Positions 1 to 64,000 of a stretch of 64,000 nt of DNA are shown piece by piece. The stretch lies in the IMG/VR virus record IMGVR_UViG_3300035208_004396; one strand, given 5' to 3'. How positions within the stretch are numbered: position 1 is the stretch's first letter; every line of letters starts with the position of its first letter. Origin of the DNA: a virus. Its lineage: Duplodnaviria > Caudoviricetes. The notes below the pieces were generated by a model. That model searched no databases, was not told where the DNA came from, and saw nothing but the letters and a program-made list of their open reading frames with translations. Made by a program: the position numbers and the translations under genes.

Positions 1-572
1 GTCTTAAAAATAATACGGATATTGAAAATTATAATTGGTTATCGATAAACACTCTTTCTTTTGCAAATGGTACTAATTTATTAGGGGGCTTTAGTTATAG
101 CGGATCATATACCGGAAGTACCGGTACTACTGGAATAAATCAATATAATCAAGTTATCAAATTACCATGTCTAACAGAAGTTTTTTCACAAACTAAAACA
201 ACCGCTAGCACTAATTATACTTTAACTGAAGAAGGGTGGTATGATATCGATGGTACATTATACATTAAGGGTAAAACTGGATCTATAACAGATCTTACTT
301 TCTCCTATGATATGACTCAGTTAATAACTTCTACCTATACACTTACTTCGGATTTAACTAATGAAATTTTTTCACATGAAGGTATTGATGAAAAAATACC
401 ATTTCATGCTAAATTATTTGCTATTACTGGTGAATCCGGTAGTTTAGTAATAAATCCTAATTCGGTAAGTGCTTGGTTTAGTTCTGCTAGTTCTGCTGCT
501 AATTTCAATTCTACTGGAACTAGCACTTATGCTATAGCTAATTACATTATAACCAGAAGAAATTATGCTTAA
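1..572 (+). CDS. Partial (5'-truncated) Ser/Thr-rich putative virion/tail-fibre protein
   Basis: Frame 3 is open from position 3 to the TAA ending at 572, so the listed ORF 312..572 is only the C-terminal part; composition is T/S/G/N-rich and beta-type. Confidence 0.55.
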   Translation, partial: LKNNTDIENYNWLSINTLSFANGTNLLGGFSYSGSYTGSTGTTGINQYNQVIKLPCLTEVFSQTKTTASTNYTLTEEGWYDIDGTLYIKGKTGSITDLTFSYDMTQLITSTYTLTSDLTNEIFSHEGIDEKIPFHAKLFAITGESGSLVINPNSVSAWFSSASSAANFNSTGTSTYAIANYIITRRNYA

Positions 573-584
573 TTGGAGGTTAAT

Positions 585-1034
585 ATGAAAATTTCAAATG
601 TATCATTTACTGATATTAGATTAAAAGCGATGGGAAATAGATATTATGAGATAGCCGAACCTTTGTCTATAGTAATAAATACGGACAAAGATATCTTGGT
701 TTATCATTTCGATGCCGGTTTTGTTACTAATTTCCGAAGTGGCGGAGCAATAGTAGATAGTTTCATAGATCAAATAGGAGATGAAGCTCATCAAATATGT
801 TGGCTTATACACGATTCGAATTATACTCCATGTGATATGTTGAATATGGCACATCCGTTATCCAAGTCAGATAGTGATAAATTGTTAAGAGCAATGTTGA
901 GAAAAGCAGGGGAAAGTTCATTTAAGGTTGATATGGTGTATTATTCAGTTAAGATATTTGGTAAGTCTGCTTACTATGATGATGACTCATTAACGGAAAA
1001 AAACTCAAAATTATTCAAATTTAAGAAAAATTAG
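585..1034 (+). CDS. DUF1353-family phage protein
   Basis: GFVTNFRS...LIHD.NY...SD.LL..ML motif pattern; GGAGG RBS precedes the ATG at 585. Confidence 0.65.
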   Translation: MKISNVSFTDIRLKAMGNRYYEIAEPLSIVINTDKDILVYHFDAGFVTNFRSGGAIVDSFIDQIGDEAHQICWLIHDSNYTPCDMLNMAHPLSKSDSDKLLRAMLRKAGESSFKVDMVYYSVKIFGKSAYYDDDSLTEKNSKLFKFKKN

Positions 1035-1116
1035 TAGAAAATCTCGACAATCTATTAACGTTTTGCAACATTTTATTAACAGATGTTGATATATAATATT
1101 AAGTCAAGGAGAAAAC

Positions 1117-2163
1117 ATGGAAGATGAATTAAAAAAGAAACTTCTAGGAATTGGCTTAAAGGAAGAAGACTTGGCCGAAGTTACTGTCGCGTTTGATACA
1201 GCTGTAGAGTCCATGGTGAATGAGCGCTTAGTTGAAGAGAAGGCGAAGATTGATGCTTCATATAAAACCAAGGCTGATGACTTTTGTGAGAAGAAAATTG
1301 CCCAAGAATTAGAGTTTGAAAAAGCCGATCTTCAGAAAATTTCCGAAGAATGGTTACAGAAGAAAGCTAATACTTTAGCAAAGAAAGCTCAGATGTTGGT
1401 CGATAAAGAAGTCGATCGGATTGAAGAGAATACTTCTCAATATATCGATAAGTATTTTAATGAAGCATTCCAAGAAAAGTTTGGTGCTGAATTAGCTAAT
1501 ATCGAGGAGTCGGTTATTTCTTCAGTCGATCAGTATTTGGATCTCGTAATTGCTGAAAAAGTTGGTCCTCAAATGATTGAGAGTGCCGCTATGAATGAAA
1601 CTTTTGCTCCAATTATTCAGGGTATTCAGAATCTGTTCGAAACACAATATGTACCATTGAATAATTCAGGTACCGCTAAATTGGAAGGTGCTAAAAAAGA
1701 GATCTCAAGTTTAGAGGAATCGCTTAAAGAACAAGTAAAAGCAAATATGAAATTAGCCGTGGAAAATGAAAAGTTCCAAAAGAATGTGTTAATTTCGGAA
1801 AAATGTTCTGAATTATCAGCTGGCAACCGTGTTAAATTGAAGAAATTCTTCGAAAATAAGCCTTTTGCCACAGTAAAGTCTGATATTGAAGAGTATTGTT
1901 TAACGTTGGAGAAAGAAAGTTCTGAAAAAGCTAATCTGATTGCAGAGAAAGCTGAATTAGAACGTAGACTTCAAATGCGTAAACCTACACCGGAACCTCG
2001 TCATGAGCCGGTTAAAACTATGTCAGAAAGAGTAATTTCAACAGATGTTACTAGACACATTCATACTGAGCCAAAACTCGAAGAGAATGTAAGTAACAGA
2101 TTTAGAGCTCAAAAGGAAAGCTTAGACGAAGCTTTACTTAAAAGAGCAGCTTCATTGTTATAA
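1117..2163 (+). CDS. gp22: Prohead core scaffolding protein (gp22-like)
   Basis: Acidic coiled-coil protein directly upstream of the major capsid gene; V..YLD pattern; AGGAG RBS and ATATATA motif upstream. Confidence 0.8.
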   Translation: MEDELKKKLLGIGLKEEDLAEVTVAFDTAVESMVNERLVEEKAKIDASYKTKADDFCEKKIAQELEFEKADLQKISEEWLQKKANTLAKKAQMLVDKEVDRIEENTSQYIDKYFNEAFQEKFGAELANIEESVISSVDQYLDLVIAEKVGPQMIESAAMNETFAPIIQGIQNLFETQYVPLNNSGTAKLEGAKKEISSLEESLKEQVKANMKLAVENEKFQKNVLISEKCSELSAGNRVKLKKFFENKPFATVKSDIEEYCLTLEKESSEKANLIAEKAELERRLQMRKPTPEPRHEPVKTMSERVISTDVTRHIHTEPKLEENVSNRFRAQKESLDEALLKRAASLL

Positions 2164-2181
2164 AATATAAGGAGTAAAACA

Positions 2182-3468
2182 ATGCTTATACTTAATAAAA
2201 ATCATGCTGGTCAGTCAGATAAGCTAAAGCTTTCCGGCATTACAGATCCGATCATTCGTGAAAATACACGCCAATTGATCGAAAACATTCAAGGTTATCA
2301 AACTAAATCGAAATTGAACGAAGATTTTGGTATTGGTTTGAATCCGCCTACTGGTTTGAATCAAGGTATTCCTACTGGTGGAATTGGCCATGGTGCTTAT
2401 GCTCCAGTAACTTGGGCAGTTGCTCGAAGGGCTTTCCCCGATCTTATCTCTAACGTATTGGTTGGTAACCACGTTATGAAGACACCGGCAGAACAGATTT
2501 TCGCACTTCGTAACATTTATTTAACTAATGATAAGACGAAGATGGTTGAAGCTGCATGGCGTGCCGTTGGTAAGTTCTCTGGTTTTACTGGTTCTCAACC
2601 CGGTCGTGAAGGTCCAGTTGATTCTGGTACTGCCGCTGCTGGTACGGAGAATCCTGAACACTGGAAACTTGGCGGCGATCCTGCTAAGTTCGAAAAGATG
2701 CCAGAACTTGGTATCAACATGATTTCTCAGGTCGTTGTGGCCCAGAAACGTCAGGTTGGTGCTTCTATCAGTACTGATGCTCTTGAGGATTTGAATTCCC
2801 AACATAGTATTGATGGTTTACAACATCTCACTCGTTTGTTACAATATGAGTTAAGTGCGGAAATGGATCGTGAAACTATTTCTCATTGTAAAGCTCATTG
2901 TATTCCTCAGATTATCAATAAGTCCGATACGACTTTAGCTGATAACACGGGATGGGTCGGTAGAAGTTCTATGGAACGTTTCTCTTGGATCAGAACTTTG
3001 ATCATGAGAAAGGCTAACGAAATTGGTACTGCTACTCGTATTAGTGCTGCTAACGTAATGGTGGTTTCACCTGATGTTGCTACAGTATTACAAGCTGGTA
3101 ACAGCCAATATTTCACTGCTTTCAACGGAACGGTTGATGCTTTGAAAACCACGGCAGAAATTGGTACCTTAAATGGTAACATTCGGTGCTTCGTGGATAG
3201 ATATCAGGGTGGTGAACATGCCAATGGCACAGAAGATACCGGAGAAGTTCTTCTAGCTTATAAGGGTAGTGCAAACGATGACGCTGGTGTTATCTTCTGT
3301 CCTTATATCATGGACGTTGTGCAAACTGCTACTGATCCTAACGACTTCTCACCTAGGGTTGCTGTAAAGGCTCGTTATGCTTATGCAGATAACATTCTCG
3401 GTTCAGAAAACTATTATCGGTTATTGAAGTTCAACAAGATCTTCGATGACGCTAACCTTGTGTTCTAA
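2182..3468 (+). CDS. gp23: Major capsid protein (T4 gp23 family)
   Basis: RRAFPDLIS..LVG..VM..P...IFALR, AEMDRE, YKGS..DAGVIFCPY, DPNDFSPRVAVKARY motifs; LNE maturation site near residue 45. Confidence 0.95.
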   Translation: MLILNKNHAGQSDKLKLSGITDPIIRENTRQLIENIQGYQTKSKLNEDFGIGLNPPTGLNQGIPTGGIGHGAYAPVTWAVARRAFPDLISNVLVGNHVMKTPAEQIFALRNIYLTNDKTKMVEAAWRAVGKFSGFTGSQPGREGPVDSGTAAAGTENPEHWKLGGDPAKFEKMPELGINMISQVVVAQKRQVGASISTDALEDLNSQHSIDGLQHLTRLLQYELSAEMDRETISHCKAHCIPQIINKSDTTLADNTGWVGRSSMERFSWIRTLIMRKANEIGTATRISAANVMVVSPDVATVLQAGNSQYFTAFNGTVDALKTTAEIGTLNGNIRCFVDRYQGGEHANGTEDTGEVLLAYKGSANDDAGVIFCPYIMDVVQTATDPNDFSPRVAVKARYAYADNILGSENYYRLLKFNKIFDDANLVF

Positions 3469-3483
3469 TAAGGAGACTTACAC

Positions 3484-3816
3484 ATGATTAAAACTACTAT
3501 TTATCATCAAGGAAACGACACTGATTTCGGTGACGTTTTCACCCCGGATTCTTCAGTTGGTTGCGGTCGTATTCAATTCCAAGAAGGTAAAAATTGGTTG
3601 AATGTTGCTACCGTGATTTCACCGAAGTTCCCTGAAACTGATTGGGATAAGTCCGTAAGTGGCACTTCTGCTACTATTGATACTCTATCTGCATATTACT
3701 TATCTAAGGATTATGCTGGAGCCAATAGTGCTAATGTTACTCTTGGAACCTTCTTCCAGAGTTCTGATAAGGGCGATTATCAGATTAATGCTTCGGCTTT
3801 CATACCGCAAGCTTAA
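3484..3816 (+). CDS. Hypothetical protein following the MCP (candidate capsid decoration protein)
   Basis: AGGAG RBS, codon usage like the MCP, located before the operon terminator. Confidence 0.5.
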   Translation: MIKTTIYHQGNDTDFGDVFTPDSSVGCGRIQFQEGKNWLNVATVISPKFPETDWDKSVSGTSATIDTLSAYYLSKDYAGANSANVTLGTFFQSSDKGDYQINASAFIPQA

Positions 3817-3831
3817 TTCTAGCTTAAATTC

Positions 3832-3864
3832 AAAAAAAACCGATCTAAATAAGATCGGTTTTTT
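3832..3864. terminator. Bidirectional intrinsic terminator
   Basis: AAAAAAAACCGATCT-AAATA-AGATCGGTTTTTT between convergent genes. Confidence 0.85.
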
Positions 3865-3920
3865 GTAGATAGTAGATAACTAATTTGAATGGAAAGAACA
3901 AAATCTATCTTTTATACATC

Positions 3921-4229
3921 TCAATGGCTATAATCTTTAGCAAAACTTCTAAAATATTCTACACTTGGTATTTTTAATACTGTTCCTGGCATAAACTGAT
4001 GTTGTATATCCATGATGTTATTATAACTACATAACATCCACCAGTATTTGTCATCTTGATATACGCGATAAGACAATAAATCTGGTCTTCCTTCTTCAGT
4101 TTCTCTTATCGAAACATAACCATAGTTTACATCATAATCCCATTCTGGAACACTGCCAAGATCATATTCACTTACACCGTTTACTACGTTTTGCTGATAA
4201 AATGAAGTTCTATCATATATCGATTTCAT
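3921..4229 (-). CDS. gp53: Baseplate wedge protein, gp53/LysM-like
   Basis: GRPDLLSYRVY.D..YWW.L..YNNI.D.....PG..LKIP signature. Confidence 0.8.
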   Translation of the reverse strand: MKSIYDRTSFYQQNVVNGVSEYDLGSVPEWDYDVNYGYVSIRETEEGRPDLLSYRVYQDDKYWWMLCSYNNIMDIQHQFMPGTVLKIPSVEYFRSFAKDYSH

Positions 4230-5035
4230 CTATATTTCCTCGTTTCGATTACTATATCGGATAATGGTGTAACTGTATATGGTATATTATCAGGATTAGT
4301 ATAAAATGATATATCTGTAAATTCGTAATAATTAGTTCCCGATTTAGCACTATAATTACAAGTATAAAGACTAAGTCCAGTTTGAGTATTCTTGTATAAT
4401 GTATTAGCATCAAAAGTAATATTTACCGATATTTGATTAACTTTTTTACAAACCGGAATATAATTCAATACCAAATATCCAGAAGATAGACTAGAAGTGT
4501 TATTCAAATAATGACAATTTCTATTATTTAACAAGACATAAAGTGGAATATCAGATCCGTTAAGACTACTATCGAATGTTACTTCAGCATTGAATTTTAT
4601 GTTTAAAGCATTGTGTAAATCTAAAGTTTTCTCAGTATTGCTAGTCTTATCTCGAACATAATAACTTTCTCCAATATAAGTATCAAATGGAATATATCCA
4701 CTATCACCAGAATATAATTCTTGATAAACACCATTACCTGATAGATCAGCTATATTTGGTACAAAATAGGTCGAAATAGTTGGATAACACCCTAAAGTTT
4801 TGTAACCATCAATATATTCAATAATACCACCCATATTTCGTTCATCTATTTGTAATGACATATCAGGTGTTATGGAATATTTAGAAATAACATCTGTATA
4901 ATTATCAAGTTTAGTACCTTTATATAATAATGTATGATTCGGCATAGCACTACATAATGCAAGATCAGTTGATAATAAATCATCAAACTGTGTTTGAAAT
5001 GTGGAATAACTTAAACTATCACTAGGATTCATCAT
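4226..5035 (-). CDS. Hypothetical (probable structural) protein
   Basis: 269-aa ORF translationally coupled to the gp53-like gene. Confidence 0.5.
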   Translation of the reverse strand: MMNPSDSLSYSTFQTQFDDLLSTDLALCSAMPNHTLLYKGTKLDNYTDVISKYSITPDMSLQIDERNMGGIIEYIDGYKTLGCYPTISTYFVPNIADLSGNGVYQELYSGDSGYIPFDTYIGESYYVRDKTSNTEKTLDLHNALNIKFNAEVTFDSSLNGSDIPLYVLLNNRNCHYLNNTSSLSSGYLVLNYIPVCKKVNQISVNITFDANTLYKNTQTGLSLYTCNYSAKSGTNYYEFTDISFYTNPDNIPYTVTPLSDIVIETRKYR

Positions 5036-6057
5036 TAAACCTCTCCAAATAATGAAATCATAAGATTTTGATTTTTAATCCAGAATGCATCTCTAGTACG
5101 GTTAGAATAATCTATTCCAATCGGATTATATTGTACTGCTAAACCAGAATTTTTGGAAATTTTATTCTTTAAATCATCGTATGTAACAGCACTTCTAGAC
5201 ATATTAGTCATGTTTTTAGGATCATTCTCGACATTACAAATCTCATCGCCCGTGATGGGTACTTCGTATAAGTCCGATTTTAATCTTAAATTTATACCAG
5301 CAGATAAATCTGACTTAGCTAAATAAAACCCAACATTTAACATTCTACCAGCAAAACTACCACTATTTTCGGTACAGATTCCACCGGAATTAGCAAAATC
5401 ACCATAATTATATTCAGGTCTTATATCGAAACGTTGAACTAATTGACCATTGCAGTATAAACCTAAAATGGGTGTGAAATATTCATAACTATTCCATTGT
5501 TGCCAAGGATTAACATGCTGATCTAAATTACTATCAGCATAATCTTGCATATATATGTTTATGCTGCCTTCGATAAATACTCCTGTTACGGTCATATAAT
5601 CTGGAATATTTACACCTTTTAATGGAATTCCTACACTATTTCTATAAGTATTTTGATCATCAACTGTATAATTACCTATGGGGTCATCAGTATAACATTG
5701 ATAGTTTCCTATACCGGAACACGCAATTGGGTTTGAGTTTATTTGGTGTTTCATATTCAGGAATGTCATATTCTGGCCATCATAATATATGCATTGATAG
5801 TTTAATGGTGTTGAATTTGGAATAGACGAAGCAAAACCAGATGAATTAATAGAGAAAGTCATATAATTTTCGTGATCCGTGAAAATTATATCATTTAATG
5901 CTGAACTTGGATATAAACTTAAGATGTTAGATTCGATATTTTCATCATTTTTAGTTAACATCTGATCTATTTTATTAAAATAATCACTATCAAAAATCGA
6001 ACCTCTATTCAACGAAGTGGGATTGCCTTTTTTACCAAATTCAGATAATTCGATCAT
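5035..6057 (-). CDS. Hypothetical (probable baseplate/structural) protein
   Basis: 340-aa ORF; TATAAATA 6 nt upstream of the ATG. Confidence 0.5.
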   Translation of the reverse strand: MIELSEFGKKGNPTSLNRGSIFDSDYFNKIDQMLTKNDENIESNILSLYPSSALNDIIFTDHENYMTFSINSSGFASSIPNSTPLNYQCIYYDGQNMTFLNMKHQINSNPIACSGIGNYQCYTDDPIGNYTVDDQNTYRNSVGIPLKGVNIPDYMTVTGVFIEGSINIYMQDYADSNLDQHVNPWQQWNSYEYFTPILGLYCNGQLVQRFDIRPEYNYGDFANSGGICTENSGSFAGRMLNVGFYLAKSDLSAGINLRLKSDLYEVPITGDEICNVENDPKNMTNMSRSAVTYDDLKNKISKNSGLAVQYNPIGIDYSNRTRDAFWIKNQNLMISLFGEV

Positions 6058-6080
6058 ATTTAGTATTTATATTGTAATAC

Positions 6081-6860
6081 ATGAATTACTTAATAGTATT
6101 GACAAAATGTTATAATGTAAAAGATTTCATGACATTTTACGATTATCACATTAGATTATTTGATAAGATTATAGTGTATGATAACGAATCAAGTGTTAAA
6201 ATACCGGTAAAATCCGAAAAGATAATTGGTTTTCCAGATCAATATTCTTTATATAATGAAATTATGAAAAATTTCCCATTTAAAAATGACGATTTAGTAT
6301 GTTTTCTTGATGATGATGAGTATTTATATACAGATTTTGATAAAAATGGGTTTAATGATGCCGTTTACGGCGTTTTAGATCGGTATGGAGCAAATATTTT
6401 ACATATACCCGAGATACTTATCAGTACTAAAGTTTTGCTCTCTAAACGCCATGAAACGCTGCCCATTACTTCGAGATATATCAGATTGGATAAAGGTAAT
6501 ACATGTAAGTGTATTATTCGTTATAAAAAAACACATTATGATTTTAATTTCAAAAATATTATGATATCTGACACAATAGGTCATATACCGAGTATAAATG
6601 GAGTTAAATATAGTGTTGGTATGTCTACATTTCCCGATATATCTTATAGCAGTTATGCTAAAGTGGATTTAGATGCAAAGATAAGGTTATATCATTATCA
6701 CATTAAATCGGAAGCGGATTGGTTGATTAAATTGAACAGGGGTAGTGCTGCTACCAAGATACCTTGGTATAGTAATGATATAAGAATGAATTATGCTTTT
6801 TCTGGATATGATACTATTGATAATAGTGTCTATTATAAAGTTAAAGAAAATCTATATTGA
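6081..6860 (+). CDS. GT-A fold glycosyltransferase (GT2/GT92-like)
   Basis: YH...FDKIIVYDNES, FLDDDEYL (DxD), KCI, LYHY..KS..DW..K..RG motifs. Confidence 0.8.
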   Translation: MNYLIVLTKCYNVKDFMTFYDYHIRLFDKIIVYDNESSVKIPVKSEKIIGFPDQYSLYNEIMKNFPFKNDDLVCFLDDDEYLYTDFDKNGFNDAVYGVLDRYGANILHIPEILISTKVLLSKRHETLPITSRYIRLDKGNTCKCIIRYKKTHYDFNFKNIMISDTIGHIPSINGVKYSVGMSTFPDISYSSYAKVDLDAKIRLYHYHIKSEADWLIKLNRGSAATKIPWYSNDIRMNYAFSGYDTIDNSVYYKVKENLY

Positions 6861-6865
6861 ATAAT

Positions 6866-7792
6866 ATGAAAGTTGAAAAGATAGATTATACAAAGTTTTC
6901 ATTGCTTAAACCCGTAGAAGATACATGTATGATTCAGTCCGATACAGATTCTATGTATATGAGTGCGGATGAATTATACCAAAAGACACCTGATATGGAC
7001 GATATGAAGTTCTTATTAGGTATAGATAAGATGTTTGGCGATTTTTGGAACAATTTTTTAACTAATAAAGCTAAATCAGAAGGGGTCGAAGATCTTATTA
7101 AATTCAGTAGAGAGAGCTTATTTGGGTCATTTTTGTCTATTAAAAAGAAGATGTATATAGGTACCAAGGTAGTAGAAGATGATCAAATCTATGGTTATGA
7201 TCATTGGAAACCCAAGATTAGTGGTATTTCGTTGCATAAGTCAGCTATGCCCAAATTCTGTAAAACTAAAGGTGATCCCTTGATTTTTAACATTTTGACT
7301 AAACATAATAAAGCAGAAACCGATTCCGAAATGGTGAATATTTTTAACGAATATAAGAAACAGAAAATAGAAGATATAAGTTCAAATGGCTCAATAGGTG
7401 ATTATAAGAAATATGTTCCTGAAAGAATGAAAACTTATTTATCTGAGCCAATTTTGTCTAATTTTATGAAAGGTTGGTCAATTAATGCAAAAATGGCATT
7501 CAGTTATAATTGGATTCTTGAAAAATTCAATTTACCTTTGACACCTATTAGTAGTGGAGAAAAATTCAATTATATCTTCGTTAAGCCTACAAATCAGTTT
7601 GGTATAGAATCTATAGCTTATGTTGATGAATGGCCAGAACAATTTTCGAAATTTTTTGAGATTGATTATGAAATGTCTTTTAGAAAGTTCTTTTTACCTA
7701 TTTTCGATCAGGTTTATAATATAATCCATTGGAAAAATGATGACGAAATTATACCGTTGAAATGGTCAAGTTTGGATTTTTTGCACGGTTGA
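6866..7792 (+). CDS. gp43: Family B DNA polymerase, C-terminal part (motif C palm + thumb) of a split gene
   Basis: SDTDSMY (motif C), KKKMY, KISG..L.KS..P, GEKFNYI, IDYE..F.K.F..P. Confidence 0.9.
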   Translation: MKVEKIDYTKFSLLKPVEDTCMIQSDTDSMYMSADELYQKTPDMDDMKFLLGIDKMFGDFWNNFLTNKAKSEGVEDLIKFSRESLFGSFLSIKKKMYIGTKVVEDDQIYGYDHWKPKISGISLHKSAMPKFCKTKGDPLIFNILTKHNKAETDSEMVNIFNEYKKQKIEDISSNGSIGDYKKYVPERMKTYLSEPILSNFMKGWSINAKMAFSYNWILEKFNLPLTPISSGEKFNYIFVKPTNQFGIESIAYVDEWPEQFSKFFEIDYEMSFRKFFLPIFDQVYNIIHWKNDDEIIPLKWSSLDFLHG

Positions 7793-7803
7793 TATATAAG
7801 ATT

Positions 7804-8121
7804 ATGATAAAACAATTGTTAAAACTTTATTGTGCCAGACGTGTTATAACGGGTGGTTCTATTGCATATATGTTTGAAAGTATTAAAGATTGGTCCCCTC
7901 TATTAGATAAACTTCGTAAAGAATTCTTAAAGAATCCAAATACATATTTGAAAGAGATTTCGGAATTTTTATCGAATGTGCCTGATAAATCTTTCATCGA
8001 TTTGAATGATTGTCCGAAAGAGGATTATCTCGAACACAACAAAATTTTCGTATTACATGTTACAGAATATAGAAATATGCTTTATTCATTACAAACCGTG
8101 ATGCAAAAAATGGCAAAATGA
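7804..8121 (+). CDS. Hypothetical protein
   Basis: ATG at 7804 preceded by ATATATA-N5. Confidence 0.5.
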   Translation: MIKQLLKLYCARRVITGGSIAYMFESIKDWSPLLDKLRKEFLKNPNTYLKEISEFLSNVPDKSFIDLNDCPKEDYLEHNKIFVLHVTEYRNMLYSLQTVMQKMAK

Positions 8122-8312
8122 ATAATTTCGAACGACAAAAAAAATTCATGCTCGATCAAATAGAATACATGAATCGTATAAAATGGTTCAAAGGAATCGA
8201 AATTAATTCGGATCCAACAGAGTCGTTCTTAATAGATTGGGTTAAAAAAGGTGGAGCAGAAGAGTTTAGAAAAAAATGGGAAAAAGAAAATGGTTCTTTA
8301 AATGACATTTAA
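8118..8312 (+). CDS. Small conserved-looking protein (KW..G....D......DW...AEEFR; DUF4032-like)
   Basis: ATGA overlap with upstream gene; motif resemblance only. Confidence 0.45.
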   Translation: MNNFERQKKFMLDQIEYMNRIKWFKGIEINSDPTESFLIDWVKKGGAEEFRKKWEKENGSLNDI

Positions 8313-9788
8313 CTTATTTAAGCCATTACTTACACAAGTTAAAACTATAGAATAAGTATTTCCCTTAGCATAAAGATGTTGTATACGAGTAATTATATAA
8401 TTACCATCGTTGACTTTATCTTGATTCGATGAATTAGTTTCGAAATATATCTGTATACAATCCCCAAGATTTAATGTATTGCTAGGATTATCTAAATAAG
8501 CTTTATCCTGTTTATTAACAGTATATGAAATCTGAATGAAATTAGCAAAAAATGACAAATAATTTAATTGGTTTATATTTGGAGACACATCATAATGATC
8601 ATGATGATCTGGCCAATGTATTACTCCTTCCTGCCTAGAATAACTCGGATAAATACCTTTATTATTCAAAATATTATCATTTTTACATTGTGGACAAAGC
8701 CAGTGCCCATTTTTAATCAAATTTAGATCTTTATTCGGTAATGTATACTCACATTTATCGCATTTAATTTCATTTTTATCAAAATTCTTAAAAGATGAAT
8801 ATTTAGCCGGACCTATATCATTAGATGTACTAGTAAATGATCTTTTATTCATCAATAAATTTATACCCGAAACAATATCTTTAACATTAACACTATCATT
8901 AATTTCGAATTCTGTAGTATTTAACGTTTCCGTTGTATCTAATATAGTAGTTGTAACATTATAACCATACTTATTACGAATCAAACCAGTGTTATTGCCC
9001 ATATTAACAGAATCATATACAATATAAGTAGCTTTATTCCATTCTTTATTCTTTTGAGCTAAAGTTTGTTTATAAGCTTGATTTATAAATGTAAAAGTCG
9101 GATTTCTTGTACTCATTTTTAGCAAGGTATCAGCTTTCACATCACCATTTATAGTAGTATACACTATTAAAGAATCTGAATTGCTTATAAACGAATGTTC
9201 TAAAACTTTTTCTATGAAATTTTTATAAGAGTTATTGGCATTAAGCCATAATTGTCTATCATTGGTTGATATATCGTTTCTATAAAAAGTCAAGCCCAAA
9301 CTGTTATATAATTGTTCCAACACTTCTATTGAAGTTTCCTGATGATATGAGATATAACGAACATAATTGTTAAACATTTCAGTATTAACTAAAGAACAGA
9401 TGATTTGGTAATGATAATCACCTATACCATTAGAAATATCAGTTTGAATGCTTAAAATGGTCAATTTAGTTTCAATAGAAATGGGTGGTTTTGTATCCGA
9501 ATTTGCCGATCCGATGAATAATTTAGCATAAATAATATCCCCTATTTTCAAAGGTCTTAAATAAGAGTATTTGCCCGAATCTTCTAAGGTTAATATAACT
9601 TTTGGCAAACTAGATAACAGGTTTTCATCAAATTCAACTTTTATTATATCATCTAAATTGAATCTAGCTCCAGAAGAATCGGGATTATATAATCTTAGAT
9701 CTAGATCTACAGTAGAAGCTAGGTTCGGATTAATTTCCCGATTCGAATATAATGCTTCTTCTGTATTTTCAGAATTGAAATTGCCCAT
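8298..9788 (-). CDS. Baseplate hub protein (gp27/gpD-like) with Zn-ribbon insertion
   Basis: N-terminal E.DENL....P...LTL.D and C-terminal LNLGD.I....GNYIITRIQH....Y...L pattern; CDKC...CPQC insert. Confidence 0.65.
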   Translation of the reverse strand: MGNFNSENTEEALYSNREINPNLASTVDLDLRLYNPDSSGARFNLDDIIKVEFDENLLSSLPKVILTLEDSGKYSYLRPLKIGDIIYAKLFIGSANSDTKPPISIETKLTILSIQTDISNGIGDYHYQIICSLVNTEMFNNYVRYISYHQETSIEVLEQLYNSLGLTFYRNDISTNDRQLWLNANNSYKNFIEKVLEHSFISNSDSLIVYTTINGDVKADTLLKMSTRNPTFTFINQAYKQTLAQKNKEWNKATYIVYDSVNMGNNTGLIRNKYGYNVTTTILDTTETLNTTEFEINDSVNVKDIVSGINLLMNKRSFTSTSNDIGPAKYSSFKNFDKNEIKCDKCEYTLPNKDLNLIKNGHWLCPQCKNDNILNNKGIYPSYSRQEGVIHWPDHHDHYDVSPNINQLNYLSFFANFIQISYTVNKQDKAYLDNPSNTLNLGDCIQIYFETNSSNQDKVNDGNYIITRIQHLYAKGNTYSIVLTCVSNGLNKLNVI

Positions 9789-10699
9789 TATGCTAATGTT
9801 ATCTTGAAACTATAATCGCCTTTATTCCAAGACCCTATTTTTAAGGAATTACATATTCGATATGCTTCTCCTACACTGTTAGGTGCAGAAAACATTCTAT
9901 AATCACTATCGTTTAATAATAACAACCAGGATAAATAATTTAATTTTGAATAAGCATACAGATGACATGATGCTAAAGTCACTTTTAGATCTTTATACCT
10001 AGAATAAACTTCCATAGCTTCATTAGATATGCTAATTGAAGGTTTAGATAAATTCTGCAAATATGAAAAAACTTGATATAAACCTTTATTATCCGTGTTA
10101 TTCTTAATAATTTCGATATATTCATCTGTAAGTTCATCTGTTATTTCATCTATTCCAAGTTGTTTGAACAATGAAAGCATTAAAGATTTACTCATCATTT
10201 TAAATCTATTGTCTTGACCATCACCGAATTTTCCACCTTTACCTTTGACTTCTATTTTTTGATTGGTATCTAAATCTACTAAATCCCCTTTGTCTTTACA
10301 AAAACCTAAATTTACAAATAATGATGCGAAAAGAAATTCACCTCTACCTATTGCAGGTCTATTAGTTGTTACTCTTAAAGCATCAGTGATATATTCGGGT
10401 TTAAGATAACCATCTAGACTGGATTGTTTCAACAGTGATGATAATTTAGCAGGACCATATTCCATAGGTTTAAAATGAGTTTTATATAATTTTTCAAAGA
10501 ATTTATCTGGAAAACCTATCAAATCTTTCTCAATTATCTGAGCATGATCTGTAATAACATTATGTTTACCAGATTTAGTTTCTGTCCATAACTTTGCTAA
10601 TTTTGCTTCTATATTGTCCAAATTTATCTCATTTTTTATCCTTTGCAAGATATCATCGTTAACTTGAACTTCTTTACCATTTACGGATACATTTGGCAT
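9788..10699 (-). CDS. Putative PD-(D/E)xK nuclease-fold protein
   Basis: G.GEF....L...GDL.......IEVK motif. Confidence 0.5.
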   Translation of the reverse strand: MPNVSVNGKEVQVNDDILQRIKNEINLDNIEAKLAKLWTETKSGKHNVITDHAQIIEKDLIGFPDKFFEKLYKTHFKPMEYGPAKLSSLLKQSSLDGYLKPEYITDALRVTTNRPAIGRGEFLFASLFVNLGFCKDKGDLVDLDTNQKIEVKGKGGKFGDGQDNRFKMMSKSLMLSLFKQLGIDEITDELTDEYIEIIKNNTDNKGLYQVFSYLQNLSKPSISISNEAMEVYSRYKDLKVTLASCHLYAYSKLNYLSWLLLLNDSDYRMFSAPNSVGEAYRICNSLKIGSWNKGDYSFKITLA

Positions 10700-10714
10700 A
10701 TCATATATATGAAT

Positions 10715-13357
10715 ATGGCGAACAGTACAAATTCATCTAATTTAGATTATACTAAGTTGACTCATTCTCAAATAGTAAACGATTTCATTCAACGAGTAAA
10801 AAATGATTCTAGATTTGCCAAATTATCTAATGCTTCGATATTCGTATTATTAACCGAAGCTGTTGCTGGTGTATTTGATATGTCAAATTATTATATTCAA
10901 CGTACTGCCGAAGAAAATTTCATAGACACTGCAAGATTAACTAGTTCTATAATAAAATGGTGTCATAATCTTTCATATCAACCTAGAAGACCTATACCGG
11001 CTCATGCTAATATAGCAGTTCAATTAAAAGGTCCACTACCTATTACTTGTAGTATAGGTGATGTTATTTGGTTCAATACTAATGATATAAACTTCACATA
11101 TTCGGATCATAATTACATATTCCAGAATTCTTATTCTTATACCTTAACTGCTAGTGATATTTCTAATGGTAAAAGTTCTACATGGTCTAAATTAATCAAA
11201 TATGCAATACCTAGTAAAATAAAAGATGGTTATATAGACTTAAATGGGGCAAAAGCATATAAAACAGGTGATCTTGAAGATGTTAAAGTGATTCAAGGTA
11301 CAAGAAAAACTACTACTATTAAAGCTAAAGATTATGTCCATAAAATGAGAAAACAATATCAAAAATATGATATTAACGATCTTAATTTCTCAGATTACAT
11401 TGGCGAACGGGATCCTTTTGCTATCAAAAATGATGTTATTTATCCGGCAAACGGGATTTGTAGAATCGGCTTAAGCAAAGATGTAAATAATCCTTATGAA
11501 AGAACTTTTAATATCGAATTAACTGATATTTATCTTAATTCTTCAGCATTAGCTTATAACGATTCGAATACTACACCAGAAAATCCACTTGATATTTGTA
11601 AGGTTTATTCTAATCAAGATAAAACTGTTAGAATTGAATTCGGTGATGGTGCTATTGCTTCTAACGGGTTCAATAATATAGAAGAAATATTAACAATTTC
11701 TTATTTGAGCACAGATGGTTATGTTGCAAATAAGTCGGGTTCAACAGGAGATCTGATAAAAACATCAAATAAGTTCTATTCTATCGGTACTAACATAACG
11801 AATGTAACTAATAATATTTCGTTTATTTTACAATCTGATATAGCAGGCGGATCTGATTTTGAAAGTGATGAAAAGATGAAAAGAAATGCTAAAATAGCAT
11901 TTTCAAGTCAAAATTCTCTTATTTCATTGCAGGATTATCAATCATTCTTGATGACACTTTCGGATCCTATTAATGTTCAACATGCTTCTGTTGTAAGCGA
12001 ATATAAAACAGAATCTAGCATTACTGGAGAACATCACGAGTTACAAAACGTTTTGCTTTATTCTATTACGAATTCATTTTACAGAAATTCTAAACCTTTG
12101 AATATATTCGATGATCAATATGATACTACGGCATATAGCAATTTAATGCTTTATGACAATAGAACCGAGTATCTCGATCATATTTTAGACACGTATCGCT
12201 TATATAAAGCACCTTATCAGTTCTATTTGACTCAATATGGTGATAATACGAGTTCGTTCAGGTCAAAATTACAGGATATCCAAGGACGAATCAAATATAA
12301 AACAGAAACTAGTTCTAGGTTATATAGTATAATTCCAATAGTTCATTACTTCGATATTGTAGGAAATATAAAAGTTAATAAAACGGCTGATATCGGAACA
12401 ATAAAAAATAACTTGGAAACAGAGATTACTGAATACTTTGACAAAAATGTAACATTTAACACAGAAGTTTATAAAGCCGATCTATCATCTAAAATTCTAA
12501 ATATTGATAATGTTGCAACAGCCACAATAGATATAAAACCATCTAATTTGCTAAAATCACCAGATGTAACTTATAATTTCATATATGGTACTAATTTCGA
12601 ATTGAAGTTAGTTAATTCAACATTAGAAAATAATTACAATATCTTATTACTAGATATAAACACATCTAATGGATCAATTATCAGTGCTGATTTATTAGCT
12701 AATAAAAGATTGAGTATCACCATTTATTATACTAATTCTGCTGGTGTACTGGCGAGTTATAATCTAAATATCATTCCTAAATCGGTAACTGAGTATAATG
12801 GAATAGTAACTATTGTTACACCTAACAATTTCGAAATAGATGGAACTATTAGTTCGGAAAATGAAATGGAATTGTTAGTTGCCGAAGAAGATGATTTAGC
12901 TAGTCTTAGTGCATTATCTCGGGATAGTGTTTATTCTACAGGTACTAACACTATACTAGGATCAGATGTATTAAAGGCTTTGACTAATTATCTTTCTAGC
13001 TTAGATACTAAAGTTACAGCTGATCGAGCAATACCATTGCCATATTATCTTTATGCTTATCCTAAATATGGTCATGCTGAAGAATATAAAAAATTATCTA
13101 ACTCGGATTATAATGTAGCAAAATTCTTATATGAAGGGCTAGATAATATAATAAAATCATTGAATATAACATTAGAATCAACTAATTTAACTAGTTCTAA
13201 TTGGATTATAGTAAATATGATGGTGAAAGATCTATATATGATATTGGCAGCAAGTTTAGCCGATAGCGTATTAGATGAAAATAATAACGTTGTAAATTAT
13301 TCTTTACCTAACGAAATACCAGTTTTCAGATTGAATCAACTTACTTATTCATATTAA
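10715..13357 (+). CDS. gp6: Baseplate wedge subunit (gp6-like)
   Basis: LDY...F, EENFIDTAR..SSI....L.Y.PR, IEFGDG, Y.STDG..AN, GG.DFES; start at 10709 or 10715 (the listed 10643 start overlaps the divergent gene). Confidence 0.85.
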   Translation: MANSTNSSNLDYTKLTHSQIVNDFIQRVKNDSRFAKLSNASIFVLLTEAVAGVFDMSNYYIQRTAEENFIDTARLTSSIIKWCHNLSYQPRRPIPAHANIAVQLKGPLPITCSIGDVIWFNTNDINFTYSDHNYIFQNSYSYTLTASDISNGKSSTWSKLIKYAIPSKIKDGYIDLNGAKAYKTGDLEDVKVIQGTRKTTTIKAKDYVHKMRKQYQKYDINDLNFSDYIGERDPFAIKNDVIYPANGICRIGLSKDVNNPYERTFNIELTDIYLNSSALAYNDSNTTPENPLDICKVYSNQDKTVRIEFGDGAIASNGFNNIEEILTISYLSTDGYVANKSGSTGDLIKTSNKFYSIGTNITNVTNNISFILQSDIAGGSDFESDEKMKRNAKIAFSSQNSLISLQDYQSFLMTLSDPINVQHASVVSEYKTESSITGEHHELQNVLLYSITNSFYRNSKPLNIFDDQYDTTAYSNLMLYDNRTEYLDHILDTYRLYKAPYQFYLTQYGDNTSSFRSKLQDIQGRIKYKTETSSRLYSIIPIVHYFDIVGNIKVNKTADIGTIKNNLETEITEYFDKNVTFNTEVYKADLSSKILNIDNVATATIDIKPSNLLKSPDVTYNFIYGTNFELKLVNSTLENNYNILLLDINTSNGSIISADLLANKRLSITIYYTNSAGVLASYNLNIIPKSVTEYNGIVTIVTPNNFEIDGTISSENEMELLVAEEDDLASLSALSRDSVYSTGTNTILGSDVLKALTNYLSSLDTKVTADRAIPLPYYLYAYPKYGHAEEYKKLSNSDYNVAKFLYEGLDNIIKSLNITLESTNLTSSNWIIVNMMVKDLYMILAASLADSVLDENNNVVNYSLPNEIPVFRLNQLTYSY

Positions 13358-14243
13358 TATCGACATATTCATCAAGATACTTAATATAAAGATCTAAAAT
13401 ATGCTGGAAATCTTCCCCATTTTTGGCATAATATCCCATAGCTCGGTCGTGGCCTCCACCTTCACCTACCTTAGTACTAATAAAGCTAAGAGGGATATCT
13501 TTACTTCGAATAGAGATCTTCAACTTACTTGGCCACACCATGATTAAATATTTTGGATTGAAATCTCGTTGAATATAATAAGATATCTCGGCAAGATGAT
13601 CGACTTCAATGATAAGCATCCCGTTTTTAAGATTTTGAATCGCTAATTTATCATATTCATCTGCCAGAGATTTAGCATAATTAGCTAGAAAATCTTCATC
13701 ATTTTTGTCTAATTTCAAACCAAATGCGAATTTCCAAATGAATTCATTGAAACCAAGATACCAATAAATAGCATTTAACTGGAAAGAAAGCTTATTTTTA
13801 AGAACCCAACGATCATAATCATCAGTAACATCAACTATTTGTTCGAGATAATCTATTTTGAAATACTTTTTATAAAAATCATAAGCTAGTTTAGCACCAC
13901 TTCTGCTTTCATCAATAAATACATTTTCTTTAATATTCAGACATTTTTTTGCTGTTGTATGATGATCCAAAACCAAAACTGGTTTACCTAAATCTTGAAA
14001 ATCTTTTACACTGGTAGTCTTATTAGGACAGAAATCGGTAAAAATAATGCAATCATAATTGGCAATATTATTCCTCGCATAATCCAAAGATTCTTGTTCT
14101 TTTTTATTATAATTGATCATTCGAACATTAATTATGTTATATACTTGTTTAAGAACAATAGCCGAAACGGCTCCATCTAGATCTATGTGAGTAAAATTGA
14201 GAACTTTCAAATCACGATTCAAGAAATAGGTATAATTTTCCAT
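13341..14243 (-). CDS. DHH-family phosphoesterase
   Basis: THIDLDG, TD, LDHH, D.YD.W, GGGH motifs. Confidence 0.9.
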   Translation of the reverse strand: MENYTYFLNRDLKVLNFTHIDLDGAVSAIVLKQVYNIINVRMINYNKKEQESLDYARNNIANYDCIIFTDFCPNKTTSVKDFQDLGKPVLVLDHHTTAKKCLNIKENVFIDESRSGAKLAYDFYKKYFKIDYLEQIVDVTDDYDRWVLKNKLSFQLNAIYWYLGFNEFIWKFAFGLKLDKNDEDFLANYAKSLADEYDKLAIQNLKNGMLIIEVDHLAEISYYIQRDFNPKYLIMVWPSKLKISIRSKDIPLSFISTKVGEGGGHDRAMGYYAKNGEDFQHILDLYIKYLDEYVDINMNK

Positions 14244-14252
14244 ATATTATAT

Positions 14253-14281
14253 AATATACTAAATTATTCAAGTTTTCTCAA
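14253..14281 (-). promoter_or_regulatory. Sigma70-type early/middle promoter
   Basis: Minus strand reads TTGAGA-17 nt-TATATT upstream of the DHH gene. Confidence 0.7.
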
Positions 14282-14283
14282 AT

Positions 14284-14309
14284 AAAAAACCCAGTTAAAA
14301 CTGGGTTTT
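14284..14309 (-). terminator. Intrinsic terminator after uvsX
   Basis: AAAAAACCCAGTT-AA-AACTGGGTTTT. Confidence 0.75.
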
Positions 14310-14313
14310 CATT

Positions 14314-15507
14314 TTAATTTTCCGGAACTTCTTTTTCTACTTCTATAGGTTCTGGTGTAGATGTATCTTGTTTCTTAGCTTCACGTCTAGCTTTTCTCGC
14401 AGCCCGTTCAGCCTTTTCAGCTTCACTGGCAATATTTTCATCTTCCAGTGTAGGTTCAGCTTTAACAACGTCTCTAGCCAAAGCATCGACATCATTATGA
14501 TAATTGTATTTACACTTGATGAAATCTGAAAATTTAGTATTAGTAAGCAAAGGTTTAACGAATTCTTCTGAGTAAGTTTCTTCTTCCTTGAAAGTTTTCG
14601 TTATTTCACCAGTAGTCTTATCCAAATCGATATCTACTCGATAATATGAACCCGGCTTATCTTTATTAACTACTCCGCTTTCTACTAAGTCATCTAGAAG
14701 GCCAAACCATCTATCAACACCGCGATCTACCATTATTCGGTACTTAACTTTACTGTTTTCGACCGCTTCACGTCCTTTCTTGATCACGGCATTACAGATT
14801 TTGCCCAATACTGTCTTAGTTTCATCATCCTTTACTTTAGCAGCACTATTTACCAAAACGATAGCATCTGAATTGAAATAGAGTTTTGATCCACCCGGAA
14901 TGTTTTTGGGGTCACCATACATTTGCAACGAAGCATAAGTGTGATTGATTACTAATACTGTAAAACCACAAGCATGCATGATGTTAGCTAACTCATTTTT
15001 GAATTTGCTTGTAGAACCCATATCGACTGTACTTGAGCCCTCTTCAGCTTTAGCCATCACCTGGGTCGATACAAGATCGCCCCAAGAATCAAGAAGAACG
15101 AACACATTTTCACGATCCTTCTTCTCTACATCTTTGGCGATATTGGTGAAAATCTCTTTAAGATCGGATATGATTTGAGTATCAAAAATACCTACGTCAT
15201 CCATATTTATCCCCAAAGCATTAGCTATTTTATAATCGAAAGCTCGTTCAGTATCAATTACGAAGCAATCCATTCCCGTACGAAATGCTTCTGCTAGGAA
15301 ATGTAACCCGATGATGGATTTGCCCATCGTACTATCAGCAGCAATTTCGCTGATAGCTCCTCTTTTAATGCCACTATTCATAATTCTACCCGAGAATAGA
15401 ATATCTATAGCTGGAATTGTGGATGAAATGAATGTATCTGGCTTCTTAATAGAGATCATGTCAGCCAGCTTCTTATTACGCATGATGCTCTTAACTAAAT
15501 TAGACAT
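14314..15507 (-). CDS. uvsX: RecA-like recombinase
   Basis: Walker A ADSTMGKS, IDTERA, LDSWG, INHTY, PGG..L.F. Confidence 0.92.
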   Translation of the reverse strand: MSNLVKSIMRNKKLADMISIKKPDTFISSTIPAIDILFSGRIMNSGIKRGAISEIAADSTMGKSIIGLHFLAEAFRTGMDCFVIDTERAFDYKIANALGINMDDVGIFDTQIISDLKEIFTNIAKDVEKKDRENVFVLLDSWGDLVSTQVMAKAEEGSSTVDMGSTSKFKNELANIMHACGFTVLVINHTYASLQMYGDPKNIPGGSKLYFNSDAIVLVNSAAKVKDDETKTVLGKICNAVIKKGREAVENSKVKYRIMVDRGVDRWFGLLDDLVESGVVNKDKPGSYYRVDIDLDKTTGEITKTFKEEETYSEEFVKPLLTNTKFSDFIKCKYNYHNDVDALARDVVKAEPTLEDENIASEAEKAERAARKARREAKKQDTSTPEPIEVEKEVPEN

Positions 15508-15634
15508 ATTTTACCTTTTTTAATAATAGATTCTTTGAAAATCTGAATCTAGAACGTGATTATATTTGAATATAGTTATATATTTTACTTATTTTCGTTG
15601 AAAATGACCATTTTAGTCACTTCATATATACAAT

Positions 15635-15790
15635 ATGAACGAAGAATTTTCTAATGGTGTAGTTAATACTGGTTTATCGACTGGAGTACCAACTGGCGGT
15701 ATAGGTAAGGGAGCTACGTGTCATCCCGTACCACATTTTCGTGATTTTTATAAGCGAAAGAAGAAAAAGGTAAAAAATGAAAATAAATAA
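15635..15790 (+). CDS. Unannotated 51-aa protein resembling the mature N-terminus of the major capsid protein, with a basic tail
   Basis: MNEEFSNGVVNTGLSTGVPTGGIGKGATCHPVPHFRDFYKRKKKKVKNENK; ATATATA-N4-ATG upstream. Confidence 0.75.
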   Translation: MNEEFSNGVVNTGLSTGVPTGGIGKGATCHPVPHFRDFYKRKKKKVKNENK

Positions 15791-16586
15791 CATTTATATT
15801 GATTTAGAAGGTGTTTTAGCTGATTTTTTATGTCAAGCCCATACTTACAATATGGTTAACAGCAAAGGTATAGCAGACTGGAATTCTATACGTGTTGCCG
15901 GTGCTTCATTTTGGCCTACTATGCCCTGGACAAAAAATGGAAAAAGCCTTTTTGATATTTTAGTTCATTTTTGCATAGAAAACAACATCAATTTATGCAT
16001 ATTAGCTATTGCTAATGATGATAGCATGAAATCTGGGAAAACAGATTGGATTAAGAACAATTTGCACATTAACTTGTTAAACGTTCATTTCGTTAAAACT
16101 GGTTTTGATAAATCTAGATTTGCCAATCCTTCTTCCGTATTAATAGATGATTTTTATAAAAATGTTGCTTATTTCAGAGCTAGACAAGGTTATGCGATAT
16201 TATATAAAAATAATCCAGATGACATTATAGTTCAACTCAATAATCTAGTTGCAGGAATAATTCCGGAAAAATATATCGCGGAAGCTATACATGACAAAAA
16301 AGTGATCCGAGATGGTAAAAAAGAGGTTAAAAAAGTAACCGATAGAAAAGGTTATCGTGTAGAATATGATAAAGTTACTAATCTACCTAAAGAAGTAAAA
16401 ATAACTACTAAAGAGAAATTAGCTAGGAAACAGGGTCAAAAAAGTGGCAGTTTGAAACGTTATGGTCAAATTAATGTTATGCAACAGAGACGAGAACGTT
16501 CATTTAAGATACGAGATATGCAAGGTCTGGCACATTACTCTGATAATCATGGTAAAATTATATTACCCAAATTAAAGGACGATTAA
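15777..16586 (+). CDS. HAD 5'(3')-nucleotidase-like domain fused to a basic C-terminal domain
   Basis: IYIDLEGVLADF, K..W, K..FA....VLIDD...N. Confidence 0.7.
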   Translation: MKINNIYIDLEGVLADFLCQAHTYNMVNSKGIADWNSIRVAGASFWPTMPWTKNGKSLFDILVHFCIENNINLCILAIANDDSMKSGKTDWIKNNLHINLLNVHFVKTGFDKSRFANPSSVLIDDFYKNVAYFRARQGYAILYKNNPDDIIVQLNNLVAGIIPEKYIAEAIHDKKVIRDGKKEVKKVTDRKGYRVEYDKVTNLPKEVKITTKEKLARKQGQKSGSLKRYGQINVMQQRRERSFKIRDMQGLAHYSDNHGKIILPKLKDD

Positions 16587-16589
16587 ATC

Positions 16590-17165
16590 ATGGCCGGTTT
16601 GACTAATTTTTTCAACATGAAATATAAATCTAATGCTAAATTTCTAGTTTATATAAAAATTGGCACCGGTGATAGATTGTTATTAACTACAGTAAAAGAT
16701 GTTACACTTCCTAAACTAACATTAGGTACATTAGAACTAAAATATGGTAATGTTAATGAAACTGTAATGATTCCGAAATATGGTACTGAAGATTTACAAT
16801 TAGACATCATGGAAGATAGTCATTTTTCTATATATTCTATGATAGTTGCATTAAAACATGAAAATTATGCCCCGTATGATTATGTTAATGCAGGTTATAT
16901 TGGTAGGGATGATGTTAATATAGAAGTTGATGAATTGTCTATGGATAATTCTAGAATTCTTATTAAACATATATTTAATAATTGTAAATTATCAAATAAT
17001 GATGCCTTAGTTTTGGATTATCAGAATACCGGCCCTACATTTTATAATATTTCCTTTGCATATCAAAAATATGTAATTCAATACACAACGGATAATACTA
17101 TGATAAACGATCCATCTTTTCAAAAAAGTATAGTGGATGCTAAACCTATACTAAGTAAATCATGA
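16590..17165 (+). CDS. Tail tube-like protein (gp19/gp54 fold)
   Basis: V.LPK......, L.L...ED, C.......LDY......F.ISF.Y pattern. Confidence 0.6.
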   Translation: MAGLTNFFNMKYKSNAKFLVYIKIGTGDRLLLTTVKDVTLPKLTLGTLELKYGNVNETVMIPKYGTEDLQLDIMEDSHFSIYSMIVALKHENYAPYDYVNAGYIGRDDVNIEVDELSMDNSRILIKHIFNNCKLSNNDALVLDYQNTGPTFYNISFAYQKYVIQYTTDNTMINDPSFQKSIVDAKPILSKS

Positions 17166-17608
17166 ATGATTTTTTCCCCGCAACATTGATTACAAATGGT
17201 CATTTTTATGGATTTCAATACAATCCAGCTAATATAGTGCCGAATTATGATGCTTTTCCTCTGATTTATTGTGTTGGGCCATCTTTGACCAATATAAACA
17301 ATATTCGTGGTTTGAATTTACATCATATTCCTAGAACTCAAAGATTTGAATTTTTAAAGAAAATGGAAAAGGAGTACAATTTCACGAATAAATCTCGTTG
17401 TGTTTTGACAGATGACCAATTAAATAGATTATTACCAGGTGTTATAGTAGCAATACGTGAATATAGTAGAAAAAGAATGTGTCAAGTATTCGAAATTTAT
17501 AATAAATCTATGCCCAAATTCATATATTCGGATGGAAATATAAGGCAATGTATTCCCGATCGCGAAGTTATAGATTATTTTGCTAAAAGCAATAATGCTC
17601 ACGTATGA
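17162..17608 (+). CDS. gp2: DNA end protector protein (gp2-like)
   Basis: F.Y.P....YD.FPL.......GLNLH.IP...R signature. Confidence 0.75.
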   Translation: MNDFFPATLITNGHFYGFQYNPANIVPNYDAFPLIYCVGPSLTNINNIRGLNLHHIPRTQRFEFLKKMEKEYNFTNKSRCVLTDDQLNRLLPGVIVAIREYSRKRMCQVFEIYNKSMPKFIYSDGNIRQCIPDREVIDYFAKSNNAHV

Positions 17609-18132
17609 GTGAGAATCTTTCCTAATTCAGAATTGATTTTCTTTACCGAATATAACATAGAAGTAGTTTTAGCATTAGATAGCGCATTTTGTAATCTCAT
17701 ATCACCATTGGCACTCTTAATCCAACTAGAAGTAGAAAAATAAGATAATTTATACCGTAACCATTCTCTAAGTTTAGCCATTAATAGATCCAAATTAGAT
17801 ATCGAATCTTCTTCTTCTGATGTTTCTGGTTCTCTGATTAAATTCCCATTTTTGTCAATCAAACCTAGTTTATAAGCTTTAGTTTGAGTTGGTATAGTCA
17901 TTAAAGACTTTATGAATATGAAAACTAATATATTATCAATCTCTCTACTATGAGTCATCATATTCAATCTTTTATTAGGATCGTTAAGCTTCTCGGAAAT
18001 TAGATTTAAATCCGCATGATATGAACAGTAAAGATTACAATTATTATACAATTTCTGAATGAACTTCAGTCCGCTAAGTTCTGAATCGACTAAACTATTC
18101 AATTTTTCAAAAACGAACTGATCTGTATCCAT
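17599..18132 (-). CDS. Conserved T4-like phage protein (AYKLGLID..G motif)
   Basis: FIK.L..P...AYKLGLIDKNG motif. Confidence 0.55.
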   Translation of the reverse strand: MDTDQFVFEKLNSLVDSELSGLKFIQKLYNNCNLYCSYHADLNLISEKLNDPNKRLNMMTHSREIDNILVFIFIKSLMTIPTQTKAYKLGLIDKNGNLIREPETSEEEDSISNLDLLMAKLREWLRYKLSYFSTSSWIKSANGDMRLQNALSNAKTTSMLYSVKKINSELGKILTHT

Positions 18133-18133
18133 A

Positions 18134-18559
18134 TTACTTGAAATTTTTCATTAAACTTATTTCGTGATCGTATTCGGTAATGGCATCAGTAAAAAGCTTA
18201 TTGATACTAGAATTATCCTTATATTCATCTTGAACCATCAATGTTTTATCTCTGAAATTAGATAAATCTGATAAAACGGAATTCTTATCGAATTTAGTTA
18301 ATGTTGGCATATCTATATCACCAAAATCGAATTTTGTTTTACCAATACCAACTTCAGTAATAGTATCAGGAAATTCTCTTAACATATTATAAATCTTATT
18401 CAAATGTATGTGTTGTGCATCAGTTTCACAAGTCCAATGCCAAACATTCACCTTAACTGAAAATAATAACGTTTCGATACAATAATCAAACAAATCACGG
18501 TATTCTTCGTTAGCTTCTTCTTTAAGATATTCTGTAAAATCGGTTAATTTTTTATCCAT
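18134..18559 (-). CDS. Ferritin/Dps-like four-helix bundle protein (DUF5856-like)
   Basis: HW.....QH..L...Y.......D...E motif; upstream TATAAATA and AGAGG. Confidence 0.6.
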   Translation of the reverse strand: MDKKLTDFTEYLKEEANEEYRDLFDYCIETLLFSVKVNVWHWTCETDAQHIHLNKIYNMLREFPDTITEVGIGKTKFDFGDIDMPTLTKFDKNSVLSDLSNFRDKTLMVQDEYKDNSSINKLFTDAITEYDHEISLMKNFK

Positions 18560-18595
18560 TTTTAAGCCTCTAATGTTATTTATAAGATTTGATCT

Positions 18596-18634
18596 CAAGA
18601 AAACCGCTATGTCTTTAGCTTATGGGTGATTCAC
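18596..18634 (+). mobile_element. Remnant right end of an IS200/IS605-IS607 (tnpB-type) element
   Basis: CAAGAAAACC...GTCTTTAGC...GGGTGATTCAC resembles typical tnpB element right ends; no transposase present. Confidence 0.45.
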
Positions 18635-18640
18635 TATGTT

Positions 18641-20104
18641 TCATAACATCACATCATATTCGTTTATTTCGAACGAATTATCTTTATAATACTTCTTTCT
18701 TTCGGCATATTGCTTCAAAATTTTATTCTTATGTATAGTACCATTCTTATTTTTATAAGACAAGTCATCAATAATATCGAATACAACCACTTTTTCTTTA
18801 GTCTCCGTTCTTCTTAAGACTCGACCAATACTTTGCAACACTTCAATTTTAGATTTACTATTAGAATACATGATGAGACAATTAAGCTTCTTTATGTTAA
18901 CACCTGTACTCATTGTCTTATAAGTAGCTAAAATAATACAACCTTCGGAATTTTCAATCGAAGTTCTGATGTTTTCACGATCTTTAACACGAACAGCCCC
19001 GGTTACAACATTGATATTGAATTCAGGGAAATTCGATTCAATATAAGATTTAGTCATTTTAAGATGTTCGAGATGATGAAAAAGTATCAATGTGTTATAT
19101 TCTTTCTTGATTCGGCCGAGAATAAAACCTAATCCTTTCACATTACGATTGGGATATTCTTCGCACATTTTAACTTCTTCGGGATAAGATCTATCTATAT
19201 TTTGCTTTATGAAATCTAAAGGATATTTGAAGAATAAAGCCCCGATTTTCAAATCGGCTAAGATTTTAGCATCTTGTAATGTTTTAGTATCGATTTTATA
19301 AATTACAGGTCCAAGAGCACCCATAATCATAGTACATTCGGACTTATCTTTTGGCATAGTACCAGTAGTGCCGATTCGATATGAAGCATTTACACATAAT
19401 TCCGCTATACTTTTCAACACTTTAGCTTTACTATTATGACATTCATCTATAAACAAGGCATCATATTTTCTAAAAAATTCTACATCTTTATCCATCAGAG
19501 ATTGCCATGTAGAAATCAACAATGGTTTATCATAAGTTGGTTTCTTCCCAGCATACAATATTTCCAAAAATTCATCACTGCCGTAAGACTTAAAATCACT
19601 TCTCATCTGTTCAACAAGTGTAGTATTTGGCACAATAAGTAAACATTTCTTCACATTCTCACTTAATAATATTCTAATCATTTGATAAAGTATCAAGGAT
19701 TTACCTGATCCAGTTGCACATTCCAATACACCATTTCTATGAATTAATGCCGATTTCAAAGCATCTACTTGATAATCTCGCAGTTTCAAATTAGAAAAAC
19801 TAACTAATTTAGCATCTAATTCGGTAGTATTTATCGTGTTATCTGGCAAAAAACCAGTCAATTTCAATTCAATTTCGTTAGTCGAACAAAACTCTTTTAA
19901 TTTATATAATAGACCATAAGGTATCGTATGATTTTTCTTGTTGAAAAATCGAATTTTACCATCCCAAATATGATTCTTATATTTCGGATTAAATAGATAT
20001 CCTTTTGCATAAACTGAAAAATATGAGTATAAATGTGTATACATAACTGGATCATCACTATTAATCGTGATTGTACTATAATCTTCGAAATATGCTTCTA
20101 TCAT
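18641..20104 (-). CDS. uvsW: SF2 DNA helicase UvsW
   Basis: WDGKIR, LRDYQ, ATGSGKS, DECH, GTTGT, QSIGR.LR; start placed at 20104 (TATATT-N6-ATG). Confidence 0.95.
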   Translation of the reverse strand: MIEAYFEDYSTITINSDDPVMYTHLYSYFSVYAKGYLFNPKYKNHIWDGKIRFFNKKNHTIPYGLLYKLKEFCSTNEIELKLTGFLPDNTINTTELDAKLVSFSNLKLRDYQVDALKSALIHRNGVLECATGSGKSLILYQMIRILLSENVKKCLLIVPNTTLVEQMRSDFKSYGSDEFLEILYAGKKPTYDKPLLISTWQSLMDKDVEFFRKYDALFIDECHNSKAKVLKSIAELCVNASYRIGTTGTMPKDKSECTMIMGALGPVIYKIDTKTLQDAKILADLKIGALFFKYPLDFIKQNIDRSYPEEVKMCEEYPNRNVKGLGFILGRIKKEYNTLILFHHLEHLKMTKSYIESNFPEFNINVVTGAVRVKDRENIRTSIENSEGCIILATYKTMSTGVNIKKLNCLIMYSNSKSKIEVLQSIGRVLRRTETKEKVVVFDIIDDLSYKNKNGTIHKNKILKQYAERKKYYKDNSFEINEYDVML

Positions 20105-20132
20105 GATTAGAATATAGTAAATAAATATGTTT

Positions 20133-20744
20133 ATGAGTATCGAATCTCCATTTTTGCCATTAAGCAATAGTTCTAATTTCCAGACTGTTATAGGTATGTC
20201 TGCTTATGTTAATAACTCTACTTTATCAAATTATGCTACTATTTCGAGCTTATCAAGTATAAATTCGGATATATCAACTTTAAATTCTAATTTGAACACA
20301 ACTAACTCAAATTTATCCAACTTGAGTTCTAGTTTATCAGGATATCAATTGACTGAAAATATGATATCCTATCTCACTAGCGGAAGTTTATCATCATTAA
20401 ATTCAAATGTTTCGAGTTTAAATTCAAATTTATCCAACTTGAGTTCTAGTTTATCTGCCTATCAAGAAAAAGGATCATATTTATCGGCTAGCGAAAGTAT
20501 TAATCTATTATATAAAGATAATCTCAGTGCTGGTCCAGGCATAAATATAACAACTTTAGAGGATAAAACTCAAATAAATGTTCCTTCTGCTAATCTATAC
20601 CTATTAGGTCTAAAAGCATCGGCTACATCAACTGCTTCCCTATTAACTAATCCAGTCGGTGTATATTTCGATGTATTGACTGGATCTAGCGGAACTTTAT
20701 CAGCTAGTTTCATAGACAACCATTTATATTTCTTAGTTTCATAA
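20133..20744 (+). CDS. Ser/Asn-rich coiled-coil fibre-like structural protein
   Basis: Internal repeat NSNLSNLSSSLS.YQ twice; LSAGPGINI fibre motif; ATAAATA-N5-ATG. Confidence 0.55.
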   Translation: MSIESPFLPLSNSSNFQTVIGMSAYVNNSTLSNYATISSLSSINSDISTLNSNLNTTNSNLSNLSSSLSGYQLTENMISYLTSGSLSSLNSNVSSLNSNLSNLSSSLSAYQEKGSYLSASESINLLYKDNLSAGPGINITTLEDKTQINVPSANLYLLGLKASATSTASLLTNPVGVYFDVLTGSSGTLSASFIDNHLYFLVS

Positions 20745-20769
20745 AAAAACCGGATTAAATCCGGTTTTT
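20743..20769. terminator. Bidirectional intrinsic terminator
   Basis: AAAAAAACCGGAT-TAA-ATCCGGTTTTT between convergent genes. Confidence 0.85.
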
Positions 20770-20777
20770 CTTTTATT

Positions 20778-21677
20778 TTATTTCTTCAAACACTTTTTAA
20801 TATCAGCCTTTTTAGCATCTATTTTGTCACGAAGTTTCTTTTTAATTAAACTTTCGAACATTTTATCGAGTTCCCATAGACGATTATTATAAATCTTAGA
20901 CACTATTGAATCTGTTTTTTCATTTAATAATTGGCCTTCACCTTTATAAAAATCTAAACATTCCTGTTTGCTCTTATCTTTTTCGGGTTCACTTTCAGCG
21001 GTTTTTTCCTCGGGCTTAGAACCTTCTGCTGGTGCAGATCCTGCTGGTGTAGATCCTTCTGCAGGAGTACCTTCGACCGGGGCAGATTCTTCTTTAGGTG
21101 TGGATCCTTCAGGAGCCGATTCTTCGGATGGTGTAGATCCTTCTGCAGGAGTTACCTCTGTAGATGTTTCTTCACTAGACGGAGCTGATTCTGTACCGGT
21201 AGTTCCTTTATCCGGTGTTTCTTCCGTCGGATTTTCTTCAGTTGGAGTTTCAGACGGAGCAGCATTTTTCTTGATGTCAGAAACATCATTTTGAAGATTT
21301 GCTATTGCATTAGCAATGCTTACTAATGCATCAGAAATAGCAGTTTGATCTGTAGAATCACCTGATTCTGTTGCATCTGGTGTCGAAGCAGGATCAACTG
21401 TAGCTGGATTTTCTGGATCTGTTTCGGTAACAGGGGCATTAGGATTAGCTAGATTGGGATCTTCACTTGGATCTACACTAGGATCAGCCATTGGTTCTGC
21501 ATTAGGAGCAGTAGCAGTACTAGGATCTGCTGAAACCGGAGTATTAGGATCTGGCAATTGTGTATTATCATTGAAATCCTGTGATTTTTTTACATTATTA
21601 TCATCATCTAGAAAGCTTTCTTTTAGCTTGTTATTAATTTTTTCCTTAATGGAATCCGGATTAAACTTTTTTTTCAT
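20778..21677 (-). CDS. Acidic Pro/Ala/Glu/Thr-rich low-complexity protein (candidate internal head/core protein)
   Basis: (P/A)EGSTP repeats; LKE and LNE motifs. Confidence 0.55.
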   Translation of the reverse strand: MKKKFNPDSIKEKINNKLKESFLDDDNNVKKSQDFNDNTQLPDPNTPVSADPSTATAPNAEPMADPSVDPSEDPNLANPNAPVTETDPENPATVDPASTPDATESGDSTDQTAISDALVSIANAIANLQNDVSDIKKNAAPSETPTEENPTEETPDKGTTGTESAPSSEETSTEVTPAEGSTPSEESAPEGSTPKEESAPVEGTPAEGSTPAGSAPAEGSKPEEKTAESEPEKDKSKQECLDFYKGEGQLLNEKTDSIVSKIYNNRLWELDKMFESLIKKKLRDKIDAKKADIKKCLKK

Positions 21678-21718
21678 GACTTATACCTTTTATTAGTTAT
21701 ATATTTAAGTATATCGAA

Positions 21719-22129
21719 TCATTTGAAAAACTCTTCGAAAGCTTCAGAAGAGTATAAAGTTGAAAATGCATCATCTAAGTCTATAACTTGAGTAAATTTT
21801 TCTTTTTCTGAAGAAATTACATCTTTGAATTTATCAAACAGTTCTTTAATTTCTTTTTTGTCTATGGTTTTAGATTCTTTTAATATCTTTACGATCTCAT
21901 TTGGTGAATAAACAGAAGCAATGTGCTTAACATCATTATTATCGATCTTTCTTAAAAATTTCTTAATTTCTTTCATAACATTTTTAAGTTTAGAACTTGC
22001 TTTGATCTCTTCTTCTTTTTTACCATCAAGCATCATTTTAGCAACAAAAACATAGAAAAATGGGTTTTTATCTTCTGAAGCTTGAATATATTTGCTTTTT
22101 TCATCTAAAAACTGTGTTAATTCAGACAT
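21719..22129 (-). CDS. Hypothetical protein
   Basis: AGAGG RBS before ATG 22129; ATAAATA upstream. Confidence 0.5.
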   Translation of the reverse strand: MSELTQFLDEKSKYIQASEDKNPFFYVFVAKMMLDGKKEEEIKASSKLKNVMKEIKKFLRKIDNNDVKHIASVYSPNEIVKILKESKTIDKKEIKELFDKFKDVISSEKEKFTQVIDLDDAFSTLYSSEAFEEFFK

Positions 22130-22149
22130 GTTTACCTCTTTTATCATAT

Positions 22150-22602
22150 TTATTTAACGAACTTGATTTTGTTTTTATTTATCAAATATTTCAAGTAACT
22201 ATATAAGTGTTTACAATATGTAGTTACTTGTCCTGGATTATTAACTCGATTAGGTATTCTCATATTAGCAGATGGTTTAGAGAAAAAATTGTTATTTTTA
22301 ATCAATGGATAAGCCACATTATATCTGAATGCATTACAATCACAACGTAATTCACATTTGCAATTAGTATCATAAGGTTTATTTTTATCGTTTCTATAAA
22401 TTTGAATTGTAGTTTTATAGTTTTTATCGCCTTTTTCAGATTTAACTTCACCCCTACATAACATCTGTAGACCATAATCTACTTCGTTGGAACTTACAAC
22501 TGGTAAATCAGTATTAGAATGTGGAAAAACCTTATCGAAGGAGTTTCTCATATCCAAAAGACTAGTTTTTTCCAACAAATATATCCGTCTGAATGCACCC
22601 AT
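22150..22602 (-). CDS. SWIM zinc-finger protein
   Basis: C.C..F.Y....CKH motif. Confidence 0.7.
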   Translation of the reverse strand: MGAFRRIYLLEKTSLLDMRNSFDKVFPHSNTDLPVVSSNEVDYGLQMLCRGEVKSEKGDKNYKTTIQIYRNDKNKPYDTNCKCELRCDCNAFRYNVAYPLIKNNNFFSKPSANMRIPNRVNNPGQVTTYCKHLYSYLKYLINKNKIKFVK

Positions 22603-22603
22603 A

Positions 22604-24745
22604 TTAATAACCTTCCAGTTTATAAGTTTCAGTATTAGAATAACAAGATTTAACTGATTTTGGACATTTTCGATTGAAAATGAACGATAATGAAACCAAT
22701 CTCTTGCCATTTTTAGCTATTTTTAAGAAATTTGCAATCTTATTCATATTTTCTCTATCTAAAGTCAAAATATAATGAGTATAACCTTCATAAATATCAG
22801 TACCTTTAATGTTTATTTTTACACATCTATAATAATTTCGGTTAACAGTACCGACTACAGTATGATTTTCTACTTCCCGATTATCCATCTCAAATATAAA
22901 TGGAAAATCACTTTTCGAGGCAGAATAAATTAAATTTTTAGTATTTAATGTCGGATTTTCAATTATACTTGACCCAGATAAGGCTTCTAATTTCGTAGCT
23001 TGAGCGAAATACGGAATAAACAACTTGTTTCCTGATAATTTCAAATTAGAATAATCCATATAAAACGTTTGTCTTAAATAATAATCCGCCTCACTAGTGA
23101 TCAAAGAATGAGCTATTATGTTCATGGTCAATGTAGCTGAAATTACAAACTCGAAATTACTCAATACACGTGTAGCCGGAATAATAGATCGAATCAACTT
23201 AATCAAAGGTTCTGCAATTTGATTCAATTTTACCAATCTAGCAGTTTGAGCACTAGTTAAACCCAGACTAATATGAGATGATAACTCATAATTAGTAGGA
23301 TCTATCATATCTTCGGTATAAAAATGAGAATGTGTCGCTTTATCAATCCATAATGGATAAACATTTACTAAGAAACCTAATGTATTAAACAATATATAAA
23401 TAGCCGTGTTTGTACCTTTATATTTGTTTATCACAGCTAATTTAGAATATACCGATCTCAACATACTTACCGGATCATAATTCAATGTATCATTTTCATC
23501 TTTGAAAAAATCTATCACATTATTCAGTGTATCTAAATCTAAATCTAAGTCAGGGCAATAAGTTTTAGCAAAATTAGACAATAATTGATCTTCGATTAAG
23601 CTAGCATCATTAAAATCTCCTATTCGTTTAATTTTCTCCAATATACCTATCTTACATGATTCATTTAGATTCAACGACGTATATTCTGTGTTAAAAAAAT
23701 ACTCGAGATATTCTTTAAAATCATTAAATTTTAGATCGGCTAAGTATTTTGGAACTGGAATATATAAATCTCGGATATTTTCACATTTTTTAACGAATGG
23801 CCCAAGCTGATTATAGGCTATAGTATAATTTTTGATTAAATCATCATATTCATTATCACCTATTTTAAGGTATACTGAAGCAAAAACAGTTCCACTTGTG
23901 TCTATGCCATCTAATTTTCGATAAGCTACATCATCTTCTATTTCAACATCACCGATTATATAACCCGCACTATCTTGTAATAATTCGAAAACATAAGTGA
24001 CATCGAACAACTCGGTTAATTCAGACCAATACTCATTTTTTGTAACATTGGGATTAAATGCTTCTAATTTACAATTTCCGGTGATTTGATATCCTAGACA
24101 TAGATTTTCAGGATAAATATCTCTGAAATTTAATACTAAATGTTGTAAACTTTTTATAAACTCGGTTAAAGTGATCGGTACAAATATAAATTCTTTGAAA
24201 TTTGAAAAAGTAAACTTATTACCATTTACATCAAATAAGGCTAAACTTAAGTTGATATCTGATATTTCTGTAAAACCTTGGGGATTTGCCGTAAAAAGAC
24301 AACTCAAAGTGTAAATATCACCATTCTGAATCAACTTCAAATTTGAAATATAATCGTTTATTTTCGAATTATTGTTAAAAAATGTTATATTTTCAGATGA
24401 AATTCCAATACTATCATAGATATCTAATTTTATTTCCCACGCTTTGATATAAACTAATTCGGTCTGTGTATAAGAACCATGTAGACCTTTGAACGAGAGA
24501 TATGAGGTCTTATCTGCCAAAAGATCGGGTTTCTTAGTATCGATCAAAATATTACGAATAGTATAAGCAATTCTGTATTTCGTACCACCATTGAACAGGA
24601 TAGTATCTTCATTGATATCATTGCTGTCAGAATCAAAACCCCAGTTATCAGCAGGAGTATTCGGTATAGGATCTAAAGGTTTAGAAATATCACTACTAAA
24701 CCATCTCAGATCCGAAAGGTCATATATTTTAGACTCTTTTATCAT
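22604..24745 (-). CDS. Baseplate wedge/tail protein (P2 gpI/gp7-like motif)
   Basis: YKGT..AI..LF..LG motif followed by IPATR; ATAAATA-N5-ATG. Confidence 0.55.
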   Translation of the reverse strand: MIKESKIYDLSDLRWFSSDISKPLDPIPNTPADNWGFDSDSNDINEDTILFNGGTKYRIAYTIRNILIDTKKPDLLADKTSYLSFKGLHGSYTQTELVYIKAWEIKLDIYDSIGISSENITFFNNNSKINDYISNLKLIQNGDIYTLSCLFTANPQGFTEISDINLSLALFDVNGNKFTFSNFKEFIFVPITLTEFIKSLQHLVLNFRDIYPENLCLGYQITGNCKLEAFNPNVTKNEYWSELTELFDVTYVFELLQDSAGYIIGDVEIEDDVAYRKLDGIDTSGTVFASVYLKIGDNEYDDLIKNYTIAYNQLGPFVKKCENIRDLYIPVPKYLADLKFNDFKEYLEYFFNTEYTSLNLNESCKIGILEKIKRIGDFNDASLIEDQLLSNFAKTYCPDLDLDLDTLNNVIDFFKDENDTLNYDPVSMLRSVYSKLAVINKYKGTNTAIYILFNTLGFLVNVYPLWIDKATHSHFYTEDMIDPTNYELSSHISLGLTSAQTARLVKLNQIAEPLIKLIRSIIPATRVLSNFEFVISATLTMNIIAHSLITSEADYYLRQTFYMDYSNLKLSGNKLFIPYFAQATKLEALSGSSIIENPTLNTKNLIYSASKSDFPFIFEMDNREVENHTVVGTVNRNYYRCVKINIKGTDIYEGYTHYILTLDRENMNKIANFLKIAKNGKRLVSLSFIFNRKCPKSVKSCYSNTETYKLEGY

Positions 24746-24977
24746 ATTTGTATTTATCTAACTCAGTAATGATTCGATATACATTATTTTAACGCCGTTT
24801 TAAGCTCTTTTTATCTTAAATATTGATAGTTATATTATTTTAATTAAAAAAGCTCTTAAACAGGAGTTTCTGTGCAATTAAACTAGCATATAACATTATC
24901 CCTTAATGTTTAATAATTATGAGTATGTTATAAACAATAAAAAAATAGGTTATCTGTCATTAATCTCGAATTTTTAA

Positions 24978-25148
24978 TGTAAACTTATTTCAACATTTCA
25001 ACAAAATGGATCCTTCTTTACTCTAAGTAGGGAACCAAGTGATTTTTATCATCTAAAAAGTCCACATATTTCTCGATAGATACATTATAGTTGGGTAGGG
25101 AGAGGTGGAATCTTTTTTTATATAGTATAAAACCTATAGGAGGGGGTA
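24978..25148 (+). repeat. Copy 1 of ~170-bp dispersed direct repeat (core 25054-25148)
   Basis: Core differs from 57251-57344 by one substitution and one T-run length. Confidence 0.95.
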
Positions 25149-25157
25149 GAACTATGG

Positions 25158-25218
25158 AAAATGTAAAGATATTGAGAATCTAAAATGTAAAGATATTAAG
25201 AATTTAAAATGTAAAGAT
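25158..25218 (+). repeat. Tandem 24-bp repeat x2.5 (AAAATGTAAAGATATT...)
   Basis: Units start at 25158, 25182 and 25206. Confidence 0.9.
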
Positions 25219-25238
25219 GTGGCTATTATAGATATATC

Positions 25239-25460
25239 ATGAGTTGTCCTAATTGTGATAAGTTGAAGAATGGAGTTAAATTAGTTAAAGGTTTACATAT
25301 ATTGACAGCATCTAAATCAGCATGTTGTCCGATTAAAGCAGTTATAACTTATTTTGATTCGAGAATAGTAACATATCTCGATAAAAACAATCAAACTCAT
25401 TCTAAACCAATAGAAGAATTCGTTAAATCTTCATGGGAAGACCGGTTCTTTAACATTTAA
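25239..25460 (+). CDS. Small Cys-containing hypothetical protein
   Basis: 73-aa ORF, CPNC. Confidence 0.45.
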   Translation: MSCPNCDKLKNGVKLVKGLHILTASKSACCPIKAVITYFDSRIVTYLDKNNQTHSKPIEEFVKSSWEDRFFNI

Positions 25461-25555
25461 TGCACTTTTAAGACATTTTTTATGAAAATATGTGAAAACA
25501 TTAATGTTATACAGAAAAAGGCCTTAAACAGGCCTTTATGATTAAAATAAGACTA

Positions 25556-25966
25556 TTAATACATGATTTGTTTTTTATAGTCTATGTATGATTTCAATAA
25601 GCTCACATTAGATTTTAATGTCAACATTGTGTCTTTAAAATAGCATTGATAAGATTCTTGAATATTTTTATTCCGGATTAGTTCTATAAATTTGGGATCG
25701 CCATTAATTCTCATCTCTATTTCTTTAGCAGTAGACCATACCATAGAGTCATTGAACTTATATTTCGGTAATAAATGATAAGTTAAGTCTGCAATATCAC
25801 ATTCTAAGTTCTTTATTAAGTTTGTTTGTTTCTGTAAAATATTACACCATTTGTTTATTCGTTTAGATAAAGTGAATGAATATTCTATTCGGGGTAATTC
25901 ATCTTCTGGTATAGTAGTATCTATTGCTGCTACTTGCTTTATTTTTTCAAATTCTTCTTCGGTCAT
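25556..25966 (-). CDS. uvsY: Recombination mediator UvsY-like
   Basis: Size, helical pattern, I..DP and C-terminal LK..ID.KK. Confidence 0.6.
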   Translation of the reverse strand: MTEEEFEKIKQVAAIDTTIPEDELPRIEYSFTLSKRINKWCNILQKQTNLIKNLECDIADLTYHLLPKYKFNDSMVWSTAKEIEMRINGDPKFIELIRNKNIQESYQCYFKDTMLTLKSNVSLLKSYIDYKKQIMY

Positions 25967-26270
25967 GATGATTCCTTAGTGTTATTTGTCGTTTTTCTTG
26001 ATTTGTGAAATTAGGATCGCCATATTTAGCTAATTTCGTAGATCTTGACTTATTTATGGTATCGAGTCCAGCACATCTCTTAGAACAATACAATCTATAA
26101 CCTTTAACATAGTTTATATAACGTGTAGGTTTGCCACACATTTTACATAGGCCTTGTTTACCTTTGAAGTCTAGATAATAAGATTCGCTGTTATAACCGT
26201 GTTTATAAAGGTGTCTAAGCAACGAATTAACATCATTAAAGGTCTTTTTGCAAAAATTACATTCTATCAT
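25947..26270 (-). CDS. Zinc-finger protein; N-terminal part of a homing-endonuclease-type gene lacking a nuclease domain
   Basis: C2H2 finger plus CKMCG...GY..YCS..C...T...KYG..N. Confidence 0.55.
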   Translation of the reverse strand: MIECNFCKKTFNDVNSLLRHLYKHGYNSESYYLDFKGKQGLCKMCGKPTRYINYVKGYRLYCSKRCAGLDTINKSRSTKLAKYGDPNFTNQEKRQITLRNHHDRRRI

Positions 26271-26312
26271 TTAGCTAGTCCTTATATAAATATACAAAAT
26301 AGGAGTGAAACA

Positions 26313-29219
26313 ATGTCGAAGTATTCTACACCAGACGTGTACTTCAACGAAATCGATCATACAGTTCGTAATAATACCACTGTTGGCGATGGACGAGGTG
26401 CTATTGTCTTTAATGCTGACAAAGGTTATGTAAATCAACGAATTTTAACTACGGGTTATTCTAATTTCAAAACTCAATTTGGTACGCCGACTAACAGTTC
26501 TAATTATGGTCATTTTGCTGCAGAACAATTCTTTGCTAACGGTTCTACACAACTTCTTGGAGTTCGTGCTACTATGGGCGATGAAAGATATGCTTTCATT
26601 CAATACCCCTATAACAGTGCTGGTATAGCTAATACTAATCTGGATTCTACAACTCAAGAATTAGAATATGTAGATTATGAAGGTGAACATAACTTAGTAT
26701 TACTAAATGCTTTTAAGGGAGATTTGAGTACTTATACTGCAGATAACTGGCATTATATTGATAATACAGCAACATTCTTTATGTATTCATACGGGAAAGT
26801 TTCCGATTTTGCTGATTTATATAATGATGGCGCTGATGAAGTCAGAATAGTATATCGTGATTCTAAAAATGCTGAAATTACTGCTAATTCGGGTACATTT
26901 TATAAGATTCCTACTAGTGATAAACTCACAAATTATAACAGATTTGCTCTGAATCAAGCCGGTATAAATTCTTCGCCATTAACTGCTGATGCAACAGGAT
27001 CTTCGGCATATTATCATTTTGATTCTAGTGATAGCATAAATGATACTTCTGCTACTTATTATAAGACTTATTTACATCTTGATGCTGGATATTCGTTGAA
27101 TTCTACTGATATTGATGCTCAATATTATCTCAATTCTGGTGTTTTAACTGGAACTTCTGCTGAATTGACAACGTTATTAAACAATGAATCCATTTTAGGT
27201 TTAACAAGTGCAGATTCTGCATATTCGGCTAATGCTTCGAAATTAGTAGTTGCGGATTGGGATGAAAATCTAGAATTGAAGACCTATTATGTTAATAAAT
27301 CATCTTTTACTTCTCCAAATGTTAGTGGCATAGAATATCGTGAATACTCTCATGGTGATAAAGATTTTGCTCTGTGTATCAATGCTATTTCTAGTATTAG
27401 ATGTGATAATATGACTGGTTCTGATAGTTTTGCTATTTTAGAAGATCTAGCGGATCAATATGGTTTAGCAGTTACGGATATTAACAATTCATCATATTGC
27501 AATTTGAAATATACTGATGCTAAGTCACAAGAGGAAGTAAATTTATTGGTTTATAATGATGGCTTATCTGAAGGATTCGGGGCTTATTCTAGTACACCAA
27601 ATCTATTCATCTTATACCAAGATCAAAATAACTCAAATAAAACTAAAGGTGAAGCCATTTATTATCATAAAGATCCTAAAAATGTTATTTTACCTTGGCA
27701 GATTAGTAAAAATAATGTCCCGGAACTCATTGCACAAAGCACATTAGAGATGTTCAGCGATAGCACGGGAATCTGGTCAGATGGTTATACTCCTACTAGC
27801 ATAGATGAAGAACCGGGCAATGGTGACGTTGAAAGTTATACAGATAAATCTAAGAACTTGGTCATAGCTGCATTAGCTCCAGGGGATTACTTGAATAGAA
27901 TTGGTATTTCAATAATAACACCGGATTGCGAAGATATACCGGCATTGAATGGACCTAATACATTCGATTGGAAATATCTTTTCGATGATGAAGACAAGGT
28001 CGATAATGGTGCAGATAACTTGACTTATAAGAAAGTCTATAAGTTGAATGTTTATGTTCGGAATATAGATCAAGATGAATCTATATGGGGTACTGGTTTA
28101 ACTAGTTTGAATTATGACCCTACCGAATCATTCTATGTGTCTAATGATCCTACGGCAAAAGATTTACAAGGTAATAGCTTATATGTTACTGATGTGATTA
28201 ATGGTCATTCTAACTATATCTACGTTTCTAAGAAATCAGTAGAAACATCTTTCGTATCAAATATAGGGGGTGTTACTACTTATGATATGCCATCCCAAAC
28301 TTATTCTATTTATAGTCTTAGTGGTGGTAAGAATTCTAAATTGAATGATATTAAGCAGAAAACGGCAGCATTACAGCTTTTCGAGGACAACGAGAAGTCT
28401 GATTTCGATATTATATTTAATGTTGAACCGATTGAAAGTTTTACGGGTAAACAAAAATATAAAGCGATGCAAGATAAGATTGCTAATATTGCTATTACAC
28501 GTGGAAAAGATATCGGGTTCATTCAGACCACATCGAAAGCGGCGAAAACTGGTTCATTGATGGTAAGTGAAAGTAAGAATTTCAAATATACTAATGGTTC
28601 TTACGTTGCTGGTTATGGCGGATATGATAAGTCATATAACAGTGACATCAGTGCATGGATTAATATCCCTAAGTCGGTGGCCGGTGCTTGTGCTGAATGT
28701 TTTTGTCAGATTTATTCATATCCCTGGATGGCACCTGCGGGAACAGAACGCGGTGTAATAGCATATTCAGATGGTACTACACCTAAATTGAGTAAATTGG
28801 ATATGGGTAAGTTATATAATCAAAACATCAATACTTCTCGTACTTTCCCAGCTTATGGCGAAACTTTATTCACTCAGAAAACTATGTTGAAGAAAGATTC
28901 CGCACTGAACAGAATAGATGTTAGATCGCTGGTGAATACAATAGAAAAGAACTTATATATATTGCTTTTGCCGTTCATTTACAAGAAAAATACTGCCACT
29001 ACAAGAAGTTCTATGAAATCTACAGTCGAAGATTTATTAGGTAGAATTAAGGCTGGAGAAGGTATAACTTCATATTCAGTAACAGTTAAATCTGATTCTA
29101 ATGATCCGCATTTGGTTTATGTAAACTTGACTATCATTCCGGCCGAATCTATTGAATTCATCGAAGTCAATATCACGTTGGAAAGAGATCAGGGAATAAC
29201 ATTCGCGGAAGCTGCTTAA
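26313..29219 (+). CDS. gp18: Tail sheath protein with large central insertion
   Basis: TPDVY.NEID, FG.P, PWMAPAGTERG, ALNRIDVR, P..SIEFI; TATAAATA and AGGAG upstream of ATG 26313. Confidence 0.95.
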   Translation: MSKYSTPDVYFNEIDHTVRNNTTVGDGRGAIVFNADKGYVNQRILTTGYSNFKTQFGTPTNSSNYGHFAAEQFFANGSTQLLGVRATMGDERYAFIQYPYNSAGIANTNLDSTTQELEYVDYEGEHNLVLLNAFKGDLSTYTADNWHYIDNTATFFMYSYGKVSDFADLYNDGADEVRIVYRDSKNAEITANSGTFYKIPTSDKLTNYNRFALNQAGINSSPLTADATGSSAYYHFDSSDSINDTSATYYKTYLHLDAGYSLNSTDIDAQYYLNSGVLTGTSAELTTLLNNESILGLTSADSAYSANASKLVVADWDENLELKTYYVNKSSFTSPNVSGIEYREYSHGDKDFALCINAISSIRCDNMTGSDSFAILEDLADQYGLAVTDINNSSYCNLKYTDAKSQEEVNLLVYNDGLSEGFGAYSSTPNLFILYQDQNNSNKTKGEAIYYHKDPKNVILPWQISKNNVPELIAQSTLEMFSDSTGIWSDGYTPTSIDEEPGNGDVESYTDKSKNLVIAALAPGDYLNRIGISIITPDCEDIPALNGPNTFDWKYLFDDEDKVDNGADNLTYKKVYKLNVYVRNIDQDESIWGTGLTSLNYDPTESFYVSNDPTAKDLQGNSLYVTDVINGHSNYIYVSKKSVETSFVSNIGGVTTYDMPSQTYSIYSLSGGKNSKLNDIKQKTAALQLFEDNEKSDFDIIFNVEPIESFTGKQKYKAMQDKIANIAITRGKDIGFIQTTSKAAKTGSLMVSESKNFKYTNGSYVAGYGGYDKSYNSDISAWINIPKSVAGACAECFCQIYSYPWMAPAGTERGVIAYSDGTTPKLSKLDMGKLYNQNINTSRTFPAYGETLFTQKTMLKKDSALNRIDVRSLVNTIEKNLYILLLPFIYKKNTATTRSSMKSTVEDLLGRIKAGEGITSYSVTVKSDSNDPHLVYVNLTIIPAESIEFIEVNITLERDQGITFAEAA

Positions 29220-29223
29220 AAAT

Positions 29224-29281
29224 AAAAAGGATCCTTTAAGGATCCTTTTTTATTAAAAAAAACCCTATAAAGGGTTTTTTT
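29224..29281. terminator. Two back-to-back intrinsic terminators between convergent genes
   Basis: AAAAAGGATCC-TTTAA-GGATCCTTTTT and AAAAAAAACCCT-ATAA-AGGGTTTTTT. Confidence 0.85.
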
Positions 29282-29284
29282 AGT

Positions 29285-30073
29285 TCACTTATTTAATCGC
29301 TGTTTTTCGTCATCTTTTACACCTTTTATGAATGATTCTTTAGATTTAAGCCATTCTTTATTCAATGGAGATTTATATAACGGAATATTGATATTTTTAA
29401 TATTATAATCTAGATACATCGATCTAATTTCATCGATTAAACTATCGCTCATAGATGAAATCTCTAATTTTGCTATTTTCTCGTTGGAATTTTCCGATTT
29501 TACTAAACTTTCTTCATAAAGACTCTTATAATCCATACTGAAGTCTATTTTATCATCGCCATAACGTAAAACACTCTTGAAATCTTCTACATTTAATCCA
29601 TAATATATTGATTTAGGTGAATAATTTGCTAAATAATCTCGCATAATTTTTGAAAATTGTGCTATATCCATCTTATCATGAGAGTTATTTTCCGACCATT
29701 CTTCGAATTCTTTAAAATATCTTTCGTATAAGTATTGTATCTTATTTAACATGGACTTAATCCAACTATCTTTTACAGGAGCTATTTCACTTCCTATACA
29801 TTTCAAACTCGGTATAACTGTCATTTTATCTGAAATAGTGAATGCAAATTCCTTGTCATTAAGTCTTTTAGAAAGATCAGTATTGATATTTTTTGTGAAA
29901 AACCAAATAGGTTTAGTTTTATAACCGAATAATGTTTTCGCACTTAATTTAGCTTCATCATATTTACGTCCGAAACGAGCTTCTCTATCAGCTTCGGCTT
30001 TTTTGAAATATTGTTGATAATTATGAGAATAACCACCATAATTAGTATTATAATATTCTAAGAATCTTTCCAT
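29285..30073 (-). CDS. Hypothetical protein
   Basis: 262-aa ORF; ATATATA-N5-ATG. Confidence 0.55.
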   Translation of the reverse strand: MERFLEYYNTNYGGYSHNYQQYFKKAEADREARFGRKYDEAKLSAKTLFGYKTKPIWFFTKNINTDLSKRLNDKEFAFTISDKMTVIPSLKCIGSEIAPVKDSWIKSMLNKIQYLYERYFKEFEEWSENNSHDKMDIAQFSKIMRDYLANYSPKSIYYGLNVEDFKSVLRYGDDKIDFSMDYKSLYEESLVKSENSNEKIAKLEISSMSDSLIDEIRSMYLDYNIKNINIPLYKSPLNKEWLKSKESFIKGVKDDEKQRLNK

Positions 30074-30098
30074 ACTAATATATATGTGAAAATAACTA

Positions 30099-30170
30099 TT
30101 GAGAAAGATTTAATAATTTCTTATATTATGATCATTGGAACTGAGATTCCAATCGGCTAATTGACAATTC
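30099..30170 (+). promoter_or_regulatory. Sigma70 promoter with boxB/boxA-like leader (copy 1)
   Basis: TTGAGA-17-TATATT, then ATTGGAA-CTGAGA-TTCCAAT hairpin and TAATTGACAA. Confidence 0.75.
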
Positions 30171-30189
30171 GGAACATTTTCAATCTTTT

Positions 30190-30520
30190 TAGAATTAAAC
30201 TGTAGGCTCAGAAACAGCCATCAGCTAAAGAGTGGCAAAGGTTCCTCCTAGTATAACGGGGACGGTGAAAACTTAGCAAAAGCCCGTTTAAGTCATGTTA
30301 ATTAATAGGACATGATGACATATGCTGGAGGATAATCAATCGATTTGTTACGTACATTCAAACTAGTTAAAAAACTGTGAAATAATACCAAGGCTAATGA
30401 GTGCTAAGTCTGGTCTAAGGTGAAATTTCACAGCCAGAAGATCTCCGGGTTTGATATGTATAGTATACATTCGGGTAAGTTAATTGCTCGAGCCTTTGGA
30501 GTAAAATTACATTTTTTCTA
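30190..30520 (+). ncRNA. ~330-nt structured ncRNA with a 23S rRNA H43/H44 (uL11 site)-like core
   Basis: TGTAGGCTCAGAAACAGCCATCAGCTAAAGA at 30201; closing GGAGTAAAATTACA; many internal hairpins. Confidence 0.7.
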
Positions 30521-30591
30521 TTGAGATTCATCTAATTTTTTCTATATTTCAATTTGTTAAAGATTCAAATCTTAACTGTTAATTGAAATTT
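30521..30591 (+). promoter_or_regulatory. Sigma70 promoter with hairpin and boxA-like leader (copy 2)
   Basis: TTGAGA-16-TATATT, hairpin GTTAAAGAT-TCAA-ATCTTAAC, TAATTGAAATT. Confidence 0.6.
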
Positions 30592-30607
30592 TGGTTTTAT
30601 TTTTTAT

Positions 30608-30691
30608 GCCCAGGTGGTGGAATTGGTAGACACTAGGGACTTAAAATCCCTTGGTCGTAAGATCGTGAGGGTTCGATTCCCTCTTTGGGCA
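30608..30691 (+). tRNA. tRNA-Leu(TAA)
   Basis: Full cloverleaf with long variable arm and GTTCGATTC T loop. Confidence 0.95.
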
Positions 30692-30694
30692 CTA

Positions 30695-30765
30695 TAAGGC
30701 GTGGTTTAGCTGCTACGTCTTAGAAATGGAAAACGTTTGAGCTAACAAACGTTTTAGTTTCCATT
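30695..30765 (+). ncRNA. Kissing-loop two-hairpin RNA, copy 1
   Basis: Loops TTAGCT and AGCTAA are exact reverse complements; GAA junction. Confidence 0.7.
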
Positions 30766-30769
30766 AGCT

Positions 30770-30844
30770 ATATTATTCGTATAATTCTGGCAGTACAATC
30801 GCCTATCGGCAGATTGGTATGGGTTCGAATCCCATATAATATAT
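30770..30844 (+). tRNA. tRNA-like RNA with all-A/U acceptor stem and aberrant anticodon arm
   Basis: D arm GTAT/GTAC, T arm ATGGG-TTCGAAT-CCCAT; anticodon arm irregular. Confidence 0.6.
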
Positions 30845-31013
30845 CTTTTAGTTGAAATAAAATAGAGATTAAAAATCCTTGCCATAAACTTCCTAGATCT
30901 ATAAGGCAAAAGATAAAACGATACGTGAATGAATGTGTAATAAGCATAATCTAGTATATTCACATTATATTGTTTAATCCCCCCGTCAAGTTTTACTGGG
31001 TTCTTGACATTTT

Positions 31014-31088
31014 GGCCGAGTAACCGAATTTGGCATAGGTACTTGTTTCAAACACAAGATTTTGTGGGTTCGATTCCCGCCTTGGCCA
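31014..31088 (+). tRNA. tRNA-Leu(CAA), short variable loop
   Basis: CTTGT-TTCAAAC-ACAAG anticodon arm; 5-nt variable loop. Confidence 0.9.
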
Positions 31089-31092
31089 CTAT

Positions 31093-31164
31093 GCCGTTAT
31101 ATGTCAATGGTTAGACGAAAGGACTTTTAATCCTTGGATCCGAGTTCGAGTCTCGGTAACGGCA
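31093..31164 (+). tRNA. tRNA-Lys(TTT)
   Basis: Full cloverleaf. Confidence 0.95.
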
Positions 31165-31447
31165 CTAATTTTCAGGAAAAAAGATAAAAAACCTCGACTG
31201 GATGTAAGTAAAGAGGGGTTTGACCTTTTCAGATTTTAGACGTAAAATCGATAACAAAAGGTTCTTTTTATACTTAATATAATTTAAGATCTCGATTAAG
31301 TTGAAATAAAATAGAGATTACCACCTAAATTTTCTTAGAAGTTTAGGAAAGGCTGAGTGGTTGAGCACTGACCGAGTACCACTGAAATAATAAAAAATGC
31401 AGTTCGGTCATCATTTTATAGGATTGATAACTATTATGGATAAAACA

Positions 31448-31690
31448 ATGAATAAAAATGAATTTGATGAATTATTCAAGGTTCCTGCTAATATGGATTC
31501 AGATTCATATGAGGACTGGATAAGGAAAAAGTGCATCGATCTTCGAAACGGTATTGACTTTATGATTGAGAATATTGAATATTTGGAGGGTGATGCTGGC
31601 GAATTTCCGTCCGAAAGAGAATCTGTATACGATAAATGTTATTCTAGATATCAGGAGTTATTCGATAATTCAACCGAAAATGTAGATTGA
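31448..31690 (+). CDS. Small acidic hypothetical protein
   Basis: ORF within the tRNA region; start 31436 or 31448. Confidence 0.55.
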   Translation: MNKNEFDELFKVPANMDSDSYEDWIRKKCIDLRNGIDFMIENIEYLEGDAGEFPSERESVYDKCYSRYQELFDNSTENVD

Positions 31691-31692
31691 CT

Positions 31693-31902
31693 ATGAAATA
31701 CAATGGCATAGAACTAGTCGATGTAAGTCAGAAGGAATCTATTACAAATGATGATCCCATAGAAATGATCTGTTGGAATGATGGAGATATTCCAGTCAGG
31801 TGTATAGTTTATGCAATAGTTCCGGGAAGTAGATATCCTGTTATTACTGATTGTAATAGATGCATAGTATTTCAACATTGTGCATATAATAACGTTTTTT
31901 AA
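31693..31902 (+). CDS. Small hypothetical protein
   Basis: Follows the previous ORF; P.EM..W.D....HCA pattern. Confidence 0.55.
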   Translation: MKYNGIELVDVSQKESITNDDPIEMICWNDGDIPVRCIVYAIVPGSRYPVITDCNRCIVFQHCAYNNVF

Positions 31903-31970
31903 AGTTACAGGTAAAAAGAATCACTCCACTATAATATGTCGGTTTCTTGAGAAGGTTCTTCCGACATTTA

Positions 31971-32046
31971 GGCCAGGTAGCCGAATTTGGTATAGGCGTG
32001 GCGCCTAGGACGCCATTTTTTGAGGGTTCGAATCCCTTCTTGGCCA
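31971..32046 (+). tRNA. tRNA-Leu(TAG), short variable loop, C33
   Basis: TGGCG-CCTAGGA-CGCCA. Confidence 0.88.
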
Positions 32047-32080
32047 CTTTTAAGCTGGAATAGTTTGATAAATATAAAAA

Positions 32081-32164
32081 GGAGATGTGTGCGAGTTGGT
32101 TTATGCAGGTAATCCTGAAAATTACTGGTCTTATGGCCCGTAGGTTCGAATCCTACCATCTCCT
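32081..32164 (+). tRNA. tRNA-Ser(TGA), C33
   Basis: GTAAT-CCTGAAA-ATTAC; long variable arm. Confidence 0.9.
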
Positions 32165-32168
32165 CTAT

Positions 32169-32250
32169 GGAAGATTACGCTAAAGGTAAGCGGAAGCTTT
32201 GCTAAAGCTTTGAGGCAAAACTCTTATAGGTTCGAGTCCTATATCTTCCT
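32169..32250 (+). tRNA. tRNA-Ser(GCT)
   Basis: Full cloverleaf with long variable arm. Confidence 0.92.
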
Positions 32251-32253
32251 TAC

Positions 32254-32325
32254 TGCCTAGTCGTATAAAAGCAAGTATAATGGACTTTGAATCCATTGGA
32301 CGGGGAGCGTTACCCTGCTAGGCAA
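32254..32325 (+). tRNA. tRNA-Gln(TTG), variant T loop
   Basis: ATGGA-CTTTGAA-TCCAT; T loop AGCGTTA; U1-A72. Confidence 0.85.
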
Positions 32326-32343
32326 GATTTTTAAAAATAATAG

Positions 32344-32414
32344 TTGAGAAATAAGAATTTCTTTTCTATATTATGATCATTGGAAACGAGATTTCCAATC
32401 GCTTATTGAATATT
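32344..32414 (+). promoter_or_regulatory. Sigma70 promoter with boxB/boxA-like leader (copy 3)
   Basis: TTGAGA-17-TATATT, then ATGATCATTGGAAA-CGAGA-TTTCCAATCG and TTATTGAAT; near-duplicate of copy 1. Confidence 0.78.
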
Positions 32415-32415
32415 A

Positions 32416-32486
32416 CGGAATATGGTGTAATGGTAACACAATAGCTTTGCAAGTTATTTTCCCGAGTTCGAATCTCGGTATCTACA
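32416..32486 (+). tRNA. tRNA-Ala(TGC) with poorly paired acceptor stem (possible pseudo-tRNA)
   Basis: D, anticodon and T arms intact; acceptor CGGAATA/TATCTAC has 3 mismatches. Confidence 0.6.
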
Positions 32487-32490
32487 CTAT

Positions 32491-32572
32491 GCTAGCGATG
32501 CGGAATTGGTACCGCCCCTGACTGTAGATCAGGCGCCTTCGGGCTATGTGGGTTCGAATCCTTCCGCTAGCA
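32491..32572 (+). tRNA. tRNA-Tyr(GTA)
   Basis: Cloverleaf with GCC-TTCG-GGC variable arm. Confidence 0.92.
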
Positions 32573-32575
32573 CTA

Positions 32576-32641
32576 TGAGATTGAATTTGACGGTTCTATC
32601 TCAGAAATGGTTATTATTTTCGTCAAAAAATAATGACCGTT
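32576..32641 (+). ncRNA. Kissing-loop two-hairpin RNA, copy 2
   Basis: Loops TTGACG and CGTCAA are exact reverse complements; same GAA-ATGG junction as copy 1. Confidence 0.7.
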
Positions 32642-32654
32642 ATTATAGTAAAGT

Positions 32655-32727
32655 GACTTCTATAGTATAATTGGTATTACGTGCCACCGTTGCGATGGAG
32701 ATATGTGTTCGAACCACATTAGAAGTC
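32655..32727 (+). tRNA. tRNA-His-like body (G-1:C73) with aberrant anticodon arm
   Basis: 8-bp acceptor GACTTCTA/TAGAAGTC; anticodon region CCA-CCGTTGCGA-TGG has no GTG. Confidence 0.6.
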
Positions 32728-32858
32728 CTAATTTTATTATCTTTTTGGGCATGCTTAGCTGATAACAACATGAAAATCTATCTGATCAAATAATATCTGA
32801 ATAAGCATCGGCGAAAATATGCAACGGGTAGAATAATAAGTTATTTTTTAGGAGAAGC

Positions 32859-32929
32859 TTATGAAATGGCAGCTACCATTTAAAGACTATTAAAGTCTGC
32901 AAAGGTTCGAATTCTTTCTTGCACACTTA
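32859..32929 (+). ncRNA. Second 23S H43/H44-like RNA, with a tRNA T-arm in place of the H44 loop
   Basis: AGCT..GCAGCTACCATTTAAAGA..GC-[AAAGGTTCGAATTCTTT]-GCACAC. Confidence 0.6.
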
Positions 32930-33030
32930 TATAAAAATCCCATACTTAAATGGGCTATATTGATACAATTGGCAGTATAGATAGCGAGAGTTGGGACTTA
33001 GCTCTAAAATAAGAGGTACCAGATTTTTAT

Positions 33031-33103
33031 CGCGGGTGAGTGAAACGGTTTACACATTTGGTTCATACCCAAAAAATAGTCGGTTCGACCCCGACACCCG
33101 CTA
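33031..33103 (+). tRNA. tRNA-Met(CAT), initiator-like
   Basis: C1:U72 mismatch, CGCGGG 5' end; only two G-C pairs next to the anticodon loop. Confidence 0.88.
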
Positions 33104-33115
33104 TTTAAAGTTTAT

Positions 33116-33187
33116 TCCAATGTAGTTCAGAGGTAGAATAAGCGATTGTTAATCGTGAGGTCGGAGGTTCGAATCCTTCCATTGGAG
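33116..33187 (+). tRNA. tRNA-Asn(GTT)
   Basis: Full cloverleaf. Confidence 0.92.
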
Positions 33188-33195
33188 TTTTTTAT

Positions 33196-33291
33196 ACATC
33201 ATCATGCTGCAACGGGTCTTATAAGCCTGTACCCAACAACAAATATGCGCGGCTGGTCTTGGGGCACCGGGTTCGATTCCTGGATGATGTA
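33196..33291 (+). tRNA. D-armless tRNA-like RNA, anticodon TAT (Ile)
   Basis: Acceptor ACATCAT/ATGATGT, anticodon arm CGGGT-CTTATAA-GCCTG, T arm intact, 37-nt variable region. Confidence 0.75.
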
Positions 33292-33315
33292 CTAAGTTTA
33301 GTTATAATCCATTTT

Positions 33316-33388
33316 GACCCCTTGGCGAAATAAGGAACGCGACTGTCTGCAAAACAGTTATGATATGGTGCAATTCCATAAGAGGTCT
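33316..33388 (+). tRNA. tRNA-Cys(GCA)
   Basis: ACTGT-CTGCAAA-ACAGT; U73; variant T loop TGCAATT. Confidence 0.88.
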
Positions 33389-33408
33389 TTTTAATATATA
33401 ATCCATTA

Positions 33409-33482
33409 CGGTCTGTAGCTCAGTACAGTAGAGTACTGGTTTTGGGAACCAGATGTCGTGAGAGCGAAGCTCACCAGACCGA
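33409..33482 (+). tRNA. tRNA-Pro(TGG), variant T loop
   Basis: CTGGT-TTTGGGA-ACCAG; T loop AGCGAAG. Confidence 0.88.
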
Positions 33483-33562
33483 TAATAAATAGAGCTTCTA
33501 CTTTTAAGTTTTGAAGAGCACTTCGAAAAACTCTTTAGGTTGATTAACCTTTGAACGATCAC

Positions 33563-33605
33563 TGTTAGGAATGGTTTACCGGAGTTCGATTCTTCGACCT
33601 AGCAA
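33563..33605 (+). ncRNA. tRNA minihelix-like RNA (acceptor + D-loop-like linker + T arm)
   Basis: TGTTAGG/CCTAGCA, AATGGT linker, CGGAG-TTCGATT-CTTCG. Confidence 0.45.
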
Positions 33606-33840
33606 TATTAAGAATAAAAGCGCAAAATGTGATAAAATCAAGTTTATCATTTCCGATATGTTTAATGATTTCGGCGTTTTTATTTTTTTTAACTATATTA
33701 AGTCCCTTATATAGTGTCCAAGAACAACACTATATTAAAAGTCTGCCGAAAAAGCCTAATGATTATTACTTGGTAATCTAAGGCGATCTGATACACCACG
33801 AGGCTAGATTTAGAGGTATATACGGTGAGATCAGAATTAT

Positions 33841-33915
33841 ACTCGATTAGCTCAAGTTGGTCTAGAGCAGCTGCGTCAGGCAGCAGGGTCATTGGTTCAA
33901 ATCCAATATCGAGTA
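33841..33915 (+). tRNA. tRNA-like RNA with shortened anticodon loop centred on TCA
   Basis: Perfect acceptor, D and T arms; GCTGC-GTCAG-GCAGC. Confidence 0.7.
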
Positions 33916-33920
33916 CTTTT

Positions 33921-34000
33921 GCTCTCGTAGCCACATCGGTCTTCTAAACCGCTAAGTGTAAATGGAGCTGTAAATACAGGTTCGATCCCTGTCGAGAGTA
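33921..34000 (+). tRNA. D-armless tRNA-like RNA, anticodon TCT (Arg)
   Basis: Acceptor GCTCTCG/CGAGAGT, CGGT-CTTCTAA-ACCG, T arm intact, long variable region. Confidence 0.75.
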
Positions 34001-34048
34001 CTAAAAGATATTTATATTTCTTAAATTTAACAAAAACAAAGGAATCTA

Positions 34049-34504
34049 ATGAAAAAGTTAATCGTTTTGTGTTTCATCCTTGTTATTACGGCATGCAGTA
34101 ATAATTATTCTAATGGTGAACGAGTTGGTCTTGTAACTCAATTCTCAAAAACAGGTCTGATTTGGGATAGTTGGGAAGGACAGTTGAATATGACACAGAC
34201 TGGTATGAATAGTTCGGCTGAGTTCGATTTCAGTTTGGATAACGATATGCCAGAATTGCAAGATAAGCTTATCCCGATACTCGATTCAGCAGCTCATTAT
34301 GGTTGGAAAGTATCGTTAAGTTATACTGAAGTAACTGGATATAATTGGTTGAATAATAGAGGTTGTACAAATCATTTTATTAAAAATGTAGTTGTTTTGG
34401 ATAAGAATCCTATGCATAATGTATTTAATAAGGATACTTTGAATAAAAGTGATACCATTTATGTAGGACATCGTGATACCATTTATGTAGTAATAAAGAA
34501 GTGA
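34049..34504 (+). CDS. Phage lipoprotein
   Basis: Signal peptide with lipobox ITAC; YS.G.R.G....FS..G....WEG.L motif. Confidence 0.75.
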   Translation: MKKLIVLCFILVITACSNNYSNGERVGLVTQFSKTGLIWDSWEGQLNMTQTGMNSSAEFDFSLDNDMPELQDKLIPILDSAAHYGWKVSLSYTEVTGYNWLNNRGCTNHFIKNVVVLDKNPMHNVFNKDTLNKSDTIYVGHRDTIYVVIKK

Positions 34505-34510
34505 GTTTTA

Positions 34511-34581
34511 GCCCTTATAGTTCAATGGTAAAACACCAGATCTGTAATCTGGCTTTCTTGGTTCGAGTCCAGGTTTGGGCG
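34511..34581 (+). tRNA. tRNA-Thr(TGT), C33, two U-U acceptor mismatches
   Basis: CCAGA-TCTGTAA-TCTGG. Confidence 0.75.
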
Positions 34582-34595
34582 TAAATAGGATAATT

Positions 34596-34718
34596 ATGAT
34601 ATATTTCGTATTTGCTTGTATAATTATTATGATTTTAGAATTAGTATATTTGATTAAATATCGTAGAGATTATGAGAACTGTTTGATCAAATTAGGTAGA
34701 AGAAATCGTAAAAAATGA
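34596..34718 (+). CDS. Small single-pass membrane protein (40 aa)
   Basis: MIYFVFACIIIMILELVYLIKYRR...; AGGA RBS. Confidence 0.5.
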   Translation: MIYFVFACIIIMILELVYLIKYRRDYENCLIKLGRRNRKK

Positions 34719-34743
34719 TTATATTTGACATTGGAGAATAAAT

Positions 34744-34896
34744 ATGATTGTTGCTTTAATAATTGTTTTTGCTTTGTCTTTGATTTTGAACTTCAAATTG
34801 ACCGGTGATGTTGCCGATTTGGAAGAAAATATTGTTATAAATAAAAATCAAATTGAAAAGTTAAAGAAGAAACTTCAAAAAGGAGAAAAAAGATGA
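34744..34896 (+). CDS. Small single-pass membrane protein with coiled tail (50 aa)
   Basis: MIVALIIVFALSLILNFK...; GGAG RBS; ATGA overlap with next gene. Confidence 0.6.
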   Translation: MIVALIIVFALSLILNFKLTGDVADLEENIVINKNQIEKLKKKLQKGEKR

Positions 34897-35093
34897 TTCT
34901 TAATATCATTTTAGGCATTATTATTATTTGTACAATTCTGCTAGCCATCCAGTTTAAGCATGATGGTAATATGATTAAGGCCGACAGAGATTTTATCCAA
35001 GCGAGTTTGGATACATATCGTGTTTCTGGTGATATGGCAAAGGTGAAGTCTGTTAAAACTACTGTTAAAAAGTCTAAAAAGAAGGCAAAGTAA
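34893..35093 (+). CDS. Small single-pass membrane protein with basic tail
   Basis: N-terminal hydrophobic helix; AGGAG RBS. Confidence 0.65.
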   Translation: MILNIILGIIIICTILLAIQFKHDGNMIKADRDFIQASLDTYRVSGDMAKVKSVKTTVKKSKKKAK

Positions 35094-35263
35094 TGAATTT
35101 TCCCGAATATTTCAAGTTAGTTTCATTAGAAGCTGAAAAGATTAATCCGGATATCAAATTATCCGAAAGGGATATTCGGGAATGTTTTAATTTGAATATG
35201 TCTGTAGCTAAAGCCGCTGTTAAATGTTTATATAATATCAATTTTTCTGAATGTTTTCATTAA
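35093..35263 (+). CDS. Small hypothetical protein (56 aa)
   Basis: TAATG coupling to the upstream stop. Confidence 0.5.
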   Translation: MNFPEYFKLVSLEAEKINPDIKLSERDIRECFNLNMSVAKAAVKCLYNINFSECFH

Positions 35264-35359
35264 TCTGGTTGTTATTTGAAAATTAATCATTTTTTCGCTA
35301 TAGTAATTACGTAAAAAGAATTAATAACTAACAATTTCATCTAAAATTAGAGAAAAATA

Positions 35360-35968
35360 ATGGAAATAAATCTAATAAGTGGAAGCGAAGGTTTTGATAA
35401 TATACATGGTACAGTTTTCGCTATTAAAGAAGCTGCATGTATTACTATGGGTCTTCATGCTAATCCTGAACATGTATTAATGATGACTAATGAAGATATT
35501 TTCGATTATCTAAAAGATTTATTTATAGCCGAACACTCCTTATCCAAGATACCAGTAATTCGAATTATCGATAAAATGGATAAAAATGTAAGGAATCAGA
35601 TATTTAGACACACTAAAGCTAGTCCTCATTTTTATGCTCAATCTAGTAGACCAGATTGGAATAAAGGCAAAGCTAGAGATCAGAACGAATTCACTAATAA
35701 TGTCATGGATTTTAATGTTGAAGCCTTTTTAGCTATGGCTAAACAAAGATTATGTTATAAAACCGAGAAAAATACTCGTATTTGGATGGAAAGTGTTGTA
35801 GATTATCTAAAAAAATCAGATAATCCAATATTTAATGCTATTGCATTTTGTTCTGTGCCACAATGTATTTATCGTTATGGTTGTCCAGAACTTAAAAGCT
35901 GTGGTTTCTTTGATAAGAAATACTCAACTAATAAGATCGAAACTAGATATTCTGAATATCATAATTAG
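35360..35968 (+). CDS. thyX: ThyX-like FAD-dependent thymidylate synthase family protein
   Basis: AEHS, Q..RH......QSSR, N......RLC, P.C.YR..CPE...CG. Confidence 0.7.
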   Translation: MEINLISGSEGFDNIHGTVFAIKEAACITMGLHANPEHVLMMTNEDIFDYLKDLFIAEHSLSKIPVIRIIDKMDKNVRNQIFRHTKASPHFYAQSSRPDWNKGKARDQNEFTNNVMDFNVEAFLAMAKQRLCYKTEKNTRIWMESVVDYLKKSDNPIFNAIAFCSVPQCIYRYGCPELKSCGFFDKKYSTNKIETRYSEYHN

Positions 35969-38235
35969 ATAAAATCAAATCTGAATCCGGCTCTATCTTG
36001 AGCTGATTCGTTGTTTGAACTCAAAGTCTGAACTATATCATATGTTAAATAAGAACCAGATATAAATTGATAATCTATTCCACTTTCACTCTCGAAATCT
36101 GCTAAAGCTGAGCCATATATACTCAAATTTTGTGTAGTATCGGTCATAGTATAAGGCAAAGAACTAGAAATATTAGTAGCTTGATCTAATATAAAACTAG
36201 AGAATTTCTCGAATTCTATTTGATGTTCCGGATTATAAGGTATAACTAACTCAGCAGAATGATAATACATTGGTTCGTTTATTCCATTATTAACATATAG
36301 ATAATCTTTATCAAAACGATGATAGAAATCTACCGGCATAGTTAAATTACCATAATCTACACGTTCATGAGCTAAATCCGGATAAACAAAACCAGACCCA
36401 CCAGATATGGCATTATCGATTATTCCATCATCCAGTCTATAAACATCTTCATTTAATAATGTGGGTACAATAGATGCTTTTAATGATAGAGTATATGTGT
36501 CATAAGATAGGTTATAATCATTTATAATTTCATCTGGTATAGTCATATTGACATCTATATTTACGCCATTAAAACCAATATCGACACCGTTATTTTCAGC
36601 TCCTATGATCAAATCTAGAGAATCCCCGTTTATTTCAACAAATAGTAGATAATTATGAGAATTATTTACTATATTATAAACATAAGGTAAACTAGTTTCT
36701 TCATCTATACCAATCTTGAATGTCGAAGATACCTGAGTTACTCCCTGTATTTGGAATAGACTGGTTATCTTGAATGAAAAACGAGTTATATCATCAAGGA
36801 AATCAGTATCTATATTATCTGCGAATTTAATCTCTATTTTATTATATAAACCAGCGAATAATACGAAATCTTCTTTTTTGCTATTATAACCCCGAGTTAT
36901 TTCTAAATCTGCTGAGTTATCAAGGAATGTATAAACTCCAGTGATTTTATAACCTGTGTTCAGGTACAATATAACATCATCAAAACGATTCGATTTAACA
37001 GTTATTTTTTTAGAATCTAAGCTGGAAACTGGATCTATTTCGAAGGAATATACTCTTTTTACTATCAAACCTTGTTCTATGTTAGCTACTATGTTTTGAT
37101 CGAGATTTGTATCTATTTCTTGATTATTTACTATAGCAGTGCCATCCAATTTCAATTCTGACTTATTTTCGGAATATATCGCTTCACTAGAATCCGTTTG
37201 TTCGACTAATATTGGTGTTTCTTGTTCTGAATAAGATCTTACGGCATAAATATTGGTAATTTTAGTAGGTTTAATCTCAGTATCATCAATATAAAATGTC
37301 TCATTATCTAAACCAATGTAATTTGCTATAATATCAAATGTCAAATTAGTAGAATTTTCGACATTACTCAAGTTTATTTCCGGATATAATTTTGAATAAA
37401 CTGTATATGTATCGGAATAATAATACTGATAATTGTCATCATAATCTACTCTGAAATTAGGAATTCCAGCGGTGTCTAGACTAGATAATTCGAACGATAA
37501 TGGATTCTGTTCGAATTTTTCTGAAATTTCACTAATATCATCTATATTAGTTACTTCGAACCGAGACGTATAATCTTTTGAGCTATGATTAACAGTCTTA
37601 TTTGCTACTTCGAAATATGATACATTACTCCAGGTTAAATGTTTTTGCTGCATAACATAGCAACAATATGAATAAGGATTCATTATTTCAGGAGCAACTA
37701 CTTGATAAGTAGCTTGATTATTACTCGAATAATGTAAAGTTAAACTAGTAAAAATGTCAGGTTTAACCGCTTCATTGGGTATACAATTCAAAATATATGT
37801 AGAATTATCAGTTTTGAATGTTAAAAGCAAATTTAATTTAACATCGTTAAATAGATTGAATTTGCTTTCTTCGGAGAATTGTAGATATACCCTAGTATCT
37901 TTTTAAAAAGAGATGGCTTTTTGTTTATGTAAAGCAACAGTATTAGCAAAATCTGCTAACTTAACGAATTTAATGTCATCCTCATCGATTCCCAAATAGA
38001 AATCGAAGGATAGTTTCCGATCTATATAACTGATGCTAGTCTGGTCTATTATTCCAAATGTATCCATACTGCTATCGGGATAAGATTGTACAGCCAAATC
38101 ACCGTCTCTATCAGTTAAATTGAAACCTACTCCTACATTTCTCACACTTTCATAATAATCAATATTATCAATAGAAACTTTATAATGATCTTCTAATTTG
38201 GTAACATTAACATTATGTTCATCTACAATACTCAT
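35965..38235 (-). CDS. Large acidic structural-type protein, interrupted by one in-frame TAA at 37903-37905
   Basis: ORFs 37903..38235 and 35965..37830 share a frame and the interval between them has no other stop. Confidence 0.6.
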
Positions 38236-38337
38236 TATGATATATATGATCCATTATACATTTAATTTTCAAGACACTACATAAAAAAGTAGCCCTGGTA
38301 TTTCTACTGAGCTACTTATATAATCGTTAAAAACTAT

Positions 38338-39669
38338 CTAAAAGTTATCAAATTCATCAGCTATATTTTTAGCTTCTGTAGCTTTTATTTCTTCAATTGA
38401 ATTAGCTGCTATATCATATAACTGTTGTTTTGAGATATTTACTCCGATCGGTTTCAATTCAAATTTATTTGCACCTTCGCGAGTTTTAATGAGCTTTATC
38501 GTGAAAATGTTGTTTTGATTCTGTTCTTCTGATTGAGTAATCGATAAAACTTCATCTGCTTTTTCAGCCATACCGATAGAATTGCCTATATCTTTAAGCT
38601 CCAATGACATAGCATCCAGAGCATCTCGTTTAACCTGTGCAGCAGTTATAATTGGGAATCCTTCTGCCATAGCTAACGATTTCACCTGATCTGTAATCAT
38701 TGCTAATTGAGTAGACATATTAACTTTGCTATCTATTTTACCATTTGGAACCATACAACCAACATAATCTACCATTACGACTTGTGGTATGAAATGACAT
38801 TTTTCTCTTAATTCTTTTATATTACTTCGTAATGCCAATGCTGATTTTTCACCACCAGGAAACTCTTCTATTTTTAGCTTTTTAGCAATAATCTGCTTTT
38901 TTTCGTTCCATCTTTTCATGAACGCATCTTTTTTGATGAATAGATACTCATCTTCAGTCAAATCTAGCAAATTCTGCAATACTCTTTGGGCAATTTTAAT
39001 TTTACCATCTTCAAATGTATAGTATAAAACATCATAGCCATTTCGGATCAAATTAGCCGATAAAGCACACATAGTCATAGTTTTACCAACGTTAGTTGGA
39101 CAAAGTAAGAAAGTAAGAGTTTTCTTAGATAATCCCCCTTTAAGCATCTTATCTATGGTTATTAAACCGGTTTTAATATGTGCATCCTGAGCATGACTTT
39201 CGTCATAAATCTGTTCTATATCATCAATCAGATCGTAACCTAATTTTGAATCTAATGAGAATCCTTCGCTATCGCTTACATCCTGAGCATAATCCGATTC
39301 CATGTTTTCATCATTAGAATTGACATATTTCATGATATTCATAACATTCTGATACAAACGTTTCTTTTTCATGAAAATTTCGATATTGTGAATGATATAT
39401 TTTGTATTTGCTGTATCAGTATCTATCGAATTAGCTTTCCTGTATAAATCCCATTCAGTAGGATCATTTTTGAATAAACTCGATATTTCGAAATCATTTG
39501 GGAAAACTTGATATTTAGTGTAAAAACCAGACAACTTAGAAATTACATTTTTGTAAACTTCATCATCATTAAACCATTCTGGATCTATTACGGGCATTAC
39601 CTTTTCACAAATCTCTTTATTAGATATAATGGCTTTTAACATAACAAGCTCTAAATTATTCATAAACAC
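38338..39669 (-). CDS. gp41: Replicative DnaB-like helicase
   Basis: TG...ID..L.GG, PTNVGKT, YYTFE, VDYV, ITAAQ..R, K.R. Confidence 0.93.
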   Translation of the reverse strand: MFMNNLELVMLKAIISNKEICEKVMPVIDPEWFNDDEVYKNVISKLSGFYTKYQVFPNDFEISSLFKNDPTEWDLYRKANSIDTDTANTKYIIHNIEIFMKKKRLYQNVMNIMKYVNSNDENMESDYAQDVSDSEGFSLDSKLGYDLIDDIEQIYDESHAQDAHIKTGLITIDKMLKGGLSKKTLTFLLCPTNVGKTMTMCALSANLIRNGYDVLYYTFEDGKIKIAQRVLQNLLDLTEDEYLFIKKDAFMKRWNEKKQIIAKKLKIEEFPGGEKSALALRSNIKELREKCHFIPQVVMVDYVGCMVPNGKIDSKVNMSTQLAMITDQVKSLAMAEGFPIITAAQVKRDALDAMSLELKDIGNSIGMAEKADEVLSITQSEEQNQNNIFTIKLIKTREGANKFELKPIGVNISKQQLYDIAANSIEEIKATEAKNIADEFDNF

Positions 39670-39742
39670 CTCTTAAAAGTCTTTTTTAATCTATACCATA
39701 TAACTATATCGTAAAAGTATAAAATGAGTTTAAACGATCGTT

Positions 39743-40765
39743 TTATATAAATTCCGAATATAATGAGAAAAATTTATCCAATGTTTCATCTTTGTATTGA
39801 ATGTCTGACTCATTAACATACTTAGTAGTTATCTCTCTCAAATCGAATTTAGATATATCGGATAAATCTATATCGACATCACTTATTGGTAAATCTTCGA
39901 AATTTATAACGAATTTATAAGGTTTAAGGTTAGATAAATCGGCTGTATATTTACTTATCTTGGCAATTTCATTATCAAAAGCGTAAGGAATTTGTAACTT
40001 TATATAATTATTCGTTATATCATTTAATTCTTCGGGATAAATTATAGTTTTGAATTTCATAGAAACATTATTCTCTATAAAATTCAAACTCATATTTTCT
40101 AGATCTAATACGCCACAGCCTTTATTTTCATTCTCATCGATCATCGTGAGTTGATATGGACTACCTATATAAACTATATTTTTACCATTTTCGTGTATTT
40201 CGTTACGTTTATGAAAATGCCCCGTATAAACATAATCGAATTGCTTAAATAACGTCTCTTTCTCGATACCTTTAGTTGCTACATGGAATTTATCCATAAA
40301 CATATCTACAATATCAAGATGAGCAAACAATATCTTAGCTTCTTTAGTATATACCAAATCATCGAATAATGTATAATCTGTAAGCCAAGGCAACATGAAT
40401 ATTTTTTTACCAGCTAATTCTATCTCAGTTGGATTTTCATATACTGTACAATTCGGTAAATTCATGAACATTTTCAACGAATGTGTAGAAATGTCGTTCT
40501 TATTATAAGTATCATGATTTCCGATTATCATTGAAACATGAAAATCTGAAAAAATCTTATTAAATAAATCATAACTTACATTATAAGTAGATACATTCAA
40601 TTCGTGTCTATCATCGAAAATATCGCCCAAGATAAAAAGTTCGCTAATAGATAAAGATTTTAATTTCATGCTTAAAATCCGGAAAAATCTAAGTTGACTT
40701 TCTAAAAACTCAGGGTCATTTTGTTTAATTCCCAAATGTAAATCTGCTAAAAGTCCAATTTTCAT
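39743..40765 (-). CDS. gp47: Recombination nuclease subunit (Mre11/SbcD-like)
   Basis: DLHLG, LGDIFD.R, GNHD, GHFH, YIGSPYQ. Confidence 0.92.
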   Translation of the reverse strand: MKIGLLADLHLGIKQNDPEFLESQLRFFRILSMKLKSLSISELFILGDIFDDRHELNVSTYNVSYDLFNKIFSDFHVSMIIGNHDTYNKNDISTHSLKMFMNLPNCTVYENPTEIELAGKKIFMLPWLTDYTLFDDLVYTKEAKILFAHLDIVDMFMDKFHVATKGIEKETLFKQFDYVYTGHFHKRNEIHENGKNIVYIGSPYQLTMIDENENKGCGVLDLENMSLNFIENNVSMKFKTIIYPEELNDITNNYIKLQIPYAFDNEIAKISKYTADLSNLKPYKFVINFEDLPISDVDIDLSDISKFDLREITTKYVNESDIQYKDETLDKFFSLYSEFI

Positions 40766-40823
40766 GAATGAAATATACTCTATTTGTTATAGAAAAAATA
40801 CCAGTTTTCACTAGGGTTATAAT

Positions 40824-41993
40824 TTAAACTAACATGGATAAAAATTGGTTTAAATATTTCTCGTTTTCCATGATGTGATTATCAATATATCGATATTGCC
40901 AGGTTAAAATCTCATTATAATTGTCTTTTTTACACAATTTCTGAAAAATTTCATCTATTTTGCTACAACTATAATCATTATGGAATTTACAATCTGGATA
41001 AATTTCTTCATAAGGTGAATCTTTATTATCGTCAAATGTGGCACCTAAAAATACACTACCCGAAATACAAGATTCATAAAATCTCAATGCCGATTTGCAC
41101 TTATTAAATTCATTAGATACTAACGGTGCTACTTGGAAATCAGCATTGATTTTCTGTACGATATCTGGATATGAATATGAATTTGTCCAAGGTATAAACT
41201 CAATTTTATCCCTAATTGGCTCAAAAAAGTAAGGCATTACACCTAATACTGTAAAATCGATACGTTCGTTTTTAACATTTTCTATGATCCAATCTTTTAA
41301 ATTAGTATTCCAATCACCGAGATGACCAACAATACCAGGAAAACCCTTAGGTTCAATTGGACTAGGTTTGCGTTCTGGTATATTTTGCGTATAATGTGTA
41401 GGTGAACCGCTATATAAGATCTTAGGTTTATCAATATCTTTCGATATTGGCTTTTTATAATCTTTATTCCAGAGATATTTCGGAACTGTATTCTTTATAG
41501 TTCTTACAGTCGAAATCTTATATTTTTGACTAAAACATTTACCCAAATAATCAGTACTACACATTATTATATCGAAATATGAAACGATTTCGGCCATAAA
41601 TGGGGATTCTTCTGGTCTATTTGGATTCATACTACGACTAGGGTTATAATCGGGTACTGAAATACCTTCGTATTTCGTTTCCCAAGGAGATCTGAAAAAT
41701 ATATCATCTATCTCATAAATCAATTTGAATCCGAATTTAGCTTTGATTGTAGAATATTGACGTAAAATATTCAGATGATTCTGATCATTAGGCTTTTGCC
41801 ATATTATAGCAGCTGTATTAGCTAAAATACCAATGTCCATAATTGGAATAGGTGATACTATAGCAACAAAACCTTGATCGTTAATTGCATTTATATAGTT
41901 AGCTAGATATCTCAATCTAACATGACTACATCCAGAAAAGTCTGAAGTATAGATCAAGATAAGTTTTTTTTGGTTTGGATTTTTAATGATCAT
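40824..41993 (-). CDS. GT-B fold glycosyltransferase
   Basis: D.SGC...R, YEIDD, ST.YL, APL..N.FN..KS.L.F.E motifs. Confidence 0.8.
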   Translation of the reverse strand: MIIKNPNQKKLILIYTSDFSGCSHVRLRYLANYINAINDQGFVAIVSPIPIMDIGILANTAAIIWQKPNDQNHLNILRQYSTIKAKFGFKLIYEIDDIFFRSPWETKYEGISVPDYNPSRSMNPNRPEESPFMAEIVSYFDIIMCSTDYLGKCFSQKYKISTVRTIKNTVPKYLWNKDYKKPISKDIDKPKILYSGSPTHYTQNIPERKPSPIEPKGFPGIVGHLGDWNTNLKDWIIENVKNERIDFTVLGVMPYFFEPIRDKIEFIPWTNSYSYPDIVQKINADFQVAPLVSNEFNKCKSALRFYESCISGSVFLGATFDDNKDSPYEEIYPDCKFHNDYSCSKIDEIFQKLCKKDNYNEILTWQYRYIDNHIMENEKYLNQFLSMLV

Positions 41994-42015
41994 ATTTTAA
42001 ATTTATATATTTTTA

Positions 42016-43440
42016 TTAAATTGATTCGAGCAATCTTGGTTTATAAAACTCTTTCAAATTTTTCAATTCAGTTAGAACAGAAACATCTGGATTTTTAATC
42101 AAATTATCATGATATTCGATATTTTTATTCAAATCTGATATATATTTTTCAATTCTGCTAATCTCTAAACGTTTAATCGAATCCAATGATAAAGACAAAA
42201 TATATTTACAATCTTCACGATTAACTTTCAAACTCTTTTCCAGAATATCGGATGTATCTTCTGATTGTAAACTTTTTTTAACAATATCCAGATTATTAGC
42301 AACTTTTAATTTTAATTCTAAATGGTGTAAGTCTAGATCAAGTATATGCTTTTGATTTTTATTAAGTTCTATTTCTACTTCTTTACGCCAATTTAGCCAT
42401 CTTTTCATCAAATTTATGAAATTATCTGTACAAAGCTCAATATCGAGATCTTTCTCTTCTCCCCGAGAAGGTTCTTGAGTAACAGAATAAATCTGATATT
42501 TTACAGATTTAATGAGATGTTTATGAATATAATCTTCGAAATCTTCAGAATTTCTATAAACAACTTCTATTTTACAAGAATTATTTATATCCGAACTATC
42601 ATTAGCATAAAGTATGATCTTTTCATCATGCAATTTAGCCATACTTTTCAAAAATACTTCGGGATCAAAACCGGGACAACAATCTGTTACTGTTAATAGA
42701 TAACCTTTTTTACACTTTTCGATCGAATAATGACATTCGTAAATTAAAGATCCATTGTTTGTATCGTAAAGATTAAATAAATCATCTTTAGTCGATAATA
42801 AGCGCCCACCATACTTATAATCAGGTCCTTTTAAGAACTTCATTAAATCGTGTGTATTAGCATCGGGATGTTTTAACACATATTTAAGTGATTCGACAAT
42901 TTCTTCAAGATTATGATCTGGGATATTGACTCGTATACCAACAGCAATACCAAAGATTCCATTGACGAAAAATGCAGGAAAACGACTCGGAATATCGATA
43001 TATTCTTCTAATTCCCCTGTATAATTCTTAACCATCTTAGCTGCACTTTTACATTCTAGCATCTTCATGCCTAATGGCGATAACTTACATTCGGTATATC
43101 TGGTAGCTGCTGGACCATCTGTTAAATTTCCCCAGTTTCCATGTCCATATACAAGTGGATAAAGTTGATTTACCAGTGTACATAAAGCATTAGCAATTCC
43201 ACTATCACCATGGGCATGATATTTACCCATGCAATCGCCTACTATCTTTGCACTTTTAACAGTCGGTTTATCAAAATAAGCTTTAACATCTTCTAGACTT
43301 TTAATTAAACGACGACCACAAGGGATTAAACCATCACGCCAAGAGCTTATAGCTCGGTTTTGTATTAATTCTTCCTGATAATCTTTAATGTTTGTTTCTA
43401 ATACTTCTGTAATATCTCTATTTTCTTGCTGCATATTCAA
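42016..43440 (-). CDS. gp52: Type IIA topoisomerase A subunit
   Basis: NRAI...DGL.P..RR, KSA..VG...GKYH.HGD, G.GNWG....AA.RYTE, NG..GIAVG. Confidence 0.93.
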   Translation of the reverse strand: MNMQQENRDITEVLETNIKDYQEELIQNRAISSWRDGLIPCGRRLIKSLEDVKAYFDKPTVKSAKIVGDCMGKYHAHGDSGIANALCTLVNQLYPLVYGHGNWGNLTDGPAATRYTECKLSPLGMKMLECKSAAKMVKNYTGELEEYIDIPSRFPAFFVNGIFGIAVGIRVNIPDHNLEEIVESLKYVLKHPDANTHDLMKFLKGPDYKYGGRLLSTKDDLFNLYDTNNGSLIYECHYSIEKCKKGYLLTVTDCCPGFDPEVFLKSMAKLHDEKIILYANDSSDINNSCKIEVVYRNSEDFEDYIHKHLIKSVKYQIYSVTQEPSRGEEKDLDIELCTDNFINLMKRWLNWRKEVEIELNKNQKHILDLDLHHLELKLKVANNLDIVKKSLQSEDTSDILEKSLKVNREDCKYILSLSLDSIKRLEISRIEKYISDLNKNIEYHDNLIKNPDVSVLTELKNLKEFYKPRLLESI

Positions 43441-43478
43441 AATATAAAAACTAATTCACCGATTAAACGTCGAAAAAA

Positions 43479-44198
43479 TCAAATCGAATGAAAACAATAT
43501 ATGCAGTTATGTTTACAGATCTTATTTTCCAATAATTCGACACGGTTTCCCGGAGCCAAACAGAAGTTTCGGTTACGTTTCCCAGTTTCAAAAACAACTT
43601 CTTTTTTAAGAACACGTTCAGCTTCGATTTTGGACATGCAACCAATCAGTTTAACATCCAAATCTTTAAGCCAAATGCCAGCACAAGATTCAAAAGAATA
43701 ATCAAAACCTTTAGATTTAGAATAATTGATTAATTCTTCAGCTTCTTCATGCATCTTTTGAATATGCTTATCTGAAAGTTCATTATCTGTGTAATTAGTC
43801 AAGTTCAAAAATGAAAAACGACACCTTTTAACACCAGAAGATTCAAAGGCATCGAGAACATGTTTAGCTACTTCTACCGAAATCATAGGATCTATTCTAA
43901 GAACTGCTTGATTTACTGGAAAACCTAAATCAAACAGGATTTTAAGCTGTCTGGCATTAAATGTAGCTTTGGGTACACCAGGTTCGATAAAACTTCCACC
44001 TAATCCTGTAACAGTAAGGTGCAAAACCATCTTATCCTTATATTTCACAAGCTTCTCGATCAAATCGTCACTAAGATTTTTGGTAATGATCAAGTTAATA
44101 TCTTGTAACTTTTCGAGCCAAGATTTATCAAAAACAGGATCTCCGGCTTCTGTACTGCCCCAAGTTGTGATCATCGGCTTAGATTTTGTAAGTTCCAT
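43479..44198 (-). CDS. DUF1848-like protein
   Basis: TG.G...EP.VP, RIDP, SF, and C-terminal C.H.C.YC. Confidence 0.6.
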   Translation of the reverse strand: MELTKSKPMITTWGSTEAGDPVFDKSWLEKLQDINLIITKNLSDDLIEKLVKYKDKMVLHLTVTGLGGSFIEPGVPKATFNARQLKILFDLGFPVNQAVLRIDPMISVEVAKHVLDAFESSGVKRCRFSFLNLTNYTDNELSDKHIQKMHEEAEELINYSKSKGFDYSFESCAGIWLKDLDVKLIGCMSKIEAERVLKKEVVFETGKRNRNFCLAPGNRVELLENKICKHNCIYCFHSI

Positions 44199-44233
44199 GA
44201 TAAAAATATAGTATTTCTAAGATTAATTGGCAA

Positions 44234-45175
44234 TTACAAATTGATGAGATTATGTGTGTTCCAAGACAAACTGAGATCGCCACTTACGAGCAATTTAACT
44301 GTATTTACTTTAGCTTCTTCATTTTCACAAACCTGCTTTGAAACCTTAGAATCGATGTTTCGATTAATAATAATTGCCGATTTCATAGGTACCATTGTAT
44401 AATCTACAAAACCTAAAGCTGTGGAATTGTTAATTAATGAATACTGCTGACTATAATAATCGATCAATTCATCAAATAATTGATTATAATAATCGTTAGT
44501 ATGCATCATATCGAACGTTTTGTCATTATTTTCGGGATTTACCGAAAAATCATCCTTCTTAATGATGTTAGAAACTCGAATAGTATCCGACATATATTGG
44601 AGAGTATTGAGCCAATCTACCAATGTTTCACATTTATCATGATTTCCTTTCCATACATTGGTATTAATTCGAACGGGGATTTTTTTAGGCTGTTTTTTAG
44701 CCCATTGATAGATTTTTTGCATCTTTTCCAGTCCAATAGTGGCAAATTCACCATTATCATTATGTACTGAAACATTAAGATGTGTAAGTCCGGCAGTAAT
44801 CAACTTACTAAGAAAATCTTCGGTCATATTGACACCATTAGTCGTCATAACAACCTTTTTGAAGCCAATTTTGGAAAGTTGTTCGACCAATGGTACTAGA
44901 TGGCTATACAATGTAGGTTCACCACCTAAAATAACACATTCTTGAATACCCAAAAGATTATGGGCCTTTTTAGCATTGATAACTGCTTTATCAAAAGGAA
45001 GTTCCAAATTAGAATCAGATTTGGAATTGATACAATATGGACAAGCCCTATTACACGAGTTTGTTACCACAATTGACATATAACACTTGGTGTTTATATA
45101 TTTCTTCAAAAACTCACTATAAACATAAGAATCGTTTTCTTTTAATACTTCGATATCACCAAGTTTGAATATCAT
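44234..45175 (-). CDS. Radical SAM protein
   Basis: CNRACPYC, GGEPT, TTNG; TTGAGA-17-TATTTT promoter upstream. Confidence 0.9.
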   Translation of the reverse strand: MIFKLGDIEVLKENDSYVYSEFLKKYINTKCYMSIVVTNSCNRACPYCINSKSDSNLELPFDKAVINAKKAHNLLGIQECVILGGEPTLYSHLVPLVEQLSKIGFKKVVMTTNGVNMTEDFLSKLITAGLTHLNVSVHNDNGEFATIGLEKMQKIYQWAKKQPKKIPVRINTNVWKGNHDKCETLVDWLNTLQYMSDTIRVSNIIKKDDFSVNPENNDKTFDMMHTNDYYNQLFDELIDYYSQQYSLINNSTALGFVDYTMVPMKSAIIINRNIDSKVSKQVCENEEAKVNTVKLLVSGDLSLSWNTHNLINL

Positions 45176-45243
45176 TATAACCTCTTATTGTAGCATAAAA
45201 ATATGAAAATCTAACCCTGTTCTCAATAGTAATATATAGAAAT

Positions 45244-47844
45244 ATGGCAGAAAATACAGAAAACCAGGTTCAAAATGAACCGAGTATTAAAGAATATAAT
45301 AAGGCTTTTGATAAAATAAGCAAAATATTCAAAAAATATAATGGGATAGATCGTGTTAAACAATTCAGTCTAGCCGAAGAACCATTGTCTACTATATTGC
45401 CTATATTCAAAATTAACAAAACTGATGTCGTAAATGAAGAATATTTAAAAAATAAGAATAATATCCCTAATATCCAGAAAAAGTTGCTTAATATAGCAAA
45501 TAAACCTAAAAATACGCCATATAAGGACCTTAAAGATTCGAGTATGCCTAAAGAAATATGGAATACGGTTATTTTGGGTCTAATGGGTAATAATGATAAA
45601 TCTGCCAAAATTATAAGCATAACAGATCGATTGAAAAGTGCTTACTATCAACCTAAAAGTTATAATCGAAATGATATTGTTGAAAAATGGACTGATTTTG
45701 CTAAAGCATTCGTGGAAAGCAGTGCTGATCATCTTGCCGGTATAATCGATACTACTGACTTGACTAACAAGAACAATAATATCGATATGAAAGCTTTACA
45801 CTCGAAAACAGGTGATATGATCTACAAAGATGCGACTTGTGCAGAAGATATGATAAAGGTAGACTGTGCTAGCTGGGCTTGCAATGATGATAATTTAAAA
45901 TTACAGGAATTAGCTAAAGAATCTGGTATTACTATTCACGATGAAGCTAAAGATCCTACTAAAGAAATTCACCTGATGCCATTGCCTAATTCATTCTCTA
46001 ATATGGCCGAAATGAATAAAAATATGAGCAATTATGTCTCGTGTAAAGGCATTTATGCTCAACCAGAAGATATAATGACTGACCCGAGAATTGGTGATGT
46101 TAAACAAAATAGTGTCATAGACAAGATTAAAAACTGGGATAAAAATGTAAAAGATAAGTTGTTTAATAAAACCGCTCGTGGTAATTCCGTAGAAAACAAA
46201 TACCGAGAAGTCTTGAAAGCTTATTATGCTGCTATGGATAATGCGAGAAAAGATCCAAAAAACATGACTCGGTTCGATAAATTGCTAAGTCCAGATGGCA
46301 AAGTGGGTAAATTGATCGACAATATCGAGATTAATCCTTATACTTTACCATTTAAGATGGCACTTTCATTATGGCGTAATAGGGATATTTTCCGGGAATT
46401 AGTAAGAAGTGCTAAGATTAAATTTCCAAAACTCTATAAATTTGCTCAAAATGATCCTAAAAATAGTGAAGCAGATGGCTTAGGTGAAGCTATTGATATA
46501 GGTGAATTAAGATTAACCGATATTCTAAAAATAGCCGAGTATTATGATAAAAACGAGCCAAAATTCGTAGATAAAGATGGTAATCTTATTGCTGTACAAA
46601 AAAATAAAACAGAATCATTCGAAGAGTTATGTAGAAATGAAATATCCAAGTTATTAACAGAAGATGACAAAGAAAATACTCCTGAAAATACTGATTATGT
46701 AGGTACATTATCGGATTACGATTTGAAAAACATTGATATGGTCCGTAATTTCTTAGCTATTTTAATCTATAGTTTCATTTCTTCTTTTGATATGGTAGAT
46801 TCTTGGAAAGAATATGATTCTAAGATGGAAGGAGTTAAATTCTATTCTGGTAAAGGTAATAAAAGTGGTAGTTTTTTATTAGCTAAAGCTGCAAAATTTG
46901 AAAAAACGGCTAAAACACCGGAAAATAAGTCAGCAGATCAATCTGAAAATAAAGATTCTGTTCTAAATCTAATCAATAAAGCTATGAGCAAAATAGAAGA
47001 ACTCAAAGGCCGTACATTTTATGATCTTAAAAAAGAAGAAAAACAGAAAATTCCTCAAATTTTGAAGAATTATACTAATACTGCTACTCCAGAAGAGAAG
47101 AAAATTTTAGATTATATAAGTAAAAATCCCGATAAACTCAAGAAATTATTATCAGAACAATTAAGTTTCAGGAATTTTTACTTATTAAATGAAATACGTG
47201 CAAAACATCCAGAAATTAAAAATGGAGCTAAAAAACAGGTTAATATTGAAAAAACACCAGAAGTTAAATCTGTACCAGAAATAATTACACTTATTCGCCC
47301 TTATGCTGAATCTACAGATAATAATGAAGATCCTATCATAATGGAGGATGATAAAGCTAAATCATTTGGTCCTTTAGGAGGATTCCTTTACGTATTAACA
47401 TCAGCATATACAGCATGGAATAAAATGAGCAAAATTATTAACGACAAGATGATAGCAGCTAAACTTAAACCGACTGAAATAGCCTATGCTGATTTAGCTC
47501 AAATTGGTCCTCTTGAAAGTTTAGTAAATGTTGTTTCGGTTTCCGAAACATCTATTAAAGATCTAGCAAACAAGTCTAAAAACAAGTTCGTTGGGGCTAT
47601 TGCTAAAACATTAGATGCAATAAAACAAGTAAAATATGAAAATTTAACTATACATAACTTTGAATTCGGTAGTAAATTGGTACAAGAATTACCTAAACTA
47701 GATTCATTCGATGCTAATTATATTAAATTTGATGAAGATATTAAAACATTACCAAATTGCTTATGTGATGTTTATGACTTAGATAATGCTAAAAAAGATG
47801 CTGGATTTGAAGAAAATACACCAGAACAAAAGGAACAAAAATGA
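45244..47844 (+). CDS. Large hypothetical protein (candidate internal head protein)
   Basis: 866 aa; LLTE and LLNE motifs; ATATATA-N5-ATG. Confidence 0.55.
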   Translation: MAENTENQVQNEPSIKEYNKAFDKISKIFKKYNGIDRVKQFSLAEEPLSTILPIFKINKTDVVNEEYLKNKNNIPNIQKKLLNIANKPKNTPYKDLKDSSMPKEIWNTVILGLMGNNDKSAKIISITDRLKSAYYQPKSYNRNDIVEKWTDFAKAFVESSADHLAGIIDTTDLTNKNNNIDMKALHSKTGDMIYKDATCAEDMIKVDCASWACNDDNLKLQELAKESGITIHDEAKDPTKEIHLMPLPNSFSNMAEMNKNMSNYVSCKGIYAQPEDIMTDPRIGDVKQNSVIDKIKNWDKNVKDKLFNKTARGNSVENKYREVLKAYYAAMDNARKDPKNMTRFDKLLSPDGKVGKLIDNIEINPYTLPFKMALSLWRNRDIFRELVRSAKIKFPKLYKFAQNDPKNSEADGLGEAIDIGELRLTDILKIAEYYDKNEPKFVDKDGNLIAVQKNKTESFEELCRNEISKLLTEDDKENTPENTDYVGTLSDYDLKNIDMVRNFLAILIYSFISSFDMVDSWKEYDSKMEGVKFYSGKGNKSGSFLLAKAAKFEKTAKTPENKSADQSENKDSVLNLINKAMSKIEELKGRTFYDLKKEEKQKIPQILKNYTNTATPEEKKILDYISKNPDKLKKLLSEQLSFRNFYLLNEIRAKHPEIKNGAKKQVNIEKTPEVKSVPEIITLIRPYAESTDNNEDPIIMEDDKAKSFGPLGGFLYVLTSAYTAWNKMSKIINDKMIAAKLKPTEIAYADLAQIGPLESLVNVVSVSETSIKDLANKSKNKFVGAIAKTLDAIKQVKYENLTIHNFEFGSKLVQELPKLDSFDANYIKFDEDIKTLPNCLCDVYDLDNAKKDAGFEENTPEQKEQK

Positions 47845-48221
47845 TAGTAGAAGTAACCGATGATGAATATAATCGAATTTTAATGTCTAATTATAACTAT
47901 AAACCTGTAGATTCGGTTAATAATGAGGGTACTGATGAATTTTATGACCAAATTCGAGAAAATTATAAAAACATGATTGGTTTTATTAAAAGAGTATTAG
48001 ATCAATCCCACATATTTTTCGATATGAATGATGAAGAAAATGTGTTCTATCTTGATAAAAAACTAACAAAACCGGATCAAGATCACATTAGAGCTATAGT
48101 TAAGGGTTATAATATAGCATTTAACAATGGTAATTCGGATTTAGAAGGTGTTGATCATTATAACGTCTATTTTTATAATACTGAAGAAAAATACATTATA
48201 AAACTAGCATTAGAGGATTAA
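47841..48221 (+). CDS. Hypothetical protein
   Basis: ATGA-coupled ORF. Confidence 0.5.
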   Translation: MIVEVTDDEYNRILMSNYNYKPVDSVNNEGTDEFYDQIRENYKNMIGFIKRVLDQSHIFFDMNDEENVFYLDKKLTKPDQDHIRAIVKGYNIAFNNGNSDLEGVDHYNVYFYNTEEKYIIKLALED

Positions 48222-48341
48222 ATATATAATATAGGAGAATTTATGAAGAAAGTATTATTGCTGATATGCACGAAGAAGAAAATTGTGTATTAAACATCGA
48301 TCTTGTTGAAGCCATGTAATAAAAAATAACTAATATCAATT

Positions 48342-48370
48342 AAAAAGAGATCAAATAAGAGCTCTTTTTT
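48342..48370. terminator. Bidirectional terminator
   Basis: AAAAAGAGATC-AAATAA-GAGCTCTTTTTT. Confidence 0.6.
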
Positions 48371-48394
48371 ATAGTTTTATCTAAACAATAATCT

Positions 48395-48742
48395 TTAACA
48401 ATATCTTTCTTCGAAATAATCATCATAACGCTTTAGAAACTCATTATATTTAATTTCATTTTCAAACACTAATTTCTTATTATAATCCAAAATATAAAGT
48501 ATATCATCATGACAATTTTTAGTCCTGAAAAAATCAGTCAATTCAGGAAACAATGATACGAATTGATCAAATATAGAATTTTGTGATGTACAATTTGTGA
48601 ATTTCAAGTATTTTTTGTTAAAAAATGGCCAAAAATGATAAACCGAGTATTTAATACGACCATCTTTTTTATAAGTTATTCTAACACGAAGAACATCTTT
48701 ATAAAAACGAATTCTACCATAATGTGTTTTATTCAAGAACAT
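48395..48742 (-). CDS. Hypothetical protein
   Basis: 115-aa ORF. Confidence 0.45.
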   Translation of the reverse strand: MFLNKTHYGRIRFYKDVLRVRITYKKDGRIKYSVYHFWPFFNKKYLKFTNCTSQNSIFDQFVSLFPELTDFFRTKNCHDDILYILDYNKKLVFENEIKYNEFLKRYDDYFEERYC

Positions 48743-48745
48743 TAG

Positions 48746-48952
48746 CTATCTCTCCAATATGTGAAAAATTGAATGAATGAGATCTATATAATAGGATTGT
48801 ATTTTTTGTATTTCGGGAAACGTTAAGGTCGGATCATCGGCTAGGAAAGCTATCCACTGACCATTACGGCGAAACATATATACGCCATCTACTAAAAGCA
48901 TATTTCCATTATACTTATAATTTTTCATACTGTTAAATATATGAAATTTCAA
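48746..48952 (-). CDS. Small hypothetical protein
   Basis: ORF adjacent to the previous gene; start uncertain. Confidence 0.4.
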   Translation of the reverse strand: MKFHIFNSMKNYKYNGNMLLVDGVYMFRRNGQWIAFLADDPTLTFPEIQKIQSYYIDLIHSIFHILER

Positions 48953-48980
48953 TGAAAAACGAAGATGATAAATAAAAAAT

Positions 48981-49190
48981 ATGATAGAAAATTCAATTTT
49001 AGATCAGTTCAGTTCTTTAGGAAATGTGTATAATTGTGGAGTTCATATCCGTATTTTAGATGATTATTATGATGCTACTATAACATTTAATCCTATTCAC
49101 ATCGAATTAAGTAAGGACGACAATTATTCAGATAGATATTTCGATACTATTCCCGAATTGATAGAGTTTATCAAAAAACAGGTCGAATAA
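48981..49190 (+). CDS. Small hypothetical protein
   Basis: ATAAATA-N6-ATG; TAATG coupling to gp5. Confidence 0.5.
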   Translation: MIENSILDQFSSLGNVYNCGVHIRILDDYYDATITFNPIHIELSKDDNYSDRYFDTIPELIEFIKKQVE

Positions 49191-49912
49191 TGGATTTATC
49201 GAAAATAGGCTTAAAAAGTCAAACTGATTTGATTAACGATCAAAATGTCATAAAAAATGATCCTAAAACAGGTAATTGGACCGGAAAGGTAGTAGATATT
49301 GCCGATCCTTTGATGCTTGGTCGTATTAAAATAGAGATATTTGGCTATTATGATGGCTATAATACAGATTCTTTACCTTGGAGTATACCATCTAATTCAT
49401 TCTTGGGTGCTAAAAACAGTAATTTCATAGTACCAGAATTGAATAGCATCGTAACTGGTTATTTCGATAATAACGATGAAATGAAACCTATTTACGAAGG
49501 CATTATTCGGACAAAAGAAACCGATTTAGCTAGCACAACATTATTCGAAAGAACTTTGGATTATCAAAATACTCAAGTTTTATATGAAAATGATTATGGC
49601 GATGCTTTAATTGTGAATAAAAAAGAAGGCAGTTACAAGTTCAAGCATCGTTCTGGTTTGCTTATTACGATAGGTAATTCTGGTAAATTGGAGTTAACTA
49701 CTAATTTAGCCGATTTCGGTATGACTATTAATGGCGATGTCAACATGCAAGTAACAGGTAAAACAGATATTGTTTCACAGGGAGATGTAAATGTAGATGG
49801 TAAAAGTGTGAATTTAGGCAAAAATTTGCAAAAACAATTAGTAAATAATTTACCAGCATGTCTTATTTGTGGTAGTCCCCATCAAATAGGAAACACTAAC
49901 GTAAAGGCATAA
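49190..49912 (+). CDS. gp5: Baseplate central spike (gp5-like OB fold + beta-helix, no lysozyme domain)
   Basis: G.VVD..DP..LGR.K....G......LPW, VP, H.SG; C-terminal C..CG.PH metal-binding tip. Confidence 0.85.
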   Translation: MDLSKIGLKSQTDLINDQNVIKNDPKTGNWTGKVVDIADPLMLGRIKIEIFGYYDGYNTDSLPWSIPSNSFLGAKNSNFIVPELNSIVTGYFDNNDEMKPIYEGIIRTKETDLASTTLFERTLDYQNTQVLYENDYGDALIVNKKEGSYKFKHRSGLLITIGNSGKLELTTNLADFGMTINGDVNMQVTGKTDIVSQGDVNVDGKSVNLGKNLQKQLVNNLPACLICGSPHQIGNTNVKA

Positions 49913-49916
49913 TTTA

Positions 49917-50840
49917 ATGTTATTCAGAGAATTTCATAGAATCTTAAACATCGATATGTATTTCAAAAAGAAAAATATTACGTCAGATTATACGAAATAT
50001 AAATTGAAAAGAATGACCAACGACATAATGTCCTTGATAAATAAAAAAGATGTTAAAGGTCTAAAAGAATATCTTTATGATTATAACGATAAATCTACAT
50101 TCGATTTATTTGCTTATATTACAGGTTCGAGAAATGCTAGGACAAAAGAACAGATATATAATATTATCGAGGAATATATGACGGATTTACACGAGTATTT
50201 ACATCAAAATAGTCATAAAATAGAAATAAAAGTGGAAAAAACAGAATCTTTGAAACAATATCTAGACAAACATAAGCTTAATGAAGTTGATGATCCTTTC
50301 GGCGATGATAAAGGAGATGATAATGCTATAGATACCGAAGAAGATACTGGTTCCGAAGATCCTTTCGGTGATCATACTAGTGATATGCCAAAAGATTCAG
50401 GCACATCTAGTGATAAAACTGAAGTACCTACTGATACACACGAAGAAGATCCCGATTTTAAGACTGGCCATGCTAATCCAGATGATTTGACTCTTCCTGC
50501 TCAACCCAGTGGAGAAACTGCTATAAATGTAGAAAATGTAATGACTAATCTAAATTCATTATTGTTAGGAAATAATAAGGATTTCGTAGATATGCCTAAG
50601 TTTAAGAAAGCTGTCGAGCTGATCTGTTCTGGTAAGAAATTAAATATGGATGATTTGACATTCGTAGATACTAAAAAAGTAATAGCTAAGCTTAAAACCT
50701 TATTAACCGGATTAGATGATTTCACGGCTAATTATGTAAAACAAAAGATAAGACAACCTATTGCAATAGATTATATGAATAAAAAATTAGATGCTATTCA
50801 ACAAAAACAAAATACAGAATTTTTGAGTCAAGCATTATAA
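49917..50840 (+). CDS. Hypothetical protein with acidic linker (candidate head protein)
   Basis: FREF N-terminus, KLNE followed by DPFGD repeats. Confidence 0.5.
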   Translation: MLFREFHRILNIDMYFKKKNITSDYTKYKLKRMTNDIMSLINKKDVKGLKEYLYDYNDKSTFDLFAYITGSRNARTKEQIYNIIEEYMTDLHEYLHQNSHKIEIKVEKTESLKQYLDKHKLNEVDDPFGDDKGDDNAIDTEEDTGSEDPFGDHTSDMPKDSGTSSDKTEVPTDTHEEDPDFKTGHANPDDLTLPAQPSGETAINVENVMTNLNSLLLGNNKDFVDMPKFKKAVELICSGKKLNMDDLTFVDTKKVIAKLKTLLTGLDDFTANYVKQKIRQPIAIDYMNKKLDAIQQKQNTEFLSQAL

Positions 50841-50850
50841 AGAGGTAAAT

Positions 50851-50964
50851 ATGAGCATGAAAATAAGAAAACAAACAAAAAAGTTAAATCAAATAGAACC
50901 TTCTATTTGTCAAGAAACCATAGATATTAAAGTGGAAAATCCAAAAAAACATAAAAAGAGTTAA
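50851..50964 (+). CDS. Small basic ORF (37 aa)
   Basis: AGAGG RBS; fills the gap between genes. Confidence 0.35.
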   Translation: MSMKIRKQTKKLNQIEPSICQETIDIKVENPKKHKKS

Positions 50965-50966
50965 TT

Positions 50967-51785
50967 ATGACCCCATCATTCCCATTTATTCCAGATACTC
51001 AATTCTTAACAATCCCAATCGATGGGGAATGTTGTTCTGGTGAAAATTCTTGTGTCTGTGTTACTAGTGGGGATGTGGATAACTGGAATTCTGCTTACTA
51101 TATAATCCAAAATAACAGTGCTAATTGGGGAAACCAACACGATTATTCTGGTGAAATAGGTGATATAAGTGCCATTCTTAAACCAGAATTATGGAATTCT
51201 GCTGCTTCTATGTTAAATAGTGCTGATATTTGGAACTCAGCATATTCCACATCTAAAGAAATTTCTGAAAAATATATATCGGCAGTTAATGTAAAATACT
51301 ATGATGATGGCGATTTAGGCTGTTTTGGTTTATCTGGCAATGGAACAATAGATGATCCTATCAGATTAAATAGTGCTACAGAAAATAATCTCGAACTATA
51401 TTTCAAATTATTTGAAGATCTATATAAAAATCCGGGTGATATTAGCACTAGAAACTGGATGGAATCTGCTTATGGTGAATATCTTTACACTTTAGCAAGT
51501 GGAAATCTTGAATATATGGGTGAAATAGATCAATCCCTGAATAAACTATGGCTCATCATTCAAAGTATGAATTATAGTGGCTGTAATTATATTCAAGGTA
51601 AATATATACAGATTGAAAATCAAACTATAAGTGTTACGGGATTATCTGCTTATTTAGCCGGTGTTGGTATAAAGATTGAAAATAATACGATTATAAACAC
51701 TAATGCTTATACTTATGATGCTGCTATGAATTATACTAATTACTCTAGTTATAGTGGAGATTCAATATATTACAATGAAAAATGA
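50967..51785 (+). CDS. Fibre-like structural protein
   Basis: WNSAY repeats, LSGNGT..DPI, AG.GI.IENNTI. Confidence 0.55.
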   Translation: MTPSFPFIPDTQFLTIPIDGECCSGENSCVCVTSGDVDNWNSAYYIIQNNSANWGNQHDYSGEIGDISAILKPELWNSAASMLNSADIWNSAYSTSKEISEKYISAVNVKYYDDGDLGCFGLSGNGTIDDPIRLNSATENNLELYFKLFEDLYKNPGDISTRNWMESAYGEYLYTLASGNLEYMGEIDQSLNKLWLIIQSMNYSGCNYIQGKYIQIENQTISVTGLSAYLAGVGIKIENNTIINTNAYTYDAAMNYTNYSSYSGDSIYYNEK

Positions 51786-52086
51786 TCAAATTTTAATACA
51801 AGCTATTAAAAAAGTATGTCTTGATAAAAAAACACCGGGTTTTGTCAAACACATTTTAACAGATGCGACCAAATCATATTTCTCCGAATCTATTAACTTA
51901 GTTTATACTAAACCAGAATTAGGAGATTTATGTCATAGTATTAAAAATATAAATGAAGAGTATAAGATTCTAAACAATAGTATAATCTGTGAAAACGTTC
52001 AATTAGTAGATGCCATTATGACAAAAGGTGAATTTATCGGTACCGTTTTTCATAATATTCCCATTAATATGTTAAGCAAAAACTAA
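51775..52086 (+). CDS. Hypothetical protein
   Basis: ORF overlapping the upstream stop. Confidence 0.45.
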   Translation: MKNDQILIQAIKKVCLDKKTPGFVKHILTDATKSYFSESINLVYTKPELGDLCHSIKNINEEYKILNNSIICENVQLVDAIMTKGEFIGTVFHNIPINMLSKN

Positions 52087-52784
52087 AAAGTATAGTTATA
52101 CCATATTTTCTTTAACTGAGAAAAATCTGGTTTATCTACTGTAAATTCGGTTAATACACCATTTTTTATCATATCTTGTATTTCTTCGAAATTTGCATAT
52201 TTTTCTACTCTTTTAGATAATGAACTAGATTTATAATTAGATGGTGCTTTATATATTGCTAAAATGTGTGCTTCAGTCAATTTTTCAATTTCTTCACGAT
52301 TCAAATATTTGGCCACTATAAAATTAATGCCATCTAGATTGATTATATAACAATTTCTTATAGTTTTAGTTTCATCTCTTGATTTAATCCAACTCAATTT
52401 TTTAGATTCTTCCTCTGTAGCATAACGTTGAATAATACCTATATCTTCACCATAATAATCTGATGCTATCTTAGCATATTTATTCCAAAATGCACCATGA
52501 TAAGCACCATATTTACTCTGTTTTTTACCATTAACAGAACCATCTAATACATGTATCATTTCATGTAAAATAGTATTTACTAATAATTTTCTATTATCGA
52601 AAATTTTATCTTTTAATCTTATTAAATAACCATTTCTATATTCTGATGTATCACCGAACTTATCTTCATCTTTAGGCAATCTAGCCAGAAATATAGGAGG
52701 TAATATGTAACCTAATTCTTTCTCAAAAAAGTCCTTTCTGAAAAATTTAACAATATCTTTAGCATCTGCAATAGAATATAACAT
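52083..52784 (-). CDS. SprT-like zinc metallopeptidase
   Basis: TILHEMIH....HG.FW; ATATATA-N5-ATG. Confidence 0.8.
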   Translation of the reverse strand: MLYSIADAKDIVKFFRKDFFEKELGYILPPIFLARLPKDEDKFGDTSEYRNGYLIRLKDKIFDNRKLLVNTILHEMIHVLDGSVNGKKQSKYGAYHGAFWNKYAKIASDYYGEDIGIIQRYATEEESKKLSWIKSRDETKTIRNCYIINLDGINFIVAKYLNREEIEKLTEAHILAIYKAPSNYKSSSLSKRVEKYANFEEIQDMIKNGVLTEFTVDKPDFSQLKKIWYNYTF

Positions 52785-52843
52785 ATAATTATATATTTAT
52801 ACAATATAACACGAAATAAATGCAAAACTAAATTATGTAAAAA

Positions 52844-54859
52844 TTAGTTCACAAGGATGGAAGCTTTTACTTTTTGTCCATTTACTTCGACTAAGTCATC
52901 AGGATAAAAATAATCAATTTTACCATTATCAAAGGTGATTTTTATTGTAGGCAAATATTTATTAGCAGATTTCAAAATAGCATCAGATTTATAAAATTCA
53001 TCAGTTGCTTCTATCAAACTTCTAATTGTACATCTGGCCCCCCTAGTAATAGCTCTTGCACAATCTATGTTGTAGAATCTAAACTTGGGATAGAGTAATG
53101 CCCCATAAACCGAGTTAATGATAGTTTTTCTGGTTCTCTGTTCTACGAAATATCTAATAGTTCCAACTTCATCTTTTTCAGCTTTTGCCTTGAGCCATAG
53201 TTTCTTAAAATACTTTCTTTCGGCATAAACAGTTTTAACGAACTTTGGAATCATACCCTCTTCAGGTAAGAAATATACTCCATTTATCTTAGATTTGATC
53301 AATTTCAAAGACTTAATTTTATCCGGTGTGGGCTTAATTACAACACATTCTGGACTTATATTATATTGTCTTATATGATGAGGATATGAACTGTTAATGT
53401 CACCATCTAGTCCATGTAGATATAAGCCGGTCTTATTTGCACAAAAACCAGCTTTAACACTAAATGGAGCATAAGAATAATAAGCTTTTTTTTCCGGTAC
53501 CCAAACTAAATAATCTTTCTTTATTTGCTCAATAGATGGTTTTTTTACCATACTATCGGGAATTAGGTTTTGCCATTCTATTGTACCATCTGCCAGTTTG
53601 TTCTTATAATAACCTTCTTGAATCCACCAATCTTGTACATTTCTTTCTTTATTTAAAGGAACTGTTTTTTCTTTTAACACGAACTGGAGAATATAAGCTT
53701 CTGCTAATTTTGACATAGAAGAAATCTTATTCACCAAGATCAAACCATTATGACTCAATGAAATAGCAGTATTTATCAACCCAGTTTTATCATTAAGTTT
53801 AACGAAACATCTTACGTCTTGTCTGTTATAAACAACATATTTGTTATAATCTTTTCTATAAAAATCTCGAATGGGACCATCATATTCTATCTTACCAATC
53901 CCAAGCTCTTTCATGCAAATATCATTCAGTTTGAAACTTGGCAGATTGAATTGTCTTGTTAAATGTCTATACATTACCATATAATCGATGTGAATCAAAC
54001 CAGGGATTTCACAATTATATGAGTAATCATAATTGACATTTGCTGAAGTATTCTCATTATCTATTTCTGGTGCTATATTCAGAGGTGATAACAATTTAGA
54101 CAATCTCGAATCTAATTGATTCATCCTGTTAACAACATAAGGTACGTCGAAATGTGCACTATTCCAGCCAGTCAATATATCGAAATTCTGTTTATTGAAC
54201 CAATTAGCAAAATTTGTGAGCATTTCGAGCTCAGTTTTGAAATAATGATAATGATCTACACTTGGATCGTCCCCAGTATAAGGTTCAAGACCCCAAGTAT
54301 GATAAGCTTTATCTATATTTGAATATACCGTAATTAAATTAATCGGATATTCTGCAAGATTAGCAAAAGGAAATTCTGCTTTATAATAACAACTTCTTCT
54401 ATATGGTGTTACAATTTTCTCTTCTTCATCATAAACCGGTGTATTCAGATAATCTCGATCGATTTCTAGTTCTAATATAGTTTTATATCCAGTTTTAACT
54501 CTAACTTTATGATATAATGGATATTTTCGGCCGGATTGAATTTCAATATCAAAAAAAGCAATACGATAATCACTCTCGGAAATATATCGATCTTCGTTGA
54601 GATAAGTATATAATAAATACTGTTGAACTGGTGGTAAATCATATAAAAATGCTTTATTTGCTTCACCTAACATCCTAACATTATCACGATCATCTGAACT
54701 GGTCAACTTGACTTTTTCGTGAGTTCGCCACAAAGAATAATCACCATTTTCATCCCTAACGAAGTATTTCCTCACATAACGCTTACGATTATATTTTAGG
54801 TCATCTTTGTTTTTGTAATAAATGTAGCCTTTATGATAACAAACATTCTTATAAATCAT
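52844..54859 (-). CDS. gp43: Family B DNA polymerase, N-terminal part (exonuclease, motifs A and B) of a split gene
   Basis: FFDIE (ExoI), GWNS..FD.PY (ExoII), YN.QDV (ExoIII), DINSSYP (A), K..INSVYG (B); no DTDS. Confidence 0.92.
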   Translation of the reverse strand: MIYKNVCYHKGYIYYKNKDDLKYNRKRYVRKYFVRDENGDYSLWRTHEKVKLTSSDDRDNVRMLGEANKAFLYDLPPVQQYLLYTYLNEDRYISESDYRIAFFDIEIQSGRKYPLYHKVRVKTGYKTILELEIDRDYLNTPVYDEEEKIVTPYRRSCYYKAEFPFANLAEYPINLITVYSNIDKAYHTWGLEPYTGDDPSVDHYHYFKTELEMLTNFANWFNKQNFDILTGWNSAHFDVPYVVNRMNQLDSRLSKLLSPLNIAPEIDNENTSANVNYDYSYNCEIPGLIHIDYMVMYRHLTRQFNLPSFKLNDICMKELGIGKIEYDGPIRDFYRKDYNKYVVYNRQDVRCFVKLNDKTGLINTAISLSHNGLILVNKISSMSKLAEAYILQFVLKEKTVPLNKERNVQDWWIQEGYYKNKLADGTIEWQNLIPDSMVKKPSIEQIKKDYLVWVPEKKAYYSYAPFSVKAGFCANKTGLYLHGLDGDINSSYPHHIRQYNISPECVVIKPTPDKIKSLKLIKSKINGVYFLPEEGMIPKFVKTVYAERKYFKKLWLKAKAEKDEVGTIRYFVEQRTRKTIINSVYGALLYPKFRFYNIDCARAITRGARCTIRSLIEATDEFYKSDAILKSANKYLPTIKITFDNGKIDYFYPDDLVEVNGQKVKASILVN

Positions 54860-54919
54860 TAAATTCGAACCTATATTTTTAATAAAAATACTAAATTATG
54901 ATAAAAAGGAACGTCGAAA

Positions 54920-56086
54920 ATGTATATAGCAGTATGCAACAAAGATCAATTCAAAATTAAATTGGATTCTATTAGGCATTATTATAATCCTAGATTAGAT
55001 ACCAACATTGATAAAGTTGATGATCAATTATATTCCGAATTATCGGCATTATATTGGCTCTGGAAACATAACAACGATGATATCATAGGACTTGAACACT
55101 ATCGTAGATTCTTCGTTAGCAAAGATAGCGATGTTTGGAATCACGAAAAAGCTAAAAAAATAGAATTGGTTAATGAAAATGAAATTAATGAACTGTTGCA
55201 AACTAAGGATATTATCTTATGTGAACAAGAAGTACCTGCAAAGAATGCTCTGACATTCCTTTTTTCTACAAGACATAATTCAGTAGACTCCGATTCCACG
55301 ATGTATGATATGTTCATAAATTGGTTCGAATATTTAGCTAAATCGAATAACAAGGATTTCTATTTCTACATGATAAGGGAAATGTCTAAATCCCCCACGT
55401 TATATGCTAATAATATGTTAATTGGCAAAAGAGAAGTCATAAGTTCATACTGTAACTGGTTGTTTCCTACCTTATCAGACTTTAAATCTCGTTATTATCC
55501 AGCAAAAATGGTACAACGTGGATTCGGTTATCTTGCAGAATGGTCTATGGGATATTGGTTCAAATTCAATAAAATAGCAATAACTAGCTTATATAAAGTA
55601 GTTTATGATGATGATGCTAAACCTACTAGATGTTGTTTTACTCATGAAGAACTAACTAATTCTAAAAATGATGTTTATGTAAATAAAATATTGGACAAGA
55701 TTAGCCGGGATTTCAAAGAAACACTATCTAAAAACATGCATTTTGATAAAAACGGTGTAAATATTCAAATTACCGAAAGAACCGGAGATGTTTTGATGAT
55801 TGCTCACTATCTCAGATTTGGATTTAATGTATATTATATCGGTAAAAACAACAACGAATTTATTAAAAAACTAGTTGAATTATATAATGATGATAATTAT
55901 GCCAGAATAGTTTTGGGTCATGTACCACCATTAGAACACTGTTTATATACCGAAACATTATTAATATCAGATTTAGCTCAGGGTATTTCCGCATTAAAAG
56001 ATCATAAAGAGGGTATAAAAGCAACAGCTAAAGCTATCGATTTAGATCATAGAAGCATTATAGATACAGTGGTGTATCTTAAATGA
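54920..56086 (+). CDS. DUF4422-domain (glycosyltransferase-associated) protein
   Basis: YSEL.ALYWLWK.....IIGL.HYRRFF, NM, YC.WLF..L, R..GYLAE. Confidence 0.8.
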   Translation: MYIAVCNKDQFKIKLDSIRHYYNPRLDTNIDKVDDQLYSELSALYWLWKHNNDDIIGLEHYRRFFVSKDSDVWNHEKAKKIELVNENEINELLQTKDIILCEQEVPAKNALTFLFSTRHNSVDSDSTMYDMFINWFEYLAKSNNKDFYFYMIREMSKSPTLYANNMLIGKREVISSYCNWLFPTLSDFKSRYYPAKMVQRGFGYLAEWSMGYWFKFNKIAITSLYKVVYDDDAKPTRCCFTHEELTNSKNDVYVNKILDKISRDFKETLSKNMHFDKNGVNIQITERTGDVLMIAHYLRFGFNVYYIGKNNNEFIKKLVELYNDDNYARIVLGHVPPLEHCLYTETLLISDLAQGISALKDHKEGIKATAKAIDLDHRSIIDTVVYLK

Positions 56087-56850
56087 AAGTCTATTGTGTA
56101 AGTAATCTAGAACTGACTACATTAAAGAATCTGAATTATGATTCTATGTTTCCGGAGGCGGATATAATAAGTATAGCCGGTAATATATCAAAAGATCCAA
56201 ATATAATAAGAAAGTTATTTAAAGAATTAACTAACATTTATAATGCTATTGTATATGTAAATGGACCTTTTGAATATGCAGGGGATAATCCTCTTTATAA
56301 ACTAGATGAAATCGAACGATTAACTACATTGAAATCATATCATAAAAAGTATAAAATCGATCGGAAATTACCATTGTATCCAGTACATCTAAAAAATAGA
56401 GAAAATCGAATATTCATCAATTATCGTTATATAGATGGCAATGATTCAATCTGTGATAATTCATATTACAATAAACCAGATTTTAGCGATTTATTCATGA
56501 ATGAGTTTAATATGCTCTATTATCAAAACATGTTGACTGATGAAATTGTAAAAGATACTATAAATGCAGCTAAAACCGATACGCATCTCTTTGTTTCTAG
56601 ATATTGTCCTATTTCTAAAGATTTGAATCCTTTGCCCTGGAAATATGAAGATGTTTCTTATTTTGGTACTTATTCTGGTGAAACTATCTTCGATACTTTG
56701 AAAGACGGAGCTGTTATACATTACGGATTTTTACACTGGAAAGATAAAAAAACAATATCTTACAAAGGTAAACAAATAACATTCATCTGTAATTCAGAAA
56801 TTTCACCTTGGCCTAAATACAATCGAAATGATTATGTCATCTCTATCTAA
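56083..56850 (+). CDS. Calcineurin-like metallophosphoesterase fold with degenerate metal ligands
   Basis: SNLE / AGNI / NGPFEY / YGFLH where SDLH / AGD / GNHEY / GHxH are expected. Confidence 0.6.
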   Translation: MKVYCVSNLELTTLKNLNYDSMFPEADIISIAGNISKDPNIIRKLFKELTNIYNAIVYVNGPFEYAGDNPLYKLDEIERLTTLKSYHKKYKIDRKLPLYPVHLKNRENRIFINYRYIDGNDSICDNSYYNKPDFSDLFMNEFNMLYYQNMLTDEIVKDTINAAKTDTHLFVSRYCPISKDLNPLPWKYEDVSYFGTYSGETIFDTLKDGAVIHYGFLHWKDKKTISYKGKQITFICNSEISPWPKYNRNDYVISI

Positions 56851-57174
56851 ATATCCTTTATTTTTCATTTCAAAGGCCTTTTAGGGCCTTTTTTCATTAG
56901 ATCCTATATAGTTATCCAGATTAAGAATAATACGCCTTTATAACACCGTTTATGTCAAATTAAACAACTATAGATTTATTTTCATTTTAAGGCCCTTTTA
57001 AGACGATTAAATTGAAAATTAGTAACTATTCAGTATATAAGCTAAAAACGTCTAAAACAGGCATTTAACGCCAATAAAACTGGTATATTAGATAATACTA
57101 GTACGTAACCTAAAATTATAAATACCGATCTGTGCTTAATCAACCAAGTTTTTATCATAGTATATCATTTTAAT

Positions 57175-57344
57175 TGTAAACTTATTTTAACATTTCATCA
57201 AAACAGATTTTTACCTACTTAGAGTAGTGAACTAAGTGATTTACAAGTCATAAAAAGTCCACATATTTCTCGATAGATACATTATAGTTGGGTAGGGAGA
57301 TGTGGAATCTTTTTTATATAGTATAAAACCTATAGGAGGGGGTA
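57175..57344 (+). repeat. Copy 2 of ~170-bp dispersed direct repeat
   Basis: Matches 24978-25148. Confidence 0.95.
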
Positions 57345-57433
57345 CTAAGATAGAAAAGGTTCGTCTATTCTTCAATCTTGATGTATACGAACAAATAAAA
57401 TGATTAAATTTTGATATATAAAAGGAGGTTTAT

Positions 57434-57808
57434 ATGGAAGAAACAGAACAAGTATATAAGTTAGATGTATCGAATCCAGTATGTCCATGTTGTGGTAAGA
57501 AATTAGTTTTGTTCGATAGTACCGAATCTATACCGAATGATGGATTAGTTAAAGAAAGTTTGAATGAACAAGTAGTACAAACTGAGATAGAACGAGTTAT
57601 TGAAAATACGGCCAATGAGTTATTAGACTTATATGTTCCTGATAATGATGAAAGAGATTCTTGGAAAGTTGATAATGATGTTCGAAATTGGGTTAGACGT
57701 AAAAGCGGGGAATTACATTTTATCTTTATCGAAGAATATGATATCGATATAGATATCATGAAGATCGAAGAAGCTATTTTAGAAAAACTAGATGAAATTA
57801 TTAAATGA
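57434..57808 (+). CDS. Hypothetical protein with CPCC knuckle
   Basis: ATATATA and AGGAGG upstream. Confidence 0.6.
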   Translation: MEETEQVYKLDVSNPVCPCCGKKLVLFDSTESIPNDGLVKESLNEQVVQTEIERVIENTANELLDLYVPDNDERDSWKVDNDVRNWVRRKSGELHFIFIEEYDIDIDIMKIEEAILEKLDEIIK

Positions 57809-58473
57809 AAACTGTAATAATAAGTAAAGATCAGCCTAAGTTCGTAGAAGAGATGGTTTCTAAATTAGATACTGATTATGTTATCGTTTTAGATCGTTGT
57901 AGTAAATCTTATCCGGCTGGCTATAATTATATAAAAAATGAAACGGGTTCTGGTTTTTTAGCTGGTTTTTGTAGAGATTTGGGTGCTAAAGATATAAAAG
58001 ATGATATTTTGTTCCTAGATGGTGATAAAATACCAGATATTTCAGAAAGAAAGATATCATATTTGAGTACTATGGGTTATGATTGTGTACTTTTAGGTTT
58101 AGGTCGAAGAGATCTGAGATTATTCATGCGTTGTGGAGAAGGTGTAGTACCATATTTAAGTAGTAGTTCAATTCGTTCCGAAATCTATTCTTGTGGTATA
58201 TATTTAAGTAAAGATATAATTAAAAAGGTAAAAGTTCTAAACAATGGACGAATATTCAATTCTCTTTTCGATGGTCGTTGGGGTGAAGAAGATCGATATT
58301 TAGGTGATGAATTGACTTATTTAGGTGCTAAAATAGGATATACTAGCCATATAGTATTAGCTAATATGATCACTAACTTGACTAAATCGAATGATGAATC
58401 TAAACGTAAGGATTATATAACAAATCATCGGATAAGATTAGATTTAAGATCTAAATTGTTTTCCAATAGATAA
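57805..58473 (+). CDS. GT2-like glycosyltransferase
   Basis: R..G......LFLDGD, F.G.WG.ED motifs. Confidence 0.75.
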   Translation: MKTVIISKDQPKFVEEMVSKLDTDYVIVLDRCSKSYPAGYNYIKNETGSGFLAGFCRDLGAKDIKDDILFLDGDKIPDISERKISYLSTMGYDCVLLGLGRRDLRLFMRCGEGVVPYLSSSSIRSEIYSCGIYLSKDIIKKVKVLNNGRIFNSLFDGRWGEEDRYLGDELTYLGAKIGYTSHIVLANMITNLTKSNDESKRKDYITNHRIRLDLRSKLFSNR

Positions 58474-58481
58474 ATAACTTT

Positions 58482-60035
58482 ATGAAGTTAGAAAACTTAG
58501 ATTTCACCGATTTTGGTTACTCATATCTCAGCGGTGATGTTTGGCATGATCAATTTATCGATAATTCATCTCGTTTTGTACGAACAGGTTTACCAAAATT
58601 AACAGAAAATTCAAATATAAATGGGGATAATCTTCAAAGCTATTATTCTAGCTTAATCGAGAATGATAAAACTCTTGCTGATAATGCATCGGTGTTCATT
58701 GACATAAACTCAGCTAATAATGATATTTTTGCTCGTAAAATTCATTCTGATTTAACAGACGAAGTTATAAATGCCGTATCTACTGAAAGTTATTATGGTA
58801 ATATCCCTAAAGGAATAGGTGATGTAGCAACAATTCCTATTGCTACAGAACCAAGCGTATTAGCTATGACAGAAGATGTTTATAACTCATTTGAAACTAA
58901 TTCGGGTAGATTATATAAAGCTAAACCTTATTGGTCTAAATCTTCACCATTTCAATATAAATTTGGAACTTTTAATACAACAGAAATCAATTTTCCAAAA
59001 GATAAAGTTAAAATAGGGCATATCGATATTCCAGCTACTAATTCGACGGAATTAGTACAAATCGTAGGGACAGGTCTAATAGAATCTAATCAGAACTCAT
59101 TATCAGGCAATGATAGATTAGATTATAATACGTATCATCGAACTTATGCTCTATATTACGGTGATAAAAAAGTTCAAATCATTGATGTTCCTTATGAATT
59201 ATATAATACTATACCATTAAATATCAACTTTTATATGGTAGGATCGAAAGAAAATCCAATATTAAATGATGATCTTTATTTAACTGTCGAAAATGTAGTT
59301 AAAACTGAATATAAATGGACTGGCAATACTGTAAATAGTTCAGATTATAAGGTCTTAAAAAGATATAAACGTGTTAAAAATGGCGATGATATAACTTATT
59401 ATGATGATGAAACTGAAGTTTCTGCTGATTATCTTATCGAGGATAATGATGTTTTAATTTCTAATTCTGCTAATACTTATTCCGTAACATGGCATTCTCT
59501 TACAGATACTAATAGTATATCGCAAGAAATGGACACATTATCTGTTAGTTTGAATGATATTTCTAAAGTTTTAACAGGTGTAGATCAATCTGGTAATTAT
59601 TGGTCTGCTGATATATCTTGTAAATATGGCGAATCTTATGGTTACACATATCTTTATGGCGGTGAATATTTTGATAGTGTACCTGAAATAAACATGTATT
59701 ATATAAGTTCTACTAATGTAGATCCTGTAGGTATATACGGAAGTAATTATTATTTAAATAGTTCAGTTAATTATCAAATAAGTACAATAGCAACACGAAC
59801 AAGTTATGATAAGCGATTATTTAACAACTGTTATTATGTAAAATCCAGAGATATAGCGTATTATGATGACCGTGAACCTAGTATTTGTTATCTCGAATTA
59901 AGACAGCTTAATCAAGTAGTGGGTTCTGGTGTATCAGATTATATTTATACAGATATAACCGACTCGGCATATTACCAAGTCGGCGGAAAATTGACCGTTT
60001 TATCTGATTTAATAGCTAAATTGAAATATCTTTAA
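58482..60035 (+). CDS. Hypothetical structural-type protein
   Basis: 517 aa, beta-rich; ATAAATA-N5-ATG. Confidence 0.5.
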   Translation: MKLENLDFTDFGYSYLSGDVWHDQFIDNSSRFVRTGLPKLTENSNINGDNLQSYYSSLIENDKTLADNASVFIDINSANNDIFARKIHSDLTDEVINAVSTESYYGNIPKGIGDVATIPIATEPSVLAMTEDVYNSFETNSGRLYKAKPYWSKSSPFQYKFGTFNTTEINFPKDKVKIGHIDIPATNSTELVQIVGTGLIESNQNSLSGNDRLDYNTYHRTYALYYGDKKVQIIDVPYELYNTIPLNINFYMVGSKENPILNDDLYLTVENVVKTEYKWTGNTVNSSDYKVLKRYKRVKNGDDITYYDDETEVSADYLIEDNDVLISNSANTYSVTWHSLTDTNSISQEMDTLSVSLNDISKVLTGVDQSGNYWSADISCKYGESYGYTYLYGGEYFDSVPEINMYYISSTNVDPVGIYGSNYYLNSSVNYQISTIATRTSYDKRLFNNCYYVKSRDIAYYDDREPSICYLELRQLNQVVGSGVSDYIYTDITDSAYYQVGGKLTVLSDLIAKLKYL

Positions 60036-60967
60036 GCTGCGATACTTGTATTTTTTACAATATTGATTATATCAATAATCTTGTTCATAGGATTGAAAGT
60101 AGTCTTGATGAACTTAGTATCGTTGTATTTGGTTTGTTTAGATTCAGTCCTATGAGTAAGAATGTCGGTATAGGCATTGATGATTCCCCAGGCAGAACCC
60201 TTGAAGTTAGCATTGTCATCTTGAGAATAAGCATTTACGAATTCTAGTTTCTTTTCCTCGATATTTTTAATCTGTTTTACATCAGCACTCTGCTTAGTAG
60301 GAAAAATAATGTCCATAACGTGTTCGAATTCAGTTTTATTGAATTTGAGCTGGCTAAACCGTCCTGCAATTTGATTAAGTTCGGTCATGTAATTAGAAAC
60401 TCCCTTGAGCACGATCTTTGCATTTTCAAGATTTCCCATCAGATTCTTAGAATGACGAATCCTGATCGTATTGGCAGTTTCCTTGAAGGCAATGTTGAAC
60501 TGATTCTGACAAACTACTCTAAGAGGAGTAATTGCCGCACTAAGCTGATATTTCCCGTTAAATGAATTCTGAAAGATGACATAAGGAGTAAATTTATCAT
60601 CAAGGATATTGATTTCCGGCAGTTTACCGATAAGATAAATCATTCCAGTATGAGTCAGACCCCCTTTTACGAAAGCGAAATCATCATTCAGGTAATTTGC
60701 AAAAGCAAATGCCTCTGGGTTTTGAATGATTTCGTAATTCTGGCCGGTAATGCCCAGGATCTTATGTTCGCCTGTCTTGTAATTTGCAACCTGAGCTACC
60801 TTTCCATTAACCCTAACTCCATTACCCAGAAACAGATTTTCCTTCGTAACATTGAAATTCAGATTCGAAATAGAAAGAGCTTCTTCTACGATCCCTGTAT
60901 GAAGATCTGTTCCGATGTTAGACCAAGTAGATTCTCTAATCATAATAATCCTTGATGGAATATCCAT
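60032..60967 (-). CDS. DUF932/DUF945-family phage protein
   Basis: LG.....Y.IIQN.EAF, NS.NG......TP.RVVC.N, RH, G.AWG..NA.T; TTGCGA-17-TATATT promoter. Confidence 0.85.
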   Translation of the reverse strand: MDIPSRIIMIRESTWSNIGTDLHTGIVEEALSISNLNFNVTKENLFLGNGVRVNGKVAQVANYKTGEHKILGITGQNYEIIQNPEAFAFANYLNDDFAFVKGGLTHTGMIYLIGKLPEINILDDKFTPYVIFQNSFNGKYQLSAAITPLRVVCQNQFNIAFKETANTIRIRHSKNLMGNLENAKIVLKGVSNYMTELNQIAGRFSQLKFNKTEFEHVMDIIFPTKQSADVKQIKNIEEKKLEFVNAYSQDDNANFKGSAWGIINAYTDILTHRTESKQTKYNDTKFIKTTFNPMNKIIDIINIVKNTSIAA

Positions 60968-61049
60968 CTTTTAAGTTGATATTTCAAATATAAGAACTTT
61001 GATTATGTTTCGCAATAATAAATCATAAAAATATTCAAATATATAAGAT

Positions 61050-62627
61050 ATGGCTACAATAGCAGAAACATTAGCTAATATCAGTAAACGAGATAGTAAT
61101 TCGAATGATAGTAATGTTATGTTTAGATTATATAAAAAAACAGAAGAAATTGCTAAAATACTGTTAATAAATCAAAAAAATAGCAAAACCGAATTCAAAG
61201 AACTCATCGCGATATTGAAGAAAAATGCTAACATAGAGGCTAAAAAAGATAAAGCTAAACCTAAAAAAGAAACTCATACATTGTCCGATTTAGTACCGGC
61301 TATGTCTAAAGTATTAGATGCTTTAACTGTATTCATTGCTAATTGGTCTAATCCGATAGTAGTAGGTGTAGCTTTAGGCTTAGGTGTGGTTGTAGCACTT
61401 GTACCTATACTGTTAATAGTTTATCTGTTAATCATGAATTTCATCGATAATCTACCTGGATTATTAAACAATGTGTTAACGGGCTTAATCGATGCATTAG
61501 GTAATATAATAAGTAAATTCGCTGTTGTTTTAGTAAATACATTCAAAAATGTATTAAGAGATATATTTGGTCCTAATATAGATAAAGTTTTCGATATGAT
61601 AGACAATACATTATTAGCTTTAGCAACTACAGTAACTACTATTTTAACAACAATATCGAATGTTATCACTGGCATATTTAAGACCTTCGAAGGAAAAACA
61701 TTAGGTCAAATTCTAGGTGGTCTAATAAGTGATATGATAACTGGTATTGTTGATGGCATAATAGATGGAATGACTGATCTATTACAAAAATTAGACAGCA
61801 TTATGCCTTTAATAAGCAAAGTTCTAGATGAATTAGCGAATACTATTGCAAATACTATAGGTGGATTCTTCGATAATTTGGGTAAACATGAACCATTTAT
61901 CACAATTGTATCAGTTTTGAAAAGCATGGGCACAGGAATAGACAAAGTATCGGCTGGAATATATGAAATGACTGGAGCTATCAAATCATATTTCGAAGCT
62001 AAGGGAAAAGAAGCTATTGCTACCGCTGGTACAGCAGTTGGTAAAGCTGGCACTTCTATCGGTACGGGAATATCAGATTTAGTTTCTTATTTAAAAAATG
62101 ATAAAAAAGAAAACCCGACAGAAGAAAATGATATGCCAGTCCGGGTTATCAATTTATCCGAATTAACCGGCGATATTTCATTAATACCTACTAAATTAGA
62201 TGAAAATGGTGCTTCTATAAATCACAGTCTAGGTATTTTAGCCTCTATAGCAAACAAGAATTTCAACATCATTCAAGATACTAATACCCAGTTCCATAAG
62301 ACTATATTAGATAGCATGACTAATATGCTAGAATATAGTAAACCAAAAACAACATCGGTAAATGATGTCGGAAATAGATTGGATACTGCATTATCGAATC
62401 TTTTAGGGCATAAAAACACAGTTAATGATACTACTACATCTACGAAAATGTTGAATACTGCTGATGTTAACAAAACTATGTCTGAAAATTTAATCGATAG
62501 CATTAATTCTATTAAAGATATTTCGGATAACATTTTACAATTATTAACTAAGACATTCAATGAAGGTGTAAACACTAAAACTATAACGGAATCCACATTG
62601 AATGGTTATACATTTCCGAGTAGATAA
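61050..62627 (+). CDS. Helical tape-measure/baseplate-hub-like protein with hydrophobic segment
   Basis: Amphipathic repeats, long hydrophobic stretch; ATATATA-N4-ATG. Confidence 0.45.
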   Translation: MATIAETLANISKRDSNSNDSNVMFRLYKKTEEIAKILLINQKNSKTEFKELIAILKKNANIEAKKDKAKPKKETHTLSDLVPAMSKVLDALTVFIANWSNPIVVGVALGLGVVVALVPILLIVYLLIMNFIDNLPGLLNNVLTGLIDALGNIISKFAVVLVNTFKNVLRDIFGPNIDKVFDMIDNTLLALATTVTTILTTISNVITGIFKTFEGKTLGQILGGLISDMITGIVDGIIDGMTDLLQKLDSIMPLISKVLDELANTIANTIGGFFDNLGKHEPFITIVSVLKSMGTGIDKVSAGIYEMTGAIKSYFEAKGKEAIATAGTAVGKAGTSIGTGISDLVSYLKNDKKENPTEENDMPVRVINLSELTGDISLIPTKLDENGASINHSLGILASIANKNFNIIQDTNTQFHKTILDSMTNMLEYSKPKTTSVNDVGNRLDTALSNLLGHKNTVNDTTTSTKMLNTADVNKTMSENLIDSINSIKDISDNILQLLTKTFNEGVNTKTITESTLNGYTFPSR

Positions 62628-63130
62628 TGAGTTCTGTTTTCAATAAGCTTTATTATCAAGGCGAATATGTCCCAGTAAATAAGGACAAATGTATAAATTG
62701 CACTAATTCTAAACTAAAAATACCGTTTTATCGTAGTTCATGGGAATTAAAATTCATGAGGTGGCTAGATAAAAGAATTGATGTTCTTGAATGGGGTTCA
62801 GAATGTCAAATGATAGATTATTATTCAGATCAAGACAATAAGATGCATACTTATTTTCCCGATTTCTATATGAAAGTAAAAGATAAAGATAATGAGATCG
62901 TTAAATATATGATCGAAGTAAAACCCAAATCTCAAAGTCCAAAGTTAGATGAAAATAACAATGTTAAATATCCAAGTTTACCTAAAAACAAAACTAATAA
63001 GAATTTATCACGATGGTCAGAAAAAACAGCTATTTTACATCGAAACAATGAAAAATGGGCAGCAGCAAAACATTATTGCTCTACCCATGCTATGATTTTC
63101 AAAGTATTAAATGAAGATGATCTATTTTGA
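62627..63130 (+). CDS. gp4: Head completion nuclease (gp4, TnsA-like)
   Basis: YRSSWE..FM..LD....W.SE, H.YFPDF, IEVKP..Q, N..KW.AA. Confidence 0.92.
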   Translation: MSSVFNKLYYQGEYVPVNKDKCINCTNSKLKIPFYRSSWELKFMRWLDKRIDVLEWGSECQMIDYYSDQDNKMHTYFPDFYMKVKDKDNEIVKYMIEVKPKSQSPKLDENNNVKYPSLPKNKTNKNLSRWSEKTAILHRNNEKWAAAKHYCSTHAMIFKVLNEDDLF

Positions 63131-63132
63131 TG

Positions 63133-63825
63133 CTAATCTAGGCTATCGGCCAACGCATCTACGTCATTACATATATGGCCATCATCATTGCAATACACTG
63201 GCCTAGATTTGTCATAAATGGTCAACCTGTTTTTCTTTGAATCATATACGGCCGTCTTCTCCTGTGTCATAGGAATACTACAATCACCACACATTGCTGA
63301 AATATACGTATCCCAGTCAATTCCACTGTAATCGAAATCCCACATGAATATTTTTATCTTCTCTGGTGTAAATCCGAATCTAGACTTTACGTTAGCCATT
63401 ATCTCTTGGCATTTTTTAATGGTCACTGGTCCCTTTTGGGTTACAATCCCGATTCCTTTAGTCTCCTTGTGAATATTATCATCTACCATGACATTCCAAG
63501 TCGAACTTTTTTTAGCCCGTTCGAACTTTGCAGCCCAAGCTGCTAGTTCTGTATCTCTACCAATTTTAGCAATCTCTTTTTCGGTCATACCAAGTTCTAT
63601 TGCACGATGGTGCATCATTTTTGCACATTCTATCCAACCCATCAAACTTGCAATATTTGATAATTTAGCTGCTTTTTCTGGTTTTGTTATAGATTTAGCC
63701 AGATGTTCAGGAACACTTTTATTTTTGAAATATTCCGACATATCATCCCAATCTTTATTTACACTGGCTTCATTAATTAACTTATCCATATCCATCTTCA
63801 ATTCTTCTTTTTTGAATAATTTCAT
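63133..63825 (-). CDS. Hypothetical protein
   Basis: GGAGG RBS; LINE motif. Confidence 0.55.
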   Translation of the reverse strand: MKLFKKEELKMDMDKLINEASVNKDWDDMSEYFKNKSVPEHLAKSITKPEKAAKLSNIASLMGWIECAKMMHHRAIELGMTEKEIAKIGRDTELAAWAAKFERAKKSSTWNVMVDDNIHKETKGIGIVTQKGPVTIKKCQEIMANVKSRFGFTPEKIKIFMWDFDYSGIDWDTYISAMCGDCSIPMTQEKTAVYDSKKNRLTIYDKSRPVYCNDDGHICNDVDALADSLD

Positions 63826-64000
63826 TTAATCCTCCCTGAAATATAATATACCATCGGAATAATCTTCCAAACTGAAACCTAATTTATCAATTTTATCGGT
63901 TAATTCGGGTGAAACTGAATCAAATTCAACTGAAAGTTCTTTTTCATCAAGATCAACATAGAAAATAATGATCCACTGACCATATTTCTTAAATATTTTA
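63826..64000 (-). CDS. Partial hypothetical protein (runs off the window end)
   Basis: Open minus-strand frame ending ...DGILYFRED*. Confidence 0.45.
   Translation of the reverse strand, partial: KIFKKYGQWIIIFYVDLDEKELSVEFDSVSPELTDKIDKLGFSLEDYSDGILYFRED

What the first reader, a model, noticed from the sequence alone, without database searches (positions are those of the whole stretch)
33196..34000. Two D-armless tRNA-like RNAs (Ile-UAU, Arg-UCU) where a substitute helix replaces the D arm
Seen: both have good acceptor, anticodon and T arms but only a 9-10-nt connector in place of the D arm, plus a long variable region. In the Ile RNA the connector GCTGC can pair with GCGGC in the loop of a CCCAA/TTGGG variable hairpin (a pseudoknot). 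In the Arg RNA the connector TAGC(CA) can pair with (TGGA)GCTG. Both end in A-CTA like their normal neighbours. Established: AUA and AGA are codons commonly limited in bacteria, and AUA normally needs lysidine-modified CAU. Inference: a non-cloverleaf tRNA class that standard finders would probably miss, either decoding AT-rich phage codons or resisting/decoying host tRNases.
Basis: partly seen in the sequence, partly recalled or inferred. Interest (0 to 1): 0.8.

Follow-up and report, generated by a model that had tools for sequence, protein, structure and literature searches.

The report
Two rewired non-cloverleaf phage tRNAs
Inside the tRNA cluster of an uncultured AT-rich phage lie two genes that look like arginine (AGA) and isoleucine (AUA) tRNAs, but their D-arm is assembled from strands placed before and after the anticodon arm; I found no paper describing this widespread, conserved design, and gene finders miss it.

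Summary
Both elements are real: Ile-UAU at 33196-33291 and Arg-UCU at 33921-34000. ARAGORN and the Rfam tRNA model miss both. They are not decayed tRNAs and not truly D-armless. Each belongs to a large family, mostly in viral contigs, in which a D-stem-like helix forms between the short 5' connector and a strand lying after the anticodon arm, next to a conserved GG loop.

- **Arg element:** a nested fold. Two helices (TAGC/GCTG and CAC/GTG) covary across 17 sequences.
- **Ile element:** a pseudoknot. GCTGC pairs with GCGGC inside the CCCAA/TTGGG hairpin. All six columns of this helix covary across 23 other members.
- **Membership:** models built without the window sequences recover the elements at 89 and 52 bits.
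- **Identity hints:** Arg-type members keep GGA (A20, an ArgRS identity element). Ile-type members keep GGU and A73.
- **Substitution:** in tRNA arrays the rewired UCU form and a canonical tRNA-Arg(UCU) almost never co-occur (3/54 versus 29/53).
- **Codon use:** AGA and AUA are heavily used here.

They most likely act as working tRNAs, but expression and charging are untested. Earlier notes of this scan reported the same family on other DNA. Nine literature searches found no description.

The parts
33196..33291 (+). Rewired tRNA-like gene, anticodon UAU (reads AUA); pseudoknotted 'type D' (my label), 96 nt including discriminator A33291; followed by CTA at 33292-33294
   Evidence: Parsed. A model built from 23 other members scores it 51.9 bits, E 1.3e-13, full length. 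Missed by ARAGORN and by the Rfam tRNA model.
33196..33203 (+). Ile element, acceptor 5' strand ACATCATC; pairs with 33283-33290 GATGATGT (8 bp; a 7/5 reading is also possible)
   Evidence: Acceptor columns covary in the family.
33206..33210 (+). Ile element, 5' strand of the pseudoknot (D-stem-like) helix, GCTGC
   Evidence: Pairs with 33249-33253. All 6 family columns change on both sides and 91.5% of cells are paired. cmsearch aligns it in register.
33213..33229 (+). Ile element, anticodon arm CGGGT / CTTATAA / GCCTG; anticodon TAT at 33220-33222
   Evidence: The loop is invariant in the family.
33232..33236 (+). Ile element, 5' strand CCCAA of the variable-region hairpin; pairs with TTGGG at 33259-33263
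   Evidence: Family test of own against swapped partners: 4.19 versus 3.35, 0 of 5000 permutations as high.
33249..33253 (+). Ile element, 3' strand of the pseudoknot helix, GCGGC, inside the hairpin loop
33254..33258 (+). Ile element, GG loop TGGTC (candidate G18-G19 equivalent followed by U)
   Evidence: TGG is invariant and the next base is at least 90% T in the family alignment. In the genome-contig scan, where the search pattern allowed A or T after TGG, 7 of 8 scorable unique UAU members had T.
33259..33263 (+). Ile element, 3' strand TTGGG of the variable-region hairpin
33268..33282 (+). Ile element, T arm CGGG / TTCGATT / CCTG
33921..34000 (+). Rewired tRNA-like gene, anticodon UCU (reads AGA); nested 'type A' (my label), 80 nt including discriminator A34000; followed by CTA at 34001-34003
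   Evidence: A model built from 16 other members scores it 89.0 bits, E 2.8e-21. Canonical tRNAs of the window score 23 bits or less. Missed by ARAGORN. Rfam gives only tRNA-Sec at 22.5 bits, below threshold.
33928..33931 (+). Arg element, helix h1 5' strand TAGC; pairs with GCTG at 33967-33970
   Evidence: 97.1% of cells paired. Pair types GC 13 / AU 3 and UA 8 / CG 7 / UG 2.
33932..33934 (+). Arg element, helix h2 5' strand CAC; pairs with GTG at 33956-33958
   Evidence: 94.1% of cells paired. Pair types GC 7 / AU 6 / CG 4, and CG 11 / GC 2 / AU 1 / UA 1 / UG 1.
33936..33952 (+). Arg element, anticodon arm TCGGT / CTTCTAA / ACCGC; anticodon TCT at 33943-33945; the top pair is a U-C mismatch
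   Evidence: This is the only unpaired cell in that column among 17 sequences.
33956..33958 (+). Arg element, helix h2 3' strand GTG
33959..33966 (+). Arg element, GG loop TAAATGGA, bulged between the 3' strands of h2 and h1 (candidate G18, G19, A20)
   Evidence: T39, A40, G44 and A46 (element numbering) are invariant in 17 sequences.
33967..33970 (+). Arg element, helix h1 3' strand GCTG
33976..33992 (+). Arg element, T arm ACAGG / TTCGATC / CCTGT

Best explanation
Both genes most likely encode working elongator tRNAs: tRNA-Arg(UCU) for AGA and, probably, tRNA-Ile(UAU) for AUA. They would be transcribed and processed with the neighbouring tRNAs and given CCA by the host enzyme. They appear to keep the parts that translation needs: a 12-bp acceptor/T branch, a T loop GTTCRA, a 7-nt anticodon loop with U33 and A37, and a GG loop that could dock on the T loop. 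The D domain is wired differently. The strand directly 5' of the anticodon arm pairs with a strand that lies 3' of that arm, and the GG loop follows this second strand.

In the Arg RNA the chain then pairs back to the bases next to the acceptor stem, giving two stacked nested helices with the GG loop as a bulge. In the Ile RNA it pairs instead with the bases just after the anticodon arm, giving an H-type pseudoknot.

Shown here: the helices, their covariation, family membership, and mutual exclusion with canonical tRNAs of the same anticodon. Inferred: an L-shaped fold, charging by ArgRS and IleRS, and use on the ribosome.
For: 1. Conserved architecture with compensatory change.
- Arg type: a MAFFT alignment of 17 sequences gives 97% of cells paired for h1 and 94% for h2, with double changes; 0 of 500 shuffles reach the observed values, and slid controls pair 37-44%.
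- Ile type: a MAFFT alignment of 23 sequences without the window gives 6 of 6 pseudoknot pairs changed on both sides and 91.5% paired.
- Alignment-free test on 24 UAU members: own against swapped partners scores 5.83 versus 4.25 for the pseudoknot and 4.19 versus 3.35 for the hairpin, each 0 of 5000.

2. Membership. Models built without the window recover the elements at 89.0 bits (E 2.8e-21) and 51.9 bits (E 1.3e-13). Canonical tRNAs in the window score 23 bits or less.

3. tRNA hallmarks are invariant: the anticodon loops, GGTTC.A..CC in the T loop, and the GG of the loop.

4. Isotype-specific bases.
- With a search pattern that allowed either base, GGA occurs in 14 of 16 unique UCU members and GGT in 7 of 8 scorable UAU members.
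- A20 is an established ArgRS identity element in E. coli (own knowledge).
- The discriminator is A in 24 of 24 UAU members.

5. Substitution. Among loci with 6 or more ARAGORN tRNAs, a canonical tRNA-Arg(UCU) accompanies the rewired one in 3 of 54, against 29 of 53 loci that lack a rewired one (Fisher 1e-8). For UAU the figures are 1 of 11 against 47 of 96 (p 0.02).

6. Local context. The window's cluster holds no canonical Arg or Ile tRNA, while AGA is 48% of Arg codons and AUA is 38% of Ile codons (32.8 per 1000).

7. Gene spacing. The Ile element starts 7 nt after tRNA-Asn. The Arg element starts 4 nt after the UCA tRNA. Both have the same A-CTA end as about half the neighbours.
Against:
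- The window's Arg copy has a U-C mismatch at the top of the anticodon stem, the only such case among 17.
- The window's Ile copy is the longest member (96 nt). Its pseudoknot is 5 bp with one G-U pair followed by an A-C mismatch.
- On its own a 5-bp match between a 10-mer and a 37-mer is not significant. Only its position within the family pattern makes it so.
- The proposed folds are not the minimum-energy folds: Arg -19.7 against -21.0 kcal/mol. For Ile only its two nested sub-folds could be scored: -21.0 with the pseudoknot helix alone and -21.9 with the hairpin alone, against an MFE of -26.9. The pseudoknot as a whole cannot be scored.
- CCA is not encoded.
- An unmodified U34 in a UAU anticodon would risk reading AUG, and the amino-acid identity of the UAU RNA is not established.
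- The exclusivity counts come from partial contig windows chosen by my own search patterns.
Confidence: 0.65

Rival explanations
1. They are tRNA mimics that are not used in decoding. They would act as decoys or inhibitors for host tRNA-targeting nucleases, synthetases or modification enzymes, with the rewired core preventing productive use or cleavage.
For: Phage tRNAs are known to counter tRNA-cleaving defences (PMC11555353 and PMC12409363, seen by title and abstract only). A non-canonical core would plausibly change recognition by such enzymes. Nothing here shows charging.
Against: A decoy should be carried alongside a canonical tRNA, not instead of it. The rewired UCU form and a canonical tRNA-Arg(UCU) are almost mutually exclusive in arrays (3/54 against 29/53). 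The acceptor/T branch stays at 12 bp. The discriminator and the A20-like or U20-like base track the anticodon, which is what synthetase recognition predicts.
Confidence: 0.15
2. The UAU RNA is charged with an amino acid other than isoleucine, for example serine through its long variable hairpin as shown for allo-tRNAs, and so recodes or mistranslates AUA.
For: The family has the 8/4 acceptor/T split and a long variable region. (8/4) allo-tRNAs with UAU anticodons are among the commonest allo-tRNAs (Mukai et al., PMC5389517). Canonical-D-arm 8/4 UAU tRNAs with long variable arms also turned up in the viral scan.
Against: AUA makes up 38% of Ile codons in this phage, so recoding it would be costly. 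The discriminator is A in 24 of 24 members, as in bacterial tRNA-Ile (own knowledge). The variable hairpin is tied up in a pseudoknot, unlike a free class II variable arm. A GAU (Ile) anticodon also occurs in a rewired design with the same GGT loop.
Confidence: 0.07
3. They are decayed tRNA pseudogenes, and the apparent helices are chance.
For: The same cluster holds several damaged tRNA-like bodies (Rfam-only hits at 30770, 32420 and 32656). The window's copies carry small blemishes.
Against: The same architecture recurs in more than 100 independent viral, metagenome and MAG sequences, with compensatory changes in every helix. The reversed-sequence control gave no hits. Models that exclude the window score both elements far above canonical tRNAs.
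Confidence: 0.03

Closest known systems
Canonical bacterial and phage tRNA-Arg(UCU) and tRNA-Ile (class I cloverleaf, Rfam RF00005)
   Same: Acceptor stem plus discriminator; 12-bp acceptor/T branch; T loop GTTCRA; 5-bp anticodon stem with a 7-nt loop (U33, A37); a GG motif followed by A (Arg) or U (Ile); position inside a phage tRNA array; the same anticodons that phages commonly supply.
   Different: There is no D hairpin between the acceptor and anticodon arms, only 8-9 nt. The D-stem-like helix is made with a strand 3' of the anticodon arm, and the GG loop lies after the anticodon arm. Both elements score below the RF00005 threshold, and ARAGORN misses them.
(8/4) allo-tRNAs, including allo-tRNA(UAU) (Mukai et al. 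2017, PMC5389517)
   Same: The Ile-type family has an 8-bp acceptor stem with a 4-bp T stem, a long region between the anticodon and T arms, a UAU anticodon, and occurs in phages and in Acidobacteria-type contigs.
   Different: Allo-tRNAs are cloverleaves with a tRNA-Sec-like D stem-loop (long stem, tetraloop) and a free variable arm. Here there is no D hairpin, and the variable hairpin's loop supplies one strand of the D-like helix, forming a pseudoknot.
Mitochondrial D-armless tRNAs (for example metazoan tRNA-Ser(AGY) and nematode tRNAs; review PMC7609411)
   Same: Functional precedent for tRNAs that lack a D hairpin; only a short connector lies between the acceptor and anticodon stems.
   Different: The mitochondrial forms are shortened (about 55-65 nt), have a simple replacement loop, often lack the GG/T-loop contact, and work with adapted mitochondrial factors (own knowledge). 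The phage RNAs are longer than normal (80-96 nt), rebuild a helix and keep GG and a canonical T loop. They would presumably have to work with ordinary bacterial factors.
tRNA-Sec (Rfam RF01852)
   Same: It is the best Rfam match of the Arg element (22.5 bits). It also has a long extra region and a non-7/5 acceptor branch.
   Different: The score is far below the threshold of 47. The anticodon is UCU, not UCA, and there is no 6-bp D stem-loop.

Membership tests
Canonical cloverleaf tRNA (Rfam RF00005) | 7-bp acceptor stem with discriminator, and a 5-bp T stem with a GTTCRA loop (12-bp branch) | tested here: met
   Both elements have it. The Ile element can be read as 8/4 or 7/5.
Canonical cloverleaf tRNA (Rfam RF00005) | Anticodon arm: 5-bp stem and 7-nt loop with U33 and a purine at 37 | tested here: met
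   CUUAUAA and CUUCUAA. The Arg stem has one U-C mismatch at its top pair.
Canonical cloverleaf tRNA (Rfam RF00005) | D stem-loop hairpin between the acceptor and anticodon arms | tested here: not met
   Only 8-9 nt lie between the two stems.
Canonical cloverleaf tRNA (Rfam RF00005) | Score at or above the family's gathering threshold (29 bits) | tested here: not met
   Neither element gets an RF00005 hit at E up to 10, while 17 neighbours score 38.8-67.3 bits. ARAGORN finds neither.
Canonical cloverleaf tRNA (Rfam RF00005) | Aminoacylation and use in translation | not testable with these tools
   Indirect support only: isotype-specific bases and exclusivity with canonical tRNAs of the same anticodon.
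Rewired tRNA-Arg(UCU), nested 'type A' (defined here; also noted earlier in this scan) | Helix h1 between the 4 nt next to the acceptor stem and the 4 nt after the GGA loop | tested here: met
   TAGC/GCTG in the window; 97.1% paired with double changes across 17 sequences.
Rewired tRNA-Arg(UCU), nested 'type A' (defined here; also noted earlier in this scan) | Helix h2 between the next 3 connector nt and the 3 nt preceding UAA-N-UGGA | tested here: met
   CAC/GTG in the window; 94.1% paired; GC 7 / AU 6 / CG 4 at the middle pair.
Rewired tRNA-Arg(UCU), nested 'type A' (defined here; also noted earlier in this scan) | Significant score against a covariance model built from other members only | tested here: met
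   89.0 bits, E 2.8e-21, full length.
Rewired pseudoknotted 8/4 tRNA(UAU), 'type D' (defined here; also noted earlier in this scan) | 5-6 bp helix between the connector and the strand immediately 5' of UGGU | tested here: met
   GCTGC/GCGGC, directly followed by TGGTC. In the family, 6 of 6 pairs change on both sides.
Rewired pseudoknotted 8/4 tRNA(UAU), 'type D' (defined here; also noted earlier in this scan) | Variable-region hairpin that encloses that strand and the GG loop | tested here: met
   CCCAA/TTGGG. Family test of own against swapped partners: 0 of 5000 permutations as high. The columns were not in register in MAFFT, so there are no per-pair counts.
Rewired pseudoknotted 8/4 tRNA(UAU), 'type D' (defined here; also noted earlier in this scan) | Significant score against a covariance model built from other members only | tested here: met
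   51.9 bits, E 1.3e-13, full length.
(8/4) allo-tRNA (Mukai et al. 2017) | 8-bp acceptor stem with a 4-bp T stem | tested here: inconclusive
   The window's copy fits both 8/4 and 7/5. Most family members fit only 8/4.
(8/4) allo-tRNA (Mukai et al. 2017) | tRNA-Sec-like D stem-loop (long stem, tetraloop) in a cloverleaf | tested here: not met
   There is no D hairpin. The feature is described in PMC5389517.
Mitochondrial D-armless tRNA | Shortened tRNA with a simple D-replacement loop and no rebuilt helix | tested here: not met
   The elements are 80 and 96 nt and have covarying replacement helices.

The most novel reading that the evidence does not exclude
Both RNAs are charged, ribosome-active tRNAs whose D domain is topologically permuted, in two different ways within one phage. 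The design has spread among phages because it keeps the L-shape that synthetases, EF-Tu and the ribosome require while escaping host enzymes that recognise or cut the canonical D-arm or core, such as tRNA-targeting defence nucleases. As far as I could find, these would be the first natural non-cloverleaf elongator tRNAs working with a bacterial translation apparatus.
Probability: 0.25. Interest if true: 0.92.

Novelty: new variant of a known kind. Interest (0 to 1): 0.8.

Why it matters
tRNAs that serve bacterial ribosomes are taught as universal cloverleaves; the accepted exceptions are mitochondrial. A large, conserved set of phage tRNA genes with a re-threaded D domain would matter in four ways.
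- The L-shape could be reached by more than one chain topology using ordinary bacterial factors.
- Phage tRNA inventories, and the codon-usage and host-prediction analyses built on them, systematically miss Arg(UCU) and Ile(UAU) genes. ARAGORN missed 99 of 102 UCU and 84 of 91 UAU elements here.
- It would give a concrete, testable candidate for how phages might shield their own tRNAs from host tRNA-targeting immunity.
- It would offer natural scaffolds for orthogonal tRNA engineering.

This window is a useful case because it carries both topologies side by side. It was the only one of 447 loci examined that did so.

Tried and rejected
- **Phage relatives through the tail sheath protein.** Only two viral contigs matched, at 44% identity, and neither held tRNAs.
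- **Exact anticodon-arm pattern of the Ile element.** It hit 17 viral loci. All were canonical tRNAs or coding sequence.
- **blastn of the Ile element against cultured phages.** Nothing meaningful came back.
- **MAFFT alignment including the window's Ile element (A2).** The helices were out of register, so it was not used for counts. Alignment A3, without the window, was in register for the pseudoknot except for one row.
- **Whole-genome look-up.** No genome is held for this window.
- **Is the rewired Arg(UCU) the only UCU tRNA in Acidobacteria MAGs that carry it?** A loose pattern gave only noise. A tighter one showed canonical-looking UCU tRNAs elsewhere in G001, G004 and G005, so this gives no argument from necessity. 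The MAG copies all sit in dense tRNA arrays of 9-22 genes per 8 kb, which look like phage or mobile arrays.
- **Intron-containing or circularly permuted tRNA gene.** Rejected, because the acceptor strands are at the two ends in normal order and no excision would yield a cloverleaf.
Rejected, because those bases are conserved and unpaired, and CAC pairs with GTG instead.
- **Literature.** Nine full-text searches and two papers read found no description of this design.
Full report
**Context.** The window is about 30% G+C. It encodes a tail sheath, a family B DNA polymerase and a topoisomerase II/IV A subunit. It has no close cultured relative: the best phage hits to the topoisomerase are below 30% identity. 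No whole genome is held for it. It is therefore part of an uncultured large myovirus. Positions 30.6-34.6 kb hold a dense tRNA cluster on the plus strand. ARAGORN finds 13 tRNAs there, and the Rfam tRNA model adds four weaker ones.

**Observation.**
- The Ile element spans 33196-33291. It has an acceptor stem ACATCATC/GATGATGT, a 9-nt connector, an anticodon arm with loop CUUAUAA, a 38-nt region holding the CCCAA/TTGGG hairpin, a T arm with loop TTCGATT and discriminator A.
- The Arg element spans 33921-34000. It has a 7-bp acceptor stem, an 8-nt connector TAGCCACA, a loop CUUCUAA, a 23-nt region, a T arm and discriminator A.
- Both are followed by CTA, as are about 7 of 16 neighbouring tRNAs.
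- ARAGORN reports neither. Rfam gives the Arg element only a tRNA-Sec hit at 22.5 bits (threshold 47) and gives the Ile element no plus-strand hit.

**Relatives of the Arg element.** blastn against cultured phages found unannotated homologues. Pseudomonas phage Boevelstad matches at 89% over 63 nt. Further matches include the 121Q group, PAK_P2-like phages and a 635-kb uncultured phage. In 121Q the element is annotated as tRNA-Leu(taa), which does not fit its CUUCUAA loop.

**Fold of the Arg element.** The window's copy belongs to a subgroup I call type A. A plain MAFFT alignment of 17 members supports two helices that the cloverleaf lacks.
- h1 joins the four bases next to the acceptor stem to the four bases after a conserved UGGA (TAGC/GCTG in the window). 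It is 97.1% paired, with GC 13 / AU 3 and UA 8 / CG 7 / UG 2 at its variable pairs.
- h2 joins the next three connector bases to the three bases before UAA-N-UGGA (CAC/GTG). It is 94.1% paired, with GC 7 / AU 6 / CG 4 at its middle pair.
- None of 500 shuffles reached the observed values, and slid controls paired only 37-44%.
- The fold is nested: acceptor, h1, h2, anticodon arm, then the GG loop as a bulge between the 3' strands of h2 and h1, five more bases, and the T arm.

The suggested extension of h1 into TGGA conflicts with the conserved, unpaired GGA.

**Relatives and fold of the Ile element.** Sequence similarity alone found nothing. Pattern scans that fixed only the anticodon loop, a TGG (TGGT in the metagenome scan) and the T loop found relatives in viral contigs and metagenomes. 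Together they gave 24 unique UAU members of what I call type D, most with an 8-bp acceptor stem and a 4-bp T stem.
- In each member, 5-7 connector bases pair with the bases just 5' of UGGU.
- That strand and the GG loop sit inside the loop of a hairpin made from the bases right after the anticodon arm and right before the T arm.
- There are 21 distinct connector strands among the 24 members.
- Own partners beat swapped partners for both helices: 5.83 against 4.25 and 4.19 against 3.35, each 0 of 5000 permutations. A mixed UCU and UAU set gave the same result.
- In a MAFFT alignment of 23 members without the window, all six pseudoknot columns change on both sides and 91.5% of cells pair.

**Formal membership.** Covariance models built without the window's sequences find the Ile element at 51.9 bits (E 1.3e-13) and the Arg element at 89.0 bits (E 2.8e-21), both full length. 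Canonical tRNAs of the window score at most 23 bits. A strict scanner for the architecture gave 53 unique hits in the loci and none in the reversed sequences.

**Evidence that they work as tRNAs.**
- The anticodon loops, the T loop and the GG of the loop are invariant.
- The base after GG follows the anticodon. With a pattern that allowed either base, GGA occurred in 14 of 16 unique UCU members and GGT in 7 of 8 scorable UAU members. A20 is an established ArgRS identity element in E. coli (own knowledge).
- The discriminator is A in all 24 UAU members.
- In loci with at least six ARAGORN tRNAs, a canonical tRNA-Arg(UCU) accompanies a rewired one in 3 of 54, but is present in 29 of 53 loci without a rewired one (Fisher 1e-8). 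For UAU the figures are 1 of 11 against 47 of 96 (p 0.02). The rewired genes therefore replace the canonical ones rather than add to them.
- The window's cluster has no canonical Arg or Ile tRNA, while AGA is 48% of Arg codons and AUA is 38% of Ile codons.
- Rewired UCG and ACG (Arg), GAU (Ile) and GUA (Tyr) members also appeared in the flanks.

**Distribution.** A scan of prokaryotic genome contigs also found members in MAG contigs assigned to Pyrinomonadaceae, Planctomycetota and other groups. Where ARAGORN found any tRNAs around them, they formed dense arrays of up to 22 genes per 8 kb, and canonical UCU tRNAs exist elsewhere in at least some of those genomes. I read these as phage or mobile tRNA arrays, not core host genes. 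Among the 447 loci examined, only this window carries both a rewired UCU and a rewired UAU gene.

**How it probably works (inference).** In both types the strand directly 5' of the anticodon stem runs into that stem, as positions 22-26 do in a cloverleaf. Its partner strand runs away from the anticodon stem and ends in the GG loop, as positions 10-19 do. The same helix-plus-loop could therefore occupy the usual D-domain space with the chain threaded in a different order. The GG loop could still dock on the T loop to form the elbow. The 12-bp acceptor/T branch that RNase P, the CCA-adding enzyme and EF-Tu read is unchanged. Why the order changed is open. Escape from host enzymes that recognise the canonical D arm is attractive but untested.

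**Weak points.**
- There are no expression, charging or structure data.
- The window's Arg copy has a U-C mismatch at the top of the anticodon stem.
- The window's Ile copy is the longest member, and its pseudoknot is only 5 bp including one G-U pair.
- The proposed folds are not minimum-energy folds.
- The amino-acid identity of the UAU RNA is not proven.
- The exclusivity statistics rest on partial, pattern-selected loci.

**Comparison with what is known.**
- Allo-tRNAs share the 8/4 branch and the UAU anticodon but are cloverleaves with a tRNA-Sec-like D hairpin (PMC5389517).
- Mitochondrial D-armless tRNAs are shortened and do not rebuild a helix (PMC7609411).
- Nine full-text searches found no description of this design.
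- Earlier notes of this scan describe the same family on other DNA. I used them as a lead and re-derived the helices, statistics and membership here.

**Verdict.** The elements are members of an apparently undescribed class of rewired, mostly phage-borne tRNAs, and most likely function as Arg(AGA) and Ile(AUA) decoders.

Noticed in passing
window 33841-33916 (+): ARAGORN calls a 'tRNA-SeC' with anticodon UCA, and Rfam tRNA scores it 46 bits. It lies 4 nt upstream of the Arg element. Its anticodon arm reads GCTGC-GTCAG-GCAGC. That is either a 5-nt loop or a 7-nt loop with G at position 33, which is odd for an opal-reading or Trp tRNA. Long ORFs read normally under table 11, so there is no obvious TGA recoding.
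   Followed up: no
window 30770-30843, 32254-32325, 32420-32481, 32656-32727 (+): Four further tRNA-like bodies pass the Rfam tRNA threshold (39-49 bits), but ARAGORN rejects them. One matches only model positions 5-66 and has a broken acceptor stem. Their status, damaged or unusual, is open.
   Followed up: no
window 33534-33604 (+): Model R1 gives a weak hit here (13.7 bits, E 0.13), in the unexplained 360-nt gap between tRNA-Pro and the UCA tRNA. The stretch contains a T-loop-like GGAGTTCGATTCTTC.
   Followed up: no
window 30608-33000, 3' ends of the tRNAs: About half of the cluster's tRNAs are followed by CTA after the discriminator instead of CCA (Leu-UAA, Leu-CAA, Lys, Ser-UGA, Tyr and others). 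This may be a shared 3' processing signal.
   Followed up: partly
L021:1489-1570 (Escherichia phage 121Q, KM507819 73585-73666): The rewired Arg(UCU) homologue is annotated in GenBank as tRNA-Leu(taa). This looks like a misannotation caused by forcing a cloverleaf onto it.
   Followed up: partly
L136, L139, L144, L168 (viral contigs): These are 8/4 UAU tRNAs that do have a D hairpin (GCAC-NGGT-GTGC) and a long variable arm. They are allo-tRNA(UAU)-like genes in phage contigs, distinct from the pseudoknotted type.
   Followed up: no
L318, L319, L366, L372, L392 (Planctomycetota MAG contigs); L310, L314, L325, L337 and others (Pyrinomonadaceae and Acidobacteriota MAG contigs): Nearly identical rewired UAU or UCU genes recur across several MAGs of one lineage, always inside arrays of 9-22 tRNA genes. 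They could be conserved phage or mobile arrays binned with the host, or host-encoded arrays.
   Followed up: partly
L097:12513-12595 and L128 (minus strand, reverse-complement offset 2586): Rewired designs also occur with anticodons GAU (Ile, with a GGT loop) and GUA (Tyr). UCG and ACG (Arg) occur in other loci. The design is therefore not limited to UCU and UAU.
   Followed up: no

Follow-up and report, generated by a model that had tools for sequence, protein, structure and literature searches.

The window, by which we mean the whole stretch of 64,000 nucleotides analysed here, is AT-rich (31% GC) and phage-like, and carries a family B DNA polymerase of the T4 gp43 type that is distributed between two genes. 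The gene for its C-terminal part (C-half) lies about 45 kb from that for the N-terminal part (N-half), on the opposite strand, and the set of Exo I-III and motifs A, B and C is complete only across both genes, which describes a two-subunit enzyme. The features discussed below are the following.

52844-54859, minus strand: PolB N-half gene, 671 aa (ORF and translation), comprising the exonuclease domain, palm motif A, fingers motif B, a palm helix and then the putative relic tail
54542-54556, minus strand: Exo I of the N-half
54137-54163, minus strand: Exo II of the N-half
53813-53830, minus strand: Exo III of the N-half
53378-53410, minus strand: motif A of the N-half
53102-53128, minus strand: motif B of the N-half
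52949-52963, minus strand: NKYLP, the last native polymerase residues ahead of the putative relic (family alignments)
52847-52948, minus strand: putative relic tail, aa 638-671, TIKITF...SILVN (family alignment, hhalign, AlphaFold2)
52895-52906, minus strand: YPDD in the tail, counterpart of TEDH in real inteins
52844-52846, minus strand: stop codon of the N-half
6866-7792, plus strand: PolB C-half gene, 308 aa, with the motif C hairpin, the remaining palm and the thumb
6866-6898, plus strand: C-half head MKVEKIDYTKF, with KIDY as the putative partner strand of the tail
6938-6952, plus strand: motif C SDTDS, aa 25-29 of the C-half, with the catalytic aspartates that are absent from the N-half

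The N-half terminates about 94 residues past the motif-B lysine, motif C is not in it, and its C-terminus reads ...NKYLP-TIKITFDNGKIDYFYPDDLVEVNGQKVKASILVN-stop. Both this tail and the MKVEKIDY that begins the C-half had been described in an earlier sequence-only reading, and translation of the open reading frames reproduces them exactly. The N-half matches the Pfam families DNA_pol_B_exo1 (1.5e-17) and DNA_pol_B (6e-10) and cyanophage gp43 in BLASTP (5e-41), and the C-half matches residues 546-832 of cyanophage gp43 (BLASTP, E 1e-19); the T4-like cyanophage gp43 proteins are the closest named polymerase relatives, with 27-30% identity. Relatives of the C-half were collected by an exhaustive HMMER search, used instead of a word-index search that gave 3 matches, and 1061 of them were found, split and unsplit; D26, T27, D28 and S29 are invariant in the C-half alignment. 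The same genes were found on metagenomic contigs of up to 206 kb.

A module at the break point

The relatives of the N-half occur in three forms. In the first, the polymerase is unsplit and about 82 residues lie between motif B and DTDS; in the second, also unsplit, this distance is 138 residues, which corresponds to an insertion of about 56 amino acids right after the conserved KKYFP; in the third, the polymerase is split and the N-half ends within the same insertion, mostly at ...FNKETDLLG[IV]xx. The NKYLP of the window is this KKYFP anchor, which is common to relatives without the module, and in the family alignment the tail that follows it aligns with the first four strands of the insertion. 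It is the shortest version of the module, 34 aa as compared with 45-60 in most relatives, and does not include the ...FNKETDLLGI strand. The tail is absent from 22 unsplit relatives in the same clade and from cyanophage gp43, and in all 28 split clusters of the tree the break lies within the module or at its end.

The other side of the break is of a different composition. The native stretch that follows the insertion reads RYNFDIEPIKVKRREG... in relatives with the module, IKFKNKTPLVIKNRDV... in those without it and KIDYTKFSLLKPVEDT... in the window, and residues ~5-24 of the C-half align with polymerase sequence that is also present in relatives without the module. As this native stretch exists without the module, most of the C-half head is ordinary polymerase sequence, with no more than about 4 extra residues. 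The alignment thus leaves at most the first 4-8 residues of the C-half as candidates for intein derivation; the proposal that the C-half starts as an intein C part may hold for these residues, but not for residues ~5-24.

Homology between the module and inteins

A profile of 34 module sequences was compared by hhalign with a set of 32 real phage PolB inteins, and the two matched with a probability of 81% (P = 1.2e-5, score 33.0) over 44 gapless columns at intein positions 74-117. The match begins with the strand that precedes block B and runs to the final strand of the N fragment, at the canonical split site. The reversed profile scored 14.5 in the same comparison, and 150 column shuffles gave a mean of 10.2 (sd 2.0, max 17.8). 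With the 39 residues of the window as hhalign master, the same register was obtained (P = 0.007) and YPDD fell on TEDH, which confirms the earlier statement that YPDD stands in place of the catalytic TxxH. When the module profile was searched against PDB sequences, 9HTH was at the top of 177,635 (E 0.043, in block B), in an alignment covering ...VTADHSVMVKRDG... and ...KIKAGGKEVIVTADHSVMVKRDGKIIDVKPTEMKQT. This entry is the Aes123 PolB1 intein, which is naturally split, has no cysteine and comes from T4-like Aeromonas phages (PMC11923092). The 32 real inteins themselves belong to some of the relatives of the window polymerase, in which they occur at DTD|S, either contiguous or split (P0054, P0056, P0205 and 29 more); their split N fragments end ...RNGDIIDVSPKDIKSGDKIMKI-stop, and the N-halves that bear the putative relic end ...RNGEEMKIPANKFNKETDLLGIDD-stop, at the same point.

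Predicted structures lead to the same group of proteins. The AlphaFold2 model of the module from an unsplit relative (pLDDT 92.1) has 5bkh (TMq 0.69), 9hth, RadA, TvoVMA and KlbA as its best Foldseek matches in the PDB, all of which are inteins. The model of the window tail (pLDDT 87.4) contains strands at residues 7-10, 16-19, 24-27 and 30-33, and 12 of its 13 top VIA-align matches are inteins, over the block-B region, with Z values of no more than 3.9, as expected of 39 residues. Foldseek gave no significant match to the PDB for this 39-residue model; in its list the Npu DnaE intein has rank 8 and T4 topoisomerase ranks 7 and 15. The tail strands are thus predicted to correspond to intein block B and the following strands, that is, to the second half of the N fragment of a split intein. 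The models show a Hint-type beta fold but not the complete horseshoe, which has blocks A, B, F and G and measures about 130-150 aa: the putative relic amounts to between 34 aa (window) and about 56 aa (relatives), from block B to the start of the C fragment.

Single sequences are less informative. A hidden Markov model of the real inteins gave no more than 9.7 bits in a single-sequence hmmsearch of the module proteins and no match in the protein of the window itself; in the unsplit module-bearing proteins its best match fell on the module and in the right register in eight cases out of eight. Pfam searches with the tail alone and with all 34 module sequences yielded no Hint family, only scattered weak matches. 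These single-sequence scores are weak. The intein homology of the module rests on profiles and predicted structure, on which basis it is well supported. The sequence-only reading had taken the tail for a domesticated split-intein remnant, an origin at which three independent lines now arrive (hhalign, the PDB profile search and the fold searches), and had named a fold unrelated to Hint as an observation that would refute it. Such a fold was not obtained: fold searches with the AlphaFold2 models returned almost only inteins and other Hint domains. The clasp function that it attached to this origin is a separate proposal, to which we return below.

Loss of splicing residues

The tail contains neither His nor Cys. 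No block A and no Cys, Ser or Thr in position 1 was found, as the module aligns only from intein position ~74 onwards, and block B carries YPDD where TxxH was sought. In the C-half, MKVEKIDYTKFSLLKPVEDTCMIQSDTDS, we found no VYD...HNF...HN|S, no block F/G, no terminal Asn and no +1 Cys, Ser or Thr, although block F/G, the terminal Asn and the +1 junction are present in the real split C-halves of the family. The absence of a block A Cys and of a terminal HN-C/S/T, both noted earlier from the DNA letters, is therefore borne out on the two sides of the break. Every residue for splicing is missing, and judged by its residues the tail cannot splice.

Phylogenetic distribution

All forms bearing the module fall into one clade with 100% SH-like support, which comprises 57 rows: 28 split, 7 unsplit with the module and 22 without it. 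The three states are interleaved within the clade, and its well-supported branches force at least 10 changes of split state in a FastTree tree that was computed from the N-terminal 440 residues only and carries long-branch warnings, including one for P0006 joined to the lineage of the window. Such interleaving suggests exchange of the 3' part of the gene between phages. Secondary fusion is possible as well, since the unsplit P0010 is sister to the split P0009 and P0011.

Proposed function of the tail

Taking homology and residue loss together, the tail is probably a catalytically dead relic of a PolB split intein of the Aes123 PolB1 kind, in which trans-splicing would have decayed into trans-association. 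What survives would be the final third of the N fragment, which in most relatives stops at the canonical split point, and from the C fragment at most a few residues of the first strand would remain. We infer that the relic now acts as a clasp. The four-stranded tail and the N-terminal strand KVEKIDY of the C-half would complete a small beta-sheet, and this sheet would dock the motif-C hairpin of the C-half beside the palm helix of the N-half, so that the enzyme could assemble non-covalently, with protein trans-association having taken the place of trans-splicing.

Several observations make the clasp the likeliest function. First, what has survived of the N fragment is its C-terminal part, and this second segment is described, in PMC11923092 and through its citation of the 'capture and collapse' study, as disordered and folding intertwined with the C fragment. 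Second, a motif, M-x-[FV]-V-K-x-[DE], recurs at the heads of the split C-halves, in lineages with an identity of no more than 30-38%. The heads of split relatives read MKVVKAE, MKFVKCE, MKFVKAN, MEFIKVD, MNFVKVD, MKFVKVS, MSEFVKID and MLVKVD, and real IntC starts read MKVEYIEDF, MNFILTDDF and MKKVKILQ; the first 4-8 residues of the C-halves thus resemble the starts of real split-intein C fragments, in a comparison of 4-10 residues that is too short for statistics. The extension of the head is no more than about 4 aa in the window and 10-13 aa in relatives. Third, the N-half of P0006 has two tandem tail modules, and its partner C-half on the same 137-kb contig, P0123, has two 'IDY' strands, so that a duplicated tail is paired with a duplicated head strand. 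Fourth, the tail model superposes, with low structural scores, on residues 478-514 of T4 gp39, an element-derived C-terminal extension that is proposed to aid assembly together with gp60. A complex prediction from the C-half alignment and the 39-residue tail scored 0.01 against a mark of 0.32 and counts neither way.

The seven unsplit relatives that retain the whole module call for a broader view, since the module cannot have the joining of chains as its sole purpose. These relatives may have arisen by secondary fusion; alternatively, an additional role of the module is possible. In its full form the latter reading, which we consider possible though clearly the less probable, accepts the relic by descent and assigns it a present job other than joining the halves: it would be a surface domain, serving the folding or solubility of the palm or a replisome contact, for which the clamp, the helicase or another replisome partner are candidates, and the halves would be joined through the ordinary palm-thumb interface. 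There are precedents for such a role, as the tails of Aeh1 NrdA are essential for activity and not for heterodimer formation (PMC3045599), and the insert of the fused T4 topoisomerase is a pendant with little effect on activity (PMC11461880). On the other hand, a surface domain does not account for a break that falls inside the module or at its end in every split cluster, for the conserved N-terminal motif of the split C-halves, or for a duplication of the tail module that is accompanied by duplication of the head strand; in addition, the unsplit forms adjoin split ones in the tree and may have arisen from them by fusion.

Selection on the tail and further alternatives

Over its 35 codons the tail differs from that of a relative of about 92% identity by 12.5 synonymous and 3.5 non-synonymous changes, which corresponds to a dS of 1.06 and a dN/dS of 0.041; the value for the rest of the N-half gene is 0.048. 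The head and the stretch preceding motif C show similar selection, based on few sites. By these counts the tail is under strong purifying selection, the same as the body of the enzyme, which is compatible with a clasp. It is true that the window tail is shorter than those of most relatives, which would suit a functionless neutral leftover on its way to loss. Such a leftover is contradicted by the selection test and appears very unlikely: dN/dS equals that of the enzyme body at a dS of about 1, substitutions among seven near-identical variants are conservative only (I to V, L to M, I to T or S), and in one relative the tail is 68% identical, as compared with 69% for the matched region of the polymerase.

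Another candidate, a decayed duplicate of the motif-C hairpin (SDTDS to FDNGK) produced by an overlapping duplication at the gene break, was suggested by BLASTP against gp43 of cyanophage S-RIM2, in which the N-half alignment runs over the tail onto ...IASDTDSIYICLDLLV...IVN, a stretch that is also matched by the C-half. This extension is spurious, given that unsplit relatives contain the module as well as, downstream of it, a motif C of their own, and the duplicate is contradicted by the family alignment; direct alignment of the tail to the C-half is at chance level (23, shuffled 22.5 +/- 4.2), and both the alignment and the predicted fold of the module point to inteins, which together make this origin hardly credible. 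Least probable of all, to a degree that is practically negligible, is that the element is still an active, atypical trans-splicing intein like the real split inteins of related phage PolBs, given that only about one third of the Hint domain is present, with no nucleophile in register and YPDD for TxxH, and that the C-half is without block F/G, terminal Asn and a +1 nucleophile junction.

Arrangement of the two genes

The positions of the two halves relative to each other differ among the phages. In four relatives (L008, L010, L014 and L015) the halves are adjacent or overlap by ATGA, and in L009 they are separated by an ORF of 370 aa with a zinc finger and a DUF559/Vsr-like region (DUF559 E 4.7e-4, which falls slightly short of the Pfam cut-off). 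The halves are unlinked in the window and in the phage of P0006 and P0123 (about 72 kb apart in the latter), and for P0004 no C-half was found in the 3-kb flanks of the N-half. Compared with the fractured-gene model, the series of arrangements matches its steps, ending in genomic uncoupling (PMC2677866). More tentatively, and with rather less confidence than we place in the intein origin, the relic can be regarded as the functional core of a mobile 'fracture cassette' (the tail, optionally a free-standing homing endonuclease, and the head) that spreads among phage polB genes and brings its own clasp. A non-covalent clasp of this kind would let an essential gene survive being cut, and trans-association would replace trans-splicing as the end state of split inteins.

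Relation to known systems

Inteins are thought to persist only while they splice, since the host protein should not survive a non-splicing insert in its active site. In the present case, phage replicative polymerases across an entire clade appear to retain one third of a split intein that is dead for splicing and lies exactly where the gene is broken. Already known are split inteins in phage PolB, fractured genes, and the tails of Aeh1 NrdA and T4 gp39/gp60, which do not splice; our literature search yielded no account of a natural split-intein relic that has lost splicing and been retained where a gene is broken. If the relic is a docking device, it would show how covalent protein splicing can turn, in nature, into non-covalent assembly of subunits, and may explain why essential genes tolerate fracture by homing endonucleases; the reassembly of split phage polypeptides such as gp43 has been posed as an open question (PMC2988022). 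It would also provide naturally evolved heterodimerising peptides of about 35 + 10 residues that act without catalytic residues and without a ligation scar, and would connect the so far unexplained tails of Aeh1 NrdA and T4 gp39/gp60 with a fold that is known.

The closest known system is the Aes123 PolB1 intein (9HTH; PMC11923092). Its host is likewise a phage family B polymerase that is divided within the palm close to motif C. No sequence matched the relic better, and in the fold searches this intein ranks among the best; the relic covers it from block B to where its N fragment ends, with most relic-bearing N-halves sharing its split point. The Aes123 intein, however, has 120 + 39 residues, Ser1, TEDH, block F/G, HN and a +1 Ser, and it splices, whereas the relic consists of about 34-50 + 4-13 residues without any catalytic residue and is situated upstream of DTD|S. 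In the 'fractured genes', a gene for a free-standing homing endonuclease, in many cases Vsr-like, is flanked by split inteins (Dassa et al. 2009, PMC2677866). These are also phage replication genes broken at an intein; the Vsr-like ORF of L009 lies between the halves, and the unlinked halves of the window match the last step of that model, uncoupling after loss of the endonuclease. The inteins there are complete and presumed to splice, in contrast to the non-catalytic piece found here.

Extra peptides at both broken ends, absent from unbroken homologues, characterise assembly tails, and they are found in this family as well, with a minimal head in the window. In Aeh1, the NrdA-a/NrdA-b tails were created by insertion of mobE and are essential for activity (Crona et al. 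2011, PMC3045599). They resemble the polymerase tails in that an essential split enzyme carries additional peptides at the C- and N-termini created by the break, where fragmentation is neutralised without splicing; unlike these, they are described as unique sequences without intein ancestry and are needed for higher-order assembly, not for formation of the heterodimer. In T4, the C-terminal extension of gp39 and the N-terminal extension of gp60 derive from the MobA element ('TOPRIM insertion') and form a pendant on the TOPRIM domain that is proposed to aid assembly (PMC11461880; bioRxiv 10.1101/2022.08.31.505936). The host enzyme and the element are different, and the module is not called intein-like in either paper; T4 topoisomerase is not among the matches of the module in the PDB profile search, in which no sequence similarity between them was detected. 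A half-Hint solution may also underlie the gp39/gp60 extensions. Two archaeal enzymes differ in other ways: the split PolB of Methanothermobacter thermautotrophicus has no intein (PMC2677866, introduction) and no reported intein-like tail; the split PolB of Nanoarchaeum equitans has a split intein that splices (5oxx, NeqN/NeqC).

Position of the relic

The relic is located right after KKYFP/NKYLP, 21-24 residues upstream of DTD|S, and all 32 real inteins collected are at DTD|S or within two residues of it. Simple decay in place does not account for this offset; the ancestor of the relic may have been an intein inserted elsewhere, or a rearrangement may have moved it. By eye, the native KKYF.IK and the intein KKRMFKI look alike, and a microhomology-mediated deletion between them might explain the shifted site.

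Tail and head variants in relatives, and intein sites

The first part of the relic module, a splicing-dead piece derived from a split intein, forms the C-terminal tail of the window N-half, and in one relative the module is doubled:

L006:1447-3645, P0006, N-half carrying the relic module twice in tandem
L002:6001-6987, P0123, C-half partner of P0006

These two genes lie on one contig, about 72 kb apart. The N-terminal head of P0123 is longer, with two IDY strands as well as VYDV (MKFVKCEKIDYVYDVRKINNKRVIDY), and the latter motif looks like a remnant of block F.

Few structures other than inteins match the AlphaFold2 model of the window tail; one of them is the MobA-derived C-terminal extension of T4 topoisomerase gp39 (8yo3_C, residues 478-514). 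The T4 extension may itself be a half-Hint relic, a reading proposed in neither PMC11461880 nor bioRxiv 10.1101/2022.08.31.505936.

In P0297, a metagenomic PolB fragment of 804 aa, motif C holds two inteins only two residues apart (YGD/intein/TD/intein/...); therefore, phage PolB has at least two adjacent intein sites.

The interrupted polymerase of L009

In the relative L009, the PolB halves are separated by an ORF, and the C-half that follows has an in-frame stop codon:

L009:6544-7656, 370-aa ORF, N-terminal C2H2 zinc finger and C-terminal DUF559/Vsr-like match (Pfam, E 4.7e-4, just under the cut-off)
L009:7657-7773, C-half segment, in-frame TAA directly after DTDS

Because it combines these two features, the ORF is likely a free-standing homing endonuclease. 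The C-half reads DTDS-stop-KSCYLCFNEAIERL, and the TAA may reflect misassembly, a pseudogene or recoding.

Gene context and boundaries in the window

Window 6081-6860, glycosyltransferase-like ORF, upstream of the C-half
Window about 53486-53665 (-), N-half aa 399-458, about 60 residues (TVPLNKERNVQDWWIQEGYYKNKLADGTIEWQNL...)
Window 52083-52784 (-), SprT-like metalloprotease gene (Pfam, E 1.8e-5, just under the cut-off)
Window 54920-56086 (+), DUF4422 gene (E 4e-27)

A gap of 5 nt separates the end of the glycosyltransferase-like ORF from the C-half ATG at 6866, and initiation at the in-frame TTG at 6857 (+) would lengthen the protein by MNN (window 6857-6868). Comparison with relatives favours the ATG as the start (MKVEK, MKVVKAE).

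N-half residues 399-458 are mostly absent from cyanophage gp43, where the BLASTP alignment shows long gaps. They form a second lineage-specific insertion, placed after the exonuclease domain and ahead of motif A. The DUF4422 and SprT-like genes lie on either side of the N-half, and this three-gene order is common to the window and L011, a 69%-identical relative.
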